This document shows positions 1 through 52,329 of a stretch of DNA of 52,329 nucleotides, piece after piece. How positions within the stretch are numbered: the stretch's first letter is position 1; each line of letters begins with the position of its first letter. The position numbers were made by a program, and so were the translations under genes. The notes under the pieces are model-generated. The model did not search any database, was not told the DNA's origin, and saw nothing but the letters and a program-made list of their open reading frames with translations. Origin of the DNA: Escherichia phage Mangalitsa; sequence record NC_048799.1; one strand, given 5' to 3'.

Positions 1-131
1 TTAAAATACGGTCCCTACCTCAACTTTTTCCTAGAGCCTATCGGCTTTCAATCAACACCAAGTTAGGCGCTTCGCTTATGAGTCAAGGTCAAAGGCAATC
101 AGAGCACGCTGTTGTAATGTGCTAGTCTCAC

Positions 132-150
132 CATTAGTTGGTTGTGATTA
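132..150 (+). promoter_or_regulatory. phage-RNAP-type promoter, variant class (CATTAGTTGGTTGTGATTA), upstream of the RNAP gene
   Basis: Member of a 10-copy motif family with core CATTAGT; closest match is the copy at 26372 upstream of terminase. Confidence 0.5.
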
Positions 151-210
151 TGAATAGGCTACGCAAGTCTAATCCGTTTCAGTTAAATCATAATCAATTG
201 GAGACTTATC

Positions 211-2325
211 ATGACTAACGAAGAATACCGTGCACTGGCTGCTGATGGCGCTCGCTTGAAAGAAGAAGGCCAAGGTTGGAAAGACGTGCTCGATACGATG
301 GACCGTTGCAACCAGATGGTAGATGAAATCACCTCCGCTACACAATCCGAAACTAAAACCGAAACTAAATTGGAGACTCGCAAAATGACAACTATCTCAA
401 CTCAAACTATCAAATCCGTTGTCCCTGCTATCACTGCCCTGGTATACCGTGCTAAAGAGAAACAGAATTACATGCAGCCTCAGACCTGTGCTATTGCTGC
501 TCTTGCAATCTTTAAGATGATGACCTCATTCACTCGTGATGATGTTGTTCCTGCAATGTCAATGGTTGAACTGGCTTCTGCTTCTATTGCTGATGCCAAC
601 CGTTACAACAACGACCTGAAAGCAATGCACTATGTTGACCCGGCTATCAACCTCATTGGTCTGGCTAAACACTTTGGCTTCATCACCATGAACGAAGACA
701 AGTCGTTCCAACAAACTGATGCATGGGTTGAGCTGGTTACTACCAAAGATACCTCAGTTCCATTTACTGAGCGTGTTACCACTGAATCTCGTCGCAAGCC
801 TTTCGTTAAAGGTGGCAAAGTTAAGCCATCCAAGACTCTGAAAGCTGCAATCGAATTCCTGCAAGATACTGAGTACCATGTGGAGACTGAGATGGTTCGC
901 GTCATCCAGTCTATGATTGAACAACGTACCTACGGTGGTTTGCAGGTGCCAGAAGCAATCCAGACTGAACTCCATGTTTGGAACAATGCTGTAGCAATGA
1001 TGACTCAGGACACTCTGTTCTCTGACTACTTTGCTGATAACCGTGGTCGTCTGTATCATGTAGCATGTGCTGGTCCTAACCCACAATCATCTGACTTTGC
1101 TCGTTGCTTGTATTCTCACAATGTTGAGAACATCGTTAAGAAGTTTAACGAAGATGGTTCTACTACCATTGCATACAACATGTTCATGGCAGAGCTGGAA
1201 GATATTTCCGGTGGTGAATGGTGTACTGCTAAGCGTTTAACTTATGTTGCTCAGAATCCAGCTGGTTCACTTGCTCGCATGATGAACATGGACAAATCTG
1301 AACGTCCTTCTAAGCCATTCACTTATGTTCGATTGGCTCTGGATTGGTTCAAGTTTGAGACTACAGGTGAGTGTGATTCTCGAGTAGGCTTTGGCTTAGA
1401 TGCTAAATGTTCTGGTACTCAATATCTGGCATTCATTGCTGGTAACATGGAGATGGCTCGTGCAACAGGTCTGGTTGATTCTGAGACTAAAGCATCTGAC
1501 CCATACCAGTTGAGTCTCCGTGAACTGTTGAAGCTACTGGATAAGTCTTCAATGAAACCATCTCCTGAAATTATGGATGAATTCTTGAATCCGAAAGCTG
1601 GTCGTAAGTTTATCAAAACTCCATACATGGCTATCCAATATGGTGGTGGTAAAGCTGCGTTAACTGGTTCTTCTGACTTTATCTCCTACATGACTGCATC
1701 TCTACAGATTCCAGTTGAGAAAGCAGAAGCATTTGCTGAACTGTGTGTGGAAGCAATCCATAACGCATTGGGTGCTAAGATTAACATGTTCATTGAGAAA
1801 GCTGCTGAAGCTGCATATAACCGTTGTGTTGAACTCAACAAAGAGTACATCACCTATAAGCACACTGATGGCCAAGTTGTAATGAAGCCTTGCTTCCCAT
1901 CTCGTGAAATCTGTGATGCATTCAGCATTCGTGTTGATTCTCAAACTCGTGTTATCTTTGGTCAGATTCAGGAAGAGAAACCTTGGACCATTCGTGAGTC
2001 CAATCCAACTAAGGAAGAATTCAAACGTACCTTCGTTGTTAACTACATTCAAGGTATTGATGCTCTGGTTGCTCGTACTGTTGCAGTTAAGGCTAAAGAA
2101 GCTGGTCTTCGTGGCTTTACTCCAATCCATGATTGTTTCCGTTGCTGTTTGGCTGATGCTCCACGCATGATGGAAGTTATTCGTGCAGCATATGTTGAAA
2201 TCTTTGTAACCAACAATCAATTCGAGAATCTGTCTAAGCAACTTGGTGGCATCAAGATGTATCACGAGAACATCGTAACCGAAGAGCTTCTGATGAGCGA
2301 ACACGCTTACTACTTCTGTCAATAA
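211..2325 (+). CDS. single-subunit DNA-dependent RNA polymerase, T7-like but compact (704 aa)
   Basis: Palm motifs readable in the translation: motif A DAKCSGTQYLA, motif B KFIKTPYMAIQYGGG, motif C IHDCF; RBS GGAGA before the ATG. Confidence 0.85.
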   Translation: MTNEEYRALAADGARLKEEGQGWKDVLDTMDRCNQMVDEITSATQSETKTETKLETRKMTTISTQTIKSVVPAITALVYRAKEKQNYMQPQTCAIAALAIFKMMTSFTRDDVVPAMSMVELASASIADANRYNNDLKAMHYVDPAINLIGLAKHFGFITMNEDKSFQQTDAWVELVTTKDTSVPFTERVTTESRRKPFVKGGKVKPSKTLKAAIEFLQDTEYHVETEMVRVIQSMIEQRTYGGLQVPEAIQTELHVWNNAVAMMTQDTLFSDYFADNRGRLYHVACAGPNPQSSDFARCLYSHNVENIVKKFNEDGSTTIAYNMFMAELEDISGGEWCTAKRLTYVAQNPAGSLARMMNMDKSERPSKPFTYVRLALDWFKFETTGECDSRVGFGLDAKCSGTQYLAFIAGNMEMARATGLVDSETKASDPYQLSLRELLKLLDKSSMKPSPEIMDEFLNPKAGRKFIKTPYMAIQYGGGKAALTGSSDFISYMTASLQIPVEKAEAFAELCVEAIHNALGAKINMFIEKAAEAAYNRCVELNKEYITYKHTDGQVVMKPCFPSREICDAFSIRVDSQTRVIFGQIQEEKPWTIRESNPTKEEFKRTFVVNYIQGIDALVARTVAVKAKEAGLRGFTPIHDCFRCCLADAPRMMEVIRAAYVEIFVTNNQFENLSKQLGGIKMYHENIVTEELLMSEHAYYFCQ

Positions 2326-2367
2326 CATTAATTGGTCAAGGATGACCACAACTACTTGGAGACTACA

Positions 2368-2568
2368 ATGAATACCATGCAAATCAAACAAATCGAAAAC
2401 TGTTTCAATCCTCACCACACTTGCAGCATGACTGATTTATCTCGTCCTACAGTGGAGGAGACTAAAGACTTCTTAGAATTGTTGTCAGAATATAAACAAG
2501 AATCGCATGTATTATTGCATGCATATTTACACAACTCTGGATACTTTGATACAGAGATACCGTTCTGA
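2368..2568 (+). CDS. hypothetical early protein (66 aa) ending in DTEIPF
   Basis: ORF-track frame 2332..2568 begins at TTG; the internal ATG at 2368 has a GGAGA RBS. C-terminus ...SGYFDTEIPF. Confidence 0.45.
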   Translation: MNTMQIKQIENCFNPHHTCSMTDLSRPTVEETKDFLELLSEYKQESHVLLHAYLHNSGYFDTEIPF

Positions 2569-2573
2569 TACTC

Positions 2574-2598
2574 GGGAGCTTCGGCTCCCTTTTCTTGT
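2574..2598 (+). terminator. intrinsic terminator, GGGAGC-UUCG-GCUCCC hairpin plus U-tract
   Basis: Perfect 6-bp GC stem with UUCG tetraloop followed by TTTTCTTGTTT, directly after the RNAP operon. Confidence 0.6.
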
Positions 2599-2620
2599 TT
2601 CAACTAATCTAAAGATGTAG

Positions 2621-2640
2621 CATTAGTTGCATGTGAATAA
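2621..2640 (+). promoter_or_regulatory. phage-RNAP-type promoter CATTAGTTGCATGTGAATAA
   Basis: Identical 20-mer recurs at 3749; family consensus CATTAGTTGR-ATGTGAA. Confidence 0.6.
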
Positions 2641-2660
2641 CAAACAATTTGGAGCATATC

Positions 2661-2825
2661 ATGTTCACAGTACATTACATAAACAAGAACTTATCCGAAG
2701 GTGTTTACAAGTGCGACACACTCAAAGAGGCAAGAGCGTTCGCCAGAAGCTTGAGAGAAGTAATATCTGTTGAAATCACAGATGGCGATAAAGAGTACGA
2801 TGTAGTTAAGCCTGAACTCCACTGA
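2661..2825 (+). CDS. hypothetical small protein (54 aa)
   Basis: ATG 21 nt after the promoter with GGAGCA RBS; below the 60-aa cutoff of the ORF track. Confidence 0.4.
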   Translation: MFTVHYINKNLSEGVYKCDTLKEARAFARSLREVISVEITDGDKEYDVVKPELH

Positions 2826-2838
2826 TTCCCAATATTCA

Positions 2839-2865
2839 GACAATATTGCTGCATGTAATATTGTC
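2839..2865. repeat. inverted repeat GACAATATT-N9-AATATTGTC
   Basis: Perfect 9-bp arms; belongs to the AATATTG..CAATATT family also at 3289, 3538 and the right end. Confidence 0.6.
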
Positions 2866-2876
2866 TCGATATTCGA

Positions 2877-2896
2877 CATTAGTTGGATGTGAAGTA
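2877..2896 (+). promoter_or_regulatory. phage-RNAP-type promoter CATTAGTTGGATGTGAAGTA
   Basis: Motif family member; the prefix GATATTCGACATTAGTTGG is shared with the copy at 10780. Confidence 0.55.
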
Positions 2897-3288
2897 ACAG
2901 AATACGGAGAAGTATTACTCACGTTGTTCGTGGGTTTCCGCATGTCATGTTGAAATCATTCTAGAAACATTTCAGCATGTCAACTAAACATACAGTGTTG
3001 TAATGATGTGGCAATCATTGAACTCCCTGTCTTTGGCCAGACAAAGTTCCAACAACCATGTGTGAAGTAGGATTATTATTCGAAACTGTTCTTCAACTAA
3101 GGCATGTTCACTTGTTTCAATATTGCTTCATCTCCTATTATCAAGGCCCACCCACAAGCCGGGAGATAACTTTGGCAAGACTGGAACTTTTGGACATGCT
3201 TCTTTCTTTCAATCAGAATTCGAAAGAAGAGAAGAGTCGGAGCAAAGTGGCATTACGAATCCCGTAGCCCGCCCCGATTTTGAGCAAC

Positions 3289-3306
3289 AAATATTGTGAC
3301 AATATT
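3289..3306. repeat. inverted-repeat 18-mer AATATTGTGACAATATTG, copy 1
   Basis: Exact duplicate at 3538..3555; imperfect palindrome. Confidence 0.65.
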
Positions 3307-3537
3307 GTCGCAGTATGGCATGTAAATATTGCTACAAATTGGCATGTTAGAATGTGGCAGAATTGTTAGAGGACTAATCACCTCGAAGATACAATTGTCT
3401 ACCAATCCGGCATGTTAATTTTGTAACAGTATTTGTGCCAAATTCGCATGTATTAGCTGTATCAGTATTAACCCAATATTCTTGCAACCCGCATGAATAC
3501 TGGCTTCCAGCCAAGCGAAGGCTTTATCATCGCATGT

Positions 3538-3555
3538 AATATTGTGACAATATTG
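3538..3555. repeat. inverted-repeat 18-mer AATATTGTGACAATATTG, copy 2
   Basis: Exact duplicate of 3289..3306. Confidence 0.65.
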
Positions 3556-3748
3556 GGATAAAACCCTTTATTTAATTAGTTTTATTATGCTGTACATGGT
3601 CGGTTTTCCGTACCTGCTGCGCCACTTCTTGATGTGCCAAATACATTCCAAGATAGGAGCAAACCTGTAATTAATGATGCATGTTTAGTTGTGACAAAAT
3701 TCGTCTATTTGGCAGATGAATTAGTTGCAATTAAGCATGTCCATTTAT

Positions 3749-3768
3749 CATTAGTTGCATGTGAATAA
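3749..3768 (+). promoter_or_regulatory. phage-RNAP-type promoter CATTAGTTGCATGTGAATAA, preceded by a partial copy at 3721..3734
   Basis: Identical to the 2621 copy; tandem partial motif TTAGTTGCAATTAA lies 28 nt upstream. Confidence 0.6.
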
Positions 3769-3869
3769 GACCAAATCTCTGTAAATTCTGCTGAAATTGT
3801 GTGGCAGATTTTAGAGAGATTATGTCTCCAAGCTAATCATTGTAGTTTTCGGCACTTCATGTGTCACAT

Positions 3870-3933
3870 ACTCCCTACAACTTTAAGGTGGATTGAGGTA
3901 AGACAAGACCTCCACAATCGTTCTGTAGGGAGT
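3870..3933 (+). other. structured 5' leader hairpin upstream of gene 3959
   Basis: 10-bp perfect long-range stem ACTCCCTACA / TGTAGGGAGT enclosing an inner GAGGT/ACCTC hairpin; sits between promoter 3749 and the RBS at 3948. Confidence 0.4.
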
Positions 3934-3958
3934 TTTCTTTTAACTTTGGAGAATAAAA

Positions 3959-4207
3959 ATGGATACTGTAATTAAAGCTGCTTGTTTCAAAGACCTGCAA
4001 GATGGTCAAATCTTCACTGTTCGTTCTGTGAAGTGGATTAAAGTAAATGAATCAGATAAGTACAATGCTGTAAAGTTCTTTGATTCAAGTAAGGCATGTA
4101 CTTTTAGCGACAATATTGTTGTCAATATTGAAGTCGAATTAACTCCTGAAGACGAAGATATTGAAGTGGCTCTTCGTAAAACTGCTGGATATAACGAGGG
4201 ATTCTAA
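3959..4207 (+). CDS. hypothetical early protein
   Basis: ORF with GGAGAA RBS; no recognisable motif. Confidence 0.5.
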   Translation: MDTVIKAACFKDLQDGQIFTVRSVKWIKVNESDKYNAVKFFDSSKACTFSDNIVVNIEVELTPEDEDIEVALRKTAGYNEGF

Positions 4208-4444
4208 ATGAATTATGCTTTATATCAATACATTAATCGTGATGGTGTTGTTGCTCACGCCTTAGTCAATACTAAGACAAAAGATGTAATGCTGGCTGAC
4301 ACAGTGATTTACTTCGAAAGAGGAAATCTGGTTTGGAAACCTGCTGCACATCCTGAATACGTTTGGCTTGCAATTCAAAATGACAAACATCACAAAATTG
4401 TAGCAATGGCCACGCACCCTCATTTCATTAAAGCAAGAGGTTAA
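4208..4444 (+). CDS. hypothetical early protein
   Basis: ORF tightly packed against neighbours. Confidence 0.5.
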   Translation: MNYALYQYINRDGVVAHALVNTKTKDVMLADTVIYFERGNLVWKPAAHPEYVWLAIQNDKHHKIVAMATHPHFIKARG

Positions 4445-4445
4445 T

Positions 4446-4634
4446 ATGGACTTCATCGTCTTCTTCAAATTAAATGATGTAGAGCAAAGGTTATACTTCA
4501 ATTCTTTATTTCGTTTACAGGAGTGGGCGGAGAAGTTTGTTGGTTACGACTTTGAATACATCAATGCATGTACAACTGACGAACATGAGGAAATCGTGTT
4601 CAGTTCTTTAAATCAAATTCTGGAGGCCAAATGA
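4446..4634 (+). CDS. hypothetical early protein
   Basis: ORF tightly packed against neighbours. Confidence 0.45.
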   Translation: MDFIVFFKLNDVEQRLYFNSLFRLQEWAEKFVGYDFEYINACTTDEHEEIVFSSLNQILEAK

Positions 4635-4876
4635 GCCAGTTTAAGTTAAAAGCAGATTTAATCGAATTGGCCTCTTATGAAGAGAAGGTCGAATTCATTC
4701 AGGAGCGTCTTGTTGTTAACTATGGTGGTTGGTGGGATATTGCAACAGATGAGCTAGTCACCATTGTTAAGGAAGAATTCGGCATTGAGCTGACCAATAA
4801 GCAATTTCTTGATGATGTTCTCACAGATAAAGTCGTTAAAGAAATTACAACCAATTTCATGACAAGTGTTCAGTAG
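4631..4876 (+). CDS. hypothetical early protein
   Basis: ATGA overlap with the upstream gene. Confidence 0.5.
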   Translation: MSQFKLKADLIELASYEEKVEFIQERLVVNYGGWWDIATDELVTIVKEEFGIELTNKQFLDDVLTDKVVKEITTNFMTSVQ

Positions 4877-4885
4877 GAGTATTAA

Positions 4886-5059
4886 ATGAACGACCAGCAA
4901 TTCAACACATTCATGCAGCAGATTAATCATCAAGAACTGATGGATGCCATCAAAGGCAAGAAGCCAGTCGAACGTCAATATCGTAAAATTGATAATTATA
5001 TGCCAACAATCATTGCATGTGTTGGTGTTGCTATTGTTCTCTACTTCCTGGTGAAATAA
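4886..5059 (+). CDS. hypothetical small membrane protein (57 aa)
   Basis: TAGGAGT RBS; hydrophobic C-terminal segment TIIACVGVAIVLYFLV; below ORF-track cutoff. Confidence 0.4.
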   Translation: MNDQQFNTFMQQINHQELMDAIKGKKPVERQYRKIDNYMPTIIACVGVAIVLYFLVK

Positions 5060-5154
5060 TGGACATTGTTAAGAAATTAGTGTTCTGCATTCTAATGTTC
5101 CCTCTGGTGCTGCTCGTTGTGGGCAGCTTCTTAATCTTTTAATAAGGTAATTCA

Positions 5155-5451
5155 ATGTCAATTCAGAAATTCCTTGATGTAGCAAACGTTGCTAAGAATT
5201 CGATTCCAAGCAATCCCGATATTCTCACCTCAATGCGTGTTGATGTTGCAATTCTGGCTTTGGCTGGTGAGCACATCAATGTACTTGAGAAGCAAGTTTC
5301 AGATTGTAAAAGTGAAATAATCACTTTGCGTGACCAGGTTGCCAGCCAAGAAGCGGCATATTCTGACCTCATGGATGCGAAAAACCATTTGCAACAACGG
5401 CTTGCAGATGCACTTGAAGAAATCGAAAGGTTAACACCTCCAACCAAATAA
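5155..5451 (+). CDS. hypothetical protein, coiled-coil-like
   Basis: ORF; heptad-like charged sequence. Confidence 0.5.
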   Translation: MSIQKFLDVANVAKNSIPSNPDILTSMRVDVAILALAGEHINVLEKQVSDCKSEIITLRDQVASQEAAYSDLMDAKNHLQQRLADALEEIERLTPPTK

Positions 5452-5466
5452 CAATTGGGAGTTATT

Positions 5467-5730
5467 ATGGCTACTAAGACTGGAATGATGATTGTCCCAA
5501 GCCGTAATAACTCTTTAAGCGGCTTTACTCCATATAAAATCTATGAAGTAATTTCTGGCACTGGTGAAGCAAACCTGTCAGAAGTTGCTTTGAAGCTAGG
5601 TAGGATGGTCCACTCCGACATTTCCTGTAACGTAGTTGATGATGAAGGTAAAATCCGTTTTGTAACAATGGATTTCTTTCGTGAATTTAATCTTAAATCT
5701 GAAATCGGTGTTTTATATCATGAAATTTAA
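5467..5730 (+). CDS. hypothetical protein
   Basis: ORF-track frame 5455 begins at TTG; first ATG at 5467. Confidence 0.5.
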   Translation: MATKTGMMIVPSRNNSLSGFTPYKIYEVISGTGEANLSEVALKLGRMVHSDISCNVVDDEGKIRFVTMDFFREFNLKSEIGVLYHEI

Positions 5731-5947
5731 ATGTGTTGCTTCAACCAAAGATTATGTTCCAGTTGGCTTCATCGTTGAAGGTGAAGCTATCTCACCTTTG
5801 GAATTTAAAGTGACCAAATCGGCTGAGGATGTTTCTCCAGCATTTCGTAAAGGTGCTGTCGTTCCTATGAATGGTGTATTCTGGACATGGCAGCGTGACC
5901 ATGAAGCAGAATTTGCAGATATTTGTGAACAAGGGTTATTGCAATGA
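5720..5947 (+). CDS. hypothetical protein, tandem paralog A
   Basis: Starts MKFKCVASTKDY..., contains VFWTW; resembles the next gene. Confidence 0.5.
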   Translation: MKFKCVASTKDYVPVGFIVEGEAISPLEFKVTKSAEDVSPAFRKGAVVPMNGVFWTWQRDHEAEFADICEQGLLQ

Positions 5948-6174
5948 CAAAGTTTAAATGTGTGAAATCGACCTCTTCATCTGAGTATTCTCCGAAGGTT
6001 GGAGATATTATTGAGGGAGAGCTTGTAACTATTAAAGACGAGGATGGAGTGCAGACTCGCATAAACATCACAGAAGACAGTGACCGCAGAACTTCCTATG
6101 GCGCCCCATATTGGTCTGCGGGAGAGAGTGTTCCCTTGGAAGGCAGTGTCTGGACTTGGGAAGAAGTTAAATAA
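5944..6174 (+). CDS. hypothetical protein, tandem paralog B
   Basis: Starts MTKFKCVKSTSS..., contains SVWTW. Confidence 0.5.
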   Translation: MTKFKCVKSTSSSEYSPKVGDIIEGELVTIKDEDGVQTRINITEDSDRRTSYGAPYWSAGESVPLEGSVWTWEEVK

Positions 6175-6237
6175 TTTCCTCAACCGCTTTTGTAATGAGA
6201 GTGGTTGCTGAATATTATTAATTAACTTGGAGCATTT

Positions 6238-6525
6238 ATGAAACAGCGTACTCGTTTACAACGTGACCCAGCCACAGGCCGCTTGTTACCAGCATATTTG
6301 AAGGTTGGTGACTTAGTTTACACTCGTGACTTTGCTTTTGATATTTGCCCAAGCAAAGTTTATGTTGTTCTGGCTACCAGCTTGTCAAAACCTAAAGTGC
6401 TGTTTGGTGCACTTGAACCAATTCAATTAACCGGAACTCAATTTGTCATCAAAGATGAATCTGGTTGTAACCGAATCTTCAGTCTTGGAGGTGGACTATC
6501 TAAGTGGGAGAAAGTGAGGAAATGA
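6238..6525 (+). CDS. hypothetical protein
   Basis: ORF with GGAGCA RBS. Confidence 0.5.
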   Translation: MKQRTRLQRDPATGRLLPAYLKVGDLVYTRDFAFDICPSKVYVVLATSLSKPKVLFGALEPIQLTGTQFVIKDESGCNRIFSLGGGLSKWEKVRK

Positions 6526-6809
6526 ATAAGAATTCAATCGTTAAATATGTTGGTGAAACAAATTCCAGCTTCACCAAAGGCAAGAAGTACAAAATCGTCG
6601 CAGGTCGTGGTGACGGAGTTCCTCGAAACAGCGGTACATTAGGTGCGTATATTCAATCTCCTTTGGGTTTTGTCGTTATTGATGATAACAACGTTCTACT
6701 CTATCGTTCATTCACCAATTTGTGGGAGTTGGTGAAAGATTCTGGCGAAGTAAGTTGGTATAAACCTGAATCAAACATCGACCCGATTCCTATTTCAAAG
6801 GTGATGTAA
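6522..6809 (+). CDS. hypothetical protein
   Basis: ATG with GAGGAA RBS, ATGA overlap with upstream stop. Confidence 0.5.
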   Translation: MNKNSIVKYVGETNSSFTKGKKYKIVAGRGDGVPRNSGTLGAYIQSPLGFVVIDDNNVLLYRSFTNLWELVKDSGEVSWYKPESNIDPIPISKVM

Positions 6810-6850
6810 ATTAACAAGGGGCATTCATTGAGTGTTCCTGATTAATTCAA

Positions 6851-6870
6851 CATTAGTTGGATGTGAGAGA
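6851..6870 (+). promoter_or_regulatory. phage-RNAP-type promoter CATTAGTTGGATGTGAGAGA
   Basis: Motif family member, 70 nt upstream of the SSB-tail gene. Confidence 0.55.
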
Positions 6871-6938
6871 CAAAGCTATTCCGTGGTTAGCAATGTCGCT
6901 GAAACTTAAACTGTAATTAACTTAAAGAGAATTTAATC

Positions 6939-7313
6939 ATGGCACAATTTAACGATTTAAACACTGGTATTCTGGGTTCCAATGGCTTCAAGAAAGCTGA
7001 AAATCATCCAGACGTTCGTGGTCGCATTAACGTAGAAGGTATTTGGTATTGGGTGTCTGGCTGGAATAAGAAAGCTGGCAACACCGAATTTACCTCATTG
7101 GCACTCACCATCATGACTCAGGAACAGGTTGATGAAATGATGCGTAAGCGTGAAGAGAAGGCTAAAGCCAAAGCTCAACCTCAAGCTGCCGCTCAACAGC
7201 AACAGCCACGCCAGCAGCCAACTCAGCAACAGCAAGCTCCTGCTCAACAACAACAGCAGAGCAATTATAACCCGAACGAGCCGAAAGACTTCGACGACGA
7301 CATTCCATTCTAA
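6939..7313 (+). CDS. mini SSB-like protein: short N-domain, Gln/Pro-rich linker and a C-terminal tip identical to E. coli SSB (DFDDDIPF)
   Basis: C-terminus ...NPNEPKDFDDDIPF; low-complexity linker QPQAAAQQQQPRQQPTQQQQAPAQQQQQ; N-terminal 70 aa is too short for a canonical OB-fold SSB. Confidence 0.55.
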   Translation: MAQFNDLNTGILGSNGFKKAENHPDVRGRINVEGIWYWVSGWNKKAGNTEFTSLALTIMTQEQVDEMMRKREEKAKAKAQPQAAAQQQQPRQQPTQQQQAPAQQQQQSNYNPNEPKDFDDDIPF

Positions 7314-7326
7314 TTGGAGATGCCCT

Positions 7327-7446
7327 ATGAAAATTTTATGTTTTATAGGGCTACATAATTGGGAGATTTCTCATACAAACGATTATGTAACCTTTTGGGT
7401 GTGTAAGCACTGCTCAGAAATGCGTGAGGAGTATCATGGACAATAA
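7327..7446 (+). CDS. hypothetical small Cys/His-containing peptide (39 aa)
   Basis: GGAGA RBS; MKILCFIGLHNWEISHTNDYVTFWVCKHC...; below ORF-track cutoff. Confidence 0.3.
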   Translation: MKILCFIGLHNWEISHTNDYVTFWVCKHCSEMREEYHGQ

Positions 7447-7912
7447 GTTTGTCGAAATACCTGCCAACTTGGTTAAAGCTGGCGACGTATTAGTATATAG
7501 CAACAGAGAATATTTAATTGTAAAAGTTCTGCGATTTAGTTCTGTAGTTCAACTCCAATATTCCGGAGGATACTACAATTTTGAGTTTGGGCGCATAGTC
7601 AAAGTGTTGGACAGGCCACCAGCTTCAGGAACCTCAACAATTGAATTCCCAAACCAAATAAATCCAGTATTCCTTCCTGTGGAGAATAACATGGAAACAT
7701 TAAATATTCAAAATGCAATCGAAGCACAACGCATTCTTCTGCAAAAGTTGGAGCAAATGTTGGAATTAACCCAGCTTACACCAACAAAAGATGGCAAGAT
7801 TGCAATTGGCAACTGTAACATTCGCGTGGACAAGGCATCAATCACTAAAGCCGTACGAGATGAAATGAAAGCTGCCGCAAGCAAATCCGCAGAGCTTATC
7901 AAGAAGCTGTAA
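7436..7912 (+). CDS. hypothetical protein
   Basis: ATG 7436 with GAGGAG RBS (ORF-track frame begins earlier at 7424). Confidence 0.5.
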   Translation: MDNKFVEIPANLVKAGDVLVYSNREYLIVKVLRFSSVVQLQYSGGYYNFEFGRIVKVLDRPPASGTSTIEFPNQINPVFLPVENNMETLNIQNAIEAQRILLQKLEQMLELTQLTPTKDGKIAIGNCNIRVDKASITKAVRDEMKAAASKSAELIKKL

Positions 7913-7964
7913 TTAACAGAGGTCATTCCACTTCGAGTGGCCTCGATTAATTATTGGAGGTTAC

Positions 7965-8096
7965 ATGTGGGATATTTATCTTGAAGGTGTTGACGAGCCA
8001 ATTTCAACACTTAACACACAATTTGTTACGGTTGGGTGTGCAATCCTCTACAAAGGTAGGTTGTACACCGTATCTAAAATCGTTCAGAGGTTTTAA
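7965..8096 (+). CDS. hypothetical small protein (43 aa)
   Basis: GGAGG RBS 4 nt upstream; stop overlaps the ATG of the next gene. Confidence 0.3.
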   Translation: MWDIYLEGVDEPISTLNTQFVTVGCAILYKGRLYTVSKIVQRF

Positions 8097-8437
8097 TGAA
8101 AACATTTTACATCTTCTTAGTTATTCTTTTCGGCGTCTTAACCTTTAAATCTGAAGCCAAACAGGTTAAATTTGGTTGCGACGGCTTTGATGTAACTTTA
8201 GACCAGTTTGAAAACAGACCAATCGTAGCATCAATCACATTTGAACCAGGTACTTGGGTTGAAGTTCCAGAAAGCGGAGATTCAAACACCATTCACCTAT
8301 TCAATATAGTCAATAGCAAACTTGCAGTTATGGGTATGGACCATCATGGCTCACTGTTTCTGCAAATTTATCGCGATTATGATTTCTATCAGGCCCACCA
8401 GCCTCAACATAGTTTAAGATGTTTGGAGAGAAAATGA
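8096..8437 (+). CDS. hypothetical exported protein (N-terminal signal peptide)
   Basis: MKTFYIFLVILFGVLTFKSEA-KQ: hydrophobic leader with an A-X-A-like cleavage context. Confidence 0.5.
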   Translation: MKTFYIFLVILFGVLTFKSEAKQVKFGCDGFDVTLDQFENRPIVASITFEPGTWVEVPESGDSNTIHLFNIVNSKLAVMGMDHHGSLFLQIYRDYDFYQAHQPQHSLRCLERK

Positions 8438-8661
8438 CGTCAGCCGAATTTACCATTGATGGAGTACCATACTTACTAGAATCCAATTGCGAATACCGCC
8501 ATTGGTCAGTAATTCACGACCGAGTTGTAAAATACTTGGAACGTGTAGGGAGAGCAACCGCAGTATTGTTTGAAGCAACCGTTGAAGGTAGTACATCAAT
8601 CAATAAAGAGTGTGTTGCTTTTAAATTAACCATCAACCCACAAGGTAATAACTTCCGATGA
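8434..8661 (+). CDS. hypothetical protein
   Basis: ATG 8434 with GGAGAG RBS, overlaps upstream stop. Confidence 0.45.
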   Translation: MTSAEFTIDGVPYLLESNCEYRHWSVIHDRVVKYLERVGRATAVLFEATVEGSTSINKECVAFKLTINPQGNNFR

Positions 8662-8924
8662 AAGTTGAAGAACTTGCAGACCGCTTGGCGGCAGCAAAGA
8701 AAGAGCTTGCAACACATGCTACACGTGTTAATTCTCTTAAAGCACTCCCTTCTGGTGAGGAAATCTCACTATTCACAGACAATATTTGGTTTTCAATGAA
8801 TCGTGCACAATTTATTGAGATTCAGGACCAACGTTTGGCTGAACTGGAGCAGAAAGTTGCCAGTTATGAGGGTTTACTGCAAACTTTACAAGCAACACTG
8901 GACCAGGAGCTGGGAAATGTCTAA
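8658..8924 (+). CDS. hypothetical coiled-coil protein
   Basis: ORF; Leu/Glu/Ala-rich heptads. Confidence 0.5.
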   Translation: MKVEELADRLAAAKKELATHATRVNSLKALPSGEEISLFTDNIWFSMNRAQFIEIQDQRLAELEQKVASYEGLLQTLQATLDQELGNV

Positions 8925-9315
8925 TGTTAAGTTGGGCCAACGCTCACTTGACCGACTCAAGGGTGTAAATCCCTCATTAGTGGCAGTTTTCAAGCGTGCA
9001 TGTGAAACAATGCCGTTTGATGTAACTGTTCTTGAAGGATTGCGCACTTATGAGCGCCAACAAGAGCTTTTAAAGCAGGGTGCAACCAAAGTTTCAGTTA
9101 GCCGACACATGTCAGGCAATGCTTTAGACATTGCACCATATCCAATTGACTGGAATGACCTCGAACGATTCCAAATTGTAGCTGAACACATGTTCAAAGC
9201 CGCAGAAGAGCTTGGAATTGTCATTCGTTGGGGCGGAACATGGGAGCGTTCATTCACTAAGCCAGTGAAATGGGCTAAATTCCTAGACGCACCACACTTC
9301 GAACTTCCAGCATAA
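8917..9315 (+). CDS. peptidase M15 family, T5 Lys-like L-alanyl-D-glutamate endopeptidase (endolysin candidate)
   Basis: SRHMSGNALDIAPYPIDWNDLERF, IRWGGTW and PHFEL match the zinc-peptidase signature of T5-type endolysins as recalled; ATG 8917 overlaps upstream stop. Confidence 0.7.
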   Translation: MSNVKLGQRSLDRLKGVNPSLVAVFKRACETMPFDVTVLEGLRTYERQQELLKQGATKVSVSRHMSGNALDIAPYPIDWNDLERFQIVAEHMFKAAEELGIVIRWGGTWERSFTKPVKWAKFLDAPHFELPA

Positions 9316-9335
9316 CTTCATCAATGGAGCATCCG

Positions 9336-9614
9336 ATGAATTACGAAGATATCCCAAGAGAGTTGAATGCACTAGAGTCAAGAGCCATCCGTGCAGAGAA
9401 TATTCTCCACCAGCACCTATCAATTAACGTAGGTGATGAAAAGAAGATGCAGTACACTATGGAACTTGACGATGTAGTCTACACTGTCAGTTACAACGAG
9501 AAGGCTGCTATCCTCAGTGCACTTATCAAAGGTGGAAATGAGCGAATCAATCAACTTAAGATTCTGGACACAGAATTGAGAGGCACTTGGGAGAAACTAA
9601 ATGCAAAACGATAA
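9336..9614 (+). CDS. hypothetical protein
   Basis: ATG 9336 with GGAGC RBS (alternative ATG at 9324). Confidence 0.45.
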   Translation: MNYEDIPRELNALESRAIRAENILHQHLSINVGDEKKMQYTMELDDVVYTVSYNEKAAILSALIKGGNERINQLKILDTELRGTWEKLNAKR

Positions 9615-10149
9615 CATTACTCAAGCAGTAGAACAGCTAAAGTCCTGGCGTAGAGATGAAACCTTATTGGTTCGTTTCTACACAGGCGAAACTAATTCTG
9701 AATTTGTAGATGCGTGGATTGATGGCCTGTCTTGGCGTCACTATGATTTCAACATGCGGGACTATTTGCATGAAGAATATGGCATTGAATATCCAGAAGA
9801 CGGTACATATGACGTAATTGAATCAAACGAAGAAGATGTTACCGAAGTTTGCTTTGCCAATGGGCTATTCAGCATTCGTAAATATGATAAGTTCAATGGG
9901 CTGCTTGTTGACACCGATTTGGATGTAATTCTTGCAGCATTCCGCAGTGGTGAGATTGATATTTTCACTGTGGATGATTTGAACGACATGTTCATCACAC
10001 GTTGCGACTCAATTACAGAATATTTGAAGCAAAGTGAGGCACTGGATATTCCAGACCGCCTTGCACCATATATTGATTGGGATGCAATAACCAGAGATTA
10101 TGGAAGTGACTACATTTTCTCTGAGGGAATATTATTCTTAAATGCGTGA
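9601..10149 (+). CDS. acidic protein, candidate ArdA-like DNA-mimic anti-restriction protein
   Basis: Strongly acidic 182 aa; segments FYTGETNSEFVDAWIDGL and YIDWDAITRDYGSDYIFSEGILF resemble ArdA N- and C-terminal signatures as I recall them; not search-verified. Confidence 0.4.
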   Translation: MQNDNITQAVEQLKSWRRDETLLVRFYTGETNSEFVDAWIDGLSWRHYDFNMRDYLHEEYGIEYPEDGTYDVIESNEEDVTEVCFANGLFSIRKYDKFNGLLVDTDLDVILAAFRSGEIDIFTVDDLNDMFITRCDSITEYLKQSEALDIPDRLAPYIDWDAITRDYGSDYIFSEGILFLNA

Positions 10150-10381
10150 TTTAAATATTGCTGAACTTGAGGCTGGATTGATTGTTCACCACCAGCCTCG
10201 AAACACTTTCTATCGTATTCTTGGGCCTACAAAGATTAAAACTCACTCCGGAGATTGGGTAGATGGGTTTGCTTACCAGGAAGTGAAGAAATACGGGAAT
10301 CATACTTTCTTGAGTATTGATTCTTCTACTATCTACACACGACCGAAAGAGCTATTTGACTCAGATTGGAAAACACTATAG
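10142..10381 (+). CDS. hypothetical protein
   Basis: ORF overlapping upstream stop. Confidence 0.45.
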   Translation: MRDLNIAELEAGLIVHHQPRNTFYRILGPTKIKTHSGDWVDGFAYQEVKKYGNHTFLSIDSSTIYTRPKELFDSDWKTL

Positions 10382-10591
10382 TTCCAGGCGGTTTCTTCGA
10401 AGTGCCAAGCGGGTTTGTTGCTCGCATTGGCCTTCGGCATTCTTCTGGGGCATTAGTGGGATTTGATTCTGACCTCTTAGGGAAGAAAGGCATTATACAC
10501 TTATCGCCAAATAGGTGTCAAGCACTTTCTTCATTTATTTTAATTTATTCTTATTATTCTTTTTGTTTGGAATATTGGAATAATTCTTAAA

Positions 10592-10610
10592 CATTAGTTG
10601 GAATTGAAAT
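10592..10610 (+). promoter_or_regulatory. phage-RNAP-type promoter CATTAGTTGGAATTGAAAT
   Basis: Motif family member, ending 1 nt before the ATG at 10609. Confidence 0.5.
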
Positions 10611-10785
10611 GATTAAAGTCCTGGAAAAAGATAATGTAACCTTCACACGCCAATGCCAGTTGTGTGCCTCTGTTGTGTCTTATGAATTCTCTGACTTAAA
10701 GATGCGCACAGGAAAGAATGACCGAGGATACTTCGCATACAGATTTATTCCTTGTCCTGTTTGTAAGAAAGATATTCGACATTAG
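10609..10785 (+). CDS. hypothetical zinc-ribbon protein (58 aa)
   Basis: CQLC ... CPVC pairs; stop codon lies inside the next promoter motif; below ORF-track cutoff. Confidence 0.45.
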   Translation: MIKVLEKDNVTFTRQCQLCASVVSYEFSDLKMRTGKNDRGYFAYRFIPCPVCKKDIRH

Positions 10786-10799
10786 TTGGAATTGGAGAA
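10780..10799 (+). promoter_or_regulatory. phage-RNAP-type promoter CATTAGTTGGAATTGGAGAA
   Basis: Motif family member; transcription would enter the GC-rich 10800..11434 leader. Confidence 0.5.
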
Positions 10800-11434
10800 A
10801 CAACATCAGATAATAACTTTGTAACTCGGTAGACCGTTGCGGCCGCATCGTGAGAGAATGTTCGACTCATTCTGCAAAGTTATTTTCGATGGAATGTTTC
10901 CATCACATACATTTATCTTTTAACATAGGCCAAAGGGCCGGAATACTTCTTCGCAGAAAAGCTATTCACTTGTTATAGGCGATGTATTGGGATGAATTGG
11001 AACTAAATAAGCAAGCTGTTAGGGCTGAATAATTAGAGGGTAGTGCCTCATGCTTATGTTAGTCATTCGAAAATAGGTTTGTGCCACAAGCTGCTGGTGC
11101 TCTGAGGAAGTCGGACAAACAGGGCTTAGAGTGGCATAATCCGCACAAAACCTCGCCACCAGCTATGCCAAAGCAGGTGGATTGGGTGAATGTATTGGGA
11201 AGGGTTGCAAAGCCTCTGTGACACGCCTGAGCCGCAAGGCGACGACACTCATGTGATTAGCGTATCGCACCCCTAACGGGAGTAACCCTTCACCAATGCA
11301 GTTATCCAGAATTGACACAAACGGTAGGCAGCGGCCCGATTTTCGGCCTTCCTGCGCTGCCCTGTGGCCTGTTTCCTGGGCCAAAAGATGAGAAGAGAAG
11401 TCACAAACACTGAATCGAAAATTGGAGAGTTCCT

Positions 11435-11749
11435 ATGATTCGTAAGCATTCTGCCAAAGTTTTGACATTGAGAAATGTCCTCATGCCATTAACAGGAAAA
11501 GAGGAAGAAACAATCCACTTCGTCCTGATTGGTGGACGTTGGTACTATAATGGGACAAACGCCTTCGAAGTTACCAAGTCCCTCAAAGACGGGTTCTGGA
11601 AGAACAATATTAAAGAAGTTCTTTCGGTTAGTGCAAACTACACCCTCGGAGAAGTTAAAAGATTCTTCTACCATGGCCCAAACAAGTCCATGCAAATTGC
11701 AATGCGCGAGTGGACAACAAACCAACCAATTTACGGAGTACCATTTTAA
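11435..11749 (+). CDS. hypothetical protein ending in YGVPF
   Basis: GGAGAG RBS; C-terminal hydrophobic-Pro-Phe. Confidence 0.5.
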   Translation: MIRKHSAKVLTLRNVLMPLTGKEEETIHFVLIGGRWYYNGTNAFEVTKSLKDGFWKNNIKEVLSVSANYTLGEVKRFFYHGPNKSMQIAMREWTTNQPIYGVPF

Positions 11750-12057
11750 TGGCTCGCAAAACATTGAAGCAAAAACTTCGAAAACAGATTCGTGAAATCA
11801 AATCTGCTGCCGACCAGGAACATGAGTTGGCTGGCATCACAATTAACTTTGAACTCCAGGCAATGCAAGCTGTTGCTTTAGGTCATGGCCTTATGACCAC
11901 ACTCATTCATGCCAAGAATGTGTTGGGAGTAAACAACGAAGATTACCAAACCATCGAGAAAGTGGCGCAAGAGCGTATTTCGCAGTGCTTGGTGAAATTA
12001 GTTGATATGGGAATTCCTGCTGAAGAAGCAAATCACCGAATCTTACAAGGCCATTAA
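11749..12057 (+). CDS. hypothetical protein
   Basis: ATG overlaps upstream TAA (TAATG); ORF-track frame begins at 11710. Confidence 0.5.
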   Translation: MARKTLKQKLRKQIREIKSAADQEHELAGITINFELQAMQAVALGHGLMTTLIHAKNVLGVNNEDYQTIEKVAQERISQCLVKLVDMGIPAEEANHRILQGH

Positions 12058-12059
12058 TA

Positions 12060-12734
12060 ATGTCTTATCATGATGACGACAAAGAAATTGCACTTTCTAC
12101 GTGCAAGCAATGGCTCAATGATAATGATGCCGTCTATCTTGCCAAGGAAGATGTTATCATCATGTGGGTCCATTTTAATCCAGAATCTAAACGCGGTGAG
12201 TGGCAACGCTACAAAATGAAAGAGGCTTGCCGAATCATTAAAGCCACTCGCGCTGGCTTCTCTGCGATGAAGTATATCAAACCAGAGATGCTCATGCTTG
12301 CTGCACAAGAAGAAGAACGTGCTTACAAGCAAGCTGTTAAATCTCGCTCAACTGTTCCTCCAGAGTTCTTTAATCTGGAGCGCGCTGGACACTTCAACAA
12401 TTTAGAAATGTTGACATTGTGCATGTTGCAAGAATTAGTTGGAAGAGGAATGAACATTGAAGCTGTTTGCCTTGGGGAACTCATGAAAGAGTTGTTCTTG
12501 ACAAAGGGCTTTGCTGTGCCTAATCGCACGCTTCGTTGGAAACTGCTTCGTGCTGTTGAAGGTGAAGCTGGTGTGATTATCCGTGACCGAACCAACCGCA
12601 TGACTGTAACAGGTGTGGGACGTTTTGTTGCGATTCAAATCGAGGGCATTGACGACTCGATTACAACTGAACTCACTGTCGCCGAGACAAAGGATTTAGT
12701 GATTAAATCAATCGAACGATTCAATATGTATTGA
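12060..12734 (+). CDS. hypothetical protein (224 aa)
   Basis: Long ORF, no recognisable motif. Confidence 0.55.
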   Translation: MSYHDDDKEIALSTCKQWLNDNDAVYLAKEDVIIMWVHFNPESKRGEWQRYKMKEACRIIKATRAGFSAMKYIKPEMLMLAAQEEERAYKQAVKSRSTVPPEFFNLERAGHFNNLEMLTLCMLQELVGRGMNIEAVCLGELMKELFLTKGFAVPNRTLRWKLLRAVEGEAGVIIRDRTNRMTVTGVGRFVAIQIEGIDDSITTELTVAETKDLVIKSIERFNMY

Positions 12735-12764
12735 GTCGTTTGTTAAATCAGAGCAGTTCTGAAA

Positions 12765-12784
12765 CATTAGTTGAATGTGAAAAG
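12765..12784 (+). promoter_or_regulatory. phage-RNAP-type promoter CATTAGTTGAATGTGAAAAG
   Basis: Motif family member upstream of the acidic protein gene. Confidence 0.55.
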
Positions 12785-12857
12785 AGAAAGGCTCTTTAAT
12801 TTTATCTAAGTCACGCCACCGTGGCGTGCAAAACTATTTAACATAAGGTATATACAA

Positions 12858-13196
12858 ATGGCTAAGATTGTAACCGTAACTCAGTATGAAGCTAACGATG
12901 GTTCCCTGTTCCTGAGCGAAGCAGAATGTAACGCACACGATTTTAAACTGGAAAACGGTGCTAAAATCGACGCAGCTGTTGAAGCGTTCGCCAACACCAT
13001 GAAACTGGTTGACCGTTCTCGCTCCATGCAGAGCAACACTGTTGCATCCTTCCTGGCATTCTACCTGCCGTGGGTTGAAGCTGGTTGCCCGGAAGTTGAA
13101 CGTGTTGCGTTCGACACTCCGAAAGAAGTCAAAGTTGCCGAAGCAGAAGTAGTTGAAGCTGTTGAAGCTGCTGTGGAAGAAGCTCCGGTATTCTAA
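12858..13196 (+). CDS. small acidic protein with acidic tail ending in PVF; candidate DNA mimic or replisome-docking protein
   Basis: About 20 Asp/Glu against 9 Lys/Arg; tail VAEAEVVEAVEAAVEEAPVF; codon usage typical of highly expressed enterobacterial genes (CTG, CCG, CGT, GAA). Confidence 0.55.
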   Translation: MAKIVTVTQYEANDGSLFLSEAECNAHDFKLENGAKIDAAVEAFANTMKLVDRSRSMQSNTVASFLAFYLPWVEAGCPEVERVAFDTPKEVKVAEAEVVEAVEAAVEEAPVF

Positions 13197-14041
13197 GTTG
13201 CCAAGGGCAAACTTGAGAAGCTAAGCTAATTCGATCTGGCACGCACTGGAAGATTTCCGGTGCTGCCTTGAACCCATTCCGGCGTGAGTGGGCTTCAATG
13301 AGCATTCTTGTGATTAGAGTTGGGAGGTAGGCCGATGCCCAATCTCGTGGCCCAGACAAGAGTGTTCATTGAAGTTATTTCAATATGGATGTACAGTAGG
13401 ATGAGAAGCTTCTCCGATAAGAGGAGTGAAAGTAGCTGGAAGGACATGCCCACAGAACTGACCGAGACCATTACAGTAGTAGCGATTCACTACCGCGAAA
13501 CAGTATTGAAATTGGCAACGGTTCATGCGGAAGGGCATCAGTGAAATCTACGTTCAGTGCGCGTGGTGAAATGAAGGAGTAGTGTCCTGAGAATTAGCCC
13601 TGTCTGGTTAAATGCCAGAGTCCATATTAAAGTAACTGGAAACTATTCCTGTCAGGTACTCCTATAATGTCTGAAACGGAGTCAGGTCGCACCTGGTAGC
13701 CGAGGCTATTTACCTACAGATGGATACCTGACAGAAGTAGTTTTCTGAGTCTTACGACGGGCCTAAACTGCCTGGAGTTATTGCGACTGTTTTATTCATT
13801 TAAAATAAATGCAAATGATTCTGAAATGCGAGTTGCGGCTTAATTAAATTTGAGTCCTCTCCGTGGTCTTCCAATCCCATGTAACCAAATTTGGCGCATT
13901 GTGGCTTCGAGATGTGATTAATAAATCGGAGCAATAATTAATTTGTATTCTGCGATGCAGGGCAGGCTTAAGTCCCTCAGTGCGCGTAGGGATGTGATAG
14001 AGTACAAACTTAATTATTAACCTAACCTATAGAGAAACATT

Positions 14042-14296
14042 ATGGAAAGCATTGCCGTATTAATTGTTGGTGTTCTGTTGTTTGCTGCATACATGATTCC
14101 AACTCTCATTGCATTTAGTCGTGGTCATGCTTCCAAGTGGGGCATTTTCATTACAAATCTGTTACTAGGTTTAACAGGAATCTTTTGGGTTGCTGCATTA
14201 ATCTGGTCGCTGTCCAATAAAGGTCAGCAACAATCTCTTGTTGTAAATGTTGGCAGTAATAATGTCAGCAATGTATCACAAAAGGATTCGCTTTAA
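14042..14296 (+). CDS. superinfection-immunity-like small membrane protein
   Basis: Two predicted TM helices; MIPTLIAFSRGHASKWGIFITNLLLGLTGIFWVAALIWSL fits the A..R.H....I..N.LLG.T.I.W..A.IW pattern I recall for this family. Confidence 0.5.
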   Translation: MESIAVLIVGVLLFAAYMIPTLIAFSRGHASKWGIFITNLLLGLTGIFWVAALIWSLSNKGQQQSLVVNVGSNNVSNVSQKDSL

Positions 14297-14543
14297 GTGA
14301 ATTGCCCTGAGCATGGAAATAAACTGCTCTAACCGATGGTATCTACAAAGGTAGATTAAATCAGGTTGCCTGTTGGTACTTGGGTTCAACACCTGCTTGC
14401 ACTCGCAAAGTAGTGCCTTGTACCTGAGATGAAGTGAGTCGGGACCATCAATCCCACGTTATGTCAAAACACAGTAGGCGACTCACAGATTCTACAAGCC
14501 TCGCAGTTTGGGAAAACCTGCGTTACCAAAACCCACCTCATTC

Positions 14544-14639
14544 GGACGAGTAGCTCAGAAGGTCTGCTCCAGAGCTTAGTCAGGTAGAGCAATCTGTTCG
14601 ACAGATGTGTCGTTGGTTCGAATCCAACCTTGTCCACCA
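14544..14639 (+). tRNA. tRNA-like gene with an expanded D region; candidate anticodon UCG (Arg) if the anticodon loop is GTTCGAC
   Basis: 7-bp acceptor stem GGACGAG/CTTGTCC, canonical T-arm GTTGG-TTCGAAT-CCAAC, discriminator A and encoded CCA; D-arm-like GCTT-AGTCAGGTA-GAGC preceded by about 20 extra nt; 93 nt before CCA. Confidence 0.4.
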
Positions 14640-14669
14640 GCTTTAATAACCCGCAACACTGGAGTCCTT

Positions 14670-14810
14670 ATGGATTTTGATGCACTTGATAACTTAGACT
14701 TCGGTGCTGCCGAAGAAGCAATTGAAGAACTGAAGAAGAAACAGGACGAAGAAGCAATCGTTCCTGGTGCTGGCGACAACGACTGCTCAAGTGGTGCGTG
14801 CGCCATCTAA
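14670..14810 (+). CDS. hypothetical small acidic peptide (46 aa) with Cys-containing C-terminus
   Basis: GGAG RBS; MDFDALDNLDFGAAEE...GAGDNDCSSGACAI. Confidence 0.35.
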   Translation: MDFDALDNLDFGAAEEAIEELKKKQDEEAIVPGAGDNDCSSGACAI

Positions 14811-14818
14811 GGTGAATC

Positions 14819-15055
14819 ATGCAACAGCTTAAGTCAATCTTTCTTGGCGTCTTGACTGCATTGGGTATTCTCCTTGCAGTGTTCCTCAAAGGCAAAAGCT
14901 CAGGCAAAGCCGAGGAGCGCCAGGAAGCCAAAGAGAAGCAATTCGATTCCATTAAAGAATCTATCGAGATTAAAACGCATGTTCAGAAAGAAGTGTCTAG
15001 CAGTTCTGATAGCAATGTCGATAGTGAGTTGCTCTCAAAGTGGGTTCGTAAGTGA
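14819..15055 (+). CDS. small membrane-anchored protein, possible i-spanin-like
   Basis: N-terminal TM IFLGVLTALGILLAVFL followed by a charged helical region; AAGGTG RBS. Confidence 0.4.
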   Translation: MQQLKSIFLGVLTALGILLAVFLKGKSSGKAEERQEAKEKQFDSIKESIEIKTHVQKEVSSSSDSNVDSELLSKWVRK

Positions 15056-15188
15056 TTACTGCATGATTGCACAACCAATATATTTGGATGTTGCAGAAGT
15101 GAAAGTTTTGTCACGCGAAACCAAAACACAGATTTTAGTCCACAATGAAACGTGGGCACAAAAGTGTTCGAAACTTACCCGACAGTGA
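14979..15188 (+). CDS. possible o-spanin-like lipoprotein overlapping the preceding gene in the +1 frame
   Basis: MFRKKCLAVLIAMSIVSC: positive n-region, hydrophobic core and lipobox-like IVSC; starts inside 14819..15055 and extends past it; rare codons weaken the call. Confidence 0.3.
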   Translation: MFRKKCLAVLIAMSIVSCSQSGFVSDYCMIAQPIYLDVAEVKVLSRETKTQILVHNETWAQKCSKLTRQ

Positions 15189-16085
15189 GTGAACAAGACG
15201 GACGTCTATAACTTCCCACATAAAGTCGAGGGAGTGCGCGACTTTAAATAACGAGACTCTAGCCACTTGTGGTATGGCAGGTGTAATTCCTGCAAGTTGC
15301 TCTGGGCATAACAATTGAAATTGCTGCCTCGCATTGAACGCGAAAAAGTTCAGGTAGTCACTTCCTAGAACAGTGGCCGGGAACAGACCTAGACAAAAGT
15401 GCTTGAGAACGTTAGCTCTGTCTTGCCAGCATTAATGGCACGTTGGCCGCGTAAAGGCCACAGCGTCTGACCAACGTATCGGTCAACCAAATTCAACGGA
15501 TTCGTAGAGTTAATGAAACCTGCACGATGGGATAGGGATGAAGCATCCGAGGCCGACTGTGTAATTGTGAACGCGGAGTTCACCGAATCCACCAAATCAA
15601 TGGGCTAGTGCAAATGTCAGTCACTAGAAGATGTGTTGCAAAACGTCTTCCATGATGTGCAAAGTGTCAGTCACGTGCCCACCACTTTCCTAACAGTTAT
15701 GCCTCTGTTCAAAAGGCTCATGCGAGCGTCTGGCATACCGTAGCGATACGGCTTAGTTGCGCTGATTGTGTTGTGTCGAAAGAAAGTTCAGGCTTTCGTT
15801 TGAGTTCCTCCTCATCTCGAAGTTAGCTGGATTCAAAATCCAGACTATGTTCCTATTCACATGAAATATGCAAGTCGAGGGTTCTTAATATCTGACATAG
15901 GTATTAAGCGGGTTTATACTTTTCCCCGATGGTCCCCATAAACAAGGTTGATTCACTTGGGCGGTTCGAATCAAATTTAATAAGTGTCTTGGCCGCAGTG
16001 GAAACATCATTTAAGCCAATTTATTGTAATGTTCGTAATAGTCCACGTCAGGGCACTTACTTAAATTTTATCTAGAGAGAGAAAC

Positions 16086-16307
16086 ATGAAAACTGCTGAA
16101 ATTGCCGAAGAGATTTATATGGCCTTAATTGCCAACCAAATTACAAGTGAAGTCCTGCACATGGATATTGAAGAAGTTCGCAAGGCCTTTGGTGGTTTTG
16201 CAATCTTGTCAATCGAAGCTGCGGAAGCACTGACAAACACGTACAACCATCGTGAATACGAGAAGCGGTCTGTACTAAATGCGTCGCTTCAAGCGTCATT
16301 AAAATAA
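16086..16307 (+). CDS. hypothetical protein
   Basis: ORF with GAGAGAGA RBS. Confidence 0.45.
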   Translation: MKTAEIAEEIYMALIANQITSEVLHMDIEEVRKAFGGFAILSIEAAEALTNTYNHREYEKRSVLNASLQASLK

Positions 16308-16363
16308 TACCATTATCATGGTGCGGAGCTAATTAATCTCCCACCATATGAACCGGAGAGCAA

Positions 16364-17014
16364 ATGATTACTGCTACACTCGTTGACCACATGGGAAGCG
16401 ACCTCACAACTGTTAACGCTGCACGAGCATCTTATGCAGCAGAATCTTATGTGCTGTCTGAGCGAGACGTTCGTCTGATTCGATTCCTCGCAGAACACAA
16501 GCATATTACGCCGTTTCGTCATGCACAGGTAACTCTTCGTTGCAGTGCTCCAATCTTCATTGCACGTCAACTTGGTAAACACCAGGCTGGCTTTAGTTGG
16601 AACGAAGTTAGCCGTCGCTACAAGGATGGCAAAGATGTTGAAATCAAGTGCTTTGTTCCAGAAACTGTGTTTGGTCGTCCTGAGAAGTTAATGACTCAGG
16701 CTGCACAACCACTGCCAAAAGACTTTGCTGACGATATTCAGTATCGTATGGAAGCGCATAACAAGGCTTGCATTGCAGAGTATGAAACATTACTTGGATT
16801 GGGGATTGCTCCAGAGCAAGCTCGCATGGTACTGCCACAATCCATGATGACCACTTGGATTTGGACTGGCTCACTTTATGGCTGGGCATCCATGTATAAT
16901 CAGCGCTCTTCTGAACATGCACAATACGAATCTCGCTTGTTTGCGGAAGAAGTAAATAAAATTATGTTGGAACTATTCCCAATTTGCTGGAAGGGTCTGA
17001 CCACTCAGGAATAA
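16364..17014 (+). CDS. thyX: flavin-dependent thymidylate synthase (ThyX)-like protein with a non-canonical active-site motif
   Basis: Blocks LVDHMGSDLTTVNAARASY, SAPIFIARQL and FSWNEVSRRY align to ThyX as recalled, but the position of the canonical RHR motif reads KHQ. Confidence 0.65.
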   Translation: MITATLVDHMGSDLTTVNAARASYAAESYVLSERDVRLIRFLAEHKHITPFRHAQVTLRCSAPIFIARQLGKHQAGFSWNEVSRRYKDGKDVEIKCFVPETVFGRPEKLMTQAAQPLPKDFADDIQYRMEAHNKACIAEYETLLGLGIAPEQARMVLPQSMMTTWIWTGSLYGWASMYNQRSSEHAQYESRLFAEEVNKIMLELFPICWKGLTTQE

Positions 17015-17019
17015 AATAA

Positions 17020-18783
17020 ATGAACGTCAAGCAATGTGTTGCCAAGATTAAGCACGATGTACCAGACTGTAAATCCACATCTGGCAAGTCTTTACAGGTT
17101 TGGTTGAATGTCGATGAAGCTGGTAATAAGAACTTCTCTGGTTACTGCTTTGCATGTGGCGTTCTCGTTCCGAATCCGTACGGCAATAATCCGGAGAATA
17201 TTCCGGAAATTAAAGTCAAGACTCCAGAAGAAATTCAGGAAGAAATTGACGAAGTAACCTCGTGCCCTCCGTTTGATTTAGACCATCGCAGCATTGAACC
17301 AGAATTCTGGAAAGCTGCTGGTGTTCGCCTACTCTACTCAGAGTTTGATGGCAAAACTCCAAATGCTTTGGCGCATGGGTATACCAAGAATGGCAAACTT
17401 GTTCGTTGGAAGATTAAACTTCTGAACAAGAAAGTCATGTGGTCTGTTGGCGATACTCAGGGTAATGACCCGTATAACTGGATGGCTGCAAAAGCAATTG
17501 GCGGTAAGACACTGTTCATCACAGAAGGTGAAGAAGATTGTATCGCATTGCGTCAAATCCTCAAGACTATGAACCGTGGTGGTGCATATGAAGATTTGGA
17601 TTTTGCTGTAATTAGTTTGAGTGATGGAAGTGATTCCGTACATAAATGTTTGTCACCAGTTGCAGAAGAAATTAAGCAACGTTGGGAGCAGGTTGTTATC
17701 GTATTTGATGATGATGAACCTGGTCGTAAAGCTGCTAAGGAAGCATGTCGTTTGTTGCCTGGTGCAATGATTGCAACACTTCCAGCTAACGATGCCAACG
17801 ATTGTCTGAAGCGTGGTTTGCTCAAAGCCACTCAGTCTGCTGTTGTATTCCGTGCTGCCCGTCCTCTCCCCACAGCACTCGTCAATAAAGAGCTTCTTAT
17901 GGAAGAGCTTGATGATGAAGTTGAACAGGGTGTGGACTATCCTTGGCCTAAGTTAACCGACTTAATGTTTGGTCAGCGTCGTGCCGAAGTTATCTCAATT
18001 GGTGGTGCAGAAGGTGGTGGTAAAACCACACTGTCACGACAGATTGTGCATCACAACATTGTTCAGCATGATTGGGGAGTGTTTACTGCATACATGGAGG
18101 AAACTCCAGCAGAAACATTACGCCGTATGGCTGGCCTTAATGACAATTTGCCATATTGGGAACCTGCGTTTACACGCGAAGACCCTCGATATGATGAAGC
18201 TAAGTTCCGTCAAACTGCTGCGAAGATGCTTCGTAACATGGAGATTTGGGACCGCAAGCAAGCTGGAGAAGACCCTTATGAAACTTGGGATGGGTTAAAG
18301 ACGATTCTTCGTCAGATTGGTCCAGACATTGATATGTTTGTTCTTGATAACTTAACCTATTTATCGGAAGGGATTTCTGCGTCAGAGAAGAACGACTTTC
18401 TGGGCAAGCTGTATGCAGACATTACAAAGTTAGCAGACCAGTACCAGTTCCACGTTAATATTCTGTCGCACCTTAACCCTGTGGCAAAAGGGCAACGACC
18501 TCATGAAGATGGTGGACGTATCAAGAAGTCAGACTTTACTGGCTCTCGTGCTGCTGCTAAATATTCTCATGGTATGTTTGGTTTTGAGCGTAATAGTCAG
18601 GCAGTAGACCCAAACTGTTCTATTATTCGTTCCATCAAAGCTCGTAAGAGTGGTAAAACAGAAGGCTTCAAGACGTACTATGATACAGACTCAGGTCGAA
18701 TCATTCAACGTTCTTGGGAAGATTCACTGTTTGAAACTAAAGAGATTGTTCAACTTACTAAGAAGAACGGTCCACACCAATAA
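17020..18783 (+). CDS. bifunctional primase-helicase (T7 gp4-like)
   Basis: N-terminal Cys pair, TOPRIM-like ITEGEEDC and VFDDDEPG, helicase Walker A GGAEGGGKTT and Walker B FVLDNL. Confidence 0.8.
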   Translation: MNVKQCVAKIKHDVPDCKSTSGKSLQVWLNVDEAGNKNFSGYCFACGVLVPNPYGNNPENIPEIKVKTPEEIQEEIDEVTSCPPFDLDHRSIEPEFWKAAGVRLLYSEFDGKTPNALAHGYTKNGKLVRWKIKLLNKKVMWSVGDTQGNDPYNWMAAKAIGGKTLFITEGEEDCIALRQILKTMNRGGAYEDLDFAVISLSDGSDSVHKCLSPVAEEIKQRWEQVVIVFDDDEPGRKAAKEACRLLPGAMIATLPANDANDCLKRGLLKATQSAVVFRAARPLPTALVNKELLMEELDDEVEQGVDYPWPKLTDLMFGQRRAEVISIGGAEGGGKTTLSRQIVHHNIVQHDWGVFTAYMEETPAETLRRMAGLNDNLPYWEPAFTREDPRYDEAKFRQTAAKMLRNMEIWDRKQAGEDPYETWDGLKTILRQIGPDIDMFVLDNLTYLSEGISASEKNDFLGKLYADITKLADQYQFHVNILSHLNPVAKGQRPHEDGGRIKKSDFTGSRAAAKYSHGMFGFERNSQAVDPNCSIIRSIKARKSGKTEGFKTYYDTDSGRIIQRSWEDSLFETKEIVQLTKKNGPHQ

Positions 18784-18870
18784 CAGAGCTGCTGCGCTGC
18801 ATGGTTCGCCCACCAGCGCGGCCCTCCCTAAATCCATTGGAGCCATACTGTGTTGTATCCTTGGGAAAAT

Positions 18871-20784
18871 ATGTATGCCAGTGACATTGAAACAACTGGT
18901 TTGTTGGAGCAGATGAAGAAACAGGCTGCACCACGTCTTCACAACATTGGATACATTGATGTTCAAACTCGTGAAGAAACTGTAATTGAGTGGACGCAAC
19001 GAAAATCCATTCAAGACTTTCTGGACACAGGTCCAACACTAATCATGCACAACGGCGCAACCTTTGACTTCGAAGCATTGAAGTTCCTTGGTTATGACGT
19101 TTCAAAATGTACTCTGATTGATACACTATTTATCAGTTGGTATCTCCAACCTCGTCGTGTTAAGCACGGACTTGAAGGTTATGGTGAAGAGTTTGGTGTG
19201 CCTAAACCAATCATTGATGATTGGGAAAACCAAACACAAGAAGAGTACAACCATCGTGTACTGGAAGACTGTAAGATTCAGCACAAGTTGTGGGAACAGC
19301 AGTATATCCAGTTACTCAAGATTTATAAGACTCCATCTGAAGTAAGACGCTTTGTTGAATACTTGATGACCAAAGCTCGCCAACAGGTTATTCAGCAACG
19401 TACTCGTTGGAAGTTGAACATTGAGAAGGCATTGGCATTTAAGGCCAAGCTGGAACCAATGATTAAAGAGAAGACCGACGCATTAGAAGCATCAATGCCG
19501 AGTATTCCAGAATATGCAATCAAAACTCGTCCAGCCAAATGCCACAAGCTAAATGGGCAGTTGTCTGCCACTGGACTTAAGTGGAAAGCTGTTTGTGATG
19601 CAAACGGTTTAGACTGGAAAGACCCAGACTTGGCTATCAAAGTTCTAAAGGGTTATAAAAAGCCAAACGCTGGTTCTCATGTACAAATTAAAGATTGGCT
19701 ATTCAGCTTAGGCTGGGAGCCAGAAACATTTAAGTTTGACCGTAATAAGGAAACAGGCGAGACTCGCCAGATTCCTCAAATTACTGTAAAGGATGAAGAT
19801 GGCAATCCTGAAATCTGTCCGAGCTTGCATAAGCTGGCAGAAAGAAACCCCGACTCCGGTATTCAACACCTTATTGGTATGGGCGTGTATAAACATCGTC
19901 TGTCTGTTGTTAATGGTTTCCTTCGCGACGTCGATGAAGATGGATTCCTTACTGCGCGATGCGGTGGTCTTACCAATACTTTACGTCTTAAACACCGCGA
20001 ACTTGTTAACCTCCCTTCTATTCGCGTATTTGGCGGTGAAGAGCTTCGTTCAATGTTGGAAGCGTGGCGCGAAGACTACGAACAGTTAGGCTCTGACTTG
20101 TGTTCACTGGAAGACCGCTGTAAGCACCACTTCCAATGGATGTATGACCCTGAATATGTTAAGAAGCAGTTGGCACCAGACTATGATGCTCACCTTGCAA
20201 TTGGCGTAATCGGTGGGTTCATCACTGAGAAAGAATCTCAGGACCATAAGGATGGAATACAGAAATGTAAGCAACGTCCAATGTTTAAGACCACTAACTA
20301 TGCTTGTCAATATGGTGCTGGCATTCCAACTGTTGCTCGTTCTGCCGACTGTGACCAAGCAACGGCTGCGCGTCTACATAAAGCATATTGGGACTTGAAC
20401 TGGTCCATCAAAGAGATTGCTGCTAACACTAAAGTAATTACAGTTGATGGTCAGATGTGGCAACAGAATCCAGTAAACAAATTCTGGTATTCGTTGCGTA
20501 CAGAGAAAGACCGATTCTCAACACTGTGTCAGGGCACTGGTGCATATGTGTTTGACATTTGGTGTAACAACATTATTGCAATTTGTAACGAACGTTGGGG
20601 ATGTGACCCGCTTCTGTCTGGACAATTCCATGATGAATTGATTCTCCAGGTTAAGAAAGGCTTCCGCGATTTGTGGACGGACTTGCTTAATGAAGCAATG
20701 GACCGAACCAACAAAGAACTTAAACTTAACCGTGATTGTGCATGTGATGTGCAGTTCGGTGATAACTACGCAGAGATTCACTAA
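18871..20784 (+). CDS. family A DNA polymerase with 3'-5' exonuclease domain
   Basis: Exo I motif ASDIETTGL; Pol A motif B-like KTTNYACQYGAG; C-terminal His. Start uncertain (ATG 18871 or GTG 18850). Confidence 0.8.
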   Translation: MYASDIETTGLLEQMKKQAAPRLHNIGYIDVQTREETVIEWTQRKSIQDFLDTGPTLIMHNGATFDFEALKFLGYDVSKCTLIDTLFISWYLQPRRVKHGLEGYGEEFGVPKPIIDDWENQTQEEYNHRVLEDCKIQHKLWEQQYIQLLKIYKTPSEVRRFVEYLMTKARQQVIQQRTRWKLNIEKALAFKAKLEPMIKEKTDALEASMPSIPEYAIKTRPAKCHKLNGQLSATGLKWKAVCDANGLDWKDPDLAIKVLKGYKKPNAGSHVQIKDWLFSLGWEPETFKFDRNKETGETRQIPQITVKDEDGNPEICPSLHKLAERNPDSGIQHLIGMGVYKHRLSVVNGFLRDVDEDGFLTARCGGLTNTLRLKHRELVNLPSIRVFGGEELRSMLEAWREDYEQLGSDLCSLEDRCKHHFQWMYDPEYVKKQLAPDYDAHLAIGVIGGFITEKESQDHKDGIQKCKQRPMFKTTNYACQYGAGIPTVARSADCDQATAARLHKAYWDLNWSIKEIAANTKVITVDGQMWQQNPVNKFWYSLRTEKDRFSTLCQGTGAYVFDIWCNNIIAICNERWGCDPLLSGQFHDELILQVKKGFRDLWTDLLNEAMDRTNKELKLNRDCACDVQFGDNYAEIH

Positions 20785-21056
20785 TGAAAACTGTATACTC
20801 TATTTTCGATATGCAGGAGTTAGAGCATCATATGTTTGCTACTGATTCCGAAGTTCTCGCAAAAGACGCCGTAATGGCGTTTCTTGAAAAGATTAAGGGC
20901 AACGTATTCGCTTCGTCCGACCCACAGTCTCAAGCACTTAACGATGAGACATTTAAAAGCCTCCAATCTTTAATCTCGGCAACGACTTCAATTGAAGAGC
21001 TGTCCGAAGCATTAGTTGGATACGACTTCCGTCTTGCAACATTGCAAGTCGATTAA
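20784..21056 (+). CDS. hypothetical protein
   Basis: ATG overlaps DNAP stop. Confidence 0.5.
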   Translation: MKTVYSIFDMQELEHHMFATDSEVLAKDAVMAFLEKIKGNVFASSDPQSQALNDETFKSLQSLISATTSIEELSEALVGYDFRLATLQVD

Positions 21057-21084
21057 CCTAAACTGAAACTTAAAGGTACTCAAA

Positions 21085-21951
21085 ATGGCATTTGCTGCTC
21101 CTACCCTGGCCTCGAACAAGACTCCTTCTGCTGCACCATTACTGGAAGCGGGTGGTTATCCTGCTCGTGTTTGCCGTATTATCGACCTGGGCCTACAGCC
21201 TGGTTCTGCTAAATATCCTACCCCGTCTCTGAAACTTCTGGTTTCTTTCGAACTTCTCGACGAGTACATGAAAGAAGTTGATGGCGAAGGTAAAATGGTC
21301 ATGGTCCAAGACCCGGACGAAGATGACGGCGTAATGATGGCGAAGAATCTTGAAGACAAGCCGCGTTGGTTTGACTTTGAGTTTACCTACAACGCTGACG
21401 GCTTCATGGGTGACAACTCCCACATCTACAAATTCGCTAAAGCGATTGATGCTCTGGAAGTTAAACAGAATCTGGAACAAGGCATTCAGGGCCATCCTGC
21501 CAAGAACCTGCCAGATTGGTTGGGCGAACCTCTGATTGTTGGCATTGTTCAGTATACCAAGCAGTCCGGTAAGAATGCTGGCCAGGTTGCAAACAAAGTT
21601 GCTACCTTCTCTCCGATGAAATCTAAGGAGAAGAAAGAAGCTAAAGCTCTGGTTAACCCGACTGTCTTCTTTGACATGTCTGAGCCGGACCTGGAAGTAT
21701 TCAACAAACTGCCAGGTGGCGAATCTCCGTATGCAATCAAGAACCGTATTACTTCCGGTGTTGATTTCTACAAGACTAAGCTGTCTGCACTATTAGGCGG
21801 TAAGCCTGCCGATGAAGGCGCTGTACCGAATCAGGCTTCTGATGAAGAAGTTGATGCAGCTATGAAAGCTGAACTGGAAGCACAGGCTGCTGCAAAAGCA
21901 CAGCGTGAAGCGGAAGGTGGTGCTGCTGGCGGTACTGGAATGCCCTTTTAA
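21085..21951 (+). CDS. candidate ssDNA-binding or annealing protein with flexible tail ending in GMPF
   Basis: Sits immediately after DNAP; high-expression codon usage; Ala/Gly/Glu-rich C-terminal region ending ...GGTGMPF, reminiscent of gp2.5 or SSB tails. Confidence 0.35.
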   Translation: MAFAAPTLASNKTPSAAPLLEAGGYPARVCRIIDLGLQPGSAKYPTPSLKLLVSFELLDEYMKEVDGEGKMVMVQDPDEDDGVMMAKNLEDKPRWFDFEFTYNADGFMGDNSHIYKFAKAIDALEVKQNLEQGIQGHPAKNLPDWLGEPLIVGIVQYTKQSGKNAGQVANKVATFSPMKSKEKKEAKALVNPTVFFDMSEPDLEVFNKLPGGESPYAIKNRITSGVDFYKTKLSALLGGKPADEGAVPNQASDEEVDAAMKAELEAQAAAKAQREAEGGAAGGTGMPF

Positions 21952-21959
21952 TCATAATT

Positions 21960-21982
21960 GGCTCCTTCGGGAGCCTTTAATT
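21960..21982 (+). terminator. intrinsic terminator, GGCUCC-UUCG-GGAGCC hairpin plus U-rich tract
   Basis: Perfect 6-bp stem with UUCG tetraloop then TTTAATTT. Confidence 0.6.
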
Positions 21983-21992
21983 TGGAATTCAA

Positions 21993-22421
21993 ATGAAAGT
22001 TTGTAGTTCATGTAAAACACCAAAGCCTTTATCTGAATTCTATAAATGGAAGTTGGGTAAAGATGGGCATCGAGCAAGCTGCAAGTTTTGTGTAAACAAA
22101 CAAAACAACAGCAGCATAAGCAAGAACCCAGAGGCCAAACTTCGAGCAAACCGTAAGTATAAGAAAGTTAATATCGACAAAGTTCGAGAGCAAACTTCTT
22201 TGTACAGAAACTCAAACCCAATAAAACGTGCAGCACATGTTGCAGTCCAAATAGCTCTTAGAGAGCACAGACTTGTAAAAGGTGCTTGCGAATGTTGTGG
22301 AGATACTAATTCAGTAGCTCACCACGACGACTATTCCAAGCCTCTGGATGTGAGGTGGTTGTGCAACTTCCACCACAAACAGTGGCACACCAAGAACGGA
22401 GAAGGACTTAATGGTAAGTAA
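21993..22421 (+). CDS. HNH endonuclease
   Basis: N-terminal CxxC pairs; C-terminal AHHDDY...WLCNFHH HNH-like motif. Confidence 0.5.
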   Translation: MKVCSSCKTPKPLSEFYKWKLGKDGHRASCKFCVNKQNNSSISKNPEAKLRANRKYKKVNIDKVREQTSLYRNSNPIKRAAHVAVQIALREHRLVKGACECCGDTNSVAHHDDYSKPLDVRWLCNFHHKQWHTKNGEGLNGK

Positions 22422-23436
22422 GAAGCGCGTCCTGCTTCTCGTTGATGCAGATATGGTTGCATTTTCCCACTGCGCGGCAGAAGAATATGGGAAAGAGCCA
22501 GGAGATATAAACTTCGCCAAGATTCAAATGTCCATAGACTCCAAGATGGAGTTCCTTGCCAAGCGTTCTGGAGCCACGGAGATTATGAGTTTTGTATCCC
22601 CGTCTGAAACTATGAGACATGTCTTTGCTCCTGACTACAAGGGCAACCGTGATAACGTATGGCGTCCAGAAAACCTTAAGAATGCGAAAGCACATCTCAT
22701 GGTTGCATGGAATGGAATGTGGATGAAGGGTCTGGAAGCAGATGACCTTCTGGCTGTATTCGCTCGACATGAATACGAAGCAACAATGGGTAAACGTAAT
22801 GAGATTAAGAGCCTCAAGCGCATTGGTCCGTGCACATATGATGAAGTCTGGATTGCATCGTTGGACAAAGACTTGCGTCAAATCGGGCAGAACGGTGGTG
22901 TTGGTCCAGTAATCAAGCACTACCAGTGGGAACGCGAAACCCAGGGCATTGGTGAGAAAATCGTAATCCCGAAAGATTATGGTGAACTCAAACTAATCAT
23001 CAAGGACAATGGTAAAACGAAGAAGAAAGAAGTTAAAGGCAATGGTCCCAAATTCTTCTTGCATCAATTGCTTATTGGCGACTCAACGGATAACGTTATG
23101 GGTTGCGGAGTTCTTGAAGAAAGAATCTACAAAACTGGTGCCAAAGCCGGAGAAACTTATTTCCGTCGTGATGGCATTGGTGCAGTTGCTTCATTCGAAA
23201 TGCTGGATGGTACAACCTCCTATGCAGAAGGTTTGAAGAAAGTTATTGGTGCATATATTGTGCGCTTCGGAGATGGTTGGGAACAAGAGCTGCTCAAAGT
23301 GGGCCGTCTTGTTTACATGCACCATCAAATTGAAAAGGGTAATTGTGTTCGCTTGTGGCATTACAAGAACATTAACGAATACTTTGACCTTAAAGAGAAT
23401 CGTATCCTCACTCAAGAAGAGTACCTCCAGAAATAA
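22411..23436 (+). CDS. 5'-3' exonuclease / flap endonuclease (T7 gp6-like)
   Basis: LLVDADMVAF, PDYKGNR, EADDLLAV and SLDKDL match the T7 gene 6 pattern as recalled. Confidence 0.75.
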   Translation: MVSKKRVLLLVDADMVAFSHCAAEEYGKEPGDINFAKIQMSIDSKMEFLAKRSGATEIMSFVSPSETMRHVFAPDYKGNRDNVWRPENLKNAKAHLMVAWNGMWMKGLEADDLLAVFARHEYEATMGKRNEIKSLKRIGPCTYDEVWIASLDKDLRQIGQNGGVGPVIKHYQWERETQGIGEKIVIPKDYGELKLIIKDNGKTKKKEVKGNGPKFFLHQLLIGDSTDNVMGCGVLEERIYKTGAKAGETYFRRDGIGAVASFEMLDGTTSYAEGLKKVIGAYIVRFGDGWEQELLKVGRLVYMHHQIEKGNCVRLWHYKNINEYFDLKENRILTQEEYLQK

Positions 23437-23447
23437 TTGGAGTTGGA

Positions 23448-23972
23448 ATGGCTTACGGTTATTGTGGAACGGAAGCCAAGTTTGTATCTTGGCTCCAATC
23501 TGCTATTCGAAGTGTTTGGTCTAAACACCCAAGCAAACTTGCGCTGATACAATCTCGACGCATTGCATTGAGGGTCGGTGACTCAAAGAAACCAATCTTC
23601 CACATTCAATGCTACCATTGCAAGAAGTTGTATAAGCTCAAAGAGATTGAAGTAAACCACAAAGTTCAGGTTGGTGGCCTCCTTAAATTGGAAGACCTGC
23701 ACCGCTTTGTGGACAACCTTCTACTGGTTCAGCCAGAAGATTTGGAATTGCTGTGTAAAGATTGTCACGGCATTATTACATACATGGAACGATATGGTGT
23801 ATCACGACGTGATGCAGTCATTGAGAAGAAGTGTATCGCATTTGCCAAATTATCTGACGAAGAGCAAATTGCCAAGTGCAATCTTGCTAAAATAGAGCCA
23901 GTTCCTAAAACCAAAATCGGACGCAAGAATGCTGTCCGAGAATACCTGAGAAAGAATCTTAATGTCTATTAA
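23448..23972 (+). CDS. HNH endonuclease
   Basis: CYHCKK...EVNHK...CKDCH arrangement (Cys pair, His, Asn, Cys-x2-Cys-His). Confidence 0.5.
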   Translation: MAYGYCGTEAKFVSWLQSAIRSVWSKHPSKLALIQSRRIALRVGDSKKPIFHIQCYHCKKLYKLKEIEVNHKVQVGGLLKLEDLHRFVDNLLLVQPEDLELLCKDCHGIITYMERYGVSRRDAVIEKKCIAFAKLSDEEQIAKCNLAKIEPVPKTKIGRKNAVREYLRKNLNVY

Positions 23973-24717
23973 GCTCCTCGATGATGGTACAAAATACACA
24001 AAGGCTCACGCACATGATTGGGAAGACCCAGACTGCCGTATCAAAGGGCGCTGTGAACTCTTCATCAAGATTGACGGAATTCGAGCTATCCGTAATAAAT
24101 CAGGTAGTGTCTGGAGTCGTAATTCCAAACCCCTACCTCATTTGGACCACTTACAGTTCAGAGATGCTGAGATATTCCGTAATAGTTGGAATGAGACTTC
24201 TAGCATCCTCGGACGTATTGACCCGCCAAGCATTCCACTAACCCAAGACAATGTGTATGAGTTGAGCGATGGTGCTGTTGACCCACGCCTGTACATCGGC
24301 TGGTGCAAGGACCCAAGCAATGAGAACCTTAAGGCATTGATGGATAAATACTTGGCGCTTGGTCATGAAGGTATTATTGTCCGTGATGCAAAAGGTAAAT
24401 GGTGGAAAATTGTACCATACAAATACGCCGATGTAAAAATTACTGGTATGAAAGAGGGTACTGGTGCTCTTAAAGGTATGTGTGGTTCTATTTCCTCGAA
24501 CTACGGCAGTGCTGGCTCAATGGTGAAAGATTGTCTGGCAGACCACGGTATTCCTGAATCTAACACATTGATTCGTAAGTGGTTGTGGGAACACCGTCAC
24601 GAGCTAATTGGTTCGATTATGCAAGTTCGGTATCGTGAGAAAACAGAAGCTGGTAAGTTCCGGTTCCCGTCACTCGTTCGTTTACGTGCAGACAAGAGTG
24701 AGGAAAGTTTTGATTAA
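23962..24717 (+). CDS. ATP-dependent DNA ligase
   Basis: Adenylation motif I KIDGIR in FIKIDGIRAI. Confidence 0.7.
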   Translation: MSIKLLDDGTKYTKAHAHDWEDPDCRIKGRCELFIKIDGIRAIRNKSGSVWSRNSKPLPHLDHLQFRDAEIFRNSWNETSSILGRIDPPSIPLTQDNVYELSDGAVDPRLYIGWCKDPSNENLKALMDKYLALGHEGIIVRDAKGKWWKIVPYKYADVKITGMKEGTGALKGMCGSISSNYGSAGSMVKDCLADHGIPESNTLIRKWLWEHRHELIGSIMQVRYREKTEAGKFRFPSLVRLRADKSEESFD

Positions 24718-25336
24718 GCGACTAGCTGTTATTCTTAATGGACCTCCTGGCTGCGGTAAAGACACTATTGCCAATAAGATTATTGCTGCTGAGGAATCCT
24801 ACTTCCTCGGTAGGCGCAAATTCATTAAACATCAGTTTAAGGATGCACTGTATGAGCATACTGCCAAACACTTTCAAGTTGATGTGGACAAGTTTATTCA
24901 CTATGCTTCGGACCGTGACCTCAAAGACTCTATCTCCCTTGCAGGTCTTGGTGGCAGAACACCTCGTCAAGCTCTTATTCATGTTAGTGAAGACATATAT
25001 AAGCCTCGCCACGGACAAGACTATTTTGGTCAAGTTGAAGCGGCTCGTGTTAAAGAACTCACGGGGCGTATGGGTGGCGTTGTTAATGTCATTTATCCCG
25101 ATGGCGGTTTTGGCGATGAAGTCGTTGCCATTGAGTCTGCTTATGATTTTGTCATCATTGTGCGTTTGCATCGTGGTGGTTATGATTTCAAAGGCGATTC
25201 TCGCAGATACATCGAACTCCCAAACACACCTACCCGCGTAACAGTGGATGAACATCTAATTGATGGTAAAGTGGGTGATGCTGTATTCAAAGTGTTCAAC
25301 TGGATTGAGCGCGTAACTCATCAAGTAGAGAAATAA
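24710..25336 (+). CDS. P-loop kinase, candidate deoxynucleoside monophosphate kinase (T4 gp1-like)
   Basis: Walker A LNGPPGCGKDT; start uncertain (TTG 24710 or GTG 24698); the ORF-track frame overlaps the ligase. Confidence 0.5.
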   Translation: MIKRLAVILNGPPGCGKDTIANKIIAAEESYFLGRRKFIKHQFKDALYEHTAKHFQVDVDKFIHYASDRDLKDSISLAGLGGRTPRQALIHVSEDIYKPRHGQDYFGQVEAARVKELTGRMGGVVNVIYPDGGFGDEVVAIESAYDFVIIVRLHRGGYDFKGDSRRYIELPNTPTRVTVDEHLIDGKVGDAVFKVFNWIERVTHQVEK

Positions 25337-25338
25337 TC

Positions 25339-25791
25339 ATGTCTTGTATGACTCAAGTTGTTGCTGTAAAGCGAGTGCATCCTAATGCGAAATTACCTGT
25401 GTACGCTACTGCTGGCGCTGCTGCTGCTGACGTTTGCACTATCTCCGATAGCACTGTTGTTATCAATCCCGGCTGCTCTGCTGTTTTCGATACTGGCCTC
25501 CAGTTCGAGATTCCAATTGGATACGAACTCAAAGTGCATAGCCGTTCTGGTCACGGCTTTAAGTCTGGCATTCGCCTGGCAAACTGCACAGGAATTCTGG
25601 ACTCCGATTATCGTGGCAATCTTATGGTTAAGTTGCACAACGATTCGGACACAGCCTTTGTGGTTCAGCCAGGTGAACGTATTTGTCAGGTGCAAGTTAG
25701 TAAAGCTACTCAACACCATTTCGTTGAAGTTGACCTCTTAAATTCCACTGTTCGTGGTGAAGGTGGGTTTGGTTCAACTGGACGAGTTTAG
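25339..25791 (+). CDS. dut: dUTP pyrophosphatase (dUTPase)
   Basis: All five dUTPase motifs: AGAAAADV, HSRSGHG, GILDSDYRGNL, RICQVQV, RGEGGFGSTGR. Confidence 0.85.
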   Translation: MSCMTQVVAVKRVHPNAKLPVYATAGAAAADVCTISDSTVVINPGCSAVFDTGLQFEIPIGYELKVHSRSGHGFKSGIRLANCTGILDSDYRGNLMVKLHNDSDTAFVVQPGERICQVQVSKATQHHFVEVDLLNSTVRGEGGFGSTGRV

Positions 25792-25821
25792 TAATTAGTA
25801 ACTAATTGGAACCTATCTGAA

Positions 25822-26151
25822 ATGAAACTGTCCTCACCTGTTGTAGTAAATAGTCGCAAAGTTAAATTTGCATACCTCAAGTCTAATGTCACCTCCACTG
25901 GTGGTGGGACTTATCTCACCCGTGCACTTGCAGTTCGCAACGAAACAGGTGCGGATGTCATCGTTTTCATGCTTCCTCATGGTGAAAACACAATCAAGAA
26001 CGTCGAACGTATCAAGCGTGGGCGCGAAGATTTAATGTCGGCTGTTAAGCCGCTAATACTGCCATTTAAGATTGTGGTGGTTGTTGGTTCTACCCAAGCA
26101 TATCTTGAAGATTTCTATAAAGATATGGCCTGGAGCGATATTAAATATTAA
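25822..26151 (+). CDS. hypothetical protein
   Basis: ORF between dut and the terminase region. Confidence 0.45.
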   Translation: MKLSSPVVVNSRKVKFAYLKSNVTSTGGGTYLTRALAVRNETGADVIVFMLPHGENTIKNVERIKRGREDLMSAVKPLILPFKIVVVVGSTQAYLEDFYKDMAWSDIKY

Positions 26152-26167
26152 GCGGCACGCATAATAG

Positions 26168-26194
26168 GGAGGCTATCTGGCCTCCTATCTTATT
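26168..26194 (+). terminator. candidate intrinsic terminator
   Basis: GGAGGC / GCCTCC stem with 6-nt loop, followed by TATCTTATT. Confidence 0.4.
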
Positions 26195-26205
26195 CGGAGT
26201 CGCTT

Positions 26206-26391
26206 ATGCGCACAATACAATGTCCCAACTGTCATTATGAAATTGCTGAAGATGATTTCATAACGCAACAATGTCCTATCTGTGATTCATACATGCCGCT
26301 AAACCGCCTATACTTAAAGGCTGATTCTGGTTTGGGCAGCATCATTCGCATTAATCCCGTGCAAACTTTGCCATTAGTGGATTGTGATTAA
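26206..26391 (+). CDS. hypothetical zinc-ribbon protein (61 aa)
   Basis: CPNC ... CPIC pairs. Confidence 0.45.
   Translation: MRTIQCPNCHYEIAEDDFITQQCPICDSYMPLNRLYLKADSGLGSIIRINPVQTLPLVDCD
26372..26390 (+). promoter_or_regulatory. phage-RNAP-type promoter, variant class (CATTAGTGGATTGTGATTA), upstream of terminase
   Basis: 17 of 19 positions identical to the copy at 132; overlaps the end of the zinc-ribbon gene. Confidence 0.5.
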
Positions 26392-26410
26392 AACCAAAGA
26401 GAACGAATCA

Positions 26411-28429
26411 ATGTCAAAGACTGATGACCTCGGACCAGAGTTTAACGATACAGTTGCCAGCTATCTCGTTAAGAACTATGGTGACGTTTTAAAAGTCTCA
26501 AGAGAGAGATTCTGTATTCTATCTTTGCCATTGCTCCGTCGATATATTTCAGAAAATACTGCAATAGTTGACAGCTATGAAGAACAAATTCAAGCAGAGT
26601 TAGAAGGCCAGGGTCTGGAAAACGATGCGGTTCTTCGTTCCGTTTTCAAAGCACAACTTGAGCGTCTTCGCTCTGGCGATAAGAAAGACTCAACTGCCTA
26701 TGCAGACGAGTTGAAGAAAGGTATCCAAGCAGGTGTTACTGACCGTGTTGCAGGTTCCACTTTAGAGGAGCCAAACGCTGAACACGATAACACCGAAGAA
26801 CTTGTAGACAAGATTCTGCATGACCCACATAACGTGGACCCAACTGTAATCCCTGCCAAGGTTGCAGAACGTGTTCGCAAAATCTTGATGAAGAGTTTCG
26901 AAGCCTTTGGTAAGTGGCAGTTCCACATTCAGATGGGATTCCCATTCCAGGCACAAGACTTTCACGATGTAATATTCAGTGTTGGTCAGAAGGTTGTTGA
27001 TGGCGAGATTGACCGCTTAATAGTTACCATTCCTCCACGACACTCTAAGACTCAGCTTATGAGTATTGCATTGCCCTTGTATTCATTTTGCCACAATGAA
27101 TCAAGCCATAACATTATCACCTCGTATGCAGAAGACGTTGTTCTTGAATCAAGTGGTTACATCCGTGCAGTAATGATGGACCCACTATTCCAACGCATAT
27201 TCCCGAAGGTGAGAATAGACCCGAACAAACGTTCTCTTGAGCGTTGGGGTACGACCAAAGCTGGCGTAATGCACGCTGTTCCTACTGGTGGTAAGCTAAC
27301 TGGTAAGGGTGCTGGCCTGTTGGTTGCAAACTATTCCGGCTGCTTTGTGGTCGATGACGTAATCAAGCCTAAAGATGCCTATTCAGACACAGTTCGAGCG
27401 GAGATTAACGACCGATTCGATAACACCTTTATGTCCCGTCTTGCAAATGATGGTTGCATAACCGACTCTCGTGGCAATCAAATCAAGTGTGCTCGTACAC
27501 CAATGGTTATCATTATGCAGAGGGTGCATGACCAAGATTTAGTTGGATATATACTTCGTGGTGGCTCGTCTGATAAGTACCATTACCTAAACATCCCAGC
27601 CATTATTGAGAAAGGTGTGGGAAGTGCTGAATGGTATGACAAGTTAATTAAGAAGCAGAACTACACTCATGCTATTCCGATTCTTTACAATTTGAACAGG
27701 AAGGAAGAGAAGTCTGCATTGTGGCCTTCACGTAAGAGTTTAGATTCTCTGGAGGCAATGAAAGAGTCCAACCCATATACATACAATTCACAGTATGCTG
27801 GCGACCCATCTGCACAAGGCCATGGCCTCGTTAAAGAAGATTGGTGGCAGGAATATGAACCGGATGCTTTCGACAGAAGTCGCATAGTTAGAAGTTTTAT
27901 CACTGCTGATACGGCATCAACTGCCAAGTCATATTCTGACTATTCGGTCCTGAAGCATTGGGGCGTGACTAAAGAGCGAGATGTCTATTGTTTAGATATC
28001 ATGCTTGGTAAGTTTGAAACTCCAGAACTCAAGACTGCTATCATCGACTTCTGGAACAAATGCAACAAGTTGGACTTGAAAGCTGTAGGCTGTATTCCTC
28101 GTGCATTGTACATGGAAGACAAGTCTGCTGGACAATTCTTGAACCAACAATTTATTAGAGATGGGAGTGTCCGAGTCTTACCTCTGCCCCGTGATGGTGT
28201 GAATGGTAACGACAAGGTAACTCGATTCCTTAACGCAATCCCATATTTCTCACAAAAGAGAATATTCTTCCCTGCTGGTCATGAACACATCGACCACGTT
28301 AGACGTGAAATACTTGGATTCACTTCTTTGGGTAGCGGTACTGGACACGACGATTGTGTCGATAACGTCTCAGATATGGTTGCAATCGAATTCTCCGGCC
28401 CAAGTGCCAACTACTCGGCATGGATGTAA
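26411..28429 (+). CDS. terminase large subunit
   Basis: Large ORF immediately upstream of portal; ATPase-like segment DRLIVTIPPRHSKTQ and acidic C-terminal nuclease-like region; start ATG 26411 or GTG 26384. Confidence 0.65.
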   Translation: MSKTDDLGPEFNDTVASYLVKNYGDVLKVSRERFCILSLPLLRRYISENTAIVDSYEEQIQAELEGQGLENDAVLRSVFKAQLERLRSGDKKDSTAYADELKKGIQAGVTDRVAGSTLEEPNAEHDNTEELVDKILHDPHNVDPTVIPAKVAERVRKILMKSFEAFGKWQFHIQMGFPFQAQDFHDVIFSVGQKVVDGEIDRLIVTIPPRHSKTQLMSIALPLYSFCHNESSHNIITSYAEDVVLESSGYIRAVMMDPLFQRIFPKVRIDPNKRSLERWGTTKAGVMHAVPTGGKLTGKGAGLLVANYSGCFVVDDVIKPKDAYSDTVRAEINDRFDNTFMSRLANDGCITDSRGNQIKCARTPMVIIMQRVHDQDLVGYILRGGSSDKYHYLNIPAIIEKGVGSAEWYDKLIKKQNYTHAIPILYNLNRKEEKSALWPSRKSLDSLEAMKESNPYTYNSQYAGDPSAQGHGLVKEDWWQEYEPDAFDRSRIVRSFITADTASTAKSYSDYSVLKHWGVTKERDVYCLDIMLGKFETPELKTAIIDFWNKCNKLDLKAVGCIPRALYMEDKSAGQFLNQQFIRDGSVRVLPLPRDGVNGNDKVTRFLNAIPYFSQKRIFFPAGHEHIDHVRREILGFTSLGSGTGHDDCVDNVSDMVAIEFSGPSANYSAWM

Positions 28430-28430
28430 T

Positions 28431-28643
28431 ATGGCGGTTATCACTCGCTTAGATGCCCGCTCACGTAAGAACAACTCCCTCCAGATTCAAGATTTGGATG
28501 GCAACATTCTCTGCGTGGTTGAGGCTGTATCAACCGTGGAAAACGATTGTGTTAAATTGAAACACGAATCTAATCTGCGTCTCCATACCTCCGACAAGAT
28601 TCAAATTGTTAAAGGTAACGGAACAATCTTAAGGAAGAAATAA
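28431..28643 (+). CDS. hypothetical protein
   Basis: ATG right after terminase stop; ORF-track frame extends upstream inside terminase. Confidence 0.4.
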   Translation: MAVITRLDARSRKNNSLQIQDLDGNILCVVEAVSTVENDCVKLKHESNLRLHTSDKIQIVKGNGTILRKK

Positions 28644-29962
28644 TGGCTTCCAAAGATAAAAAGAACAATTTAGCCGTAAAGGTTACAGACGGCCTTGAGA
28701 ACCTTGTAACAGGTTTAGGAGGCCAAGCGGATAAGTCTACTTTTAACCAGTGGACTTTCTCAAATAAGAACGCGAACTATCGCGAACTGATGAACCGCTT
28801 CCGTGAGGATTGGGTAAGCCAGAAGGTTTGCACTGTAATACCTCAAGATATGACGCGTAAGTGGCGGCATATTGATACTGAAGAGGGACGTAAAGCGGAT
28901 AAGAAACTTCGAATCCGTAAACTGTTCCGTGAAGCATATCAATGGGCCAGGCTGTACGGGACTTCATTTGTTCTGCTCGACCTGAAAGGGACGGGCAAAC
29001 TTGATACGCCATTACGTCTGGATAACTTGAAGACTGGATGTATTAAATCCATGAGAGTTATTGACCGCTCACGCTTATTTGCCGCAGGAACTATGGTTCT
29101 GGACCCTTTGAGTCCTCACTATGGTTTGCCAGAGTATTACACTTTGGCTGGATATCCCGGCTATATCCACTACACTCGTTTTCTTCGATTCGAGGGTACT
29201 GAACTCCCACTGTTCGAATTCCAACGTAACATGTGGTACTCTGATTCGGTACTTATTCCGTTGCTGAAAACGATTGACCAGTTTTACACAACTGCCGCTG
29301 CTGCTGCCAGCCTTGCTCAAGAGGCCACAATTGATGTGGTAACTGTCGAAGGTTTACAATCTCTGCTTACATCACCGGAAGGTGAAGCTGCTGTGATGAA
29401 ACGCTTCAAACTCATGAAGCTGGCAAAAAGTATTTATAATGTTTTAATTCTCGACAACACTGAGAAATATGACACCAAATCAATTGCACTATCTGGTGTG
29501 AAGGACTTGATTTGGGAATACTTGAAGATTGTAGCTGCTGCTGTAGGTATTCCGGCAACACGTTTCCTTTCTGCATCTCCAGACGGTATGAATGCTACGG
29601 GCGAATCTGACCTCGTAAACTATATCGACTTGTTGACTGGCTTGCAAACATCTGTCTTCGACCCTCGTTTAGATGTGGTAGACAAGATTGTTCAGGCGCA
29701 CTTTGGCATTGAAGAATACGACTATGAATGGTTGGACATCTTCCCTGAATCCAATGTTGAGAAAGCGAAGCGAGCCAAAGATTTGGCATTCGCTGTTGAC
29801 CTGTTGGTTAATAACGGAACCATAACAACCGAAGTTGCAAACGATGTAATGTTCCATGCAGGAGTGTTCGGAACATGTGACCTTGGTAAGCCAAATCCCA
29901 AACCACCAAACATTCAAAAGGGTAACGCAAGTGAAGCAAAGCCAAAACCTGGTTCAGCTTAA
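28643..29962 (+). CDS. portal protein
   Basis: 439-aa ORF between terminase and scaffold/capsid genes; call is positional. Confidence 0.6.
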   Translation: MASKDKKNNLAVKVTDGLENLVTGLGGQADKSTFNQWTFSNKNANYRELMNRFREDWVSQKVCTVIPQDMTRKWRHIDTEEGRKADKKLRIRKLFREAYQWARLYGTSFVLLDLKGTGKLDTPLRLDNLKTGCIKSMRVIDRSRLFAAGTMVLDPLSPHYGLPEYYTLAGYPGYIHYTRFLRFEGTELPLFEFQRNMWYSDSVLIPLLKTIDQFYTTAAAAASLAQEATIDVVTVEGLQSLLTSPEGEAAVMKRFKLMKLAKSIYNVLILDNTEKYDTKSIALSGVKDLIWEYLKIVAAAVGIPATRFLSASPDGMNATGESDLVNYIDLLTGLQTSVFDPRLDVVDKIVQAHFGIEEYDYEWLDIFPESNVEKAKRAKDLAFAVDLLVNNGTITTEVANDVMFHAGVFGTCDLGKPNPKPPNIQKGNASEAKPKPGSA

Positions 29963-30995
29963 CGACGAAGATACCGTAAGTGAAGTTGTCCTGTTAACGG
30001 ATAAAGCCACACTTACGACTCGTCGTTTACGTGACTCTGGTGAAATGATTGCAGAATGCACCATTGCTCGTACTGGCATCATGCTGTACAAAGCAAAAGA
30101 ATTAGGTGACATTGCCAAGCATTTGGACCCAGAATCTATTTGCCGTGTTCGCACCAAGCCGGAAGTATTATTTGATGAAGCAACCATCGAAGGTTGTCGC
30201 TCAATTCCGGTAACTATCGGTCATCCGAAAGATGATGTGAACATTAAGAACAACAAAGAGTTGCAGAAAGGCTTTATCGAAGGTCGTCCAGTTGCTGACG
30301 GTTCTTTCTTGGCTGCATCAATCGTTTTAAATGACGAGCAAGCCATTCGATTAGTTGATTCTGGCGTTGACCAAATCTCTTTAGGGCACAATGCAGAACT
30401 GGCAGTAAGCCAAGATGCAGATGCAGACTTTGATAAAGTTCGCATCATTCCTAACCACGCTGCTATTGTAGTTCGTGGTCGTGCTCAAACAACTCGTATC
30501 GGCGACTCTGGTGAAGAGATTGCCATCGTAGATAAAGCCACGTTTGATGTAGTTGAAGCAGAACGTGATGCTGCAATTGACAAGGTTGCTGTACTTGAGC
30601 AGAAACTAGCAGATGCTGAATCTGCACGCCTATCCGATGAAGCTATTCAGGCTGAGGTAGACAAGCGTGTGGTTGCTCGTACTGCACTGTTAATTGATGT
30701 TGCTCGCCTGGGTGACGAATTCTCACAACTGGACTTTGCTGGAAAGACTGATGCACAAGTTAAGTTGGCTGTAGTTAATAAGTTGCATGACAAGGACTTC
30801 AGCGATAAGAGTGAAGATTATATCTCTGCTCGTTTCGATGCAGCACTTGAAGACTGCGATTCCATTACTCTGGGTGATGCCCTGAACCAGTCTATGCAGT
30901 TCTCTGCTAAGAAGGCTGCTGAAGATAGCAAACCTAAAGTATCTATTTCAGACGAAGCAAACAAACGTCGTTTAGAACGCTTCAACTCTTTATAA
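29931..30995 (+). CDS. putative capsid scaffolding protein
   Basis: Position between portal and capsid genes; Ala/Glu-rich coiled-coil C-terminal half; start uncertain (GTG 29931 with AAAGGG RBS). Confidence 0.4.
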   Translation: MKQSQNLVQLNDEDTVSEVVLLTDKATLTTRRLRDSGEMIAECTIARTGIMLYKAKELGDIAKHLDPESICRVRTKPEVLFDEATIEGCRSIPVTIGHPKDDVNIKNNKELQKGFIEGRPVADGSFLAASIVLNDEQAIRLVDSGVDQISLGHNAELAVSQDADADFDKVRIIPNHAAIVVRGRAQTTRIGDSGEEIAIVDKATFDVVEAERDAAIDKVAVLEQKLADAESARLSDEAIQAEVDKRVVARTALLIDVARLGDEFSQLDFAGKTDAQVKLAVVNKLHDKDFSDKSEDYISARFDAALEDCDSITLGDALNQSMQFSAKKAAEDSKPKVSISDEANKRRLERFNSL

Positions 30996-31004
30996 GGTAA
31001 TACA

Positions 31005-31478
31005 ATGCCAAAACAAGATTGGTCTATCAACACTGGTGCAGCTTACGCAGGTGAGCAGTACGGTCTTGCTACCACTAACTCCCAGCGTCTGACCTACAAT
31101 GCCGAAGAAGAAATGGCAAACTTTGGTCTGGCCGTTATTCAAGGTACTGCTGACAATCAGGTTAAACCTGGTATTGAATCTGATGGTACTGTTCTGGGCA
31201 TTACTATGCGCCAGATTAACATCGAATCTGCTACCCGTCCTGGTGATGGCACTGTCGCTATCAAAGCTGGCTGGCCTCTGGGCGTTATGCTGTCTGGCCC
31301 AATCATGGTCAAACTGGTAACTGCAATCACCGATAAAGACATTGGTGTATCTGCCACTGGTCAATTTGGTGGTGTTGGCGCTGGTTATACTGCCGCTACC
31401 AACCTGACTGCACTTCGTTACCCTGCTTCCGCTGGTGATGTTATTCCGGTCATGGTTAACGTAGTCCCAAAGCCGTAA
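31005..31478 (+). CDS. putative head decoration or capsid accessory protein
   Basis: 157-aa, highly expressed codon usage, directly upstream of the major capsid gene in the lambda gpD position. Confidence 0.5.
   Translation: MPKQDWSINTGAAYAGEQYGLATTNSQRLTYNAEEEMANFGLAVIQGTADNQVKPGIESDGTVLGITMRQINIESATRPGDGTVAIKAGWPLGVMLSGPIMVKLVTAITDKDIGVSATGQFGGVGAGYTAATNLTALRYPASAGDVIPVMVNVVPKP
31466..31472 (+). other. -1 programmed ribosomal frameshift slippery heptamer C-CCA-AAG
   Basis: X-XXY-YYZ heptamer two codons before the stop of 31005..31478; the -1 frame is open from here to 31771. Confidence 0.5.
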
Positions 31479-31771
31479 CGCCACCTCCAGCACCTACAGT
31501 ATCTGCTGTAGCTGCGATTGTAACTGCGGACGCATCTTCTTCTGATGCCACCGTGACTGTAGATAAGCTGTTTACATTCGGCAACTCTACAGCAACGGAT
31601 TATGATTTCGCTGTTACTCCCGCTGTGACTGGTGTTTCTGTGGCGGCAAACGGCACTGTGACTGTCCTGAACGAAACAACCACTGCCATCTCTGCGACAA
31701 TTACGGCAACGAACAAGACAACCCCTAGCGTAACTGCAACTAAAGAAATCGCTATTACGCCGAAGCCTTAA
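31472..31771 (+). CDS. -1 frame extension encoding a Pro/Ala linker plus bacterial Ig-like (Big_2-like) domain
   Basis: -1 frame reads AVTPPPAPTVSAVAAIVTADASSSDATVTVDKLFTFGNSTATDYDFAVTPAVTGVSVAANGTVTV...; the ORF-track piece 31553..31771 has only a GTG start. Confidence 0.5.
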   Translation, partial: AVTPPPAPTVSAVAAIVTADASSSDATVTVDKLFTFGNSTATDYDFAVTPAVTGVSVAANGTVTVLNETTTAISATITATNKTTPSVTATKEIAITPKP

Positions 31772-31778
31772 TTGTACT

Positions 31779-31799
31779 GGCGCAATTAATAGTTGCGCC
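31779..31799 (+). other. hairpin GGCGCAA-N7-TTGCGCC between decoration and capsid genes
   Basis: Perfect 7-bp stem, no U-tract. Confidence 0.3.
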
Positions 31800-31825
31800 T
31801 AACCAAATAAAACGGATTAAATTAC

Positions 31826-32833
31826 ATGCCAAAGATGATTAAACTGGCCGACGGTTCTGAATTCGAACTGAACGACGCCATCGCTCGTATTCAGGATTCT
31901 GGTACTGTTCCCCTGAACGACGACGACGCAGTATTCTTCCAACGTCAGCTTGAGTTCATTGAAGCTCAAACTTACGACACCCTGTATCCTGAACTGGAAG
32001 CTCGTGCAGCTTTCGGCGTAGATACGACTGGCGGCCCTGGTGTTAACACCCTGACCTACCGTTCATACAACCATGTTGGTAAAGCACAGGTAATCAACGC
32101 TCGTGCAACCGACCTGCCGAAGTCCAGCATTTCTGGTAAAGAATACAGCGTAACTGTTAAGTCAGTTGGTACTGCATTCGACTACGACATTGACGAAGTT
32201 GCCGCTGCTGCTGTAACTGGTCTGCCGCTGGAAACTCGTAAAGCAAACGCTGCTATCCGTGGTTACGAGCAGTATGTAAACTCTGCTGCATGGTACGGCG
32301 ATGCTGCTAACGGCTTCGTTGGCTTCTTCGAAAACCCAGACATCACCAAAGCAACTGTTGCTCAGGGTGCTGGCGGTTCTACCGAGTGGGCCGAGAAGAC
32401 TCCGACCGAAGTTATTGCTGACCTGACTGCTGCTGTGTCTGCAATGTATGCTTCTACTCTGAAAATCATGCGCCCGGATGAAATCTGGATGCCTGTTGAG
32501 CATGAGCAGTACATCTTCAACACTGCACGTTCTGAGCAGTCTGACAAGACGATTGGTCAGTTCTTCATTGACAACAACCAGTTCATCAACTCCCGCGATA
32601 AAATCAAGGGTCTGAACGCAATCAAAGGTCACGGCGATGCTGGTTCTGATTGCTTCGTTGTTGTTTGCCGCAATGCAATGGGCAACCGTACTTTCCGTCT
32701 GCGTGAACCTCTGCCGCTGACCTGGCAACCGGTACAGCTTCATGGCCTGATTTATGAAGTACCTGGCCGTGGTCGTTTCGCTGGCTTCCAGACTATGTAT
32801 CCGGCTGCAATCAGCATCAACTCCGGCATCTAA
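31826..32833 (+). CDS. major capsid protein (lambda gpE-like)
   Basis: 335 aa, highly expressed codon usage, GGSTEW segment as in lambda E as recalled; position after the decoration gene. Confidence 0.65.
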   Translation: MPKMIKLADGSEFELNDAIARIQDSGTVPLNDDDAVFFQRQLEFIEAQTYDTLYPELEARAAFGVDTTGGPGVNTLTYRSYNHVGKAQVINARATDLPKSSISGKEYSVTVKSVGTAFDYDIDEVAAAAVTGLPLETRKANAAIRGYEQYVNSAAWYGDAANGFVGFFENPDITKATVAQGAGGSTEWAEKTPTEVIADLTAAVSAMYASTLKIMRPDEIWMPVEHEQYIFNTARSEQSDKTIGQFFIDNNQFINSRDKIKGLNAIKGHGDAGSDCFVVVCRNAMGNRTFRLREPLPLTWQPVQLHGLIYEVPGRGRFAGFQTMYPAAISINSGI

Positions 32834-32840
32834 TAAATCA

Positions 32841-32860
32841 GGGCGGGAGCAATCTCGCCC
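32841..32860 (+). other. hairpin after the capsid gene
   Basis: GGGCGGG-AGCAAT-CTCGCCC, 7 bp with one G-U pair. Confidence 0.3.
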
Positions 32861-32881
32861 ACAACTCTAAGAGAAATATTA

Positions 32882-33322
32882 ATGCAGATTAAGAACAACG
32901 AAACACGTAACCTTCAATTCTTCTTCTACAAGAAAGACAAGGCTGGCCAGGCTGTGTTGGATTTTGTACACATTCCTGGTGGCGCTACTGTAGAACTGGA
33001 TGACTCAGTGTATAAAGCACTGACCTCTTCTGTAACTGAAGTTGAAGTAATGCGTGAAGAAGTAGTTCCGCTGGATGACTCCAACATCGGTGCTGATGTT
33101 AAGACTGGTAAAGAAGCTCTTGTAATCAAAGAGTATTACAACACTGGTGAAACTCGTAAAGTAAACCTGGTCCTCGAAGCAATCAAGAAAGGTACTCTTT
33201 CTATTGTTGAGCGTGTTAAAGTTGGTATGCCAGAAGTTGAGAAAGTTCTCGCTGCAAATGGTATTGCAACCAAAGACATGTCCGACGATGCTAAGCTGGC
33301 CCTCTACGATAAGTTGGCGTAA
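32882..33322 (+). CDS. hypothetical head/neck protein
   Basis: Position between capsid and tail genes. Confidence 0.45.
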   Translation: MQIKNNETRNLQFFFYKKDKAGQAVLDFVHIPGGATVELDDSVYKALTSSVTEVEVMREEVVPLDDSNIGADVKTGKEALVIKEYYNTGETRKVNLVLEAIKKGTLSIVERVKVGMPEVEKVLAANGIATKDMSDDAKLALYDKLA

Positions 33323-33712
33323 ATGATAACACTAACCGATTTGGTTAAGCGTTATCCGGCAATGGCTGACATGACCCAAGGCCGTTTTGATATCTTAGTT
33401 GAAGATGCAAAACTTCTAATGGGTACAATCGAATCGCGTTGGTGTGGGTTTTATGACCCTGCAATGGCATCACTGGTAGCGCATTGGTCTGCAACAATTG
33501 ATGACCTAATGCCTGGTGATGCTGCTATGCCAGCAATGCCTGTAAGTCGTACAGATGTTGACGATGTACAGGTAGAATTTAGCGACCGAATCATTTCAAC
33601 GATTCCGTATGTTGAAGCAGATTTCATGTCAACTGTCTACGGACAACGTTACATTCAATGGCGGCGTATGGCATTTGCTGGGCCGAGGGTTTCTCCTGGG
33701 TTCCAGTTTTGA
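33323..33712 (+). CDS. hypothetical head-tail joining protein
   Basis: Positional; 3' end overlaps the next ORF by 55 nt. Confidence 0.45.
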   Translation: MITLTDLVKRYPAMADMTQGRFDILVEDAKLLMGTIESRWCGFYDPAMASLVAHWSATIDDLMPGDAAMPAMPVSRTDVDDVQVEFSDRIISTIPYVEADFMSTVYGQRYIQWRRMAFAGPRVSPGFQF

Positions 33713-34071
33713 TTAACCAACGTCGAGCATTTAATCGCTACACAACAACACGAATGCTTCTCGAAGTTTATCAAGAGGGGCATTACGACGATAAGAATAA
33801 TTGGGTAGGAGATACTTTTGCACCTGCCAAACCAATCCGATGTACTCCCATACCTTACGGCGACCGTGATTCTGGGGTAAGTGGTCAAACATTGAAGGCC
33901 ACGGAAATTGGTGAACGCCAACCAGCATTCATGCAAGTACATTCCCGAACCGAAATGCCGATGAAGTCTGTGTTGATTATCTACGGCATACGCTACAAAG
34001 TTGTCTCAGTCTCTGACTATAATGCTGCTGGCTTCTATGAAGTAATTGCTGCCAAGGAGTTAGAGAAATGA
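33658..34071 (+). CDS. hypothetical head-tail joining protein
   Basis: Positional; start uncertain because of the long overlap. Confidence 0.4.
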   Translation: MAAYGICWAEGFSWVPVLINQRRAFNRYTTTRMLLEVYQEGHYDDKNNWVGDTFAPAKPIRCTPIPYGDRDSGVSGQTLKATEIGERQPAFMQVHSRTEMPMKSVLIIYGIRYKVVSVSDYNAAGFYEVIAAKELEK

Positions 34072-34580
34072 TTTATGACGACGACATTCAGGCAATGAAA
34101 GATATTGTGGATGTTTGCGTTGGCATTCCACGCTTCTCTTATGAGATGCAATTAAACGCACCTCGACCTGCTGATAACTATGCCGCAATTAAATGTGCGT
34201 CATCTGTTAATCCTGGCTTCGATGAAACTCGTATCGAAGTTCGTAATGGCGAGGAAGTATTTGTAACAAGAGGAATTCGAATACTGACTTTCTATATTCT
34301 CTTCTCGCGTCGCGGGAGTGAGTATGTGAAGTTTGATAATTCCTTCTTCCGTCCTGATGTACTGGCCGTGCTTAAGAGCAAAGGCTTTGCTGCACTGGAC
34401 AAAACCCAATTGAATCTTGCCTCGACAACACTTGAAACGAATTGGGAATTCCGTGAAGGAATCCAAATGAAATTTAATGTTCTTCGTGAAGATGTTATGC
34501 CAATCGGTACAATGTCTGATGCCAGTGTTGGCGGCATATTCTATGATGGCAACGAACCCATCCTCATAAAGGGAATCTAA
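34068..34580 (+). CDS. hypothetical tail completion protein
   Basis: Positional. Confidence 0.45.
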   Translation: MIYDDDIQAMKDIVDVCVGIPRFSYEMQLNAPRPADNYAAIKCASSVNPGFDETRIEVRNGEEVFVTRGIRILTFYILFSRRGSEYVKFDNSFFRPDVLAVLKSKGFAALDKTQLNLASTTLETNWEFREGIQMKFNVLREDVMPIGTMSDASVGGIFYDGNEPILIKGI

Positions 34581-36029
34581 ATGGCAATTCCAATTTCCGA
34601 CATCATCCAGGTAAACATCGCGGTTAGTCCGAACGCTGTTGCTGTGGAAGGTTTTGGTCCTTTACTCTTTCTCTCTAAAGAGTTTACACCGACTGCTGCT
34701 GAAGTAGTTCCTGTTCGTCAATATACGAGCATGGCTGCGGTGTCTGCTGATTTCCCGTCTGGTGAAATCTACAATGCAGCTTTGGCATGGTATTCTCAGA
34801 AACCTACTCCGAAGTATTTCTTGGTTGGTGCAATCACCCATGAAGACGTAGTTCCTGCAACTGCTGGTACTGTCACTGCTTCTACTGCTGCAAACCTGGA
34901 CGACATTAAAGATGTAACTTCTGGTGTTATCTCCATCAACATCAATGGCGTTGATATGCACACTGACGCTATCAACTTCTCTACCGTAACAGACTTCGCT
35001 GGTGCTGCTGCTACAATGACTGCTGCATTTGTAACTGCTAATATCCCGGCAACCGTCTCTCAGACCACTGGTGTGTTTAAAATCACTACCAACCTGACTG
35101 GTGACACTGCTGTTATCGGTGATGTTTACGGTACTGCTGCAAGTGCTTTCAAGCTGGATGCAAACTCAAGTCCTGTATTTGTCCAGGGCAACGATGAACA
35201 GTCTATCGGCTCTGACTTGTCTGCAATCCTGAACTCCACTTACAACTTCTTCTTCGTTGCGATTGACCGTGAGTATCGTGGTGGCGCTGCTGGTGATAAC
35301 CAGATGACTGTTGCTAAGTGGGCAGAAGCAAACGAGAAAGTATTTGGCTGGGCAGACTCTGACCCTCAGATTCTGGTTGTTGGTGCTGAATCTAGCTTCA
35401 AGCGTGCCAAAGAACAGAACCTCCAGCGTACTTTGCTGGTGTATGATGCGTCTGATAATGGCGACGAATATCCAGAAATCTCTATCCTGGGTCGTGCATC
35501 AACTGTCAACTTCAACGTTGCAAACTCTGCGCTTGTTCTGGCATTCAAACAAGGTCCGGCTATCAAGACTGCTGACCTGTCTCCGAACCAGCTTGCTGCT
35601 CTCGAACGTGTAAATGGTAACGCATTCATCAACGTTGGTGGGAACACTATGTTCTACAACGGCAAGATGGCTGACGGTACTTGGTTCGATACTGTTCAGG
35701 GTGTGTCTTGGTTAACCTCCAAGATTCGCGCGAACGTGTTCAACCTGTTCTACACTTCCACTACCAAGATTCCTTGGACGGACACTGGCGTTGCTCTGGT
35801 CAACCAGCAAGTAACTCTGGCACTGGAACTGGCTGTAACCAATGGCTTAATCGCTCCAGGTTATGACAACGAAGGAACCTTCTACGCAGATGGTTATAAA
35901 GTATTGTCTACCGACTTGGCACTGATGCAGTCGCAGAAAGGTGCTCGAATCTGGGAAGGTACTTCCTTCATTGCAATTGGCTCTGGCGCATTGCAGGGTG
36001 CAGTTATCTCCGGCAACTTCGTTCAGTAA
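34581..36029 (+). CDS. putative contractile tail sheath protein
   Basis: 482-aa ORF directly upstream of a 151-aa tube-sized ORF, chaperone pair and tape measure; highly expressed codon usage. Confidence 0.45.
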   Translation: MAIPISDIIQVNIAVSPNAVAVEGFGPLLFLSKEFTPTAAEVVPVRQYTSMAAVSADFPSGEIYNAALAWYSQKPTPKYFLVGAITHEDVVPATAGTVTASTAANLDDIKDVTSGVISININGVDMHTDAINFSTVTDFAGAAATMTAAFVTANIPATVSQTTGVFKITTNLTGDTAVIGDVYGTAASAFKLDANSSPVFVQGNDEQSIGSDLSAILNSTYNFFFVAIDREYRGGAAGDNQMTVAKWAEANEKVFGWADSDPQILVVGAESSFKRAKEQNLQRTLLVYDASDNGDEYPEISILGRASTVNFNVANSALVLAFKQGPAIKTADLSPNQLAALERVNGNAFINVGGNTMFYNGKMADGTWFDTVQGVSWLTSKIRANVFNLFYTSTTKIPWTDTGVALVNQQVTLALELAVTNGLIAPGYDNEGTFYADGYKVLSTDLALMQSQKGARIWEGTSFIAIGSGALQGAVISGNFVQ

Positions 36030-36040
36030 GGGTGCGATAA

Positions 36041-36496
36041 GTGAAACAATATTCTTTCTATAATACCGACCTCATTATCGACGGTGCTCGTGTAGATGGT
36101 TTTACTTCTGGTAACGCCATCATCACTGCTCGTCGTAACGCACCTCAACACCTGCCAGTGATTGACGCATATGGTAAGTTGGCTGTGGCTACCACGGCTG
36201 ACTTGTCTGGTACTATCACGTTCCCGCTTCTGCAAACCGCAGACTGGAACGAGATTCTGTACAACCGTGCTCAGCTCACTCAAGCAACTGGCTTGTCTGG
36301 CAACAAATCTCTTTGGACTCCGCTCCAGATTCAGATTGTTGACAAGATGGGTGATGTTCTTGTTAACGGTGTTAACGGCGCAATTCTGCAACAGCCCGCT
36401 ATCCAGCGTGGCGTTAGCTTCACGTCTAACGTGTGGGCTATCTTTGTAGAACGTCTTCAGATTAAGACTGGCTCTTATCCTGAAATTGGCGTTTAA
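36041..36496 (+). CDS. putative tail tube protein
   Basis: 151 aa, positional. Confidence 0.45.
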   Translation: MKQYSFYNTDLIIDGARVDGFTSGNAIITARRNAPQHLPVIDAYGKLAVATTADLSGTITFPLLQTADWNEILYNRAQLTQATGLSGNKSLWTPLQIQIVDKMGDVLVNGVNGAILQQPAIQRGVSFTSNVWAIFVERLQIKTGSYPEIGV

Positions 36497-36511
36497 TTAT
36501 TTGGAGTAATC

Positions 36512-36970
36512 ATGGCTTGTGAATTGCTACAACGTGAATTCACAAACTCCAAAGGTGAACCAGTGCTAGTCGTTGTTCGACAACTGTCGGCTTCGGCTGC
36601 ACTGTCTCTTCACGCGGAGTTGGTAAGCAAGATTGGCTCACGGGTATTTCCATTCATCGAAGGCAAATATAACTTCGCTGATATTATCTACCTGATGCAG
36701 CAAGTGGAGCATACCGTATTCACAGAACTATTCAAACGTGTTATCAGTATGCAGTCGTCTAAAGATGGTCAAGAAATCAAACCAGCTTTATATGATATGC
36801 AATTCAACGGCGAATTAATGTTATCTTGCCACGTCTTTGCATTTGTTCTTGAAGCAAACTTCCTTGATTTTTTCAAGCAAGGGCTCGAAATCAACGAACA
36901 GAGACGGTTGGAGGCGGAGGAAGCATCCAAGCTGGCAGAGCAGAAGAATTCGAGTCCGGAGACAGTTTAG
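36512..36970 (+). CDS. tail assembly chaperone (G-like)
   Basis: Immediately upstream of the tape measure gene; contains the slippery site T-TTT-TTC near its 3' end. Confidence 0.55.
   Translation: MACELLQREFTNSKGEPVLVVVRQLSASAALSLHAELVSKIGSRVFPFIEGKYNFADIIYLMQQVEHTVFTELFKRVISMQSSKDGQEIKPALYDMQFNGELMLSCHVFAFVLEANFLDFFKQGLEINEQRRLEAEEASKLAEQKNSSPETV
36868..36874 (+). other. -1 programmed frameshift slippery heptamer T-TTT-TTC
   Basis: Canonical X-XXY-YYZ in the chaperone frame; the -1 frame opens exactly here (stop TGA at 36865..36867) and runs to 37146. Confidence 0.55.
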
Positions 36971-37146
36971 TATCCCTGTTCCCAGACATAAAGTATTTTC
37001 TGCATCGTCCTATTATTGAAGATAGTTCCCTCTGTACTCTTCGTGAGTTGCAAGATGGAACTTATTCTTTAATAGATTTGTTGTTATTCCATGACATTCT
37101 CGATTTGCGTAAGAAACTCGAACCAGTAGAAGAAGACAATGGCTAA
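36874..37146 (+). CDS. -1 frame C-terminal extension of the tail assembly chaperone (GT-like fusion)
   Basis: Open -1 frame of about 90 codons with no start codon of its own, ending at TAA overlapping the tape-measure ATG. Confidence 0.5.
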   Translation, partial: QARARNQRTETVGGGGSIQAGRAEEFESGDSLVSLFPDIKYFLHRPIIEDSSLCTLRELQDGTYSLIDLLLFHDILDLRKKLEPVEEDNG

Positions 37147-40100
37147 TCAAAAAGATTTAATGAAGTTAGGCACTAGCGAGTTAATTGCTCTTGGTGCACA
37201 GAGCGGTCTGACTTTCCATGCTGGTATGAAGAAGTCGCACATGGTTCAACAACTTAGTGCGAGTGCTGCTTCTGGATGGATGGAAACAAATGCAGAATTA
37301 ATGGGTGGAACATTCGAAGATACTGGTGAAGTTTATACAGAATCTTTTGGGGATTCATCCATGATTTCAGACGCTGCTCATGTGGCTCAAATGCTCTCAG
37401 GAGCTGGTTACACAGAAGCGTTTCACAATGCAATGAACGGTCCACAACACCATGTAGAAGCAGTTCATGCATACATGGAAAGGCTCGGTGTCAACACAGA
37501 TGATGTGTGGATGCACATGCCGAAAGCCAATCCAAACTTGCCGCAGGGCAACTTCAATATGCTTAATGCCTATATGCGAGATACTTTGCAAGGGCATCAA
37601 GATATTATGCCGGAAATCCCAGGACATTACACTGGGGATATTATGGCAGAATACTCCACCAACCGTGGAAACATTGCTGACTCTTATAACTACATGGCCC
37701 ACATGTATGTTGACCGTGAGCAATATGCAAGTCATGAATTATACGCAAGAGACATTAGTCGAGTTGCCAAACGTCTGGAACAAGAGTTGCCTTCCTCCTT
37801 TAAGGAGATTGGGTATACCGCTGCCTCTAATGTAGGAAATAAATCGGCCCCACATATTTCATACATGGATGCACTTCCGCAAATTGGCTCTCCATCAATT
37901 GTTGCTGGCATTTCACATCCTCGCCAACCTCTTAATGCGTCTGGCTTACCACTTGGTTCTTATGGCTCTGGCATCAATCCAGAATATTCCCTCACTGCAT
38001 CATTAACTGGTGGCACTGGTTGGAGCGAACCAAGCAAGGCATTATATTCATCTATTAGCGAGGCTGTTAAGTCTGCTGCTAAAGTTTACTCTGGCAAAAC
38101 CGGAATGAACAACACGCGTCATGAAGTATCTGACCGTGACATGATTATGGATTCCGCTACTCGTTATGCTGATTTGGAAGAAGCTCGTAGTGGATATGCC
38201 AACCTTAAGTCAGAGCTTGCTGACGAACCTTCATATTCTGCATCAAGTGTTCGGGCAATTCTCGAAAACACTTATGACAAAATGGATGCTGAACCTATTC
38301 GCATTCCAGAAATGAAGTCTGCGTCACAGAAGATTGTTAAGGATTCACAATCAACTTCTACAGAGTTTACTGCACAACTTGGTGAAGCAACCAACTGGAA
38401 CTCTGCCAGAATGCGTCGTGAAGAACTTGCGATTGCAAACATGGATAGTGCAGGATTCAGGGATGTATCAGACTACGGAACTGGAAAGTCCGAGTCTCCA
38501 ATCAAGTTCCATGACCTTGAGCAAGGTAGTCAAGAGTGGTTAGACTTTCGTAAGCAGTACGACGTAACTGGTTCTACAGTTGGCACGTTCCTTGGTAACA
38601 ACGCATACACCCGACCTTGGGCTGGAATGGTTGACAAACTTGGAATATCCAGAAGTAAAGAGCCAAGCGATTTCACTAAGAAGATGTTCGCTGATGGTCA
38701 CAGAACGGAAGAAGAAGCACGCGCTCGCGTAAGTAAGGAATTTGGATTCAATATTGCTCAAACTGGCGCTATAACAAATGACAACTATCCCGCCTTTATG
38801 TATTCTCCTGACGGCCTTATTGGTGATGACGCCATTTGGGAGCATAAGAATCCGCAAAGGGCTGGTAAGTTTGCTGACCTTCTTAGTGGCGACCATCCAG
38901 ACTACATGGACCAAGTTCAATTTGGTATGCACGTATCTGGTCGTAACCGCGCTCTGTTCTCTCAAACTATCAACAACGAAACCCGTTCGCAATGGATTGA
39001 GAAGGACGAAGGATGGTACGAAAGAAACCGAAATCGTCTTGATTCTGTGCTTGGTCGTCTTGATGCTGGGCGAGAGTTTGTTAGAAACAATCCTTCACTA
39101 GACCGAGAAGAACTTGTCGCTGGTGCTCGTAGTGCAGTGGTGGGTGATGGCATCTGGAAGGATGTTAAGCAACGCTCTAATCGTGGGTTTAGTCCTGCTG
39201 CTGGTACGTCAGAAGACCCATTCATTGGTTCTCGTCCTTCTTTCGACCCAAATCCTGGCGGCACTTCTGACTACAAACCAAACTTTGTTATGCACGAGCA
39301 AAACTTCCCAGCTGTAGTTGGTGATGGAAGTAATGACTCAATGGCCCTTTCTGTTAAGCGTGGTATCTTAGCGGCACAGGAAGAAAACAAACAGAAAGGT
39401 ATCTCTGGTGTAGATGCCGATTTCGATGGCAAACAAGATTCCACTGTTGGTTGGAATCAGGAACGTTTCGATGCAGCAAATGGTGGCGGCAGTGGTGGCG
39501 GCGGTGGTCGAGGATATTTCTCGGCGGGTGGAAACTTTGGCGATGACTTTGGAAAGGCAGGTGGTGCACTTGCTTCTGGCATCGCTGGTGGTAGCTTATC
39601 TTCTGCATCAAACGGTGTGATGCAAGCACTGATGGCAACTCCTGCTGGACGTATGGCGGCAGTTGGTATTGGTGCAATTCAGATTGGTAACGAAGCTGCT
39701 GACTTCATGAATGATTACATTGGTCAATCTCTTGACGCTGGCGTAGCTAATCCAAATGAATACTCTTCCATGTCGCAAGGCTTGGAAATGTTGGGGCTAA
39801 ACTCCCAGCAAGCTAACCGTTTGAATCAAACCACACATAGTGCCTACAACACCATGCTTAACGGCGACCCCAGTGCCGCTGTGAACATTGTTCGTGGCAG
39901 TAGGGGATTGCTCACCATAGGTGATATTCGCTCGACTGGCGGCGACCCCGTGGCCTTAGCTCGCATTATGCAGGAAAGGGGCAAGGAACGTGGCTGGAGT
40001 CAGGCCCGTATCGCTGGTGCTGCCGAGATGGCTGGCCTACAGGGTATGGCGAGAGCATACGACCGCACGGAATACAGCCATGAGCGAGCAGGTTCGGTGG

Positions 40101-40858
40101 TAGAAAGCGGCAGAAACTCTGACTTTGCCGAAGGTATGGCCCAATCAGAAATGTTGCAGGTGGAGCGCGCACAGCTCCTGCCAGGGTATAACGTGCCACA
40201 AAGTGTGTTATCTCATGGTGCTGCACTGTTCGAAGCTGGAAGCACTGCTGCTGGTGCTGCTAACTCTGGATACAGCCAAGCCCGACAAGTTGCTGCAAAC
40301 GTTTATGATTTTATTGCTGGTGAAGAGTCTGGTGGCAGGGAATACAACAAGGATGGTACACGAGTTACAAGCCCAACTGGTGCTCGTGGAATCATGCAGG
40401 TTCTTCCTTCTACTGCTCGTGACCCAGGTTATGGAATCAAACCTTCTGATGGAAGTCCTGAAGATGATGCTCGTGTTGGTCGTGAATACTACGATGCGAT
40501 GTACAAACGATTCGGTGGCGACCATGAGAAAGCAATGGCTGCTTACACGGATGGTGCTGGAACTGTTGACAAGGCTGTCGATAAGTTTGGAATGGATTGG
40601 CTCAGTGCTGTTCCGGCTCAGGCTCAGAAGCGAGTTAAAGCGTATCGTGATTGGGCTAAGTCTTCCGAAGGCTTGGATGAAGGTGCGACTGGATTCACAC
40701 GGAATGGTATCTCCTATGGTCAAGCTCAAACCACTGTTAACGTGAAGATTGATGCGAAGGTTAATAACCAAACTGCATCTGCCACTGTAGCTGTTCCTGG
40801 CGGTCAGACTGTGACTCAGCAAATGAACATGCACAATGGTGCGCAACAAAGAAGATAA
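37139..40858 (+). CDS. tail tape measure protein with C-terminal soluble lytic transglycosylase domain
   Basis: 1239 aa; Gly-rich segments; transglycosylase signature GEESGGREYN...GARGIMQVLPSTARDPGYG. Confidence 0.75.
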   Translation: MANQKDLMKLGTSELIALGAQSGLTFHAGMKKSHMVQQLSASAASGWMETNAELMGGTFEDTGEVYTESFGDSSMISDAAHVAQMLSGAGYTEAFHNAMNGPQHHVEAVHAYMERLGVNTDDVWMHMPKANPNLPQGNFNMLNAYMRDTLQGHQDIMPEIPGHYTGDIMAEYSTNRGNIADSYNYMAHMYVDREQYASHELYARDISRVAKRLEQELPSSFKEIGYTAASNVGNKSAPHISYMDALPQIGSPSIVAGISHPRQPLNASGLPLGSYGSGINPEYSLTASLTGGTGWSEPSKALYSSISEAVKSAAKVYSGKTGMNNTRHEVSDRDMIMDSATRYADLEEARSGYANLKSELADEPSYSASSVRAILENTYDKMDAEPIRIPEMKSASQKIVKDSQSTSTEFTAQLGEATNWNSARMRREELAIANMDSAGFRDVSDYGTGKSESPIKFHDLEQGSQEWLDFRKQYDVTGSTVGTFLGNNAYTRPWAGMVDKLGISRSKEPSDFTKKMFADGHRTEEEARARVSKEFGFNIAQTGAITNDNYPAFMYSPDGLIGDDAIWEHKNPQRAGKFADLLSGDHPDYMDQVQFGMHVSGRNRALFSQTINNETRSQWIEKDEGWYERNRNRLDSVLGRLDAGREFVRNNPSLDREELVAGARSAVVGDGIWKDVKQRSNRGFSPAAGTSEDPFIGSRPSFDPNPGGTSDYKPNFVMHEQNFPAVVGDGSNDSMALSVKRGILAAQEENKQKGISGVDADFDGKQDSTVGWNQERFDAANGGGSGGGGGRGYFSAGGNFGDDFGKAGGALASGIAGGSLSSASNGVMQALMATPAGRMAAVGIGAIQIGNEAADFMNDYIGQSLDAGVANPNEYSSMSQGLEMLGLNSQQANRLNQTTHSAYNTMLNGDPSAAVNIVRGSRGLLTIGDIRSTGGDPVALARIMQERGKERGWSQARIAGAAEMAGLQGMARAYDRTEYSHERAGSVVESGRNSDFAEGMAQSEMLQVERAQLLPGYNVPQSVLSHGAALFEAGSTAAGAANSGYSQARQVAANVYDFIAGEESGGREYNKDGTRVTSPTGARGIMQVLPSTARDPGYGIKPSDGSPEDDARVGREYYDAMYKRFGGDHEKAMAAYTDGAGTVDKAVDKFGMDWLSAVPAQAQKRVKAYRDWAKSSEGLDEGATGFTRNGISYGQAQTTVNVKIDAKVNNQTASATVAVPGGQTVTQQMNMHNGAQQRR

Positions 40859-40863
40859 GGAGT

Positions 40864-40890
40864 TGGGGAGAAATCCCCAGCTTTCCTTTA
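40864..40890 (+). terminator. candidate intrinsic terminator
   Basis: TGGGGA-GAAA-TCCCCA hairpin followed by GCTTTCCTTTA. Confidence 0.5.
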
Positions 40891-40910
40891 CATTAGTTGA
40901 ACGTGTATTA
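40891..40910 (+). promoter_or_regulatory. phage-RNAP-type promoter CATTAGTTGAACGTGTATTA
   Basis: Motif family member after the tape-measure terminator, upstream of the baseplate genes. Confidence 0.5.
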
Positions 40911-40930
40911 ATTTCAATAGGTATATCGCA

Positions 40931-42025
40931 ATGCCGTGGATGCGCAGAGTTGAGATAATTGTTTCTCGTAAAGATGACCCAAGTGTGCAGACGATATTCA
41001 AATCACATCGAATTGATTTCGAAGTTCGTTCTACTGTTGGGTGGCCCGCCGATACGGCAAACGTAACTCTGTTCAACTTGTCTTTGGAAGAAGTTAAGTT
41101 CTTGCAGGATAAGTCCTACGGAGATATGTATATCGAAATTCGTGCAGGGTATGCGGAAGATGAACGTGGCGCTTCTTCTGGTGGCGTTAAGAACTACCGA
41201 AGGTCCGAATCTTCTAGCAATGTTATCGAAGTAAATACTTCACTACCTACGCTTTTCTCCGGGATAATTACGAACGCAGTTGGCTACAGAAAGCCTCCTG
41301 AACATGTTACGCAGCTATTCTGTATTTCGAAAGCGTATGGTGCATCAACCGACTTCTCCCAAATGAAAGCAATTCCTCCTGGGTCAACCTTGAAGGATGC
41401 TATTCGCTCTATGTGTTTGGATTATGGCTTTAATACCATTTCCACATTTGGCGTAGAAGATGAAGTAATGAATCAAGTTATGCCTCGTGGTCGTGTGTTC
41501 CACGATACATTCCTTATTGAGTTTCGTGCGATGTTGGGAGAATACAACCTCCTGTTCTCCGTAACCACTGGCGAGATTCAAATATTCCCAGATACCTTTG
41601 GGGATAAAGATGCAGTAAACAGAATGTCCAAAGACCGTGAACCAATCAAGTTGGATGCCAACTCTGTTATTGGGAACCCTGTTGCTGGAATCTGCACCTA
41701 CACACTTAGCACCTTCCTGAACCCAACATACCAACCAGGCATGATTCTGGATGTGTCACCACTCCTAGGAACACAACTTCTTGCAAATGGTGTGACTGCA
41801 ATACAAGGTGATGGTATTGTTCTTAATACTGACCAATCAGTATTTCGTTGGGCTGTTGAAGATAAATACTTCATCATGGAAGTTGTTCATAAAGGTTCTA
41901 CACACGCCATTGATTATAAGACTTCCATCACTGCAATCCTTGGTGGCAATACTATGATGGGTGGTAAAGAGGCTGCGTGGCAAGAGATGTATGCCAATAG
42001 TGGCATGGCTATGGAGTCATTCTAA
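40931..42025 (+). CDS. putative baseplate hub / tail protein
   Basis: Positional (first gene after tape measure). Confidence 0.35.
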   Translation: MPWMRRVEIIVSRKDDPSVQTIFKSHRIDFEVRSTVGWPADTANVTLFNLSLEEVKFLQDKSYGDMYIEIRAGYAEDERGASSGGVKNYRRSESSSNVIEVNTSLPTLFSGIITNAVGYRKPPEHVTQLFCISKAYGASTDFSQMKAIPPGSTLKDAIRSMCLDYGFNTISTFGVEDEVMNQVMPRGRVFHDTFLIEFRAMLGEYNLLFSVTTGEIQIFPDTFGDKDAVNRMSKDREPIKLDANSVIGNPVAGICTYTLSTFLNPTYQPGMILDVSPLLGTQLLANGVTAIQGDGIVLNTDQSVFRWAVEDKYFIMEVVHKGSTHAIDYKTSITAILGGNTMMGGKEAAWQEMYANSGMAMESF

Positions 42026-42927
42026 TGTCTATTTTCGATACAAACTTAATTGATAGTGCTGCTGGTGTTCTCAAGAACTTTAGTTATGGGCATCACCCTT
42101 CAATTGTTATGTGGTCCAACGGAGTAGTTGACCAAAAGGAAGATGATGACTCTTTCCTTGGTAGCATAACTGGTGGCATATCTCGTGCACTGGAAAGTAT
42201 TCCGCTTGTTGGCGATTCTCTTCCAGAAAGTTTTAGTTCTTTTAAATTTGATGCAATGGTTAGCGAGGAACACGAAGCCGCATCAACTGTAACCAAGTTC
42301 CCTGTAAGCTCTGGCTTTCTTGTAAGCGACCATGTTATTAACCAGAACCGAGTCTTGAAGCTGACTGCTGTTGCTGTCAACATGCAGAACTCCTCAATGT
42401 GGTCTGCTTCACTACAAGGCTTGTCTGTAGCAACTGGTGCAATCTTCAACTCCCCAGCTTTGTCTGTTATGGGAAGTGCAATTGGTGCTGTTGCTTCAAC
42501 ATTTGAAACAAGCAACCGAATTCAATCAACCTACGATTTGTTTAACAATTTCCGAACAACGGGAAAGAAGCTCTACATATCCACAATACTCGGCCCGTAC
42601 CTGAACTGTGTAGTGACGTCCATTAAGGCGAAGCACGACAAGAACACTTCAGCAATGCTGGCAGTTGAGATTCTGTTGGAAGAGCTTCAAACAATAGGCA
42701 CGGATGCCTTGGCGGTGGAGGCAAGAAAGGCAATGGAATCAATGTACGACTATTCCGACTTTGCTAAGACTGCAACAAACTTAGGGATGGGTGCGCTTGG
42801 TGGTGTTCCTCTTCCAGGATTAGGTGATGTATTTGGCGCATCTTCTGTAACACAACTTGCCAACCTTAAAGGCAAACTTGAGTTACTCAATTCTCCAGTA
42901 TCTTCTGTTAAGGGTGTTCTCCTGTGA
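42025..42927 (+). CDS. putative baseplate protein
   Basis: Positional; translationally coupled. Confidence 0.35.
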   Translation: MSIFDTNLIDSAAGVLKNFSYGHHPSIVMWSNGVVDQKEDDDSFLGSITGGISRALESIPLVGDSLPESFSSFKFDAMVSEEHEAASTVTKFPVSSGFLVSDHVINQNRVLKLTAVAVNMQNSSMWSASLQGLSVATGAIFNSPALSVMGSAIGAVASTFETSNRIQSTYDLFNNFRTTGKKLYISTILGPYLNCVVTSIKAKHDKNTSAMLAVEILLEELQTIGTDALAVEARKAMESMYDYSDFAKTATNLGMGALGGVPLPGLGDVFGASSVTQLANLKGKLELLNSPVSSVKGVLL

Positions 42928-43292
42928 CAAACGCTGAAACACAAGCACAGGCATTTAATGAAATCATTAGCCTACTTCCTACAGGCTATGTGAAGACTGT
43001 CCCGTTTGATGTTTCCAAGGATGTATCCTTCGAGTTCTCTGGCGTCACAGTTAAAATGTCTGCCCTTTATTTAAACTCGTACTTGAACTGCTACATGTTT
43101 GACCTGGCTTGGGGAGCAACGAATAAAATATTCGGAATCCCTATCCGTTGTGGTGTTGATATTCTTGAACAATACTCGACACCACTTCCAAACATGTATG
43201 CAACAAATACGGTATTCCCTGGACAAGAGGTTGTAAGCTACAAACAACTCTCACTGTTCGTTATTGATGCGAGTGTTCTTGAACGTGGCTAG
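42924..43292 (+). CDS. putative baseplate protein
   Basis: Positional. Confidence 0.35.
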   Translation: MTNAETQAQAFNEIISLLPTGYVKTVPFDVSKDVSFEFSGVTVKMSALYLNSYLNCYMFDLAWGATNKIFGIPIRCGVDILEQYSTPLPNMYATNTVFPGQEVVSYKQLSLFVIDASVLERG

Positions 43293-44079
43293 TCATAACA
43301 ACAATCAAAATGCTCCAGATATTAATACCAGTTATCCAGGGCATATCTACAATTTCGATGCCGTAACACAAACGTGTGAAGTGCAGCTTGCAATTGAAAA
43401 CTTATTTGTTGGTTATGCAGAAGCATATACATTACAACCTAAGCAAAGATTGCAGGGAGTTCCTGTTCAGTTTATTCAGGGTGGTGGCTGGAGTTTAACC
43501 CACCCTGTTCCTGATGGCACTCCATGTTATGTACACTTCTCACAACGTGGCATCGACCACTGGTTATCAGAGAACAAGGATGTTGCTGGCATGATTGGTT
43601 CAAGACCTTCACCAGCATTCAGTCAATTGTTCTCGCACAATGCTGCCGTATGCACAATTGGTACTCAGCCAATTCCAAAAGTTATTGCCGGATTTGCTGG
43701 CGAGGTTACAGAACTTCGTAACGCAGATAGAAGCCAGCGACTGACAATGCACTCAAGTGGTTTAATCGAAATCATTACGGGTGCTGCCAAGATTCAAATC
43801 ACGAAAGACTCGGAGATTTTAATTGAAGTTACGTCGCAAGCAACAGTTAAAGCGCCGCAGATTACACTGGACGGCGACACAACAGTCACCAAATCGTTAA
43901 CTGTTTTAGGTGGCATGGCTGTATCTGGAACCAAAGATGGTTCTACTGCAACGTTCACTGGCAACTTCAAGATGGACGGCAACATGGTTCAAACTGGCTC
44001 CCTCACCCTTAATGGTATTAAGGTTGATGGTCACACCCACACTAACCCAGAAGGCGGCGATGTTGGGCCGATGAAATAA
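43267..44079 (+). CDS. baseplate central spike protein (gpV-like)
   Basis: Position before a gp25/W-like gene; C-terminal beta-helix-like Gly/Thr-rich region ending GHTHTNPEGG (His-x-His tip). Confidence 0.5.
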   Translation: MRVFLNVASHNNNQNAPDINTSYPGHIYNFDAVTQTCEVQLAIENLFVGYAEAYTLQPKQRLQGVPVQFIQGGGWSLTHPVPDGTPCYVHFSQRGIDHWLSENKDVAGMIGSRPSPAFSQLFSHNAAVCTIGTQPIPKVIAGFAGEVTELRNADRSQRLTMHSSGLIEIITGAAKIQITKDSEILIEVTSQATVKAPQITLDGDTTVTKSLTVLGGMAVSGTKDGSTATFTGNFKMDGNMVQTGSLTLNGIKVDGHTHTNPEGGDVGPMK

Positions 44080-44450
44080 TGGCTGGTAATTTAGCTTTAG
44101 ATTCAAACCACGACATTATTATTGGGCGTGGTGCAACACGTATATCAGGGGCCACTCAGGTGGCTCAGCTGGTTAAGTGCAGACTGTTGACATTATTTGG
44201 CGAGTGGGCTTTGGATGATACTATTGGTCTTCCTTGGTATGAATCCATTTTCACTAAGCAGGTCCGTGTATCTGATATAGAGTCGGCAGTTGCAAACATT
44301 ATTCGTGGTACTGAGGGTGTTCAGCAACTCTTGTCTATTGACATTGATGCTGATTTCAGAACTCGCCAACTTAATATTTCATTCGTAGCCATCTCTGATT
44401 ATGGCGATATTTCGGAAACTGTAACATGGCTACAATACAATATGGTGTAA
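44079..44450 (+). CDS. baseplate wedge protein (gp25 / GPW-like)
   Basis: 123 aa; IIIGRGATRISGATQVAQLVKCRLLTLFGEWALDDTIGLPWY resembles the GPW/gp25 family; precedes a J-sized gene. Confidence 0.5.
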   Translation: MAGNLALDSNHDIIIGRGATRISGATQVAQLVKCRLLTLFGEWALDDTIGLPWYESIFTKQVRVSDIESAVANIIRGTEGVQQLLSIDIDADFRTRQLNISFVAISDYGDISETVTWLQYNMV

Positions 44451-45583
44451 CAGAAGACGGGTTCGTAAGAAAGCCCGTTACAGAAGTTGTTAAAAGCCTT
44501 AATAACAAATTCATTGCAGCGTTTGGTGCCAACTTCGATGTAAGTCCTGAGTCCCCAGATGGGCAGGTTATTGGAATAGTATCAGACGAGATTGCATCGT
44601 GTTGGGAACAGGCCCAGCAAGTGTTCAACGCATATCGACCTGGCGCTGTTGAAGGAGTCGGACTTGATAATGTTTGCGAACTTACCAATACTAAGCGATA
44701 TGTTAATAAACCATCCCAAGCAACTGTGTATTGCGATGGTACTGTTGGCACTCTGGTTCCTGCTGGCTCGCTTGTAAGTGATGGCAGTCGCCAATTCAGG
44801 CTGGATACTGATGTAACCTTACCTGGCGATGTTACTGCTATTGCAACCGAGCCTGGTGAATACTACATTGCTGCCGACACAATCATTAACATTCTAACTC
44901 CGATTTCTGGTTGGACGTCTGTAACCAACCCAACAATTGGTACAACTGGTGTTGACTATGAATCAGACCCAGAACTCCGAGCACGCCGTGACAAAACAAC
45001 GGCAGTCAATTCGGCCACAACGGCAGAAGCCATCTATGCTTCACTCGCTGACCTCGATATTGATTACATTCGTGTTCGTGATAATGATACCGATGCTGCT
45101 ATTGGCAGTCAGCCTCCAGGCACTGTCTTCGTTGTAGTTGATGGTGGCACGAGTAACGATATTGCTCGACGCATTTATAATGCCAAAACTGGTGGTGTTC
45201 CTACTTATGGTGACATTGAAATCACAATCAATGACTCTCGTGGCTACCCGCATCCAATCAAGTTTAGTCGTCCAGTTCGTACCCCAATCTTTGTCAAAGG
45301 TACTTTCCGTCGTCGCGCTTCTGCAAACATTAGTTCTAACGATGCTGCCGAAAGATTGCAGGAAGCTGCCATTGCATATTTAAACAGCTTACAACCTGGT
45401 GATGATGTAGTTTGGTCAAACATGTTCGGACCGATTATGTCTGCTGTACAGTATATCGAAGTTGATTCATTGTTCATTGGTTTGTCTTCAAACCCAACGA
45501 GCACTGCAACAATTGAACTAGACATTGATAAACGTGCACAAGGTCTGGAAGCTAACATTTCATTCACTGACGTAACGGTGTAA
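44426..45583 (+). CDS. baseplate J-like protein
   Basis: 385 aa following the W-like gene, overlapping start. Confidence 0.5.
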   Translation: MATIQYGVTEDGFVRKPVTEVVKSLNNKFIAAFGANFDVSPESPDGQVIGIVSDEIASCWEQAQQVFNAYRPGAVEGVGLDNVCELTNTKRYVNKPSQATVYCDGTVGTLVPAGSLVSDGSRQFRLDTDVTLPGDVTAIATEPGEYYIAADTIINILTPISGWTSVTNPTIGTTGVDYESDPELRARRDKTTAVNSATTAEAIYASLADLDIDYIRVRDNDTDAAIGSQPPGTVFVVVDGGTSNDIARRIYNAKTGGVPTYGDIEITINDSRGYPHPIKFSRPVRTPIFVKGTFRRRASANISSNDAAERLQEAAIAYLNSLQPGDDVVWSNMFGPIMSAVQYIEVDSLFIGLSSNPTSTATIELDIDKRAQGLEANISFTDVTV

Positions 45584-45584
45584 C

Positions 45585-46226
45585 ATGGCTACTAAACATG
45601 GCTTGGAGATGTTGTTATCTCAGTATTACAACTCGCCAAACTTAAAGAAGTACATTTCAATCTTCATTGAAGAGTTTGCTGAAGTTAAACAAGCCATGTC
45701 CGACTCTGTAAAGTATCGTTACCTTGCAGATTCCTTTGGCGTCATGGTTGATGACATTGCCTACATTGTTGGCACTGAACGTACAATTATTGGCGCTGAA
45801 GCTATCGGATACTTTGGCTTCTATCGTGACCCGTCTGCATACCCAGCAGGTGATGACAACGACCCAGATGTTGGTGGCATACTTAAGTCAGATTATGACA
45901 AAGACTCCGGTGACTTCGTTCGTACCGATGAGCAACTTAAGAATGCTATTCGTGCCAGGATTACCAAAATCACTGGCAACTGTAACATCGAACAAATCAT
46001 TACATACCTTGAACTTGTAATTGGACGAGACTTAGACCTTGAAATTAGAGAAGGGTTTAAGCGAATGGATTATATTGTCCATGAGAGTTTATCTGTTGCA
46101 GACAAGGTTATGCTGGCTCACATGATTCCACGATTTAAACCTGTTGGAATCACTGTAACACTTGAAGATAATAATGGCGTTATCGACCTGGTGTTCAGTT
46201 CTAAAGACTTCCCGCCGGAGACATAA
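45585..46226 (+). CDS. putative baseplate/tail protein (gpI-like position)
   Basis: Positional. Confidence 0.4.
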   Translation: MATKHGLEMLLSQYYNSPNLKKYISIFIEEFAEVKQAMSDSVKYRYLADSFGVMVDDIAYIVGTERTIIGAEAIGYFGFYRDPSAYPAGDDNDPDVGGILKSDYDKDSGDFVRTDEQLKNAIRARITKITGNCNIEQIITYLELVIGRDLDLEIREGFKRMDYIVHESLSVADKVMLAHMIPRFKPVGITVTLEDNNGVIDLVFSSKDFPPET

Positions 46227-47371
46227 TGACTAATCGTTTAACTTTCCAATTTCCCTGGGCGCAAGATGGTGAAGTTGCTGACCCAGACTTAGACACAACC
46301 AACCCAAGTTACGTTGCAAACCGATATGCAGACATGGGATGGGAAGCTGAGAAGCCTCCAAACGAATGGCAGAACTTCTTAACACAGATTAGCGATTTAA
46401 AGATTATGTCTTTACTCTTCTCTGGTGTGGCAGAGTTTGATAGCAGTGTTACATATCAAACTGGTGCAGTGTCTGTCCTTAATGGTGTTGTGCAAATTAA
46501 GGTTGCCTCCGGTTGGGAACAAATCCTGGACATGAAGACTGTCGATTATTTAAATGATGTTGCAGCATTGAAACTCATTTATGATAATCACATGGCAGCA
46601 ACCAACCCTCACCAAGATACAGTTGAGACACTTACAGATAAGAGTCGCACCAAAGAGTATCTGGATGCTGCATTCGGAAGTCCTACCGACCCACAAACAA
46701 TTGTTTATCATAAATTGCAACAAGGTCGTGTTCACCAGGAAACTCCAGAGCAGGTTGGGACTCTTCCAATATCTGGTGGTACATTCACTGGTCCTGTGTC
46801 ATTCCTTGCTGGGATGGGGTTTGCAACAAACAACACTGTCAGTATGAACGGTGCAACAGGTCGTTTGGAACTTCGTAGTGGTAATCGTATTCTGTCTATT
46901 GATGCTCTAGGAAATGTTATCTGGAGCATAGTTGGTGGTGAAGAATATCCCGTGATGACGGAGCTGAATTACTCAGAGTTTCAAATCCGTTGGGGAAACA
47001 GATTTGCACTCCCAACACCATACTTGAGCATGAACCTATCTGCCAGTATTAATGATGCTTGCTCTGTTCGTGGTTGGAAGATTTCAACAACGGGAACACC
47101 AGCATTTCACCCTATGGGTGGGTTGAAGATTGATGACAATACTGTAACCTTCTCCGGATTTGATGTTTCTTGTCCAACCACAATAGTGGCCTTTACAAGA
47201 AATGCTTCCGGTACTCTTGGGAGAGGTAACTCTGATGCTCCGTCTGGTGGGTATACAAGCCTTAACACACTCCTTACGAACCTTGGAATAGTTGATGCTG
47301 CTTACATCGTAAGTATCACTTGCTACCCAACGTTAACCGCTTATCAGAAATCAATGTTAGTGAGGCCATAA
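46226..47371 (+). CDS. putative tail fiber protein
   Basis: Contains NPHQDT fiber-repeat-like segment. Confidence 0.45.
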   Translation: MTNRLTFQFPWAQDGEVADPDLDTTNPSYVANRYADMGWEAEKPPNEWQNFLTQISDLKIMSLLFSGVAEFDSSVTYQTGAVSVLNGVVQIKVASGWEQILDMKTVDYLNDVAALKLIYDNHMAATNPHQDTVETLTDKSRTKEYLDAAFGSPTDPQTIVYHKLQQGRVHQETPEQVGTLPISGGTFTGPVSFLAGMGFATNNTVSMNGATGRLELRSGNRILSIDALGNVIWSIVGGEEYPVMTELNYSEFQIRWGNRFALPTPYLSMNLSASINDACSVRGWKISTTGTPAFHPMGGLKIDDNTVTFSGFDVSCPTTIVAFTRNASGTLGRGNSDAPSGGYTSLNTLLTNLGIVDAAYIVSITCYPTLTAYQKSMLVRP

Positions 47372-48765
47372 TGGCGCTTCGTCCTGAATTAAACCGCGTC
47401 TGGACTTCAAACAACTCTGTTGCCAGACGTGACCCAGGGGATGCAAAGTATCTCCAAGGTTGGGTTGCTGAGATACCAACCTATCAAGTTTTAAACTATT
47501 TGCAGTACAAAGTTGATACCACAATGCTTGCTCAGGCGGAACGTGGAATCTTCGAGTGGGGTGGTGATGTTTCTTATGGTGTTGGCAGTTTGGCTTGGGA
47601 CGAAACAAACAAAACTATTTATGTTTGTACTGTAACAAACCCAAGCAAGACTTTAGCACCAAGTGTCAACCCTTCTCAATGGAGTCCGAGCGCCATTCAG
47701 GTATCTCGTGCAAATTATGACTCTGTTGTGTCTGCAATCAATAACCACATTGCAAACCGAGCAAACCCACACCAAGTAACTGCTGCACAGGTTGGTACAT
47801 ATAACCGTGCTGAAATGGATGCGCTTGTTTCAAACTACCGTGCAATGGTGTTGGCCCACGCCTCAGACTACAACAACCCACACAACTTAACTGCTGTTCA
47901 AGTTGGTGCTGTTCCTGTAACTGGTGGTGAGTATACTGGTCAGGTTACTATGCCAACTGCATACTTCAATGAGTCCAAAACTGCACAACTGTTGCAAGAC
48001 AATGGACTATGGTTGAAGAATGGCAACTACTTACTAGGTATTAACGGTACGACAGGGAATCCCGAAGCAGGAACTGCTGCAAGCAAGTCCCGGATAGTCA
48101 CAGAACTTATCTTCCCAGACTTGAAAGCTGCACAAGAGTCTGAATATGCAGTAGAAGCGCCATACTATGAAATGGCACTAATAGGTTCTGTAAACATACT
48201 TCGTGGCACAGGAACATTCAGTACCGGGAACTCCGAGCCTATGTACTTGGCATCATCTGGTGGTGCTCTAACATTCGACAGCTCACCAACCAGCCCATCA
48301 CAGTCATTCAACGCTTCTTCACAACTCCCTGCTGGCCCAAGTATGACGGTCTGTGCCGATGTTATGAGGGTGTCACAGTCTGATACAAGTGATGGCAACT
48401 GGCAGCTAAGTTTCGGCACCGCAGATTTCAATATCACCATTGGGTACAATGGGTATACTACCATTAGGTACAGGAGCCTAGCAGGAAGTATTGCTGTAAT
48501 ATTGCAGGGTGTAATCTCCCAAGATTTGAAAACCGTAGGTGTGTGGAACAGGGTGTCGGCAACACTTTCTGGAAGCACTATGAAGGTGTTTGTAAACGGT
48601 GCACTGCTATTCTACAAAGAGCAAGAAGTTGGTGTTGCAGTGGAGAGAGCGCCATTTATAACTAAATGGGCTATGGTTGGGGCTACCACAAACTCTAGAA
48701 TGTCTATTAGGGCTTTTAGGTTGTGGGACTCGGCACTAACAGATAAACAAATCTCAACCTTATAG
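47371..48765 (+). CDS. putative tail fiber protein
   Basis: Repeated NPHQVTAAQVG / NPHNLTAVQVGA fiber-repeat motifs; ATG 47371 with GAGG RBS. Confidence 0.5.
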   Translation: MALRPELNRVWTSNNSVARRDPGDAKYLQGWVAEIPTYQVLNYLQYKVDTTMLAQAERGIFEWGGDVSYGVGSLAWDETNKTIYVCTVTNPSKTLAPSVNPSQWSPSAIQVSRANYDSVVSAINNHIANRANPHQVTAAQVGTYNRAEMDALVSNYRAMVLAHASDYNNPHNLTAVQVGAVPVTGGEYTGQVTMPTAYFNESKTAQLLQDNGLWLKNGNYLLGINGTTGNPEAGTAASKSRIVTELIFPDLKAAQESEYAVEAPYYEMALIGSVNILRGTGTFSTGNSEPMYLASSGGALTFDSSPTSPSQSFNASSQLPAGPSMTVCADVMRVSQSDTSDGNWQLSFGTADFNITIGYNGYTTIRYRSLAGSIAVILQGVISQDLKTVGVWNRVSATLSGSTMKVFVNGALLFYKEQEVGVAVERAPFITKWAMVGATTNSRMSIRAFRLWDSALTDKQISTL

Positions 48766-48773
48766 GATTCAAA

Positions 48774-49859
48774 ATGGCTAAAGGCTATTCTTTAGACGCG
48801 TTGGTGCAAGAGCACTATATGAAGTCTAGTACCAACCTGGATAATATAAATATCGACACCCTTACAGGAATGGATAGTGTTGGAGTGTATTACCAGTCAT
48901 ACAACGCTTATGCCATACTTGCAAATAATTACCCTCCAGGTGCGCAAGCAGGTACTTTGGAGGTTATTCCAACAAACGTAGGCTCTGCGGGTCGTGTGAC
49001 ACAAAGATATACAAACTGGCAAGACCTTCGTATGTGGGTGCGCGGCCAAAGTGGAAGCACGACGGCGGCCGATTTAAGTTTTAGCCCGTGGGTGGAGTTT
49101 ATAAATGCCAACAACATTTATAATGCCATCTATCCGATTGGTATTGTTCTCAAGTTTGATAACGCCACCAACCCAAACAACTCCTTCACAGGAACTGTGT
49201 GGCAACAAATCACAGATGGTCGTGCTGTTCGTGCTGCAACTTCTGCTGTGGCTGGAGCTACCGATGGACAGATTGGTTCTGTAGCTGGCAGTGATTCTGC
49301 ATCAATCGCTGTAGCCAACCTCCCATCACACACCCACAACATGCGTAACCATACCCACTCTATTGCGTCCCACACGCACACTATGGCCCATACGCACTCA
49401 ATAAACCACGACCACGGTGCGGTAACATCGAGTTCGGCTGGTGCTCACACACACAGCTTGAGTGGCACTGCTGCTTCTGCTGGGAACCACAACCACAACC
49501 AGGGCGTTGCATGGGAGCATGGTGGCGACACGCAGTATGGCTCTGTTACTGTTGGTAACAAGTCGCGTCGCCAGGACTGGCTTGATGGTGGTAACAACCA
49601 GTATCCTAAGACTTCAACCAACGGTGCTCACACACATAGTGTTAGTGGTACTGCAAACTCTGCTGGCGCTCACACGCACTCTGTAGACCTGCCTAACTTC
49701 ACAGGCACAAGTGGTGGCTCCAGTGCTGCTAACACAGGCGGTACTGCCCTGACGACTGGTGCACCTAGCTCCAACGAATCGGATGCAACTGGCGGCGGTA
49801 CTGCCTTAACCGTCCGTAACTCATCTCACTACTATGCCCTCTGGAAACGAGTGGCTTAA
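48774..49859 (+). CDS. tail fiber distal protein with His-x-His repeats
   Basis: HTHNMRNHTHSIASHTHTMAHTHSINHDHG and two further GAHTHS repeats, resembling metal-coordinating HxH motifs of myovirus fiber tips. Confidence 0.55.
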   Translation: MAKGYSLDALVQEHYMKSSTNLDNINIDTLTGMDSVGVYYQSYNAYAILANNYPPGAQAGTLEVIPTNVGSAGRVTQRYTNWQDLRMWVRGQSGSTTAADLSFSPWVEFINANNIYNAIYPIGIVLKFDNATNPNNSFTGTVWQQITDGRAVRAATSAVAGATDGQIGSVAGSDSASIAVANLPSHTHNMRNHTHSIASHTHTMAHTHSINHDHGAVTSSSAGAHTHSLSGTAASAGNHNHNQGVAWEHGGDTQYGSVTVGNKSRRQDWLDGGNNQYPKTSTNGAHTHSVSGTANSAGAHTHSVDLPNFTGTSGGSSAANTGGTALTTGAPSSNESDATGGGTALTVRNSSHYYALWKRVA

Positions 49860-49866
49860 GGAAATC

Positions 49867-50208
49867 ATGGAACGCTTATCCATTCAGATGTTTCTCGACC
49901 TCATGCACCAATACGGCGTTTGGCATGGATTGCTGGCTGGCCTGACGGCTCTAATCCGTGGGGCATACGAGAGTGAGGGTTTAAGCAAGGCGTTGCTGGA
50001 TGCGACGCTATGCAGCTTAATCGGCCTGTTTGCATTTCAGGTCGCTGGCACATTTGAGACTTTCACGACTAACGTCACTATGCAGTTAGTTCTTGCGATT
50101 GTTATCGGTGTGATTGGTGCAAACCTCATTATCACAACTGTCAGGGAAAGTTTCTCTGGCGCAATCAAACAACTTAATCCTTTGACGTGGTTCAAGAAGG
50201 CACGATGA
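49867..50208 (+). CDS. putative holin
   Basis: Three predicted TM segments, basic C-terminus, AAGGAA RBS; immediately upstream of a cell-wall hydrolase. Confidence 0.45.
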   Translation: MERLSIQMFLDLMHQYGVWHGLLAGLTALIRGAYESEGLSKALLDATLCSLIGLFAFQVAGTFETFTTNVTMQLVLAIVIGVIGANLIITTVRESFSGAIKQLNPLTWFKKAR

Positions 50209-50225
50209 AATGATAAGGAACTCGA

Positions 50226-50780
50226 ATGCTATCATTCAAAGTTCTTGCACTTCTGACAGCTTTAGTTCACATCAACGCCCCAGCTTCGGTTGGGGCAGTG
50301 AATTCTGCTATTACAGATTTTGCAAGTCATTCCTATTTAAATGGAAGTCTGAAACTATCTTCTTCACAACGCAAAGAGCTAGAATGCTATACTAAAGTAA
50401 TCTGGTACGAAGCTCGTGGTGAAGATAAACATGGAAAGATTCTGGTAGCTAATGTCGTCCGTAATAGAACAGAGTTCGGGAAGCCATTCGCTAACACCGT
50501 TTGTAATGTTGTCTACCAACGCAATCAATTTGCATGGACACGAGAAGCAAAGAAGAAGAATGCTCAATGGAAGCATGTAGCAAAGATTAATTATGCCACA
50601 GAACAACAACAAGTTCTGGACACCATTAATGTTGCAATCTCTTTTGTACTATTTAATCAACCCTCTATCACCAAAGCAACTCACTTTTGTACAGCATCGG
50701 AGAAGTGCAACTTCAAGAATGTCAAAGGTCTGGGCCGCTATGGTGGACATAAATTCTATGAGTATCTAGGAAATCTGTAA
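50226..50780 (+). CDS. SleB-type cell wall hydrolase with N-terminal signal or signal-anchor sequence
   Basis: [29 protein letters not shown]...[17 protein letters not shown] matches the SleB/CwlJ catalytic-domain pattern; hydrophobic N-terminus [24 protein letters not shown]. Confidence 0.65.
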
Positions 50781-51880
50781 TGGCTTACACTACCTTTTCA
50801 CAAACCAAGAATAACCAACTACTAGAGCCAATGTTCTTTGGTCAGAACGTTAACGTTGCTCGATATGACCAACAGAAGTACAGCATCTTCGAGAAGTTAA
50901 TCGAGAAGCAGTTATCATTCTTTTGGCGACCTGAAGAGGTTGATGTTAGCCAGGACCGAATTGACTATGCCAGTCTGCCTGAATGCGAGAAGCACATCTT
51001 CACAAGCAACTTGCGTTACCAAATCCTGCTTGATTCCATTCAGGGACGTGGGCCAACCACAGTTCTGCTACCAATTGTGAGCATTCCTGAACTGGAAACT
51101 TGGATTGAAACTTGGTCTTTCTCTGAGACAATTCATTCCCGTTCTTACACTCATATTATTCGTAATATTGTCACCGACCCAAGTGTAATCTTTGATGAAA
51201 TTGTGGAGAATGAGCATATTAAAATGCGTGCAATTGGCATCTCTCAATATTATGATGAGCTTCAGCATCTCACTTCCATGTGGCATCTGCATGAAGATGA
51301 AGTAGACCTCCGTGAACTTAAGAAGAAGCTGTATTTATGCCTCATGTCCATCAATGCACTGGAAGCAATTCGCTTCTATGTTAGCTTTGCTTGCTCATTT
51401 GCCTTCGCTGAACGTAAGTTAATGGAAGGAAATGCCAAGATTATTCGCTTAATTGCTCGTGATGAAGCACTCCATTTGACCGGAACTCAACACATGTTGA
51501 ACCTACTTGCAAGTGGTGTTGATGACCCAGAAATGGCCGAAATTGCCAAAGAATGCCGTCAAGAATGCCAAGAAATGTTCGAAAATGTGGCCCAACAAGA
51601 GAAAGATTGGGCTGATTATTTGTTCAAAGATGGCTCAATGATTGGCTTAAATAAGCAAATTCTGTGCGGATATGTGGAATATATCACGAATATTCGTATG
51701 CAAGCAGTTGGATTGGATGCTCCATTCAAAGGTGCAACTAACCCGATTCCATGGATTAATGCATGGTTGAATTCGGATGCTGTACAAGTTGCTCCACAGG
51801 AAACGGAGATTAGTTCGTACCTTGTCGGGCAGATTGACTCCGAAGTTGACACCAATGCTCTGGGCGGATTTGAATTATGA
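50780..51880 (+). CDS. nrdB: ribonucleotide reductase class Ia small subunit (NrdB)
   Basis: Near-identical over long stretches to E. coli NrdB as recalled ([11 protein letters not shown]..., [16 protein letters not shown]..., C-terminal [13 protein letters not shown]). Confidence 0.9.
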
Positions 51881-51997
51881 TTGGTTACGGTGAAGGCTGA
51901 CGTTTGTCAGTTAATATGTGAGAAGAGATTCGATGCGTTAGCGTCGTTTCTCTTTGAGCTAGAATAAAACAAGTAAATTAAATATTTATTTATTCCC

Positions 51998-52014
51998 AAT
52001 ATTGCTACAATATT
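51998..52014. repeat. AATATTGCTACAATATT site (related copies at 3325 and 52184)
   Basis: Same family as the AATATTGTGACAATATT inverted repeats of the early intergenic region. Confidence 0.5.
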
Positions 52015-52056
52015 AAGAGTAATATTAGGAATGCGTAAAGTTCAAAACCAAATGGT

Positions 52057-52109
52057 ACATGGTCGGTCAACTGCACCTGCTTCAATCTTCGTTCATGGTC
52101 GGTCGACTG
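52057..52109. repeat. direct repeat ACATGGTCGGTC(A/G)ACTG, two copies 37 nt apart
   Basis: Copies at 52057..52073 and 52094..52109; a third partial copy ACATGGTCGGTT at 3594..3605. Confidence 0.5.
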
Positions 52110-52150
52110 TATCTCGCCGAAATTTGTTCGAACAGAAGTCCGACTATGAA

Positions 52151-52183
52151 ATAATTTTTTTTTTATAATTTTTTTTTATTTTT
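52151..52183. repeat. AT-rich tract with T10 and T9 homopolymer runs
   Basis: ATAATTTTTTTTTTATAATTTTTTTTTATTTT. Confidence 0.5.
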
Positions 52184-52204
52184 CAATATTGCTACAGAAT
52201 TAAT

Positions 52205-52260
52205 GAGACTAGAATTGTTACGATATTGGAGACTCGAATTTGTTCGATATTAACGAGACT
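52205..52260. repeat. three GAGACT-containing direct repeats with about 25-bp period
   Basis: GAGACT at 52205, 52229 and 52255 in similar contexts, followed by TGTGACAATATT at 52268. Confidence 0.4.
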
Positions 52261-52329
52261 CAATCTGTGACAATATTATAATTTTATTTTTGGGCCAGCG
52301 GGGAGGGGAAGCCCAACGTCCTATCGGAC

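Follow-up and report, generated by a model that had tools for sequence, protein, structure and literature searches.

Why should several proteins of one phage end in the short sequence by which a bacterial SSB holds its partners? Docking-type tails are known biology of SSB-type proteins, and a first-pass annotation of the genome of Escherichia phage Mangalitsa proposed that five of its proteins, one of them carrying the exact E. coli SSB tip DFDDDIPF, form a multi-protein docking system. We analysed the whole stretch of DNA, hereafter the window, which is a complete phage genome of 52,329 bp (IMG/VR UViG 2974545116; genus Carltongylesvirus), and wondered which of these C-termini are more than accidental, what kinds of protein bear them, and whether they could share binding pockets.

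Five C-termini in one phage genome

Translation confirms five open reading frames on the + strand, each with the [IVM]-P-F or P-V-F ending that had been claimed for it:

2368..2568, + strand: p1, 66 aa from ATG, ending ...GYFDTEIPF (78 aa if translation starts from the TTG at 2332)
6939..7313, + strand: p2, with 124 aa, ending ...PKDFDDDIPF
11435..11749, + strand: p3, 104 aa, ending ...QPIYGVPF
12858..13196, + strand: p4, 112 aa, ending ...VEEAPVF
21085..21951, + strand: p5, 288 aa, ending ...GGTGMPF

The PVF ending of p4 is not a PF ending, and the motif conserved in p4 is acidic-P-hydrophobic-F.

The rate of PF endings is far above chance, as the first-pass annotation had estimated: Over 74 + strand genes, four PF termini are observed where 0.117 would be predicted from the amino-acid composition of the window itself (P 3.8%, F 4.2%; Poisson P = 7e-6). 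Nine of these proteins end in F, with 3.1 expected. When all six frames of the window are considered, 4 of 381 ORFs of at least 40 aa end in PF, and these are p1, p2, p3 and p5 only. The same search across 18 related loci returned 30 such ORFs out of 2,316, of which 28 fall in the families of p1, p2, p3 and p5. All 30 lie on the coding strand; among the 1,186 ORFs of the other strand in these loci, PF endings were absent.

Chance and shared ancestry could in principle have produced functionless termini of this sort. The pattern was picked post hoc, and PF can also terminate an ORF of doubtful status: the control phage T7 has a single PF ending, on the nested gene 4.2, and the control phage HK620 has two. 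Against this, the excess is robust to correction for all 400 dipeptides, the Poisson probability and the empty opposite strand both speak against coincidence, and the termini are kept amid diverging neighbours in four unrelated families. This conservation in relatives is support independent of the count. The conservation data effectively refute the chance reading, which we consider extremely improbable; the termini are real, enriched, conserved and under selection.

The five tails are, however, unequal in their likeness to SSB. Every C-terminus of the window was scored with a position matrix derived from 97 independent p2-family tails, eight C-terminal residues each (the family is described below). 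The five proteins take ranks 1-5 of the 74 C-termini, with 28.3 bits for p2, 11.4 for p1, -1.5 for p5, -3.3 for p3 and -8.2 for p4, and the next C-terminus scores -9.2 bits. Beside p2, only the p1 tail resembles the SSB tip beyond the last three residues.

Genomic setting of the tailed genes

The close kin of the genome are the phiEcoM-GJ1-like E. coli myophages (Chaseviridae, Cleopatravirinae, Carltongylesvirus). The + strand starts with a single-subunit RNA polymerase at 211-2325, continues with many small early genes interspersed with phage promoters of type CATTAGTTGGATGTGA, and proceeds through a replication module to the structural genes. The following features frame the tailed genes:

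2574..2589, + strand: terminator-like hairpin immediately 3' of p1
6848..6867, + strand: phage-type promoter CAACATTAGTTGGATGTGAG, which heads the p2 transcription unit and is identical to the one annotated in phage SA91KD ahead of its SSB gene
7919..7944, + strand: terminator-like hairpin closing the unit of p2 and the ORF at 7424-7912; SA91KD has an annotated terminator in the corresponding position
12762..12781, + strand: phage-type promoter upstream of p4, with two mismatches to the SA91KD promoter set
17020-18783, + strand: gp4-like primase-helicase (Pfam and PHROG matches)
18850-20784, + strand: family A DNA polymerase (Pfam and PHROG matches)
21993, 22411-23436 and 23962, downstream of p5: endonuclease VII-like gene, 5'-3' exonuclease and ligase, respectively

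The replication module is T7-like, comprising ThyX, the gp4-like primase-helicase, the family A polymerase, a 90-aa ORF, p5, the endonuclease VII-like gene, the 5'-3' exonuclease and the ligase. Its primase-helicase and polymerase are candidate phage-side partners of the tails; no Sak4 is annotated in the Mangalitsa genome.

The exact host SSB tip on a predicted non-OB domain

The p2 gene can be divided into four parts, the first two taken from an AlphaFold2 model:

6939-7118, + strand: residues 1-60, four-stranded beta domain
7119-7175, + strand: residues 61-79, helix
7176-7286, + strand: residues 80-116, disordered Gln/Pro linker, Gln/Pro/Ala-rich, pLDDT below 50
7287-7310, + strand: residues 117-124, tip DFDDDIPF, with the stop codon next

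The model, made with 30 homologs, reaches a pLDDT of about 90 across the domain, whose strands span residues 11-14, 26-32, 35-46 and 49-58, and drops below 50 over residues 81-114; residues 80-116 correspond to the SSB-like linker that had been noticed on first reading. Alignments to E. coli SSB (PDB 1eqq/7f2n) show the last eight residues of p2 to be identical to the host tip. The tip is nearly invariant among relatives: F118, D119, P123 and F124 are fixed in 30 aligned homologs, the tip is also nearly unchanged across 17 related loci, and ...DIPF is retained at 33-40% identity.

The domain in front of this tip does not appear to be that of a canonical SSB. A Pfam search of p2 returned no SSB match, and the OB-fold SSB profile (PF00436 / TIGR00621) did not detect it; NCBIfam SSB models cover residues 40-124 only, with scores far below their cut-offs, and SSB sequences from the PDB align to the linker and tip only. 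With neither an OB-fold profile nor a structural match, the possibility that p2 is a truncated canonical SSB is ruled out. E. coli SSB, a bacterial-type homotetrameric SSB, and p2 follow the same three-part logic, in which a domain of DNA-binding type is joined through a disordered Gln/Pro/Gly linker to an acidic tip, but the OB-fold domain of the former has no counterpart in the model of p2. The first-pass proposal that p2 bears the exact host tip on something other than a canonical OB fold is borne out to the extent that the predicted structure and the profile searches can be relied on.

The origin of the tip was examined at the DNA level. No similarity was found between the 3' end of the p2 gene and 5,426 E. 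coli genomes, which rules out a recent capture of the tip from the host ssb gene and indicates that its identity has been maintained at the protein level rather than acquired by recent transfer.

Other comparisons bear on what the domain could do. The profiles of PHROG 7364 ('single strand DNA binding protein'; 1.1e-38) and PHROG 18154 (4.6e-17) match it, and annotations of related phages label p2 homologs SSB. No match to Pfam DUF736 (PF05284) was obtained for p2 itself; Foldseek links its model to a viral DUF736 protein with a probability of 0.90. Among the nearest known systems with which we compared the domain are ssDNA-binding folds of the PC4 / Whirly / Pur-alpha type, including the PC4-like protein of phage T5 (PDB 4bg7). 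The beta sheet of p2 carries a conserved aromatic cluster, W36-Y37-W38...W42, that would be suited to base stacking.

A large phage family labelled SSB

With a profile of the p2 N-domain only, a search of 1.84 billion cluster representatives retrieved 2,077 proteins (E <= 1e-3). Family members have lengths of 60-200 aa; the helix is missing from many of them, and in some the domain is present as two tandem copies. PF is the ending of 97 of the best 149 representatives, mostly as D-D-[DE]-[ILV]-P-F. One tandem-domain relative, P0193, passes the Pfam DUF736 threshold (24.7 vs cut-off 22.1), and the broad family profile matched no PDB sequence. Within PHROG 7364 / 18154, p2 is a clear member with the same domain-linker-PF-tip architecture (>2,000 clusters). 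About 140 isolated phages encode a family member, nearly always labelled SSB. In PLSDB plasmids no match was found at BLAST sensitivity, so at that sensitivity the family has no link to the ssb genes of plasmid leading regions.

The genomic position of some relatives is informative. Immediately next to genes for DNA polymerase I and helicase, a p2-family gene is found in Klebsiella phage K21lambda1 (tail SEPPMDFDDDIPF), in Acinetobacter phage Bhz20 (tail DLDDDLPF) and in Vibrio phage VP5 (tail NEPPMDFDDDIPF); in Mangalitsa, p2 lies in the early region instead. No second SSB annotation is present in the 8-kb stretches examined around those three genes. The position next to the polymerase, the existence of single and tandem forms and the aromatic cluster argue that the family performs the SSB role on a different, non-OB fold, as far as sequence and gene order can indicate. 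The 'SSB' label, on the other hand, may derive from similarity in the linker and tip alone, which leaves ssDNA binding putative. Literature searches found no characterisation of the p2 family or of a DUF736-like domain joined to such a tip, and no demonstration of ssDNA binding by them. Finding what the family binds would validate or correct thousands of 'SSB' annotations.

p5, a predicted OB-fold protein of the replication module

The gene of p5 is located between those of the family A polymerase and the endonuclease VII-like protein, downstream of the primase-helicase. Structure prediction gives a confident model with an OB-fold core and matches to OB-fold SSBs, in which residues 253-278 make up a C-terminal helix and the tail behind it (280-288, pLDDT below 50), ending GMPF, is disordered. 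In this clade the tail is rich in Gly, Ala and Asn and has a net charge of -1 over the last 12 residues.

The first-pass annotation had suggested looking for conserved termini in related phages, and those of p5 are strongly conserved: x-P-F is the ending of each of the 84 closer homologs (P0050-P0133, 51-98% identity), and PF is found in 19 of 19 related loci with p5 at >=53% identity. Nearly all tails are acidic among the 36 distant homologs listed (28-42% identity), 30 of which end in an aromatic residue, mostly as PY, PW, EW or DW. Four distant homologs end in DPFE, DPFA or DVFD, that is, one residue beyond the Phe, which makes them ill-suited to a pocket that reads the terminal carboxylate.

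T7 offers the closest parallel, and it had been invoked on first reading. In T7, as known from the work of the Richardson laboratory, gp2.5 and gp4 both make contact with the polymerase through their tails. We verified their termini as ...EDGDF and ...NDTDF, and the analogy is apt: both gp2.5 and p5 have an OB-fold core, that of p5 being predicted, and a flexible Phe-ended tail, and both belong to a T7-like module. They differ in that no homology between them is detectable and in that the p5 tail is x-P-F and not strongly acidic. Strongly acidic, mostly aromatic-ended tails that recall gp2.5 occur only in the distant p5 homologs.

A second parallel comes from phage HK620, whose non-canonical SSB requires its last six residues, NDYPPF, to stimulate Sak4 (PMC5928155). 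The HK620 tail scores 9.5 bits with the matrix used above, and the protein is homologous to neither p5 nor p2. Profile comparison by hhalign gave p5 a probability of 0.3% with gp2.5 and 0.1% with HK620 SSB (DUF669), and a p5 profile matched no PDB sequence, so that p5 shows no detectable sequence relation to either. We therefore regard p5 as a functional analogue of these two proteins and not as a member of their families. The NCBIfam model 'phage replication initiation protein, NGO0469 family' matches p5 below its cut-off. From its predicted fold and its position, p5 is a probable replicative SSB or annealing protein.

SSB-class proteins carry tails of this type as a rule, so p2 and p5 are ordinary in kind. 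Phage SSBs with host-like or aromatic-ended tails are already known, and the tails described here accordingly form no new category.

Small tailed proteins p1, p3 and p4

The other three tails are borne by small proteins. p1 (PHROG 20790) is acidic (pI 5.1) and is encoded by the closing gene of the RNA polymerase operon, a gene present in only three of the related loci. Its ending FDTEIPF has all the elements of SSB-Ct, namely a hydrophobic-Pro-Phe end after acidic residues, and with 11.4 bits its YFDTEIPF outscores all 14,326 internal 8-mers of the proteome. Two p1 homologs with divergent final 20 residues (...QERWEEEHNGCPF) keep the PF end (...NGCPF).

p3 is a basic protein (pI 9.7) whose YGVPF tail is devoid of acidic residues. 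Carltongylesvirus-like relatives with as little as 33% identity retain YGVPF or NGVPF, and so does Aeromonas phage phiA050; the motif is absent from the more distant Erwinia and Pantoea phages.

p4 (PHROG 17419) is acidic (pI 4.4), with an Ala/Glu/Val-rich tail, and has homologs in 79 phage records, from Escherichia, Erwinia, Yersinia, Pectobacterium, Proteus and Aeromonas phages. In SA91KD, a promoter and a terminator of its own make the homolog a one-gene unit. The terminal Phe is present in 16 of 17 loci with the consensus [DE][EQA]-P-hydrophobic-F while the rest of the tail sequence drifts, and the proline is at -3, not -2. Like p5, both p3 and p4 match the SSB tip in their last two to three residues only.

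A similar ending was seen on an unrelated protein of a 4HA13-like relative, an acidic ORFan of 55 aa that has a good ribosome-binding site and ends DEFDIPF.

These data bear on whether all five tails or only two are docking peptides. Docking could be confined to p2 and p5, with the terminal Phe of p1, p3 and p4 serving the packing of each protein's own fold or a private partner, and with part of the resemblance reflecting convergence on a useful hydrophobic C-terminus. The low matrix scores of p3, p4 and p5 agree with this explanation; the restriction of the p3 tail to one clade, the altered P-hydrophobic-F order in p4, and the lack of mutual homology or common context among p1, p3 and p4 likewise favour it. 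It accounts less well for p1, whose tail is all but a perfect SSB tip and keeps its PF where the last 20 residues differ, and for p4, in which a Phe retained in nearly every locus amid a drifting tail behaves as a linear motif on a flexible tail would. Four PF termini among 74 proteins would also be very unlikely if they had no common cause. On balance we find the restriction of docking to p2 and p5 possible but doubtful.

The proposed multi-protein docking system is thus partly supported, in that the termini are non-random and conserved. They do not make up one homogeneous system: two belong to SSB-class proteins, and the matrix shows the tails to be unequally SSB-like. That the tails share pockets, and that they do so for host takeover or anti-defence, is a plausible hypothesis.

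Possible roles of the tails

The E. coli SSB tip provides the framework for such a hypothesis. It is described as recruiting at least 17 partners in replication, repair and recombination (PMC10018359) and as sufficient, by means of the Phe at its end and the carboxylate, for docking onto many partner enzymes (PMC10018359, PMC3936761).

Our preferred reading, which we hold to be evenly poised between right and wrong, is that the tails of Mangalitsa are SSB-type docking peptides displayed on two SSB-class hubs and that p1, p3 and p4 probably dock on the same pockets. A pocket on the partner would receive the side chain of the terminal Phe together with the free carboxylate, and the flexible tail would thereby recruit enzymes. 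The first hub would be p2, whose non-OB beta domain is probably an ssDNA binder that acts as a dimer or a larger oligomer. Being identical to that of E. coli SSB, its tip should fit the same host pockets, including those of chi, PriA, RecQ, Exo I, RecO, RecG, DnaG and others, and phage proteins that have evolved to read the SSB tip are possible partners too. By the logic of SSB biology, phage ssDNA coated by p2 could then recruit host SSB partners or compete for them. The second hub would be p5, whose x-P-F tail most likely contacts replication or recombination enzymes of the phage, by analogy to gp2.5 with gp5 and gp4 and to HK620 SSB with Sak4. Finally, p1, p4 and p3, in falling order of likelihood, would probably dock through their terminal Phe on those pockets and act as adaptors or competitors, which is the least supported step of the proposal. 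Judging by its tail, p1 quite likely shares the pocket class of p2; p4 and p3 are less likely to do so.

An alternative main role for p2, together with p1, is that of a decoy, in line with the host-takeover idea of the first-pass annotation; it would display the host tip on a linker and titrate SSB-interacting enzymes off the host SSB, shutting down host replication restart and repair or blinding the defences that rely on these enzymes. Several observations would suit this: the p2 domain is not predicted to be an OB fold, the replication module already has an OB-fold SSB candidate in p5, p2 is an early-region gene behind its own phage promoter, and p1 and the 55-aa ORFan are tiny, acidic and SSB-tip-ended, with no evident DNA-binding domain. 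The wider family points the other way. Elsewhere its members occupy the position of a replicative SSB by polymerase and helicase genes, where the 8-kb stretches hold no other annotated SSB; its tandem-domain members have a parallel in true SSBs, which exist with one or with two OB folds; and the aromatic cluster on the beta sheet would suit the stacking of bases. We judge a mainly decoy function quite unlikely.

The SSB tip is pursued as an antibacterial target. A phage protein with the exact tip on a non-OB domain raises the question of whether tip mimicry serves only to recruit host enzymes to phage DNA or also to compete with host SSB and disarm host pathways; in the same phage, tip-like endings recur on the OB-fold protein p5 and on several very small early proteins. 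In the literature that we found, no multi-protein PF tails or SSB-tip mimics like these are described in phages; the recurrence of the motif on unrelated small early proteins and the existence of a huge 'SSB' family that appears to lack the OB fold are apparently undescribed there.

A broader reading, which we think unlikely, would extend tip mimicry to effectors. Unrelated small phage proteins, namely p1, the 4HA13-like ORFan, possibly p3 and p4, and perhaps the HK620 orphan HkaM, would plug or ride the pockets of host maintenance and defence enzymes in Chaseviridae and perhaps in phages generally, and the p2 family would be a non-OB ssDNA-binding fold that gained an SSB linker and tip convergently. 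HkaM is encoded next to the HK620 SSB gene and ends ...SELPF.

A PF-tailed SSB and a PF-tailed small protein in HK620

The four-gene recombination module of phage HK620 contains both of that phage's PF-terminal ORFs:

4481-5068, minus strand: DUF669 SSB (...NDYPPF)
5754-5942, minus strand: HkaM, a 62-aa orphan (...SVPSELPF)

A PF-tailed SSB and a PF-tailed small protein are thus paired in HK620 as they are in the window, and this pairing is independent of that in the window. Experiments have shown that stimulation of Sak4, the phage partner of the HK620 SSB, requires the tail of the DUF669 SSB.

A further small PF-tailed protein is encoded in a genome resembling Escherichia phage vB_EcoM_4HA13 (IMG/VR UViG 2974699376):

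194-361, plus strand: 55-aa ORFan

This protein is very acidic (pI 4.05), its ORF is preceded by a good ribosome-binding site, and its C-terminus, ...APTDEFDIPF, is SSB-tip-like, scoring 12.8 bits under the matrix built from the last eight residues of 97 p2-family tails. Neither the window nor the other loci encode a homolog of it.

Homologs without a terminal Phe

Several homologs of the window's tailed proteins do not end in Phe. Three homologs (P0007, P0019 and P0026) of p2, the 124-aa protein at 6939-7313 annotated as SSB in relatives, carry a 15-residue extension, APIGLQEGRRYLHCI, beyond ...IPF, and their Phe is therefore non-terminal. The extension could be the product of stop-codon loss, fusion or assembly error; in the window, it is not encoded 3' of the p2 stop codon. 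What directly follows that stop codon is a Cys-rich ORF:

7327-7446, plus strand: 39 codons (MKILCFIGLHNWEISHTNDYVTFWVCKHCSEMREEYHG...)

By size and position only, this ORF appears to correspond to SA91KD_20 of phage SA91KD, where a CDS of 39 aa is annotated immediately downstream of the SSB gene.

The homolog of p4 (112 aa, EEAPVF) in IMG/VR UViG 3300036796_000091 ends in ...EEELFPQ. Four distant homologs of p5, the 288-aa GMPF-tailed protein, end in DPFE, DPFA, DVFD and DPFA, each one residue past the Phe; such endings would be unsuited to a pocket recognising the C-terminal carboxylate.

Features of p5 and p1

Residues 18-210 of p5 (21085-21951) match the NCBIfam model NF046043 ("phage replication initiation protein, NGO0469 family") with 59.9 bits, below the cut-off of 75. 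This family name may be misleading, because the predicted structure of p5 is an OB fold similar to those of ssDNA-binding proteins. In p1 (2368-2568, 66 aa), a possible small metal-binding site is the conserved C-x-x-x-H-H-x-C stretch CFNPHHTC at residues 12-19.

Nearest phage records

The window displays ~89% identity to Escherichia virus TH53 (MT446419.1) across the region compared. For the regions searched, the closest record is Escherichia phage FXie-2024a (PP107930.1).

Follow-up and report, generated by a model that had tools for sequence, protein, structure and literature searches.

Three unrelated small genes with conserved cysteine motifs occupy separate neighbourhoods in the genome of Escherichia phage Mangalitsa

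Escherichia phage Mangalitsa is a phiEcoM-GJ1-like coliphage (Chaseviridae, Carltongylesvirus) that encodes its own T7-like RNA polymerase, and its 52,329-bp genome constitutes the whole window analysed here. We followed up three very small open reading frames, ORF1, ORF2 and ORF3 (Table 1), whose coordinates, lengths and Cys motifs, as given in an earlier sequence-only reading, were found to be exact when read from the sequence. Exact protein look-ups in GenBank/RefSeq matched ORF1 to Mangalitsa_016 (YP_009850486.1), ORF2 to Mangalitsa_027 (YP_009850497.1) and ORF3 to Mangalitsa gp53 (YP_009850523.1). The frames had been placed below standard ORF-calling thresholds, which does not apply to the record of Mangalitsa, where all three are annotated, or to that of phiEcoM-GJ1, where the homologues of ORF1 and ORF3 are annotated as gp16 and gp46, and does describe the annotations of several relatives. 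ORF1 is uncalled in FXie-2024a, PO103-1 and Pel53, ORF2 in PO103-1, Faunus and PM1, and ORF3 in SKA49, PO103-1 and phiA050. All three are genuine, conserved genes, catalogued so far as "hypothetical proteins" in RefSeq and PHROGs. They had also been grouped as one class, a grouping that we abandon, as they share no mutual similarity, belong to different PHROG families and lie in three different modules.

Table 1. Features of the three loci in the Mangalitsa genome
Feature	Position	Strand	Remarks
Predicted phage-RNAP promoter	6848..6867	+	core CATTAGTTGGA at 6851-6861; heads the SSB-ORF1-gp17 unit
Single-stranded DNA-binding protein (SSB) gene	6939..7313	+	phrog_7364, E=1e-38; annotated SSB in relatives
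Shine-Dalgarno GGAG of ORF1	7316..7319	+	7 nt before ATG; read from sequence
ORF1 (Mangalitsa gp16)	7327..7446	+	39 aa; C-x4-H...C-x2-C; homologous to phiEcoM-GJ1 gp16
gp17-like gene	7436..7912	+	158 aa; phrog_20048; start overlaps ORF1 end by 11 nt
Terminator-like hairpin	7919..7944	+	closes the SSB-ORF1-gp17 unit; terminator annotated at same place in SA91KD
Third, upstream phage promoter-like site	10448..10467	+	one core mismatch; phiEcoM-GJ1 "promoter 4"
Phage promoter copy A (predicted)	10589..10608	+	AAACATTAGTTGGAATTGAA; ends one base before the ORF2 ATG
ORF2 (Mangalitsa gp27)	10609..10785	+	58 aa; C16-QL-C19 ... C49-PV-C52; phrog_2834
Phage promoter copy B (predicted)	10777..10796	+	CGACATTAGTTGGAATTGGA; CATTAG gives His58 and the TAG stop of ORF2
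gp45-like gene	25822..26151	+	109 aa; phrog_18523; always upstream neighbour of ORF3
Terminator-like hairpin	26167..26186	+	between gp45-like gene and ORF3; 8-bp stem, 5 G-C pairs, T-rich tail
Shine-Dalgarno GGAG of ORF3	26196..26199	+	6 nt before ATG; read from sequence
ORF3 (Mangalitsa gp53)	26206..26391	+	61 aa; C6-PN-C9 ... C23-PI-C26; homologous to phiEcoM-GJ1 gp46
Large terminase (TerL)	26411..28429	+	Pfam Terminase_6C, phrog_38; always downstream neighbour of ORF3

Conservation in relatives had been named as one way of checking the frames, and it supports all three. Purifying selection acts on each in its own frame, with dN/dS values of 0.154 for ORF1, 0.179 for ORF2 and 0.113 for ORF3 (0.11-0.18 overall) versus 1.3-2.2 in the two other frames, and the excess of synonymous changes is significant (binomial p of 6e-6, 1e-8 and 6e-11, respectively). 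No internal stops were found in the relatives' copies of the three ORFs. The motif pattern, by itself, is within chance expectation: the window holds two small ORFs (30-90 aa) with two CxxC knuckles, versus 1.15 +/- 1.1 when it is resampled 100 times with an order-1 Markov model. The three ORFs are thus real on account of their conservation, not their motifs. This count would agree with the frames being open by chance, their conservation being due to overlapping DNA or RNA signals such as promoters and gene starts and not to proteins, as would the promoters that bracket ORF2 (one of them overlapping it), the overlap of ORF1 with the gp17 start, and the ease with which a 39-aa frame can stay open by chance among ~88% identical sequences. 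Such an explanation is already disfavoured and we hold it to be extremely improbable, because selection is frame-specific in all three, the ligand residues of ORF2 and ORF3 are invariant between genera at 40-47% overall identity, there are full-length matches to independent PHROG families, and the fold of ORF2 is predicted with confidence.

The ORF1 protein, MKILCFIGLHNWEISHTNDYVTFWVCKHCSEMREEYHGQ, is encoded in 44 of 44 Carltongylesvirus records at 84-95% amino acid identity and in no other phage record. Cys5, His10, Cys26 and Cys29 never vary among the relatives compared; phage TH53 has Asn in place of His28, which is therefore no ligand. When 1.84 billion representative proteins were scanned exhaustively by HMMER with an ORF1 profile, only ORF1 itself was recovered, and a repetitive 389-aa protein that matched its CxxC segment nine times was judged not homologous. 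The N-terminal 33-35 residues, comprising a C-x4-H-x-W knuckle and a later CxxC, resemble the prophage protein family DUF1660 (Pfam PF07874) and phrog_2670. All seven ORF1 variants match DUF1660 at profile positions 1-33 and all seven score below the gathering threshold of 21.4, the best of them at 16.5 bits (E=0.013). Unlike DUF1660, which has a 63-position profile whose C-terminal half is absent from ORF1, ORF1 is only 39 aa long and, as judged by HMMER, has no relative outside the genus. Because the match is sub-threshold and HMMER finds only ORF1, its fold class rests on the four residues, which would form a weakly DUF1660-like, genus-only pair of knuckles (C5/H10/C26/C29). A literature search for DUF1660 found no paper.

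ORF1 starts 13 nt past the SSB stop and contains the GAGGAG of the gp17-like gene. The 11-nt overlap is also annotated in phiEcoM-GJ1, SA91KD and PYps16N, and since the 3' end of ORF1 overlaps the gp17 start, translation of both is probably coupled. The predicted promoter upstream of SSB is equivalent to the "putative phage promoter 3" annotated in phiEcoM-GJ1, and ORF1 would be made from a phage-promoter transcript spanning SSB, ORF1 and gp17. Erwinia phage Faunus was considered as a possible source of a more distant ORF1, and no counterpart lies between its SSB gene and its gp17 homologue; gp17 is present there without ORF1 and therefore does not need it. It is tempting to speculate that ORF1 is a small adaptor that works with gp17 or with replication proteins.

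The AlphaFold2 model of ORF2 (pLDDT 87.5) places strands at residues 11-15, 22-26, 31-37, 40-48 and 55-57, predicting a five-stranded zinc ribbon with the CxxC knuckles on beta hairpins. ORF2 matches phrog_2834 with E=1e-10, residues 1-57 aligning with profile positions 4-60 of 78. A word-indexed homology search gave three matches, all near-identical; more distant relatives (41-47% identity) occur as stand-alone ORFs of 61-67 aa in Erwinia, Pectobacterium and rV5-like Klebsiella/Salmonella phages and keep the C-x2-C, V, Y, D, A-Y-R, C-P-x-C and I-R-H residues. Unlike ORF2, the phrog_2834 genes of those phages sit among replication/recombination genes, without a promoter-bounded slot. An origin of ORF2 as a fragment of endonuclease VII was rejected: Klebsiella phage K18PH07C1 has the ORF2-like protein as a separate 64-aa frame, the "endonuclease VII" label over this match belongs to a pseudogene-flagged CDS, and ORF2 gave no match to the Pfam family of endonuclease VII. 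T4 endonuclease VII carries its zinc site and a His-rich catalytic motif in one polypeptide, and ORF2, judged by eye, presumably lacks this HxDH-type motif. Versions of 89-92 aa annotated in FXie-2024a, PYps16N and Ecp_YSF were likewise not adopted, as an in-frame TAA occupies 10588-10590 in the window, the extension crosses an AT-rich promoter region, and Pel53 annotates the 58-aa form.

Only 8 of ~45 Carltongylesvirus records carry ORF2, and the boundaries of the gene coincide with phage promoters. Copies A and B share an identical stretch of 16 nt, beginning at 10591 and 10779 and thus 188 nt apart (repeat family D1), and copy A corresponds to "promoter 5" of phiEcoM-GJ1. In phiEcoM-GJ1 and SA91KD, which have no ORF2, a single promoter copy is joined straight to the same downstream sequence. 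In Mangalitsa, Erwinia phage Faunus and Pectobacterium phage PM1, only 0-4 nt separate the end of the aligned 20-nt promoter from the ATG, and in Faunus the ORF2 stop likewise falls within the next promoter. The slot is a hotspot, in which relatives carry other inserts, and a gene for an "antirestriction protein" is found ~500 nt upstream. ORF2 thus forms an accessory cassette of 188 nt with a copy of the phage RNA-polymerase promoter on either side, and this cassette may have been gained or lost through recombination between the copies. The ICTV still lists the promoters of the phage family as unidentified.

Plausible ribosome-binding sites and tight spacing had been ascribed to all three ORFs; ORF1 and ORF3 each have a GGAG, and ORF2 has only a weak GGA within the promoter that abuts its ATG. 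ORF2 could be expressed in two ways: from a leaderless or near-leaderless mRNA beginning at the ATG, or from read-through transcripts in which the promoter TTGGA(G/A) would serve as ribosome-binding site. In transcripts that read through from the third promoter-like site at 10448..10467, copy A would form the 5' leader of ORF2. The arrangement recalls the PeSL elements, which Arbiol et al. in 2010 are said to have described as promoter-bounded mobile gene cassettes of T4-type phages. As in these, a small accessory ORF lies between direct repeats of a phage promoter element, and collinear relatives either have the ORF or lack it, a single repeat copy remaining where it is absent. Unlike in PeSL elements, the repeat is a predicted promoter of a single-subunit phage RNA polymerase without a stem-loop, and ORF2 takes its start context and its stop codon from the repeat.

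After ORF2 follows a ~640-nt conserved, ORF-free, apparently structured RNA region. Its MFE z-score did not differ from that of coding controls and was dropped as evidence.

ORF3 matches phrog_21735, the family of phiEcoM-GJ1 gp46 (98% identical), over its full length (E=8.7e-39, residues 1-61 on profile positions 1-61 of 61). Its homologue in phage ST32 has identical length, with 7 kDa and a pI of 4.4, and ST32 ORF50 is listed with the same Shine-Dalgarno site (PMC6266442). Residues M1, C6, C9, E15, D16, D17, F18, P24, C26, D27, S28, M30, L43 and R48 are invariant in the alignment, so that an invariant EDDF stands between the knuckles. In the AlphaFold2 model residues 1-30 reach a pLDDT of ~73-82, with strands at 3-5 and 12-14, and the N-terminal half is predicted to be a zinc ribbon; the tail has a pLDDT of 44-60 although it is conserved in sequence. 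ORF3 would thus consist of an acidic zinc ribbon followed by a conserved tail, the latter probably folding only when bound to a partner. Members of the family carry the labels "DNA-directed RNA polymerase subunit" (Pel53) and "HypA" (Farigoule, IMG), which we attribute to generic zinc-ribbon similarity only (E=0.01-0.1). The top PDB sequence match, Helicobacter Tip-alpha, was discarded because the alignment leaves out the cysteines, and a word-indexed homology search gave four matches, all near-identical.

The order gp45-ORF3-TerL is kept in 23 of 23 Cleopatravirinae loci carrying ORF3 (at least four named genera plus metagenomic contigs, several loci being duplicate copies of one genome), and ORF3 also lies directly before TerL in Aeromonas phage phiA050. 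In Mangalitsa, 19 nt separate the end of ORF3 from the terminase ATG. A fusion of the two proteins by frameshifting was rejected, since an HNH gene lies between both in phiEcoM-GJ1, PYps16N and Pel53. Between genera ORF3 is 40-62% identical versus 76-84% for TerL, and it therefore evolves faster than its neighbour. TerL carries an N-terminal extension of ~150 aa, and distant homologues lack it, aligning only from about residue 155. Aeromonas phage AS2 has no ORF3 (profile search of the whole genome in six frames; best E about 1) and no gp45, and nrdB abuts its TerL, which is 60% identical overall and 44% over the extension. As AS2 has a TerL with the extension and no ORF3, this type of terminase can work without ORF3.

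This neighbourhood raises the question of whether the Cleopatravirinae have in ORF3 their missing small terminase, the DNA-recognition subunit, in an unusually small form that is based on a zinc ribbon and docks by its conserved tail on the N-terminal extension of TerL. Like the genes of small terminases such as lambda Nu1 and T7 gp18, ORF3 immediately precedes the large terminase gene at a short distance, the canonical position being kept at all the loci above and in phiA050, and none of the relatives examined has an annotated small terminase. The genomes of the family are non-permuted with ~3-kb terminal repeats (PMC12842549), so packaging should be site-specific and a specificity factor is needed. 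The family-specific TerL extension could be a docking site, and a tail that is conserved yet unstructured suggests folding on a partner. Against this, ORF3 gave no match to any small-terminase family in Pfam, PHROGs or NCBIfam, and it is unlike small terminases in sequence and fold: it is a 61-aa acidic protein with a predicted zinc ribbon and a model without a helical oligomerisation core, whereas they have a helix-turn-helix and such a core. In addition, AS2 retains the TerL extension yet has no ORF3, so that the co-occurrence of ORF3 with its large-terminase clade fails there. Equally good candidates would be the gp45-like gene and the extension of TerL itself. A literature search found no paper on a Chaseviridae small terminase or on zinc-ribbon small terminases. 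We consider a small-terminase identity quite improbable, and the adjacency of ORF3 and TerL may be mere operon order. ORF3, the first gene past the terminator and directly before TerL throughout the subfamily Cleopatravirinae, could instead assist DNA packaging or late morphogenesis as an accessory factor, binding the terminase or the product of a neighbouring gene, and need not itself be the small terminase subunit.

We then turn to zinc and to a role in host takeover, both of which had been proposed for the three proteins. That they are small zinc-binding proteins agrees with the invariant Cys/His ligands, the purifying selection and the zinc ribbons modelled in ORF2 and in the N-terminal half of ORF3, and from sequence and model it is most probable that all three bind structural zinc. 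In structure and sequence, ORF2 and ORF3 come closest to generic zinc ribbons, which likewise have two CxxC knuckles on beta hairpins (Spt4/RpoE'', TFIIB, LysW, NZF/RanBP2 fingers, rubredoxin knuckles). PDB sequence searches with the three ORFs gave generic zinc-ribbon or rubredoxin matches only (E>=0.015), and searches of NCBIfam and PADLOC yielded nothing usable.

The further proposal, that at least one of the three is made early and inhibits host RNA polymerase or a defence system, is one that we regard as unlikely, and an inhibitor role is not supported for any of them. None has sequence or fold likeness to a characterised inhibitor or defence component (Pfam, PHROGs, NCBIfam, PADLOC, PDB sequences and fold libraries). 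The assignment to an early region applies loosely to ORF1 and ORF2, which lie in the DNA-metabolism part behind predicted phage-RNAP promoters, and fails for ORF3, which belongs to the packaging/morphogenesis block; the leftmost region beside the RNA polymerase gene, which is transcribed by host RNA polymerase, contains none of the three. ORF1, moreover, occurs throughout the genus, within an SSB operon that a phage promoter precedes. In favour of the proposal, a phage with a T7-like RNA polymerase could in principle be expected to have a factor that shuts off the host enzyme, and ORF2 is dispensable, patchy, near the antirestriction gene and in a hotspot that holds other inserts in relatives. 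A patchy, dispensable gene in an insert hotspot is a typical setting of accessory and counter-defence genes, and the distribution of ORF2 in its hypervariable, promoter-flanked slot is circumstantial evidence of this kind: ORF2 may be a dispensable accessory protein of the host-interaction or counter-defence type, with a beta surface that would bind a partner. A paper of 2026 about phage Tiny contains nothing on the three genes.

Altogether, we lean towards the explanation, which we think somewhat probable, that these are three unrelated protein-coding small genes, each in a different functional neighbourhood with a separate role and not a set, and each encoding a single module most probably held by one structural zinc ion. 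The sequences and models show that the genes exist and are constrained as coding, that their motifs are conserved, where they lie, where the ORF2 cassette begins and ends, and which folds are predicted; zinc binding, the mode of expression, partners and roles are inferred. As originally put, the finding matters little, since the genes are real but already in RefSeq and PHROGs and the link to host takeover is unsupported. The uneven annotation of all three over ~45 genomes indicates that pipelines still drop small genes at random. Of greater value than the three genes, perhaps, is the structured RNA candidate beside ORF2. In a family without a known small terminase, ORF3 offers a candidate packaging cofactor that is short and amenable to experiment; were it the small terminase itself, it would steer cutting at the boundaries of the ~3-kb terminal repeats and be unlike any described. 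ORF2, which starts at the edge of one promoter copy and stops inside the next, is a clean example of promoter-mediated gene shuffling and may also illustrate how a phage with a T7-type polymerase expresses a gene without a leader.

The three small Cys-rich ORFs of the window are ordinary phage genes that had already been catalogued: exact-sequence look-up returned Mangalitsa_016 (YP_009850486.1) for ORF1, Mangalitsa_027 (YP_009850497.1) for ORF2 and Mangalitsa gp53 (YP_009850523.1) for ORF3, each named 'hypothetical protein'. The coordinates, lengths and Cys motifs proposed in the sequence-only reading were all confirmed on the sequence. By megablast, the relatives of the window are the phiEcoM-GJ1-like coliphages (Chaseviridae, Cleopatravirinae, Carltongylesvirus), myoviruses encoding a T7-like single-subunit RNA polymerase. 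On its own, the motif pattern does not prove genes, as a CxxC-knuckle pair occurs in 2 of 452 small ORFs (six frames of the window) versus 1.15 ± 1.1 in shuffled sequence; comparison with relatives establishes them. This comparison, which had been named as a check, revealed frame-specific constraint in all three ORFs, with in-frame dN/dS values of 0.154 (ORF1), 0.179 (ORF2) and 0.113 (ORF3) against 1.3-2.2 in the other two frames of the same alignments. A synonymous excess also emerged from a rougher tally of codon variants relative to the consensus (p=6e-6, 1e-8 and 6e-11, respectively). No internal stop was found in any relative compared and the putative ligand residues were unchanged throughout; because His28 is Asn in TH53, the ORF1 set comprises C5, H10, C26 and C29.

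Two further points stood in part. Plausible ribosome-binding sites precede ORF1 and ORF3, but ORF2 has a weak GGA alone, inside a promoter. The ORFs were said to fall below ORF-calling thresholds, and one or more were indeed missed in FXie-2024a, PO103-1, Pel53, SKA49, Faunus, PM1 and phiA050, although they are annotated in phiEcoM-GJ1, Mangalitsa, SA91KD and others. The host of 'Staphylococcus phage Pel53' (PP952070.1) is given as S. hyicus, an assignment that looks doubtful for a phage that is typical of Carltongylesvirus and has 87-97% identity to coliphages. The functional interpretation, that such proteins inhibit host RNA polymerase or defence systems, is unsupported: searches of Pfam, PHROGs, PDB sequences, fold libraries, NCBIfam and PADLOC revealed no link between any of these ORFs and host-RNAP inhibitors, anti-defence proteins or defence systems.

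Coordinates of features in the window and in loci of relatives (L-numbers)
Feature	Position	Strand	Remark
ORF1	7327..7446	+	39 aa
ORF2	10609..10785	+	58 aa
ORF3	26206..26391	+	61 aa
ORF1 GGAG	7 nt before ATG	+	read from sequence
ORF3 GGAG	6 nt before ATG	+	read from sequence
Predicted phage promoter of SSB-ORF1-gp17 unit	core at 6851	+	equals phiEcoM-GJ1 'promoter 3'
SSB C-terminus	7290-7313		DFDDDIPF
Terminator-like hairpin after gp17-like gene	7919-7944
Terminator-like hairpin upstream of ORF3	26167-26186
Tandem phage-promoter copies	cores 10451, 10592, 10780		within 10448-10796
AT-rich stretch	10500-10590		GC 0.31
Further promoter-like sites	2621-2887		256 nt apart; bracket small ORF (~2649-2825)
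134-position RNA domain	11181-11316
RNA domain/region counterparts	L009 3901-4432; L010 4708-4846; L037 7076-7209		L037, 4HA13
HNH gene between ORF3 and TerL	L003 21524-22015; L007 25075-25566; L008 41901-42392		phiEcoM-GJ1; PYps16N; Pel53
4HA13 DNA polymerase CDS	L037 14905-16001		two joined pieces
phiEcoM-GJ1 tRNA-Arg	L003 8957-9051		record notes possible intron

ORF1 lies in a unit ordered predicted phage promoter, SSB gene, ORF1, gp17-like gene and terminator-like hairpin, starting 13 nt past the SSB stop and overlapping the next gene by 11 nt. This overlap and a GAGGAG within ORF1 are kept in phiEcoM-GJ1, SA91KD and PYps16N, which suggests that ORF1 and gp17 are translationally coupled. 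Erwinia phage Faunus has a gp17 homologue without ORF1, which makes ORF1 an addition at the level of the genus and not a partner that gp17 requires. Using tblastn, it was present in 44/44 Carltongylesvirus records (84-95% identity), and the 50,697 phage records searched gave no match outside this genus. When 1.84 billion representative proteins were scanned with its profile, ORF1 itself was the sole return. Its match to Pfam DUF1660 (profile positions 1-33) scored 16.5 bits, below the cut-off of 21.4, and was likewise sub-threshold for all seven ORF1 variants, as was a match to phrog_2670 (E=0.002); judged from these profile scores, the relation to DUF1660 is one of resemblance rather than membership. 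The neighbouring phage SSB ends in DFDDDIPF, as does that of Faunus. This is the same acidic tip as in E. coli SSB, and it could recruit host SSB-interacting proteins or the small protein encoded beside it.

ORF3 does not share the early-region location attributed to it, and is instead the opening gene of the packaging and morphogenesis block. A terminator-like hairpin lies upstream, no consensus phage promoter occurs between 21010 and 40891 of the window, and the ORF ends 19 nt before the ATG of the large terminase (TerL). The order gp45-like gene, ORF3, TerL was found in 23/23 loci examined, all ORF3-carrying, from at least four named genera plus metagenomic contigs and including several duplicates of one genome; in phiA050, ORF3 directly precedes TerL. 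In phiEcoM-GJ1, PYps16N and Pel53 the two are separated by an inserted gene for an HNH homing endonuclease, which the window and most relatives lack; this insertion rules out an ORF3-TerL frameshift fusion. ORF3 matched phrog_21735 over its full length (E=9e-39) and by tblastn occurs in 80 phage records (Escherichia, Yersinia, Erwinia, Pectobacterium, Pantoea, Dickeya, Proteus and one Aeromonas phage), with M1, C6, C9, E15-D-D-F18, P24, C26-D-S28, M30, L43 and R48 invariant in the family alignment. The labels 'RNA polymerase subunit' and 'HypA' in some records were rejected as generic zinc-ribbon similarity (E=0.01-0.1). In the structural model, residues 1-30 form a zinc ribbon (pLDDT ~73-82), and the tail has a pLDDT of 44-60 despite its conserved sequence; a conserved tail modelled with low confidence often folds upon binding a partner. 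For the ST32 homologue, a size of 7 kDa and a pI of 4.4 are listed (PMC6266442).

Our best guess is that ORF3 is an accessory factor for packaging or late assembly. A packaging role would fit the lack of an annotated small terminase in any relative examined, the non-permuted family genomes with ~3-kb terminal repeats (PMC12842549) and an N-terminal TerL extension of ~150 aa, which is missing in T1-like and other distant homologues (aligned from ~residue 155) and for which no family match was found (window 26411-26980, residues 1-190). That ORF3 is itself the small terminase seems improbable. Aeromonas phage AS2 speaks against an obligatory role of ORF3: its TerL is 60% identical (44% across the extension) yet is directly preceded by nrdB, and neither ORF3 nor gp45 was found anywhere in that 54.2-kb genome.

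Of the three ORFs, ORF2 is the most instructive. On its + strand, the window holds about 12 occurrences of AAACATTAGTTGGAWNTGAN, the consensus given for phage promoters in the phiEcoM-GJ1 annotation; according to the ICTV profile, promoters of the family are not yet identified (PMC12842549). Two copies with 16 identical nt, at 10591 and 10779 (188 nt apart), bound ORF2: the final base of the first (copy A) directly precedes its ATG, and the second (copy B) starts within its last two codons, so that the CATTAG of copy B codes for His58 and the TAG stop. A single copy is left in phiEcoM-GJ1 and SA91KD, and the stretch located after copy B in the window (GAAACAACATCAGATAA...) joins the lone promoter of phiEcoM-GJ1 directly; thus ORF2 plus one promoter copy forms a discrete unit, present in 8 of ~45 Carltongylesvirus records. 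In Faunus, the ATG of the ORF2 relative lies 7 nt past the promoter core and its stop again falls within the CATTAG of a second promoter, and the PM1 promoter directly adjoins the ATG. Inserts of other kinds occur at this site: SA91KD carries 126 nt of unrelated sequence, PYps16N a 36-aa ORF. As a dispensable insert in a hotspot, ORF2 alone among the three might, on circumstantial grounds, have an inhibitor role.

When these promoters are aligned with T7/K11-type promoters, transcription of ORF2 would start 0-4 nt before the AUG, and its mRNA would by this analogy be leaderless or near-leaderless. Transcripts that begin at the upstream promoter (10451) could instead use the promoter TTGGA(G/A) as the ORF2 Shine-Dalgarno sequence. 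The primary replication origin of T7 consists of tandem promoters plus an AT-rich region, a layout that the three tandem copies here, with the AT-rich stretch they flank, resemble. Two further promoter-like sites bracket another small ORF, and promoter-to-promoter gene units are suggested to be a general trait of the left part of the genome.

Between copy B and the next gene (10797-11434, ~640 nt), no credible ORF was found on either strand. This region is 87-97.5% identical in seven relatives, above flanking coding DNA, with long invariant runs interrupted by hairpin-sized segments swapped wholesale. RNAalifold predicted 194 pairs, with single changes mostly from G-U to G-C or A-U. In one domain of 134 positions the helices are preserved across four genera, including a ~22-bp helix of different sequence in Faunus and PM1. 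A covariance model of this domain matched the same syntenic gap of Sabourvirus 4HA13, a genome that had no part in constructing the model (76 bits on the + strand versus 26 on the -). Paired cells amounted to 88.6% versus 38-49% with partners slid, and compensatory double changes to 11/34 pairs versus 2-4 in slid controls. The region had no Rfam match, even at E<=1, and the MFE z-score was uninformative (-2.9, with same-strand coding controls at -2.1 to -2.9). In phiEcoM-GJ1, the centre of the region is replaced by an ORF annotated as 'SbcC-like'. The two-piece polymerase CDS of 4HA13 implies an intron, and together with the possible intron in the phiEcoM-GJ1 tRNA-Arg this means that self-splicing elements may occur in Chaseviridae.

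Altogether, the analysis adds the anatomy of the promoter-bounded ORF2 cassette, shows how strictly, and within what limits, ORF3 is tied to a place next to the terminase, and sets ORF1 in its operon with an overlapping neighbour. The region beside ORF2 looks like a candidate undescribed structured RNA, or structured leader, of Cleopatravirinae and merits separate follow-up.

Follow-up and report, generated by a model that had tools for sequence, protein, structure and literature searches.

Two Predicted Peptidoglycan Hydrolases, an M15 Peptidase and a Holin-Linked SleB-Like Enzyme, in Escherichia Phage Mangalitsa

Two Cell-Wall Enzymes in One Genome

The window, 52,329 nucleotides of Escherichia phage Mangalitsa (NC_048799.1), is a complete Carltongylesvirus genome (family Chaseviridae) of a phiEcoM-GJ1-type coliphage. 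At positions 8917-9315 (plus strand) it encodes a 132-aa protein that lacks a signal sequence and has Pfam, PHROG, and PDB matches to M15C L-alanoyl-D-glutamate peptidases of the T5 Lys type. The ATG at 8917 lies 7 nt downstream of an AGGAG and overlaps the stop of the preceding ORF. The protein scored 36.9 bits against Pfam Peptidase_M15_4 (cut-off 25), matched PHROG 465, annotated as endolysin, at E = 4e-55, and matched solved L-Ala-D-Glu peptidases, including T5 Lys (2mxz) at E = 6e-20. Read against the residue roles given in the EndoT5/EndoRB49 paper (PMC10487532), its zinc ligands H64, D71, and H127 (H-x6-D plus a C-terminal H) correspond to EndoT5 H66, D73, and H133, its catalytic D124 in DAPH (D124-x-x-H127) to D130, and its active-site W109 in GTW to W114. 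Alignments to 2mxz and 8q2g stop near residue 113. The T5 enzyme is Ca2+-activated through a regulatory loop specific to EndoT5, which could not be aligned with the Mangalitsa protein; the loop here, ERSFTKPVKWAKFL, has no acidic cluster, and relatives carry a second variant beginning SRIDEN. The C-terminus is of the phiEcoM-GJ1 type, as opposed to the ST32/SA91KD type. Values of dN/dS were 0.05-0.27 among the relatives compared, and the gene is under purifying selection. Its product is a putative cytoplasmic L-Ala-D-Glu peptidase, predicted to consist of a bare catalytic domain without export signal.

The second enzyme, a putative lytic transglycosylase of the SleB family (Hydrolase_2), is a 184-aa protein encoded at 50226-50780 (plus strand), starting 18 nt 3' of the holin gene. 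It was recognized by Pfam, where it scored 57.1 bits against Hydrolase_2 (PF07486; cut-off 27), by PHROG 938, and by a fold search. Since its PDB sequence match was weak (E = 0.005), an AlphaFold model and a fold search were made, and these settled the fold. The model has a mean pLDDT of 87, with residues 1-19 below 50, and Foldseek gave convincing PDB matches only to the catalytic domains of SleB in 4fet and 4f55 (target TM-scores 0.72 and 0.65, both at probability 1.0), so that the modeled protein is assigned a SleB catalytic-domain fold. All 33 homologues compared, among them those of T5-like phages, keep E62 (in WYEARGE). In the alignment it falls on chain position 26 of 4f55, or residue 157 provided that the chain begins at 132; we take E157, at the start of the domain, to be the catalytic glutamate of B. 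cereus SleB. C54 and C93 are likewise invariant in these homologues, while C155 and C161 are jointly absent from four sequences. With dN/dS of 0.03-0.31 among the relatives compared, this gene is also under purifying selection.

The phage protein thus has the catalytic-domain fold and the E-x-R-G-E glutamate in common with Bacillus SleB, but the two differ in several respects. Their sequence identity is just 19-21%, and the phage protein lacks the N-terminal peptidoglycan-binding domain of Bacillus SleB, with only the signal peptide and one helix preceding its catalytic domain. It also has two extra conserved cysteine pairs, which suggest periplasmic disulfides. Furthermore, Bacillus SleB needs muramic delta-lactam, which is missing from the E. 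coli wall that the phage enzyme would meet. The SleB-like enzyme is probably a lytic transglycosylase that cuts glycan strands, a chemistry that would yield 1,6-anhydro-MurNAc products, and we assume that it is active on Gram-negative peptidoglycan.

An initial annotation had placed two distinct free peptidoglycan hydrolases at exactly these coordinates, the SleB-type one with a hydrophobic N-terminus and directly 3' of a holin, and our analysis bears this out. It had named a lack of catalytic residues in either protein as the finding that would count against it; we looked for such a lack, and both sets are intact. The coliphage genome is accordingly described here, from its sequence, as encoding two intact, unrelated putative cell-wall enzymes.

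Phages of the phiEcoM-GJ1 type carry this gene set as standard, and a layout with two endolysins has been published before for Carltongylesvirus (SKA49, 2023). Which of the enzymes is essential has been left to experiment in the literature on both Carltongylesvirus and T5-like phages. We found no activity assay, mutant, or transcriptome in the literature on Chaseviridae lysis genes, and lysis experiments, promoter data, and transcriptomes are likewise absent from the reports on ST32, 4HA13, phage Tiny, and the Yersinia zoo phages. A paper on a "Chaseviridae endolysin" of Pantoea phage PA1 was set aside, as it concerns an unrelated lysozyme-like enzyme and is silent on the M15 and SleB-like genes. 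Our contribution lies in the holin family, the signal type of the SleB-like protein, the evidence of purifying selection, the co-occurrence of the two enzymes, the CHAP replacement in phage PM1, and the adjacency of M15-type and SleB-like genes in phage BUCT696.

Export Signal, Holin, and Spanins

Residues 1-20 of the SleB-like protein are a predicted Sec signal peptide, followed by S, with an n-region (MLSFK), an 11-residue h-region, and a c-region (NAPA↓S). This tripartite pattern, with small residues at -3 and -1, is kept in the SleB-like homologues of Chaseviridae and T5-like phages, and a conserved [A/V]-P-A↓S box, or an AxA-type box, occurs in 33/33 homologues. The possibility had been raised that the protein is a signal-anchor-release (SAR) endolysin. 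SAR domains are weakly hydrophobic, Gly/Ala-rich stretches of some 16-20 residues or more, enough to cross the membrane; they lack a signal-peptidase site, go with a pinholin, and let go of the membrane on depolarization. The longest apolar run of the SleB-like protein, counted without charged or helix-breaking residues, is 9 residues (9-13 in relatives), as compared to 20 in the SAR domains of P1 Lyz and R21; H, N, and P break up the hydrophobic segment. Together with the cleavage box and a holin of the lambda-S type rather than a pinholin, this disfavors the SAR reading. By these features the N-terminus resembles a cleavable Sec signal peptide more than a SAR anchor, a call made from simple hydrophobicity measures and reference sequences rather than a trained predictor. 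Sec crossing without a holin, as proposed for the SleB-like enzyme, is known from P1 Lyz and phage 21 R (both SAR) and from fOg44 Lys44 (signal peptide). The Mangalitsa protein has a SleB-type fold in place of a lysozyme-like one, and its N-terminus differs from those of the two SAR enzymes as described; the fOg44 precedent comes from a Gram-positive host.

The holin gene (49867-50208, plus strand) encodes a 113-aa protein of the lambda-S family with three hydrophobic segments, as judged by Pfam, PHROG, and alignment with lambda S. An AAGGAA ribosome-binding site serves its start at 49867; an in-frame ATG upstream, at 49834, overlaps the tail-fiber gene and is unused in relatives. The protein scored 33.6 bits against Phage_holin_3_1 (PF05106; cut-off 23.8), and its residues 21-93 align with residues 23-92 of lambda S, with three hydrophobic peaks. 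Both M1 and M8 are present in its N-terminal MERLSIQM, in a charge pattern unlike the M-K-M dual-start motif of lambda. By homology, we classify it as a putative class I holin of the lambda-S type rather than a pinholin; such a holin would suit an endolysin that has to be let out of the cytoplasm. The spanin genes lie at another locus, which has a predicted i-spanin gene (14819-15055, plus strand; 78 aa with an N-terminal transmembrane segment; PHROG 1026, 7.6e-19) and a predicted o-spanin gene (14979-15188, plus strand; 69 aa with a lipobox-like SIVSC; PHROG 1275, 8.8e-18). The two overlap by 77 nt, as in phiEcoM-GJ1, whose catalogued spanin pair includes an i-spanin of equal length and similar placement (Kongari et al., 2018, supplement).

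A third wall activity, a transglycosylase carried by the tape measure, had also been claimed and was recovered. The gene at 37139-40858 encodes a 1239-aa tape-measure-like virion protein with an SLT (lytic transglycosylase) domain at aa 1045-1149 (40271-40585, plus strand; 47.8 bits against a cut-off of 21.3). A homologue of this protein was detected in purified virions of the relative 4HA13, as one of 15 high-coverage proteins, and the SLT domain is likely the entry enzyme. This bears on a further suggestion of the initial annotation, that one of the free enzymes may act at entry or block superinfection; the former would have it carried in the virion. Many phages do carry virion-associated lysins, and the M15 gene is distant from the holin. 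However, the signal peptide would take the SleB-like protein away from virion assembly in the cytoplasm, the bare M15 domain offers nothing for virion attachment, and neither enzyme is among the 15 virion proteins of 4HA13, while the SLT domain would already supply the entry function. Superinfection exclusion by either enzyme finds no support, and a dedicated Imm-type superinfection protein is encoded separately at 14042-14296. We consider a role of this kind very improbable.

Transcription Units

Promoter-like sites for the phage RNA polymerase suggest that the two enzymes belong to different units. One such site, CAACATTAGTTGGATGTGAG at 6848-6867 (plus strand), heads a unit (6848-10440) that runs from SSB through M15 to ArdA; phiEcoM-GJ1 and SA91KD have annotated counterparts of this site. 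Because the M15 gene lies downstream of this match, we assign it to a middle, T7-class-II-like unit and not to a host-transcribed early unit. It had been described as lying in the early block with no holin nearby. The latter part stands, since the closest ORF of membrane type (8096-8437) matches no holin and contains just one hydrophobic segment, at its N-terminus; "early" describes position only and does not agree with the phage-type promoter match upstream. A second site, with the core CATTAGTTG at 40888-40907 (plus strand), lies just 3' of a hairpin and heads a unit of baseplate, tail-fiber, holin, SleB-like, and nrdB genes. The likely end of this late unit is a terminator-like hairpin after nrdB, found by a hairpin scan (51931-51946, plus strand). 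Matches to the phage-specific promoter core are enriched in the window, with 31 found against 17.3 expected and none of 100 shuffles reaching 31. Generic scans for sigma-70 promoters and terminators returned sites no more numerous than in shuffled sequence.

Conservation within Chaseviridae

The Carltongylesvirus members phiEcoM-GJ1, ST32, SKA49, and DE15 share the set of lysis genes and its order with Mangalitsa. Among these relatives the SleB-like protein is 97-99.5% identical to that of Mangalitsa and the M15 protein 80-100%; the holins of DE15 and phiEcoM-GJ1 are 100% identical to the holin here. Counts of M15/SleB-like records were 36/36 for Escherichia, 22/22 for Erwinia, 8/8 for Yersinia, and 2/2 for Pantoea phages. 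Co-occurrence inside one phage family partly reflects shared ancestry.

Two relatives depart from this layout. In Pectobacterium phage PM1, tblastn found no M15 gene anywhere; the position between SSB and ArdA is held by a 158-aa CHAP-domain protein without signal sequence, whose match, at 28.7 bits, exceeds the cut-off of 26 only modestly. By this assignment, the M15 slot is kept for a predicted wall peptidase. The replacement by an unrelated CHAP enzyme suggests that wall cleavage, rather than a specific protein contact, is under selection, and regulation of the phage RNA polymerase by the M15 protein, in the manner of T7 lysozyme, was set aside on this ground. The distant relative Aeromonas phage BUCT696, of the subfamily Nefertitivirinae, has a gene for an M15-type peptidase (115 aa) in its late cassette, with the SleB-like gene following directly. 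The peptidase has HKQKLAID and DGNH motifs and matches PHROG 1768 at 6e-10, with a Pfam score of 23.6 bits, just below the cut-off of 25.

These patterns could be taken to mean that the SleB-like enzyme, whether secreted or SAR, is the sole real endolysin and that the M15 peptidase is dispensable or does something else during infection. The SleB-like gene lies next to the holin in all Chaseviridae genomes examined (PM1, Farigoule, PYps16T, phiEcoM-GJ1, DE15, and BUCT696), and it alone of the two is orthologous across two subfamilies. The M15 gene has C-terminal variants among relatives, lies at a reported recombination hotspot, and was replaced in PM1. Expression of the SleB-like homologue of phage CB7 was moreover reported to be toxic (data not shown in the source). 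But where the M15 gene was lost, another signal-less wall peptidase occupies exactly its slot, and its dN/dS falls as low as 0.05. A large-hole holin of the lambda-S type would be unneeded to free an enzyme already exported, whereas a cytoplasmic M15 peptidase could not reach the wall without one, and the gene next to the holin in T5-like phages is M15. We thus regard this reading as unlikely.

Comparison with Other Phages

T5-like phages (Demerecviridae) also carry both enzyme families in one genome at separate loci. The N-terminus of their SleB-like "cell wall hydrolase" resembles a signal peptide, and this hydrolase and the protein here have the invariant C, E, R, C, and Q in common. The layout is a mirror image of that in Mangalitsa, with M15 beside the holin and the SleB-like gene among early genes; in SP76, the SleB-like gene is 23 kb away from the adjacent holin and M15 genes. 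This arrangement can be read in favor of the M15 peptidase as the sole endolysin, released by the holin, with the exported SleB-like protein serving a non-lytic periplasmic role such as wall remodeling or turnover. EndoT5-type enzymes have biochemically proven lytic activity (PMC10487532), the holin type here is one that releases cytoplasmic endolysins, and the T5-like SleB-like gene sits amid DNA-metabolism genes, distant from any holin. In every lineage inspected or described, moreover, a phage Hydrolase_2 protein is accompanied by a second muralytic enzyme. Against this stand the tight, family-wide linkage of SleB-like gene and holin in Chaseviridae, here 18 nt apart in one operon, and the adjoining M15-type gene in the BUCT696 lysis cassette, and nothing in the sequence supports another function for the SleB-like protein. 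M15 as the sole endolysin appears to us improbable.

A similar combination is found in Pectobacterium phage CB7 (Certrevirus, Vequintavirinae), which belongs to an unrelated lineage with a much larger genome. There, the gene for a signal-peptide SleB-like protein overlaps a candidate holin gene, a T5-Lys-like M15 gene lies elsewhere, and the spanins are unlinked, so that no classic cassette exists. The CB7 candidate holin is a two-segment class II protein, unlike the three-segment holin here, and other Certrevirus members have a lysozyme-like enzyme in place of M15.

The arrangement also recalls T7, which has a single-subunit RNA polymerase, a small wall amidase gene in its class II region far from the holin, a holin gene directly after the tail-fiber gene, and spanins elsewhere. 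All of these have counterparts in Mangalitsa, including a single-subunit RNA polymerase and a wall enzyme in the middle region. T7 differs, however, in lacking another free enzyme next to its holin, and its lysozyme is an Amidase_2 protein that is also a polymerase inhibitor. Nothing indicates the same role for the M15 protein here, and its replacement by CHAP in PM1 speaks against one.

Published Carltongylesvirus annotations list a "SAR endolysin" and a "pin-holin," while our tests favor a cleavable signal peptide and a lambda-S-type holin. The comparative pattern, comprising the syntenic replacement of M15 by CHAP, the gene adjacency in Aeromonas phages, and the mirror layout in T5-like phages, corrects these labels, which are now spreading in database annotations.

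A Proposed Two-Endolysin Lysis System

Given these comparisons, we favor, with some confidence, a dispersed lysis system in which two endolysins of different bond specificity both act in lysis. The late tail-fiber operon would end in the three-segment lambda-S-type holin and the SleB-family glycan-strand cutter, which would be exported via Sec by its cleavable signal peptide and wait in the periplasm. The middle unit (SSB to the ArdA-like gene) would yield the small cytoplasmic M15 L-Ala-D-Glu peptidase, able to reach the wall only once the holin opens the inner membrane. As one enzyme would be cytoplasmic and the other already exported, holin firing would join a peptide cutter and a glycan cutter on the sacculus. 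The separately encoded, overlapped spanin pair may then break the outer membrane, while the SLT domain of the tape-measure-like protein would act at entry. It is most likely that both enzymes work in lysis and neither at entry. Gene identities, intact catalytic residues, the fold of the SleB-like protein, the holin family, the type of signal sequence, conservation, and co-occurrence come from the analysis itself. In this proposal we infer export and cleavage of the signal peptide, expression timing, bond specificity, restraint before holin firing, and the contribution of both enzymes. The cytoplasmic M15 peptidase might also attack wall precursors before lysis, which nothing supports. One argument against a dual system is that an active glycan cutter exported in advance should risk premature lysis, and no mechanism restraining the SleB-like enzyme before holin firing is visible in the sequence.

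A speculative and rather doubtful extension is that phage SleB-family enzymes are latent glycan cutters, exported in advance yet unable to attack intact peptide-bearing peptidoglycan, and are licensed only once the stem peptides have been stripped or cut by a holin-released partner (M15 here, CHAP in PM1). This would echo the requirement of Bacillus SleB for peptide-free muramic delta-lactam. If true, the endolysin would be an obligate pair of enzymes, with lysis timing set by the partner. Licensing would then account both for the lack of early lysis by exported SleB-family enzymes and for the second soluble muralytic enzyme in the four lineages considered, Chaseviridae, T5-like phages, Certrevirus, and Phapecoctavirus. 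Little depends on the finding for this genome. There is a small but genuine wider interest, as at least four unrelated Gram-negative phage groups combine a signal-peptide SleB-family enzyme with another muralytic enzyme that is cytoplasmic.

Two intact free peptidoglycan hydrolases

The three wall-degrading activities listed in the initial annotation are all present, with ORFs and Pfam/PHROG matches where they had been placed: two free enzymes, one of M15 and one of SleB type, and an SLT (lytic transglycosylase) domain in a virion protein. The SleB-like enzyme (50226-50780, plus strand; 184 aa) matches Pfam Hydrolase_2 (57.1 bits, cut-off 27) and PHROG 938. Its AlphaFold model, built on a 33-homologue alignment (mean pLDDT 87), has the SleB catalytic domains 4fet and 4f55 as its only convincing PDB matches (probability 1.0; target TM-scores 0.72 and 0.65, respectively). 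E62, in WYEARGE, is invariant across the 33 homologues, T5-like phage proteins among them, and aligns with the position taken as Glu157, the catalytic residue of B. cereus SleB.

The ORF of the M15 peptidase (8917-9315, plus strand; 132 aa) has AGGAG as its ribosome-binding site, and its start overlaps the upstream gene's stop. The product matches Pfam Peptidase_M15_4 (36.9 bits, cut-off 25), PHROG 465 "endolysin" (4e-55) and L-Ala-D-Glu peptidases of solved structure, T5 Lys 2mxz among them (6e-20). Its H64-x6-D71, D124-x-x-H127 and W109 are the counterparts of EndoT5 H66, D73 and H133 (zinc ligands), D130 (catalytic) and W114 (PMC10487532); the phiEcoM-GJ1 and ST32 orthologues were already within the published alignment (PMC10487532). 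Missing catalytic residues were looked for in both free enzymes and none were found; neither is a dead copy. In pairwise comparisons with relatives, the M15 gene has a dN/dS of 0.05-0.27 and the SleB-like gene one of 0.03-0.31, so both are under purifying selection.

The C-terminal loop of M15 (9225-9315, residues ~104-132) has two unrelated versions among the phages compared, GTWERSFTKPVKWAKFLDAPH in the window and phiEcoM-GJ1 and GNWSRIDEN...DMPH in SA91KD, Y2 and phiA050. It lies at the position of the EndoT5 Ca2+-regulatory loop; the SKA49 paper reported a recombination hotspot at M15 aa 81/82. TH53 (MT446419.1) has an M15 protein 100% identical to that of the window, but there is an offset of 733 nt between the two genes, and the DNA around them shows only ~92% identity across 80% of the region. 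The N-terminus of a 113-aa protein encoded three genes before M15 (8096-8437) resembles a signal peptide (MKTFYIFLVILFGVLTFKSEA|K); the protein has two cysteines and matches only PHROG 35432, which has no function attached. It is predicted to be a second periplasmic product of the middle unit; that it might inhibit a wall enzyme is purely speculative.

Holin, export signal and spanins

The holin (plus strand; AAGGAA upstream; Pfam Phage_holin_3_1, PHROG 126) starts at ATG 49867, giving 113 aa as in relatives; ATG 49834 was rejected as its start. It belongs to the lambda S family, has three hydrophobic segments and aligns to lambda S over residues 21-93. The SleB-like gene starts 18 nt past it, and published annotations label the pair a pin-holin and a SAR (signal-anchor-release) endolysin. 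The family match and three segments do not support the pin-holin label. The SAR assignment, also raised in the initial annotation, is likewise unsupported: by simple hydrophobicity measures, the uninterrupted apolar run is 9 residues (9-13 in relatives), compared with 20 in two reference SAR domains and 8-18 in classical E. coli signal peptides. H, N and P follow the run, then a conserved [A/V]-P-A|S box, and the neighboring holin is of the lambda S family. More distant homologues carry textbook AxA-type sites (e.g., ...FTQHALA|H and ...FSFQSHA|N), and model residues 1-19 have pLDDT <50. C54 and C93 are invariant, while C155 and C161 are jointly lost in four sequences, a pattern that would fit a disulfide-bonded periplasmic protein.

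A typical Carltongylesvirus genome, PP952070.1, is deposited as "Staphylococcus phage Pel53" with Staphylococcus hyicus as host; its SleB-like and M15 proteins are 97% and 80% identical to those of the window, and the host label is probably wrong.

The spanin pair comprises an i-spanin-type protein (14819-15055, plus strand; 78 aa, N-terminal membrane segment) and an o-spanin-type protein (14979-15188, plus strand; 69 aa, lipobox-like SIVSC), whose genes overlap by 77 nt, exactly as in the phiEcoM-GJ1 pair catalogued by Kongari et al. (2018). About 520 nt upstream, an 84-aa product with two membrane segments (14042-14296; Pfam Imm_superinfect 63.8 bits, PHROG 1039) is a T4 Imm-like superinfection immunity protein. 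A tRNA-like remnant at 14573-14628 (Rfam tRNA 27.9 bits, cut-off 29) covers model positions 9-63 without the acceptor stem. ARAGORN found no tRNA in the window, whereas ST32 and phiEcoM-GJ1 have a reported tRNA-Arg.

Genome layout and transcription units

All substantial ORFs lie on the plus strand, in the order RNA polymerase, small early genes, replication genes, head, tail, tail fibres, holin, SleB-like enzyme and nrdB, as in the complete genomes of relatives. The window is a complete Carltongylesvirus genome (Chaseviridae), with FXie-2024a, TH53, flopper, Bp7, ST32 and phiEcoM-GJ1 among its relatives. The lysis genes are spread over three sites, at ~9, ~15 and ~50 kb. Searching with the 20-mer annotated in SA91KD and phiEcoM-GJ1 as promoter for the phage RNA polymerase gave plus-strand matches at 129, 2618, 2874, 3746, 6848, 10589, 12762 and 21007 and none on the minus strand of the window. 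Its core CATTAGTTG occurs additionally at 10780 and 40891; allowing at most one mismatch, there are 31 core matches against 17.3 expected, a count reached by no shuffle. The M15 gene belongs to the unit starting at 6848, with SSB and the ArdA-like gene, a layout shared with phiEcoM-GJ1; the unit starting at 40888 ends with holin, SleB-like enzyme and nrdB. The described position of M15 in an early block holds, but the gene is downstream of the phage-polymerase promoter-like site at 6848, and in this position it resembles T7 class II genes.

The promoter-like site at 129-148 (CACCATTAGTTGGTTGTGAT, exact core), upstream of the phage RNA polymerase gene (211-2325), would let the polymerase drive expression of the gene that encodes it. 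On the minus strand, opposite to all genes, 10492-10521 is a perfect sigma-70 consensus (TTGACA, 18 nt, TATAAT; 12/12), intergenic, just past the M15/ArdA unit and pointing back into it; it could produce an antisense transcript or reflect chance.

Roles and distribution of the two enzymes

Among close and moderately distant relatives, M15 and the SleB-like enzyme have equal record counts (Escherichia 36/36, Erwinia 22/22, Yersinia 8/8, Pantoea 2/2). The simplest reading is that both are lysis enzymes. M15 would be a conventional cytoplasmic endolysin needing the lambda-S-type holin for wall access; the SleB-like enzyme would be exported by Sec ahead of time and target glycan strands; and the SLT domain (aa 1045-1149 of a 1239-aa protein in tape-measure position; gene 37139-40858, plus strand) would serve entry. 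An exported glycan-cleaving enzyme would have to be restrained before lysis; one idea is that its activity depends on the partner's action on stem peptides. Either enzyme as the sole endolysin is improbable, about equally so for the two.

The suggestion that one free enzyme is in the virion or acts at entry is unlikely, since the predicted export would take the SleB-like enzyme away from the virion assembly site and the 15 high-coverage proteins detected in 4HA13 virions purified on CsCl include the tape measure but neither enzyme.

Pectobacterium phage PM1 (Suwonvirus) is an exception to the pairing: it has the holin and SleB-like pair, and tblastn found no M15 homologue anywhere in it. Between SSB and ArdA it encodes a 158-aa CHAP-domain protein that lacks a signal sequence (Pfam 28.7 bits, cut-off 26), so that M15 has been replaced in this slot by a cytoplasmic wall peptidase or amidase unrelated to it. 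In Aeromonas phage BUCT696, of the other subfamily, the SSB-ArdA slot enzyme is absent, and a 115-aa M15-type peptidase (HKQKLAID and DGNH motifs; PHROG 1768 at 6e-10; Pfam 23.6 bits, just under cut-off) lies immediately upstream of the SleB-like gene, preceded by two small membrane proteins in a late cassette. T5-like Salmonella phage SP76 mirrors the window: holin and M15 are adjacent, and the SleB-like gene, whose product also has a signal-peptide-like N-terminus, lies in the early genes at a distance of 23 kb. In Certrevirus CB7 the gene for a SleB-like protein with a signal peptide overlaps a candidate holin, and a T5-Lys-like M15 is encoded at another place; in Phapecoctavirus phages Hydrolase_2 is accompanied by a GH24 lysozyme.

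Two endolysins are already in print for Carltongylesvirus (SKA49), with equivalent statements for T5-like phages and CB7; a 2024 paper describing the arrangement in T5-like phages states that which enzyme is used is not known. Our literature search turned up no experimental work on lysis proteins of Chaseviridae. New here are the corrected holin and export-signal assignments, CHAP in place of M15 at the syntenic position in PM1, the neighboring genes in Aeromonas phages and the mirrored layout of T5-like phages, now made explicit. With these the question about the two enzymes becomes sharper, but its kind is unchanged.

The tape-measure-like protein also has a YqaJ/RecE-like exonuclease domain (aa 466-602, ~nt 38534-38944; Pfam 48.8 bits; PHROG 434 and 149). 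It is unusual for an ejected tail protein to contain such a predicted nuclease fold; the 1185-aa counterpart in BUCT696 has a YqaJ match too.

Follow-up and report, generated by a model that had tools for sequence, protein, structure and literature searches.

T7 gene 0.3 encodes Ocr, an acidic dimer that mimics DNA and blocks type I restriction-modification enzymes; the stretch mimicked is approximately 24 bp long and bent in the case of Ocr, and approximately 42 bp long for the ArdA dimer. ArdA of Tn916 (Orf18, PDB 2W82) is encoded by a conjugative transposon, and the chain sequence in PDB entries 7BTO and 7BTR, which we take to be EcoR124I complexes, is identical to that of the ArdA in 2W82. 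The roles of the dimer-interface residues and of other essential residues of ArdA have been described (McMahon et al. 2009, PMC2731889). Also available for comparison is the ColIb-P9-type ArdA of Enterobacteriaceae (WP_000129958), the product of a plasmid leading-region gene, which was a positive control and a hit in a lambda/MG1655 infection screen and is listed there as a known type I restriction-modification inhibitor (Silas et al., bioRxiv 10.1101/2023.04.06.535777). The "phage ArdA" control associated with that study is in fact this plasmid ArdA and was set aside as a phage protein. Additionally, ArdA genes are reported to be capable of influencing gene regulation in the host (PMC10746416).

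Among the chaseviruses, the label "antirestriction protein" already exists for phiEcoM-GJ1 gp22, ST32 ORF26, SA91KD gp28, the PYps16N protein and the protein family PHROG 14321. The orthologues are not labelled consistently in public records, however, being termed "tail fiber protein" in MLP1 and "hypothetical" in Faunus, and our literature search for experiments on chasevirus ArdA homologues, including anti-restriction activity, found none. Here we describe an orthologue from a Carltongylesvirus (Chaseviridae) genome of ~52 kb, with the window referring to the whole 52,329-nucleotide stretch of DNA that was analysed. This genome is distinct from its nearest record (~91% nucleotide identity over the first 25 kb), and the closest protein to the ArdA-like product is 98% identical. 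From a combination of profile comparison, structure prediction and analysis of gene order, we conclude that the product of the gene is probably a divergent ArdA-family DNA mimic specific to chaseviruses, with type I anti-restriction function.

The ArdA-like gene and its product

A gene of 182 codons at positions 9601 to 10149 had been claimed in a preliminary description, and an ATG-initiated plus-strand open reading frame does span exactly this interval (Table 1). Close homologues start at the same methionine or within 1-2 residues of it, and the GGGAG Shine-Dalgarno motif is likewise listed for the ST32 ORF26 orthologue. The large excess of Asp and Glu that had been reported is also evident, as the protein contains 24 Asp and 16 Glu (40 residues, or 22%) versus 14 Lys/Arg for a net charge of -26. 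Because 4.05 is the lowest pI that the calculator returns, the computed value is read as 4.05 or lower. Among the 82 ATG-initiated plus-strand open reading frames of at least 70 aa in the window, this one is the most acidic. Proven ArdA proteins have similar values, the acidic content of Tn916 ArdA being 23% with a net charge of -32 and that of the plasmid ArdA 21% with a net charge of -27, and all 45 aligned relatives are acidic (net charge -15 to -39). The net charges of domains 1, 2 and 3 (Table 1) compare with -12, -10 and -9 in Tn916 ArdA.

Table 1. Features of the ArdA-like locus, with positions numbered along the window
Feature	Positions	Strand	Evidence and remarks
Promoter-like motif ACATTAGTTGGATGTGA, nearest copy upstream	6850..6866	+	Annotated phiEcoM-GJ1-type promoter in SA91KD
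Hairpin upstream of block	7919..7944	+	-19.7 kcal/mol, z -5.2; annotated terminator in SA91KD
Endolysin (M15 peptidase), same tightly packed block	8917..9315	+	Pfam Peptidase_M15_4 E 6e-9; PHROG 465 endolysin E 4e-55
Upstream 96-aa ORF	9324..9614	+	14-nt overlap with ArdA-like start; positional homologue in other chaseviruses
Shine-Dalgarno-like GGGAG	9589..9593	+	7 nt before ATG; read from sequence
ArdA-like CDS	9601..10149	+	182 aa plus stop codon; ORF list, PHROG 14321, hhalign, fold match to 2W82
N-terminal extension, aa 1-17, predicted helix 4-15	9601..9651	+	AF2 pLDDT 73-80; MAFFT
Domain 1 equivalent, aa 18-84, net -15	9652..9852	+	Boundaries mapped from Tn916 residues 3/61
Domain 2 equivalent, aa 85-129, helical, net -5	9853..9987	+	Model helices 92-104, 107-116
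Domain 3 equivalent, aa 130-182, net -6	9988..10146	+	hhalign; profile match to 2w82; dimerisation domain in ArdA
"Anti-restriction motif"/dimer-interface segment, aa 147-160, ALDIPDRLAPYIDW	10039..10080	+	Aligns with Tn916 residues 126-140
VF-motif equivalent, L178-F179	10132..10137	+	Aligns with Tn916 I160-F161
Downstream 79-aa ORF	10142..10381	+	8-nt overlap with ArdA-like stop; last gene of operon
Hairpin ending block	10397..10437	+	-24.1 kcal/mol, z -3.8; homologous to SA91KD annotated terminator

Homology to ArdA

When searched as a single sequence, the protein has Pfam ArdA (PF07275) as its top but weak Pfam match (E 0.0041, 18.2 bits, profile positions 44-145 of 155), short of the 27-bit gathering cut-off of that model, and a search of NCBIfam gave no match. 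Both results count against the ArdA reading. A further Pfam match to DUF6429 (E 0.012, 28 residues) was dismissed as noise. While the assignment to ArdA made in the preliminary description thus falls below the cut-off for the single sequence, homology at the level of profiles and through intermediates is strong. For example, PHROG 14321 ("anti-restriction protein") matches the protein from end to end (E 3e-50), and Pfam ArdA is matched by 11 of 11 members of the chasevirus clade. The best of these, P0049, is a full-length homologue with 40% identity to the protein described here that passes the PF07275 cut-off (5.5e-9, 37.3 bits). Because of the difference between these two scores, we regard our protein as a divergent member of an ArdA subfamily that is under-detected by the Pfam model.

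The relatives extend beyond this clade. Canonical ArdA proteins (160-175 aa, 62-101 bits on PF07275) were among those retrieved by an exhaustive profile search, and of the 45 aligned relatives, 36 match the Pfam family, the best at E 1e-28, and no other family. Direct comparison by hhalign of a chasevirus-only profile with a canonical-ArdA profile, of which six members were individually scanned (62-101 bits on PF07275), aligned 88 columns from aa 94 onward with a probability of 98.8% and an E value of 1.3e-16. With the plasmid ArdA, hhalign homology covers aa 94-182 and the MAFFT alignment is collinear over the full length, with ~17% identity in the aligned part; identity to Tn916 ArdA is 15-18%. 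Against the PDB, the 45-sequence profile matched residues 109-162 of 2w82 (E 8e-5). The archaeal primase subunit PriL was considered as another candidate, given that a phmmer single-sequence search of the PDB returned weak PriL matches only (E 0.26) and that PriL and ArdA were tied when a shallow 11-sequence profile was used (0.0093 vs 0.012). We treat PriL as a chance match because it disappeared with the 45-sequence profile while ArdA strengthened. The terminal signatures that had been named for the family are both present, with VRFYT...DAWIDGL aligning with the canonical YVGTY..YN.G...G.W.DL near the N-terminus and IPDRLAPYIDWDAITRDYGSDYIFSEGILF aligning with EIPE.L..YID....ARD...DY....GHVF at the C-terminus. 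The resemblance to ArdA originally claimed is borne out by the hhalign comparison, the 36 relatives and the fold match to 2W82 described below.

Gene order and timing of expression

Transcription of the gene probably follows infection, with the gene second to last of seven in a hairpin-bounded block that lies within the left fifth of the genome, the "small-gene" region. Unlike the plasmid ArdA gene, it is a gene of a lytic-phage operon. The order of endolysin, small ORF and ArdA-like gene is conserved across chasevirus genera, a synteny counted in favor of the ArdA reading, and the orthologues phiEcoM-GJ1 gp22, ST32 ORF26, SA91KD gp28 and that of PYps16N, which are of the same length with 74-88% identity, are likewise placed after an endolysin and a small ORF. 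The upstream 96-aa ORF is weakly conserved (14-27% identity), and searches of Pfam and PHROG with it gave no match. The downstream 79-aa ORF is 42-51% identical across genera with an invariant HQPR...AYQ...LFD.DW pattern, and matches PHROG 2652, which is labelled "unknown function". Scanning the window against Rfam and for tRNA genes gave no matches.

The promoter-like motif ACATTAGTTGGATGTGA occurs in 11 copies with three or fewer mismatches versus 0.24 expected, all of them on the plus strand. The nearest lies ~2.75 kb upstream of the ArdA-like gene with the first hairpin of Table 1 in between. A partial promoter-like 9-mer at 8975 inside the endolysin gene was dismissed, with the rest of the motif missing. 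There is also a conserved sigma-70 promoter of perfect consensus on the minus strand (10521..10492), just downstream of the operon and facing backwards. It points antisense toward the operon, which is counted against the ArdA reading. A scan of viral contigs for this antisense sigma-70 pattern returned at least 120 matches that were mostly unrelated and included two chasevirus loci, so that the pattern is too unspecific.

Early rather than middle expression, as had been proposed in the preliminary description, is a putative timing read from the position of the gene. Both T7 and the phage described here are virulent coliphages that encode their own single-subunit RNA polymerase, and the job proposed for the ArdA-like protein is the same as that of Ocr. 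However, T7 ocr precedes all other genes in entering the cell and in being transcribed, while the ArdA-like gene lies 9.6 kb into the genome, a difference that counts against an ArdA/Ocr-like reading. A tentative alternative, which we rate as somewhat improbable though serious, is that the protein is a type I inhibitor encoded by a middle gene that the phage RNA polymerase expresses together with the endolysin block. In that case, unlike T7 Ocr, its task would be to safeguard progeny DNA that is replicating and unmethylated, or to block the host methylase/restriction complex at a later stage, and not to shield the incoming genome. Consistent with such timing, the gene is roughly the 22nd to 28th in annotated relatives and not the first (phiEcoM-GJ1 gp22, ST32 ORF26, SA91KD gene 28), it shares an operon with the endolysin gene, the upstream promoter-like elements are conserved phage-type motifs only, with the closest of these beyond the hairpin, and no plus-strand sigma-70-like site in the whole genome reaches 11 of 12 matches. 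Arguing the other way, the gene has small ORFs of the host-takeover type as neighbours, lies within the leftmost fifth of the genome and precedes the replication module. Additionally, the ACATTAGTTGGATGTGA motif is a candidate promoter of the phage RNA polymerase only, as chasevirus promoters are given as unidentified in the ICTV profile.

Predicted fold and conserved residues

An AF2 monomer model of the protein is of high confidence (pLDDT 92, pTM 0.84). Upon a Foldseek search of the PDB with this model, 2w82 was the only significant match (E 2.3e-4, probability 1.0, TM 0.53/0.58, 177 columns), with the next having E>1. As the sole significant solved-fold match, 2W82 agrees with the DNA-mimic family that had been named in the preliminary description. 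The best matches in a BFVD fold search were the "antirestriction proteins" of phages 4HA13, SSEM1 and Myduc, presumably all chaseviruses. By this high-confidence prediction, the protein has the elongated ArdA fold of 2W82, with its three small alpha/beta domains. Neither Pfam nor the PDB fold searches gave a match to Ocr for this protein; the parallel with Ocr is functional only and the two proteins are unrelated.

At the level of aligned residues, the dimer-interface residues that define ArdA are preserved. P151, L154, Y157-I158-D159 and D166 correspond to P131, L134, Y137-I138-D139 and D146 of Tn916 ArdA, and P151, I158 and D159 are invariant within the chasevirus clade. The counterpart of Tn916 L127 shifts between A147 and L148 with the alignment used. 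These correspondences show that the hydrophobic and hydrogen-bonding residues of the ArdA head-to-head dimer are kept in the aligned sequence. The essential VF motif, which in ArdA lies in the middle beta-strand of domain 3 and holds this domain against domain 2, is by the same alignment kept as well, with L178-F179 sitting in a predicted strand (177-180) and Phe present at the second position in 56 of 57 sequences. Similarly, W39 aligns with Tn916 W23 in a column that is Trp in 48 of the 57 sequences. A linker-fused two-copy AF2 model gave a pTM of 0.57, where ~0.4 is expected for two unplaced halves and ~0.76 is possible; this moderate confidence counts against the ArdA reading. Both copies in this model contain an isolated beta-bridge at I158 that is absent from the monomer model. 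This bridge is a hint of dimer formation, of the kind that the main-chain contacts between Y137 and D139' of ArdA, equivalent to Y157 and D159' here, would produce.

There are also clear differences from the canonical proteins. The 17 extra N-terminal residues, modelled as a helix, have no counterpart in either Tn916 or plasmid ArdA by MAFFT and count against the ArdA reading; W16 and R17 within them are invariant across the chasevirus clade. The KYN.G loop in domain 1 of canonical ArdA is replaced, and the initial helix of domain 3 is shorter by approximately five residues, with loss of E122/E123. Of the seven acidic residues that span the dimer interface in Tn916 ArdA (D109, D111, D112, D115, E122, E123 and E129), three are still acidic (D136, E140 and D149), although this count depends on an uncertain alignment in the first helix of domain 3. 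Tn916 D112 is replaced by S137, and D109, E122 and E123 fall in gaps or in the five-residue deletion. This loss counts against the ArdA reading, as does the essential F91 of Tn916 ArdA having no clear equivalent, with S116 at its position.

We consider it unlikely that the protein is a DNA mimic of ArdA fold whose main target is not, or not only, type I enzymes but some other defence or host factor that binds DNA, such as BREX or type III systems (which Ocr also counters) or nucleoid or regulatory proteins. Under this explanation the clade-specific N-terminal helix with its invariant W16/R17 and the altered central charge pattern, in which a five-residue deletion and the loss of four of the seven dimer-spanning acidic residues coincide, would reflect retargeting, and the two conserved small ORFs that are fixed neighbours of the gene and the regulatory effects reported for ArdA genes would fit as well. 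However, the ArdA-defining dimer-interface and VF residues are kept, charge and length match those of ArdAs that inhibit type I enzymes, and ArdA sequences vary widely yet keep type I inhibition. With similar doubt, we entertain a distinct "long" ArdA clade that has the N-terminal helix, whose central helix is shortened and central charge track reduced, and that sits in a fixed block of endolysin, ~95-aa ORF, ArdA-like gene and ~80-aa ORF. In such a block the end hairpin faced by the sigma-70 promoter could denote timing dependent on host RNA polymerase, an antisense switch or an adjacent replication origin, and the target range may exceed type I. It is highly improbable that the resemblance is fortuitous, with an acidic protein of unrelated function (such as an assembly chaperone or decoy peptide) having acquired its ArdA label by propagated error; the sub-threshold Pfam score, the equally weak PriL matches of the single-sequence and shallow-profile searches and the inconsistent orthologue annotations would agree with this, but the hhalign result, the gain of ArdA and loss of PriL with the deeper profile, the unique full-length fold match, the conservation of exact published essential residues and an unbroken series of intermediates to canonical ArdA all argue against it.

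Proposed function and significance

As a type I anti-restriction protein, an ArdA-like dimer would, by analogy with ArdA (PMC2731889), present a DNA-like array of carboxylates. This array would fill the groove in which the HsdM2-HsdS core of type I enzymes holds DNA, and the enzymes would then be unable to bind and cut the unmodified phage genome. The genome contains 5 EcoKI, 9 EcoBI, 6 EcoAI and 19 EcoR124I sites, which is close to chance frequency with no depletion. These targets for type I enzymes constitute a need for protection and are counted in favor of the ArdA reading.

The identification of an ArdA-type gene in this genome is correct but ordinary because related phages are already annotated with an "antirestriction protein". 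Its ArdA-type identity is already known, and no new biology comes from the gene itself. What the analysis provides is firmer ground than BLAST-derived labels for an ArdA-type DNA mimic in Carltongylesvirus and other chaseviruses, a clade that the Pfam ArdA model misses and whose orthologue is mislabelled in some public records. Chaseviruses are candidates for the biocontrol of ETEC, STEC, Yersinia and Erwinia, and where strains carry type I restriction systems, this finding makes the host range of the phages easier to predict. Additionally, these phages could set off decoy immunity systems by which ArdA is sensed, such as Ronin.

Homology of the acidic protein to ArdA

The ArdA-like gene has the coordinates and the 182-aa product given in the preliminary description (see table), with a GGGAG ribosome-binding site 7 nt before its start and overlaps of 14 nt with the preceding ORF and 8 nt with the following one. 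The large excess of Asp and Glu described there is also real, as 24 Asp and 16 Glu residues (40 acidic) stand against 14 Lys/Arg for a net charge of -26. The calculator used returns no pI below 4.05, the value obtained here, so the real pI is 4.05 or lower, and the protein ranks first in acidity among the 82 ATG-initiated plus-strand ORFs of at least 70 aa in the window.

The ArdA assignment has weak support from direct HMM search and strong support from comparison of profiles. The best direct Pfam match is PF07275 (ArdA) at 18.2 bits (E 0.0041, profile positions 44-145 of 155), which falls below the 27-bit cut-off, and an NCBIfam search gave no match. PHROG 14321 ("anti-restriction protein") matches over the full length (E 3e-50) but is essentially the orthologue group of the protein itself. 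A word-indexed search returned about 50 homologues, nearly all at 74-98% identity, including the "putative antirestriction protein" of phage phiEcoM-GJ1 and the "antirestriction protein" of PYps16N; a homologue with 40% identity (P0049) has a precomputed Pfam ArdA match and scores 37.3 bits on PF07275. When a clade profile of 11 sequences was used for an exhaustive HMMER search, it recovered 78 proteins that grade continuously from chasevirus-type members of 175-188 aa to canonical ArdAs of 160-175 aa, with the latter scoring 62-101 bits on PF07275 when scanned one by one. In a 45-sequence alignment of relatives, 36 members match ArdA (best E 1.2e-28) and none matches any other family; the corresponding profile matches the Tn916 ArdA chain of PDB entry 2W82 (E 8e-5). 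The cleanest of these tests at the sequence level is a profile-profile comparison of a chasevirus-only alignment with a canonical ArdA alignment that took in the plasmid ArdA of Silas et al., a protein with experimentally shown activity. It points to common ancestry over 88 columns (aa 94-182) with a probability of 98.8% and E 1.3e-16. Weak matches to PriL seen with shallower queries disappeared with the 45-sequence profile.

Predicted fold and retained residues

An AlphaFold2 model built from the 45-sequence alignment has a pLDDT of 92 and a pTM of 0.84. When searched against the PDB with Foldseek, its sole significant match is 2w82 (E 2.3e-4, probability 1.00, TM 0.53/0.58, 177 columns) with all other matches at E>1, so that structure prediction also favors the ArdA assignment. 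In a comparison with predicted viral structures, the model came closest to proteins labelled "antirestriction protein" in the chaseviruses 4HA13, SSEM1 and Myduc. None of these searches gave an Ocr-like match.

The Tn916 ArdA sequence used for mapping is identical to 2w82, and the residues called essential by McMahon et al. (PMC2731889) were mapped onto the phage protein. The dimer-interface "anti-restriction motif" P131/L134/Y137/I138/D139/D146 is found as P151/L154/Y157/I158/D159/D166, the VF motif (I160-F161) as L178-F179, and the domain 1 Trp (W23) as W39. Acidic positions E129, D111 and D115 align with D149, D136 and E140.

A model of two copies connected through a Gly-Ser linker of 40 residues, predicted from an alignment concatenated to match, has a pTM of 0.57, which sits between estimates of about 0.4 for unplaced halves and about 0.76 for a fully defined dimer. 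In both copies DSSP places I158 in an isolated beta-bridge, which the monomer model lacks. A symmetric antiparallel I158/I158' bridge is what would be expected from the Y137..D139' main-chain hydrogen bonds described for Tn916 ArdA (PMC2731889); this modeled feature is suggestive of a dimer but is not proof.

Genome and gene block

The window covers all or nearly all of the genome of a Carltongylesvirus (Chaseviridae, Cleopatravirinae), one of a group of E. coli and Yersinia myoviruses that encode a single-subunit RNA polymerase like that of T7. The product of gene 1 matches Pfam RNA_pol, and all ORFs of at least 100 aa lie on the plus strand, barring those on the other strand nested in longer plus-strand ORFs; annotated genes of relatives also occupy a single strand throughout. 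Across the first 25 kb, the nearest records (TH53, FXie-2024a, SKA49, ST32 and Bp7) share about 90-91% of their nucleotides with the window; TH53 (MT446419, Escherichia virus TH53) is about 91% identical there and 92-97% around the ArdA-like gene. Convincing plus-strand ORFs are absent from about 650 bp directly after the promoter cluster and from a stretch of about 2.9 kb further right. The ST32 paper places a tRNA-Arg at 15.9 kb; ARAGORN and Rfam searches of the whole window found no tRNA or Rfam family.

Seven closely spaced ORFs, most of which overlap, form a block between stable hairpins, and the ArdA-like gene is the sixth of them. Homologues of these hairpins are annotated as terminators in phage SA91KD. 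The order endolysin, ~95-aa ORF, ArdA-like gene, ~80-aa ORF recurs in Erwinia phage Faunus (MH191398.1) and in three ~53-kb chasevirus-like metagenomic contigs, and a short contig of 1.8 kb shows the part small ORF, ArdA-like gene, small ORF. One metagenomic contig (L002) has a CHAP endolysin in the slot of the M15 enzyme, and the downstream small ORF is uncalled in two of the contigs. The endolysin itself lies in the early/middle small-gene region, distant from the structural genes. The 96-aa upstream ORF, predicted to be helical or coiled and matching no family, shares 14-27% identity between genera and a common start, M.Y.DIP.EL. The downstream 79-aa ORF (PHROG 2652, no Pfam match) is 42-51% identical across chasevirus genera versus 27-34% for the ArdA-like protein, with the invariant pattern HQPR..Y..K..W..AYQ..I..R..LFD.DW, and its product might be a functional partner of the ArdA-like protein.

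Coordinates of features in the window and in related genomes
Feature	Coordinates	Strand	Remark
RNA polymerase (gene 1)	211-2325	+
Left hairpin of gene block	7919-7944		stable, z -5.2
Gene block, seven ORFs	8096-10381
Endolysin	8917-9315	+	M15 L-alanyl-D-glutamate peptidase; same hairpin-bounded block
96-aa ORF	9324-9614	+	precedes ArdA-like gene in every chasevirus compared
ArdA-like gene	9601-10149	+	ATG start, stop codon included
79-aa ORF	10142-10381	+	translationally coupled to ArdA-like gene
Right hairpin of gene block	10397-10437		stable, z -3.8
Promoter-like phage motif	131, 2620, 2876, 3748, 6850, 10450, 10591, 10779, 12764, 21009, 26372, 40890	+
Sigma-70 promoter	10521..10492	-	TTGACA-N18-TATAAT
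AT-rich tract	10522-10590		adjoins sigma-70 promoter
Stretches lacking convincing + strand ORFs	10786-11434; roughly 13200-16080
EcoR124I sites (examples)	4679, 4891, 6768, 6784, 7298, 8374		GAAN6RTCG
Sigma-70 promoter in chasevirus genomes/contigs	L001 9512-9541; L006 1994-2023; L003 6870-6899; L002 6883-6912; L004 6919-6947; L032 5493-5522

Candidate promoters and timing of expression

The motif ACATTAGTTGGATGTGA ((A)CATTAGTTGGATGTGA, ~17 bp) occurs in 11-12 copies versus 0.24 expected, on the plus strand only and mostly between genes. Its sites are annotated in SA91KD as phiEcoM-GJ1-type phage promoters, and the ICTV profile describes chasevirus promoters as unidentified. There is one copy upstream of the gene for the RNA polymerase, and three others lie within 350 bp immediately after the ArdA operon. 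The ArdA-like gene lies within the leftmost fifth of the genome ahead of the replication genes and its orthologue is gene 22-28 in annotated relatives, unlike ocr, the leading gene of T7. Early expression is thus a guess from position, because the closest upstream motif, at 6850, is 2.75 kb away beyond a hairpin and the plus strand of the whole genome has no sigma-70-like site with at least 11 of 12 matches. Middle rather than early timing, with the same anti-restriction activity and compatible with an ArdA-type DNA mimic, is possible though somewhat doubtful.

Only one perfect (12/12) sigma-70 consensus occurs in the genome. It is on the minus strand, some 110 bp past the end of the ArdA operon and just right of the terminal hairpin, and faces both this hairpin and the plus-strand phage-type motif at 10450. 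A perfect promoter (N17/18 spacing) is found at the same place and orientation in SA91KD, where it is unannotated, in TH53, in Faunus and in three metagenomic chaseviruses, but is absent in one relative; in all, seven of eight chasevirus genomes with enough sequence have it, with flanks only about 70% identical. Possible roles are antisense RNA, a roadblock or timing device involving host RNA polymerase, or a component, jointly with the adjacent AT-rich tract, of a replication origin. This promoter could be of greater interest than the ArdA gene.

Proposed anti-restriction function

Type I sites occur in the genome at roughly chance frequency (EcoKI 5, EcoBI 9, EcoAI 6, EcoR124I 19). There is no avoidance of such sites, and therefore unmodified phage DNA would be restrictable. 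The EcoR124I count is about twice the 9.7 +/- 3.1 expected from a first-order Markov model, an excess that may be chance as one of eight tests; the remaining seven specificities are at expectation or slightly below.

Homology to ArdA, conserved structural motifs and acidity are established for this protein, as is, at the level of a predicted model, the ArdA fold. Its best-supported reading is a dimeric ArdA-type DNA mimic directed against type I enzymes. The protein would dimerize and the dimer would bind the HsdM2-HsdS core of type I restriction-modification enzymes, filling the DNA-binding site; restriction by enzymes occupied in this way would be alleviated and unmodified phage DNA would be protected.

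The clade does depart from canonical ArdA. F91 and D112 of Tn916 ArdA are replaced by S116 and S137, and D109, E122 and E123 fall inside a deletion of about five residues that is specific to Carltongylesvirus, the segment being present in P0049 and Faunus. An N-terminal 17-residue helix, which canonical ArdA lacks, is common to the chasevirus-type clade. That the protein is a DNA mimic retargeted elsewhere nevertheless appears unlikely, and a chance resemblance to ArdA is highly improbable.

Orthologues in phiEcoM-GJ1 (gp22), ST32, SA91KD, PYps16N, Bp7, flopper, 4HA13 and PHROGs carry the label "antirestriction protein", and a literature search found no published experiments on any of them. 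The label "tail fiber protein" is given to the 86% identical MLP1 orthologue (P0008), and an annotation with this label underlies the match in FXie-2024a (PP107930.1); the Faunus homologue is a "hypothetical protein". The identification as an ArdA-like gene is correct, and the gene is already annotated in relatives. What is added here is a firmer basis for it, consisting of the profile-profile comparison, fold and motif mapping, and a list of the departures of this clade from canonical ArdA.

Follow-up and report, generated by a model that had tools for sequence, protein, structure and literature searches.

The ORF-free block preceding gene 11435 of Escherichia phage Mangalitsa is, as comparison among related phages shows, a non-coding + strand RNA of ~640 nt, composed of multiple domains, selected for its fold and conserved across the subfamily Cleopatravirinae. 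The block is no passive spacer. Over 40 GenBank records leave it empty or hold spurious small ORFs in it, and this annotation is corrected here.

Position, distribution and fold of the block

Mangalitsa is an Escherichia coli myophage of the Chaseviridae, subfamily Cleopatravirinae, which comprises myoviruses equipped with a T7-like single-subunit RNA polymerase and promoters of their own. In its complete genome of 52,329 bp, the whole of which was the window analysed here, the gene-free block occupies positions 10795-11434 of the + strand (~640 nt), reaching from a phage promoter to the ribosome-binding site (RBS) of gene 11435. Both boundaries had been proposed in the initial annotation, and both were borne out. 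The promoter at 10780 is an exact repeat of an upstream copy (Table 1), the genome contains 16 copies of its motif at three or fewer mismatches versus 2.4 expected, and it equals the annotated 'putative phage promoter 5' of phiEcoM-GJ1. The sequence GAAACAACATC lies directly 3' of the promoter in close relatives as well as in phiA050, Faunus and L173, and was not found after the other promoter copies of the Mangalitsa genome; the start of the region differs in Y2-like phages, Pectobacterium phages and L036. At the opposite end, CAGTCACA precedes the RBS in nearly all family members, despite the lineage-specific downstream gene. A search for a simple intrinsic (host-type) terminator before the RBS yielded none beyond a single weak hairpin. 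The RBS is covered by a predicted helix (11394-11406/11422-11434), which is uninformative because it is invariant among relatives.

The block was found in 47 phage records, with coverage of 80% or more in 42 of them. It is without annotation in most records, and the others carry mutually inconsistent ORFs of 30-60 aa. Within the genus, its identity to Mangalitsa is 87-98%; among its neighbours, the antirestriction gene has 82-88%, a 104-aa gene 70-78% (where fully aligned) and a 224-aa gene 87-94%, and two small genes reach 94-99%. Distant carriers are Sabourvirus 4HA13, Erwinia phages Faunus and Y2, Pantoea phage SSEM1, Pectobacterium phages PM1 and PP101, Aeromonas phage phiA050 and three uncultivated contigs. 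In distant relatives the gene order is kept (antirestriction gene, small gene, ORF-free block, 102-aa/224-aa gene pair), and BLAST aligns only 5-49% of the block where the 224-aa gene still has 66-75% DNA identity. The sequence thus decays faster than a neighbouring gene while the helices persist, the usual pattern of an RNA kept for its fold.

Several measures point to such a fold. The minimum free energy (MFE) of the block is -204 kcal/mol on the + strand (z = -2.8 versus shuffles) and -183 kcal/mol on the - strand (z = -1.1). The RNAalifold consensus of 21 distinct relatives has 196 pairs and 30 predicted helices, and 96.4% of its cells are standard pairs. Compensatory double changes were found in 41 pairs versus 19.8±2.9 after shuffling (0/500), a control that kinship of the sequences alone may exceed in the absence of structure; this concern is addressed by sliding the partners by 1-3 columns, which leaves 6-13 such pairs, and by an independent test. 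Changes of this type recur in P1, the T-arm, the junction stem 11003-11013/11051-11062, the arm 11217-11226/11260-11269 and the hairpin 11323-11361. The strand is indicated by 351 G·U cells versus 36 A·C cells on the + strand, the reverse being expected on the - strand, and by consensus fold energies of -300 (+ strand) versus -263 (- strand).

A covariance model (R1), seeded with the 3' domain of ten distant relatives only, recovered 11182-11324 at full length in Mangalitsa (27.8 bits, E = 8e-4), and likewise found every close relative. On its own seed sequences the model scored 129 bits in sense versus 47 bits in antisense orientation. Family-wide, 16 of the 28 pairs of the long helix carry double changes in the sense rows versus 10.3±1.5 after shuffling (0/500) and 6-11 after sliding, in an alignment that was fitted to R1 and is thus biased towards it. 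R1 gave no match in GJ1, Myduc or three Nefertitivirinae loci (pAh6-C, Spp001 and VPs20), and nhmmer found nothing in the latter three either; in Myduc, examined by nhmmer and R1, the three-way-junction block alone is recognisable and the 3' domain is missing. Related sequences occur in phage records only. Host origin or mimicry was rejected, as 5,426 complete E. coli genomes were devoid of similarity. A metagenome scan with GGGCTGAAWAATTWGAG returned 120 loci, one of which is a true relative.

The initial annotation had regarded the block as a candidate structured RNA, namely a long 5' UTR, a regulatory RNA or an RNA gene, and had named a conserved coding frame or a lack of covariation as grounds for abandoning that idea. 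Its proposal is supported on both counts: covariation is strong in close relatives and across the family, and no frame is conserved among the relatives. Stop-free stretches range from 51 to 81 aa among the 21 relatives, 80 of the 101 indels are 1 nt, and Mangalitsa and phiA050 differ by a 1-nt spacing (frame) shift inside the most conserved block. In Mangalitsa itself, the longest + strand ORFs between 10795 and 11434 have 31-46 aa, in agreement with the earlier statement that none is plausible. The block had also been described as GC-richer than its surroundings (0.37-0.45 nearby), which is correct for 11000-11450 (0.50-0.52) but not for 10800-11000 (~0.40). Separating the three options of UTR, regulatory RNA and RNA gene requires transcript mapping, and the literature searched yielded no transcriptome of a Chaseviridae phage. 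The region goes unmentioned in the papers on ST32, Mangalitsa and 4HA13, and none of the RNA terms looked for was found in a 2026 paper on Carltongylesvirus phage Tiny; the region could be one of the 10,006 unnamed candidates in Fremin et al. 2023.

Architecture of the RNA

The elements of the RNA are listed in Table 1. The initial annotation had noticed 'several local hairpins', all of which exist, but the element is larger and more modular than that description implies. The hairpin GATGGAA-TGT-TTCCATC was found where expected, and the GGCC palindromes are real as well, one at 10928-10939 and another, TGCGGCCGCA, at 10838-10847. The AGAATG/CATTCT and GGCAGCG/CGCTGCC hairpins are also real but had been misplaced: the former lies at 10855-10860/10868-10873 instead of 10853, and the latter at 11327-11333/11355-11361 instead of around 11318.

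Table 1. Elements of the Mangalitsa RNA and of its borders, from 5' to 3'
Feature	Position	Strand	Observation
Phage (T7-like RNA polymerase) promoter CATTAGTTGGAATTG	10780..10794	+	Exact repeat of 10592-10606
Conserved 5' leader GGAGAAACAACAUCAGAUA	10795..10808	+	Particular to the transcript from the 10780 promoter
5' module: stem P1 (10809-10822 with 10874-10887) around a tRNA-like cloverleaf	10809..10887	+	
D-like mini-arm, loop with GG	10824-10833	+	Loop CGGU/AGGU keeps GG
Anticodon-like arm, palindromic apex	10834-10852	+	
T-arm	10855-10860, loop UUCGACU, 10868-10873	+	Closed by G10860-C10868
Invariant hairpin GAUGGAA-UGU-UUCCAUC	10888..10904	+	Identical in 21 relatives
Invariant hairpin GGCC-AAAG-GGCC	10928..10939	+	Alignment of relatives
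Three-way-junction element	11003..11062	+	4 compensatory pairs in closing stem
Long hairpin, stem with GRAAG pentaloop (11106-11110)	11076..11142	+	26 pairs, 99-100% paired
Small hairpin CCAGC..GCWGG	11159..11177	+	Alignment of relatives
3' domain B: 26-bp helix, 11182-11208 with 11282-11309	11182..11309	+	0 unpaired cells in 21 relatives
Mosaic, sequence-variable branched insert of domain B	11217-11269	+	
Conserved linker AAUUGACACAAACG	11310..11323	+	CAAAC 11318-11322 invariant in 31/31 aligned family members
Two terminal hairpins, 11323-11361 and 11366-11382	11323..11382	+	3 and 1 compensatory pairs, 96-97% paired
Conserved tail: GUCACA 11400-11405, Shine-Dalgarno GGAGAG 11424-11429, ATG 11435	11400..11437	+	

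The 5' module resembles a tRNA in outline. Eight compensatory pairs were found in P1 and four in the T-arm, P1 measures 10-14 bp, and the linker to the T-arm is 2-4 nt long. The SKA49 version folds, at its MFE, into a four-arm cloverleaf. All 20 versions with a T-arm share the T-loop UUCRANN, and its variants UUCGAUU, UUCAACU, UUCGAUG, UUCAAUG and UUCGAGU all retain UUCRA; the 7-nt, G-C-closed loop and a partner loop with GG thus constitute a T-loop motif at the sequence level, the contact between the two loops being predicted. Nevertheless, ARAGORN detected no tRNA in the Mangalitsa genome or in the RNA region of nine related loci, its two calls (L173 and L002) falling outside the RNA region, and the Rfam tRNA model RF00005 gave no match at E <= 10 or <= 1. 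The module is therefore tRNA-like rather than a tRNA; it has an acceptor-like stem of 10-11 bp where a tRNA has 7 bp, no U33 and no CCA.

At least six versions of the module exist, all closed by the same stem (GAUAAG..CUUUG / CAAAG..CUUUUC). In MLP1, BSBP01, Pel53, Faunus, L173 and phiA050 it is swapped for other stem-capped versions, of which that of BSBP01 has GGUUCGAGUCC and a 7-nt loop containing GCA, and those of Faunus, Pel53 and phiA050 are devoid of the T-loop. In several versions the anticodon-like arm consists of a 5-bp stem with a loop of 7 nt; the versions were folded separately, and no single alignment is given for the arm because the versions differ by 1 nt in register. Its apex is a 6-10-nt palindrome in four sequence versions, UGCGGCCGCA, (C)UGGUACCA(G), CGGCCG and UGUGCACA, which hints at a kissing-loop contact between two RNA copies, although a 6-nt palindrome occurs in 21% of random 20-mers and palindromy at the apex is partly expected of any near-perfect hairpin.

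Downstream of the module, the hairpin at 10888 is kept in distant relatives as GAUGG/CCAUC or GAUAG/CUAUC, with the distal stem and the loop altered. The three-way junction, carrying the motif GGGCUGAAUAAUU, is the most widely conserved block of the RNA. It is built of the closing stem UAAGCA/UGCUUA, the hairpin AGCU-GUUAG-GGCU, the linker GAAUAAUUA and a hairpin GAGG..CCUC; GGGCTGAAWAATTWGAG is conserved in phiA050, Faunus, L173, L036 and 4HA13, and appears as GGGCTGATAATT in Y2, SSEM1, L178 and Myduc. The apical stem of the GRAAG hairpin covaries in distant relatives (UCUGA/UCGGA, GCUGA/UCAGC, CGG/CCG and GUGAA/UUCGC). A resemblance of GAGGAAGUCGGAC to the CR-I box of RNase P (GAGGAAAGUCC) was rejected, as the sequence belongs to this local hairpin with its covarying stem and no RNase P model matched.

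The 3' domain is dominated by the 26-bp helix, which includes five conserved G·U pairs and is interrupted by a single bulge and one small internal loop. This conserved helix is a candidate RNase III site of the T7 type, which calls for cleavage of ~20 bp or more of double-stranded RNA. The branched insert at 11217-11269 occurs in four unrelated versions of equal length among RNAs that are otherwise 90-98% identical, and the closing stem is kept in each. Insert versions recur in distant lineages, that of YSF/PYps16N resembling those of 4HA13, Faunus and L173. Mosaic recombination of a peripheral arm accounts for these recurring, stem-keeping versions better than targeted diversification does, and we rejected the idea of a hypervariable 'guide' cassette. 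In the linker, the G after CAAAC is nearly invariant family-wide, and the terminal hairpins have counterparts in distant relatives.

The domains appear to be separable. An exact CATTAGTTGGATGTG promoter lies just upstream of, and overlaps, the start of the domain-B helix in SSEM1 and L178, and Y2 has a copy with one mismatch, which suggests that the 3' domain can be a transcription unit of its own. In GJ1, an endonuclease gene that matches phrog_2340 and is annotated as 'SbcC' has taken the place of ~220 central nt, among them the 5' strand of the 26-bp helix; at the same junction, PM1 and L036 have insertions of small CxxC ORFs with their own promoters. Because GJ1 does without the centre and Myduc without the 3' domain, parts of the RNA are dispensable or independent. 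A group I or II intron with a homing endonuclease was considered and rejected: there are no flanking exons and no Rfam intron match, and the endonuclease ORF of GJ1 replaces RNA sequence instead of being housed in a loop.

Comparison with known RNAs

An Rfam search, which the initial annotation had proposed as a check, gave no match, so the RNA does not belong to a known family. At the gathering threshold, Rfam 15 matched nothing in the 52-kb genome or in the RNA region of ten related loci, these loci having hits only to tRNA genes and one RNAI, all outside the RNA region. At permissive E-values, the matches were restricted to chance-level ones to eukaryotic lncRNA, miRNA and snoRNA. Overall, Rfam at gathering and permissive thresholds, applied to the Mangalitsa genome and 17 related loci, gave nothing in the RNA region, and neither did ARAGORN; the Rfam 15 families covered include GOLLD, ROOL, OLE, HEARO, raiA, RNase P, tmRNA, 6S, group I/II introns and YrlA.

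The closest counterparts in kind, though not in family, are GOLLD and ROOL. Like these, the Mangalitsa RNA is phage-encoded, within 600-800 nt, multi-domain, protein-independent by annotation and tRNA-associated; it combines ~640 nt with 30 predicted helices, 41 covarying pairs and a tRNA-like module, and was found in phage records only. In GOLLD, the 3' region is universally conserved, the 5' region is less so, and the linker contains tRNAs (bioRxiv 10.1101/2024.12.08.627333); the RNA described here similarly has a conserved 3' domain, a variable 5' module and an embedded tRNA-like unit. Its self-complementary loop, palindromic in four versions, is the one hint of self-association of the kind seen in the RNA-only homo-oligomers of GOLLD and ROOL. 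In contrast, it matches neither of their Rfam models in sequence or structure, its hosts are Enterobacterales and Aeromonas, its carriers are lytic T7-polymerase myophages, and the RNA runs directly into an RBS. Since these traits are shared but neither model is matched, the Mangalitsa RNA looks like a class separate from GOLLD and ROOL, and apparently a new one, as far as sequence comparison can tell.

Other likenesses are confined to parts of the molecule. With YrlA/Y RNA it shares a tRNA-like part on a long stem of flanking sequence, and with tRNA and mascRNA-type RNAs a possible four-arm cloverleaf, a G-C-closed 7-nt UUCRANN T-loop and a D-like loop with GG. It differs from tRNA and YrlA in its acceptor-like stem, which is continuous with the flanks, in its rejection by the Rfam models of both and, from tRNA, in that some relatives' replacement modules have no T-loop. 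The loop palindrome recalls the retroviral dimerisation initiation site in that its 6 nt vary yet stay palindromic (GCGGCCGC, GGUACC, CGGCCG and GUGCAC), but here it is placed in a tRNA-like arm of a DNA phage, and the palindromy may reflect a near-perfect hairpin. T7 early leaders and RNase III sites share the T7-like RNA polymerase, polycistronic transcripts and a long helix between promoter and gene without a terminator, whereas T7 RNase III sites are single hairpins of ~60 nt, as opposed to a covarying multi-domain structure of 640 nt found across genera. ColE1 RNA II, a structured RNA of ~550-650 nt, is similarly positioned beside a probable origin-like region with an opposite-strand host promoter, but in Mangalitsa this promoter does not overlap the RNA, which ends in an RBS.

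Possible roles of the RNA

We tentatively favour a reading in which the block gives rise to both a processed, stable phage RNA and a protective leader for the downstream mRNA, since there is no terminator before gene 11435 and both the tRNA-like module and the 26-bp helix are of kinds cut by RNases. The phage T7-like RNA polymerase would produce one primary transcript running without termination into gene 11435. The tRNA-like module could then be cut by RNase P/Z-type 'punctuation' of the host, although recognition by RNase P is uncertain on account of the 10-11-bp acceptor-like stem and the missing CCA, and the 26-bp helix could be cut by host RNase III, as is the case with T7 transcripts. 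Such cuts would release a stable structured RNA of ~400 nt, acting as RNA, either as a scaffold or as a decoy for a host or phage factor, and possibly self-associating by way of the palindrome that caps the anticodon-like arm. What remains attached to the downstream mRNA would be the 3' domain, serving as a protective leader competent for translation.

Somewhat less probable is a purely cis-acting leader, that is, the whole block serving the downstream operon as a long 5' UTR or a processing cassette, without any function in trans. Its hairpins would shield the 5' end from decay, its RNase III sites would set the mRNA ends as in T7, and its fold would present the RBS. RNase III sites lie between genes in T7-type phages, and T7 reportedly has a leader of ~400 nt before gene 0.3. 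Consistent with a leader, the RNA abuts a conserved RBS with no terminator between, and the Y2-like promoter just upstream of domain B would yield a transcript starting with the long helix, a classic arrangement for a 5' stabiliser. Nevertheless, ~640 nt with more than ten covarying helices, a T-loop module and motifs that are unpaired yet invariant far exceed what a stabiliser or RNase III sites need, and in identity within the genus the block equals or surpasses most of its neighbouring genes (87-98% versus 70-94% for three of them, although two small ones reach 94-99%). The immediate downstream gene also differs between lineages, being a gene for a 104-aa RWYYNG protein, a 69-aa gene or unrelated 116-aa and 144-aa genes. 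A riboswitch or other cis-regulatory leader is not indicated, given that there is neither a constant downstream gene family nor a terminator.

It appears improbable that the RNA is a replication-origin transcript, i.e., a structured primer or R-loop RNA of the ColE1 RNA II or T7 primary origin type, with the origin at ~10450-11430. Three tandem phage promoters (10451, 10592 and 10780), an AT-rich stretch at ~10530-10590 in which GGAATA(A)T motifs recur, and a perfect opposite-strand sigma-70 promoter (10521..10492), conserved across the subfamily, would suit an origin, as would the size similar to RNA II and the positive GC skew across the region, owing to which the RNA is G-rich. The downstream 224-aa protein has a winged-helix-like C-terminus with weak matches to ORC/Cdc6 and RTP winged-helix proteins, and its Spp001 homologue is encoded just before the genes for the primase-helicase and the DNA polymerase; however, these fold matches are weak (E > 0.05, AlphaFold pLDDT 59), and sequence searches of the neighbouring genes against Pfam, PHROGs, NCBIfam and the PDB were uninformative on function. 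The sole strong opposite-strand promoter is situated upstream of the RNA, outside its 5' part, and points away from it, so that it cannot give rise to an antisense regulator of the RNA I type. Moreover, large parts of the RNA are missing in GJ1 and Myduc, and covariation extends along the full length into the RBS, which argues for a folded free RNA rather than a hybrid.

A DNA-level element and missed or decayed small protein genes have, even taken together, hardly any probability left. The former, consisting of protein-binding palindromes, cruciforms or a packaging signal, is very improbable: the block does contain several exact palindromes, including TGCGGCCGCA and GGCC..GGCC, in a location that is a regulatory hotspot, but G·U-type pairs are ~10 times commoner than A·C-type pairs on the + strand, helix sequences change with pairing kept, and the - strand scores much lower. 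The genome ends, which are 3.2-kb terminal repeats, are located away from the block (PMC6753284). Missed genes are the least credible, as the 30-60-aa ORFs annotated in some GenBank records differ from record to record, and the stop-free stretches, 1-nt indels and frame shift described above are at odds with coding.

Beyond the processed stable RNA and protective leader that we favour, one may speculate, with considerable doubt, that the Mangalitsa RNA represents a third type of large 'ornate' phage RNA beside GOLLD and ROOL, which would either self-assemble via the palindrome in the loop of the tRNA-like module or deploy this module as a decoy tRNA to counter host defences or enzymes that target tRNA, acting in trans during infection by lytic coliphages that plate on E. 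coli K-12. GOLLD and ROOL have ornate folds, even cage-like assemblies, and work on their function has been held back in part by hosts that are hard to manipulate. The Mangalitsa-type RNA brings a comparable size and complexity to small lytic myophages of E. coli, Yersinia, Erwinia and Pectobacterium, and a host as tractable as E. coli makes the role of big phage RNAs directly testable. One carrier, phage flopper, was isolated on K-12 MG1655.

Small elements in and beside the RNA region

We found a pseudoknot-like element recurring in three related loci, namely Chaseviridae phages phiA050 and SSEM1 and an uncultivated contig, L173 (see table). The element is composed of GGAGUCCAC, a hairpin, CCGA..ACAA and a second hairpin, the loop of which (UGGAC) can pair with GUCCA. 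Its position differs in each of the three: it constitutes the 5' module of the structured RNA (i.e., the stem-capped 5' part) in phiA050, stands as a separate unit with its own promoter in L173, and is inserted within a hairpin in SSEM1. The element, which gave no match in Rfam, has the appearance of a small RNA module that is mobile.

Coordinates of the features in the window and in related loci
Feature	Locus	Position	Strand	Remarks
Pseudoknot-like element	phiA050 (L003)	2777-2829		
Pseudoknot-like element	L173	167-222		
Pseudoknot-like element	SSEM1 (L176)	3001-3052		
58-aa four-cysteine protein, phrog_2834	Window	10609-10785		
58-aa four-cysteine protein, phrog_2834	PM1 (L180)	1221-1411		
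Different small CxxC ORF	L036	~9485-9285	minus	Same junction as the phrog_2834 insertion
ORF annotated 'putative exonuclease SbcC'	phiEcoM-GJ1 (L004)	1884-2285		Matches phrog_2340, a phage endonuclease family
Sigma-70 promoter, perfect (12/12)	Window	10521..10492	minus	TTGACA-18-TATAAT
224-aa protein, phrog_13087	Window	12060-12734		
Second ORF-poor region	Window	13197-14041		~850 nt, 1.8 kb downstream of the RNA

Insertions of ORFs were also identified in and beside the RNA region. In phiEcoM-GJ1, the 'SbcC' ORF, which bears CxxC..HH motifs, takes the place of ~220 nt in the centre of the RNA. This ORF is a free-standing insertion of the homing-endonuclease type, and its product name is probably wrong. 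The gene for the phrog_2834 protein lies immediately upstream of the RNA in Mangalitsa, equipped with its own phage promoter, and within the RNA region in PM1. Together with the CxxC ORF of the uncultivated contig L036, the phrog_2834 gene represents a mobile promoter-plus-ORF cassette.

Candidate replication features flanking the RNA

Upstream of the RNA, the sigma-70 promoter is located on the strand opposite to all genes. All of the Cleopatravirinae relatives that were examined, Myduc among them, keep it as GCATTATACA..GTCAAG. The promoter is flanked by phage-promoter-like sites at 10451 and 10592 (span 10451-10606), and adjoined by an AT-rich block carrying repeated GGAATA(A)T motifs (~10530-10590). 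Region 10451-10606 may correspond to a replication origin or, alternatively, to a source of antisense RNA.

Downstream of the RNA, the phrog_13087 protein is strongly conserved (63-100% amino-acid identity), albeit with no family annotation. Its AlphaFold model, which is of low confidence (pLDDT 59), bears a winged-helix-like domain at the C-terminus, and this predicted domain showed weak matches to the winged helices of ORC/Cdc6, RTP and PadR. In Shewanella phage Spp001, the homologue is encoded directly upstream of the genes for primase-helicase and DNA polymerase. The protein may be a replication initiator.

A second ORF-poor region and the Myduc neighbourhood

The second ORF-poor region may be another non-coding RNA region. 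Two portions of it keep ~75-83% identity in relatives from distant genera: ~13380-13635 in phiA050 and L173, and ~13785-13925 in phiA050, L173, Faunus, Y2, SSEM1 and an uncultivated contig, L178. The equivalent gap in SKA49 and ST32 carries a tRNA gene of 95-97 nt, which Mangalitsa lacks. Downstream of the reduced RNA region in Proteus phage Myduc, at a distance of a few kb (L181, 6368 onward), lie genes for a tRNA-Arg and for a putative CCA-adding nucleotidyltransferase.

Doubtful database records

L036, a 53-kb Chaseviridae contig, carries a full-length match to ColE1 RNAI at its end (13188-13289, minus strand; 62.9 bits). This terminal match suggests that L036 is a chimeric assembly, in which plasmid or vector sequence was joined to a phage contig. 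The host of 'Staphylococcus phage Pel53' (PP952070.1) is recorded as S. hyicus, which is hard to reconcile with its ~90% identity to Carltongylesvirus phages of E. coli over the RNA region. Finally, the GenBank records of Ecp_YSF, 2KOFFS, PYps3T and BSBP01 each contain 2-3 'hypothetical protein' ORFs in the RNA region; these ORFs (29-66 aa) are inconsistent between the four phages and are probably over-annotated.
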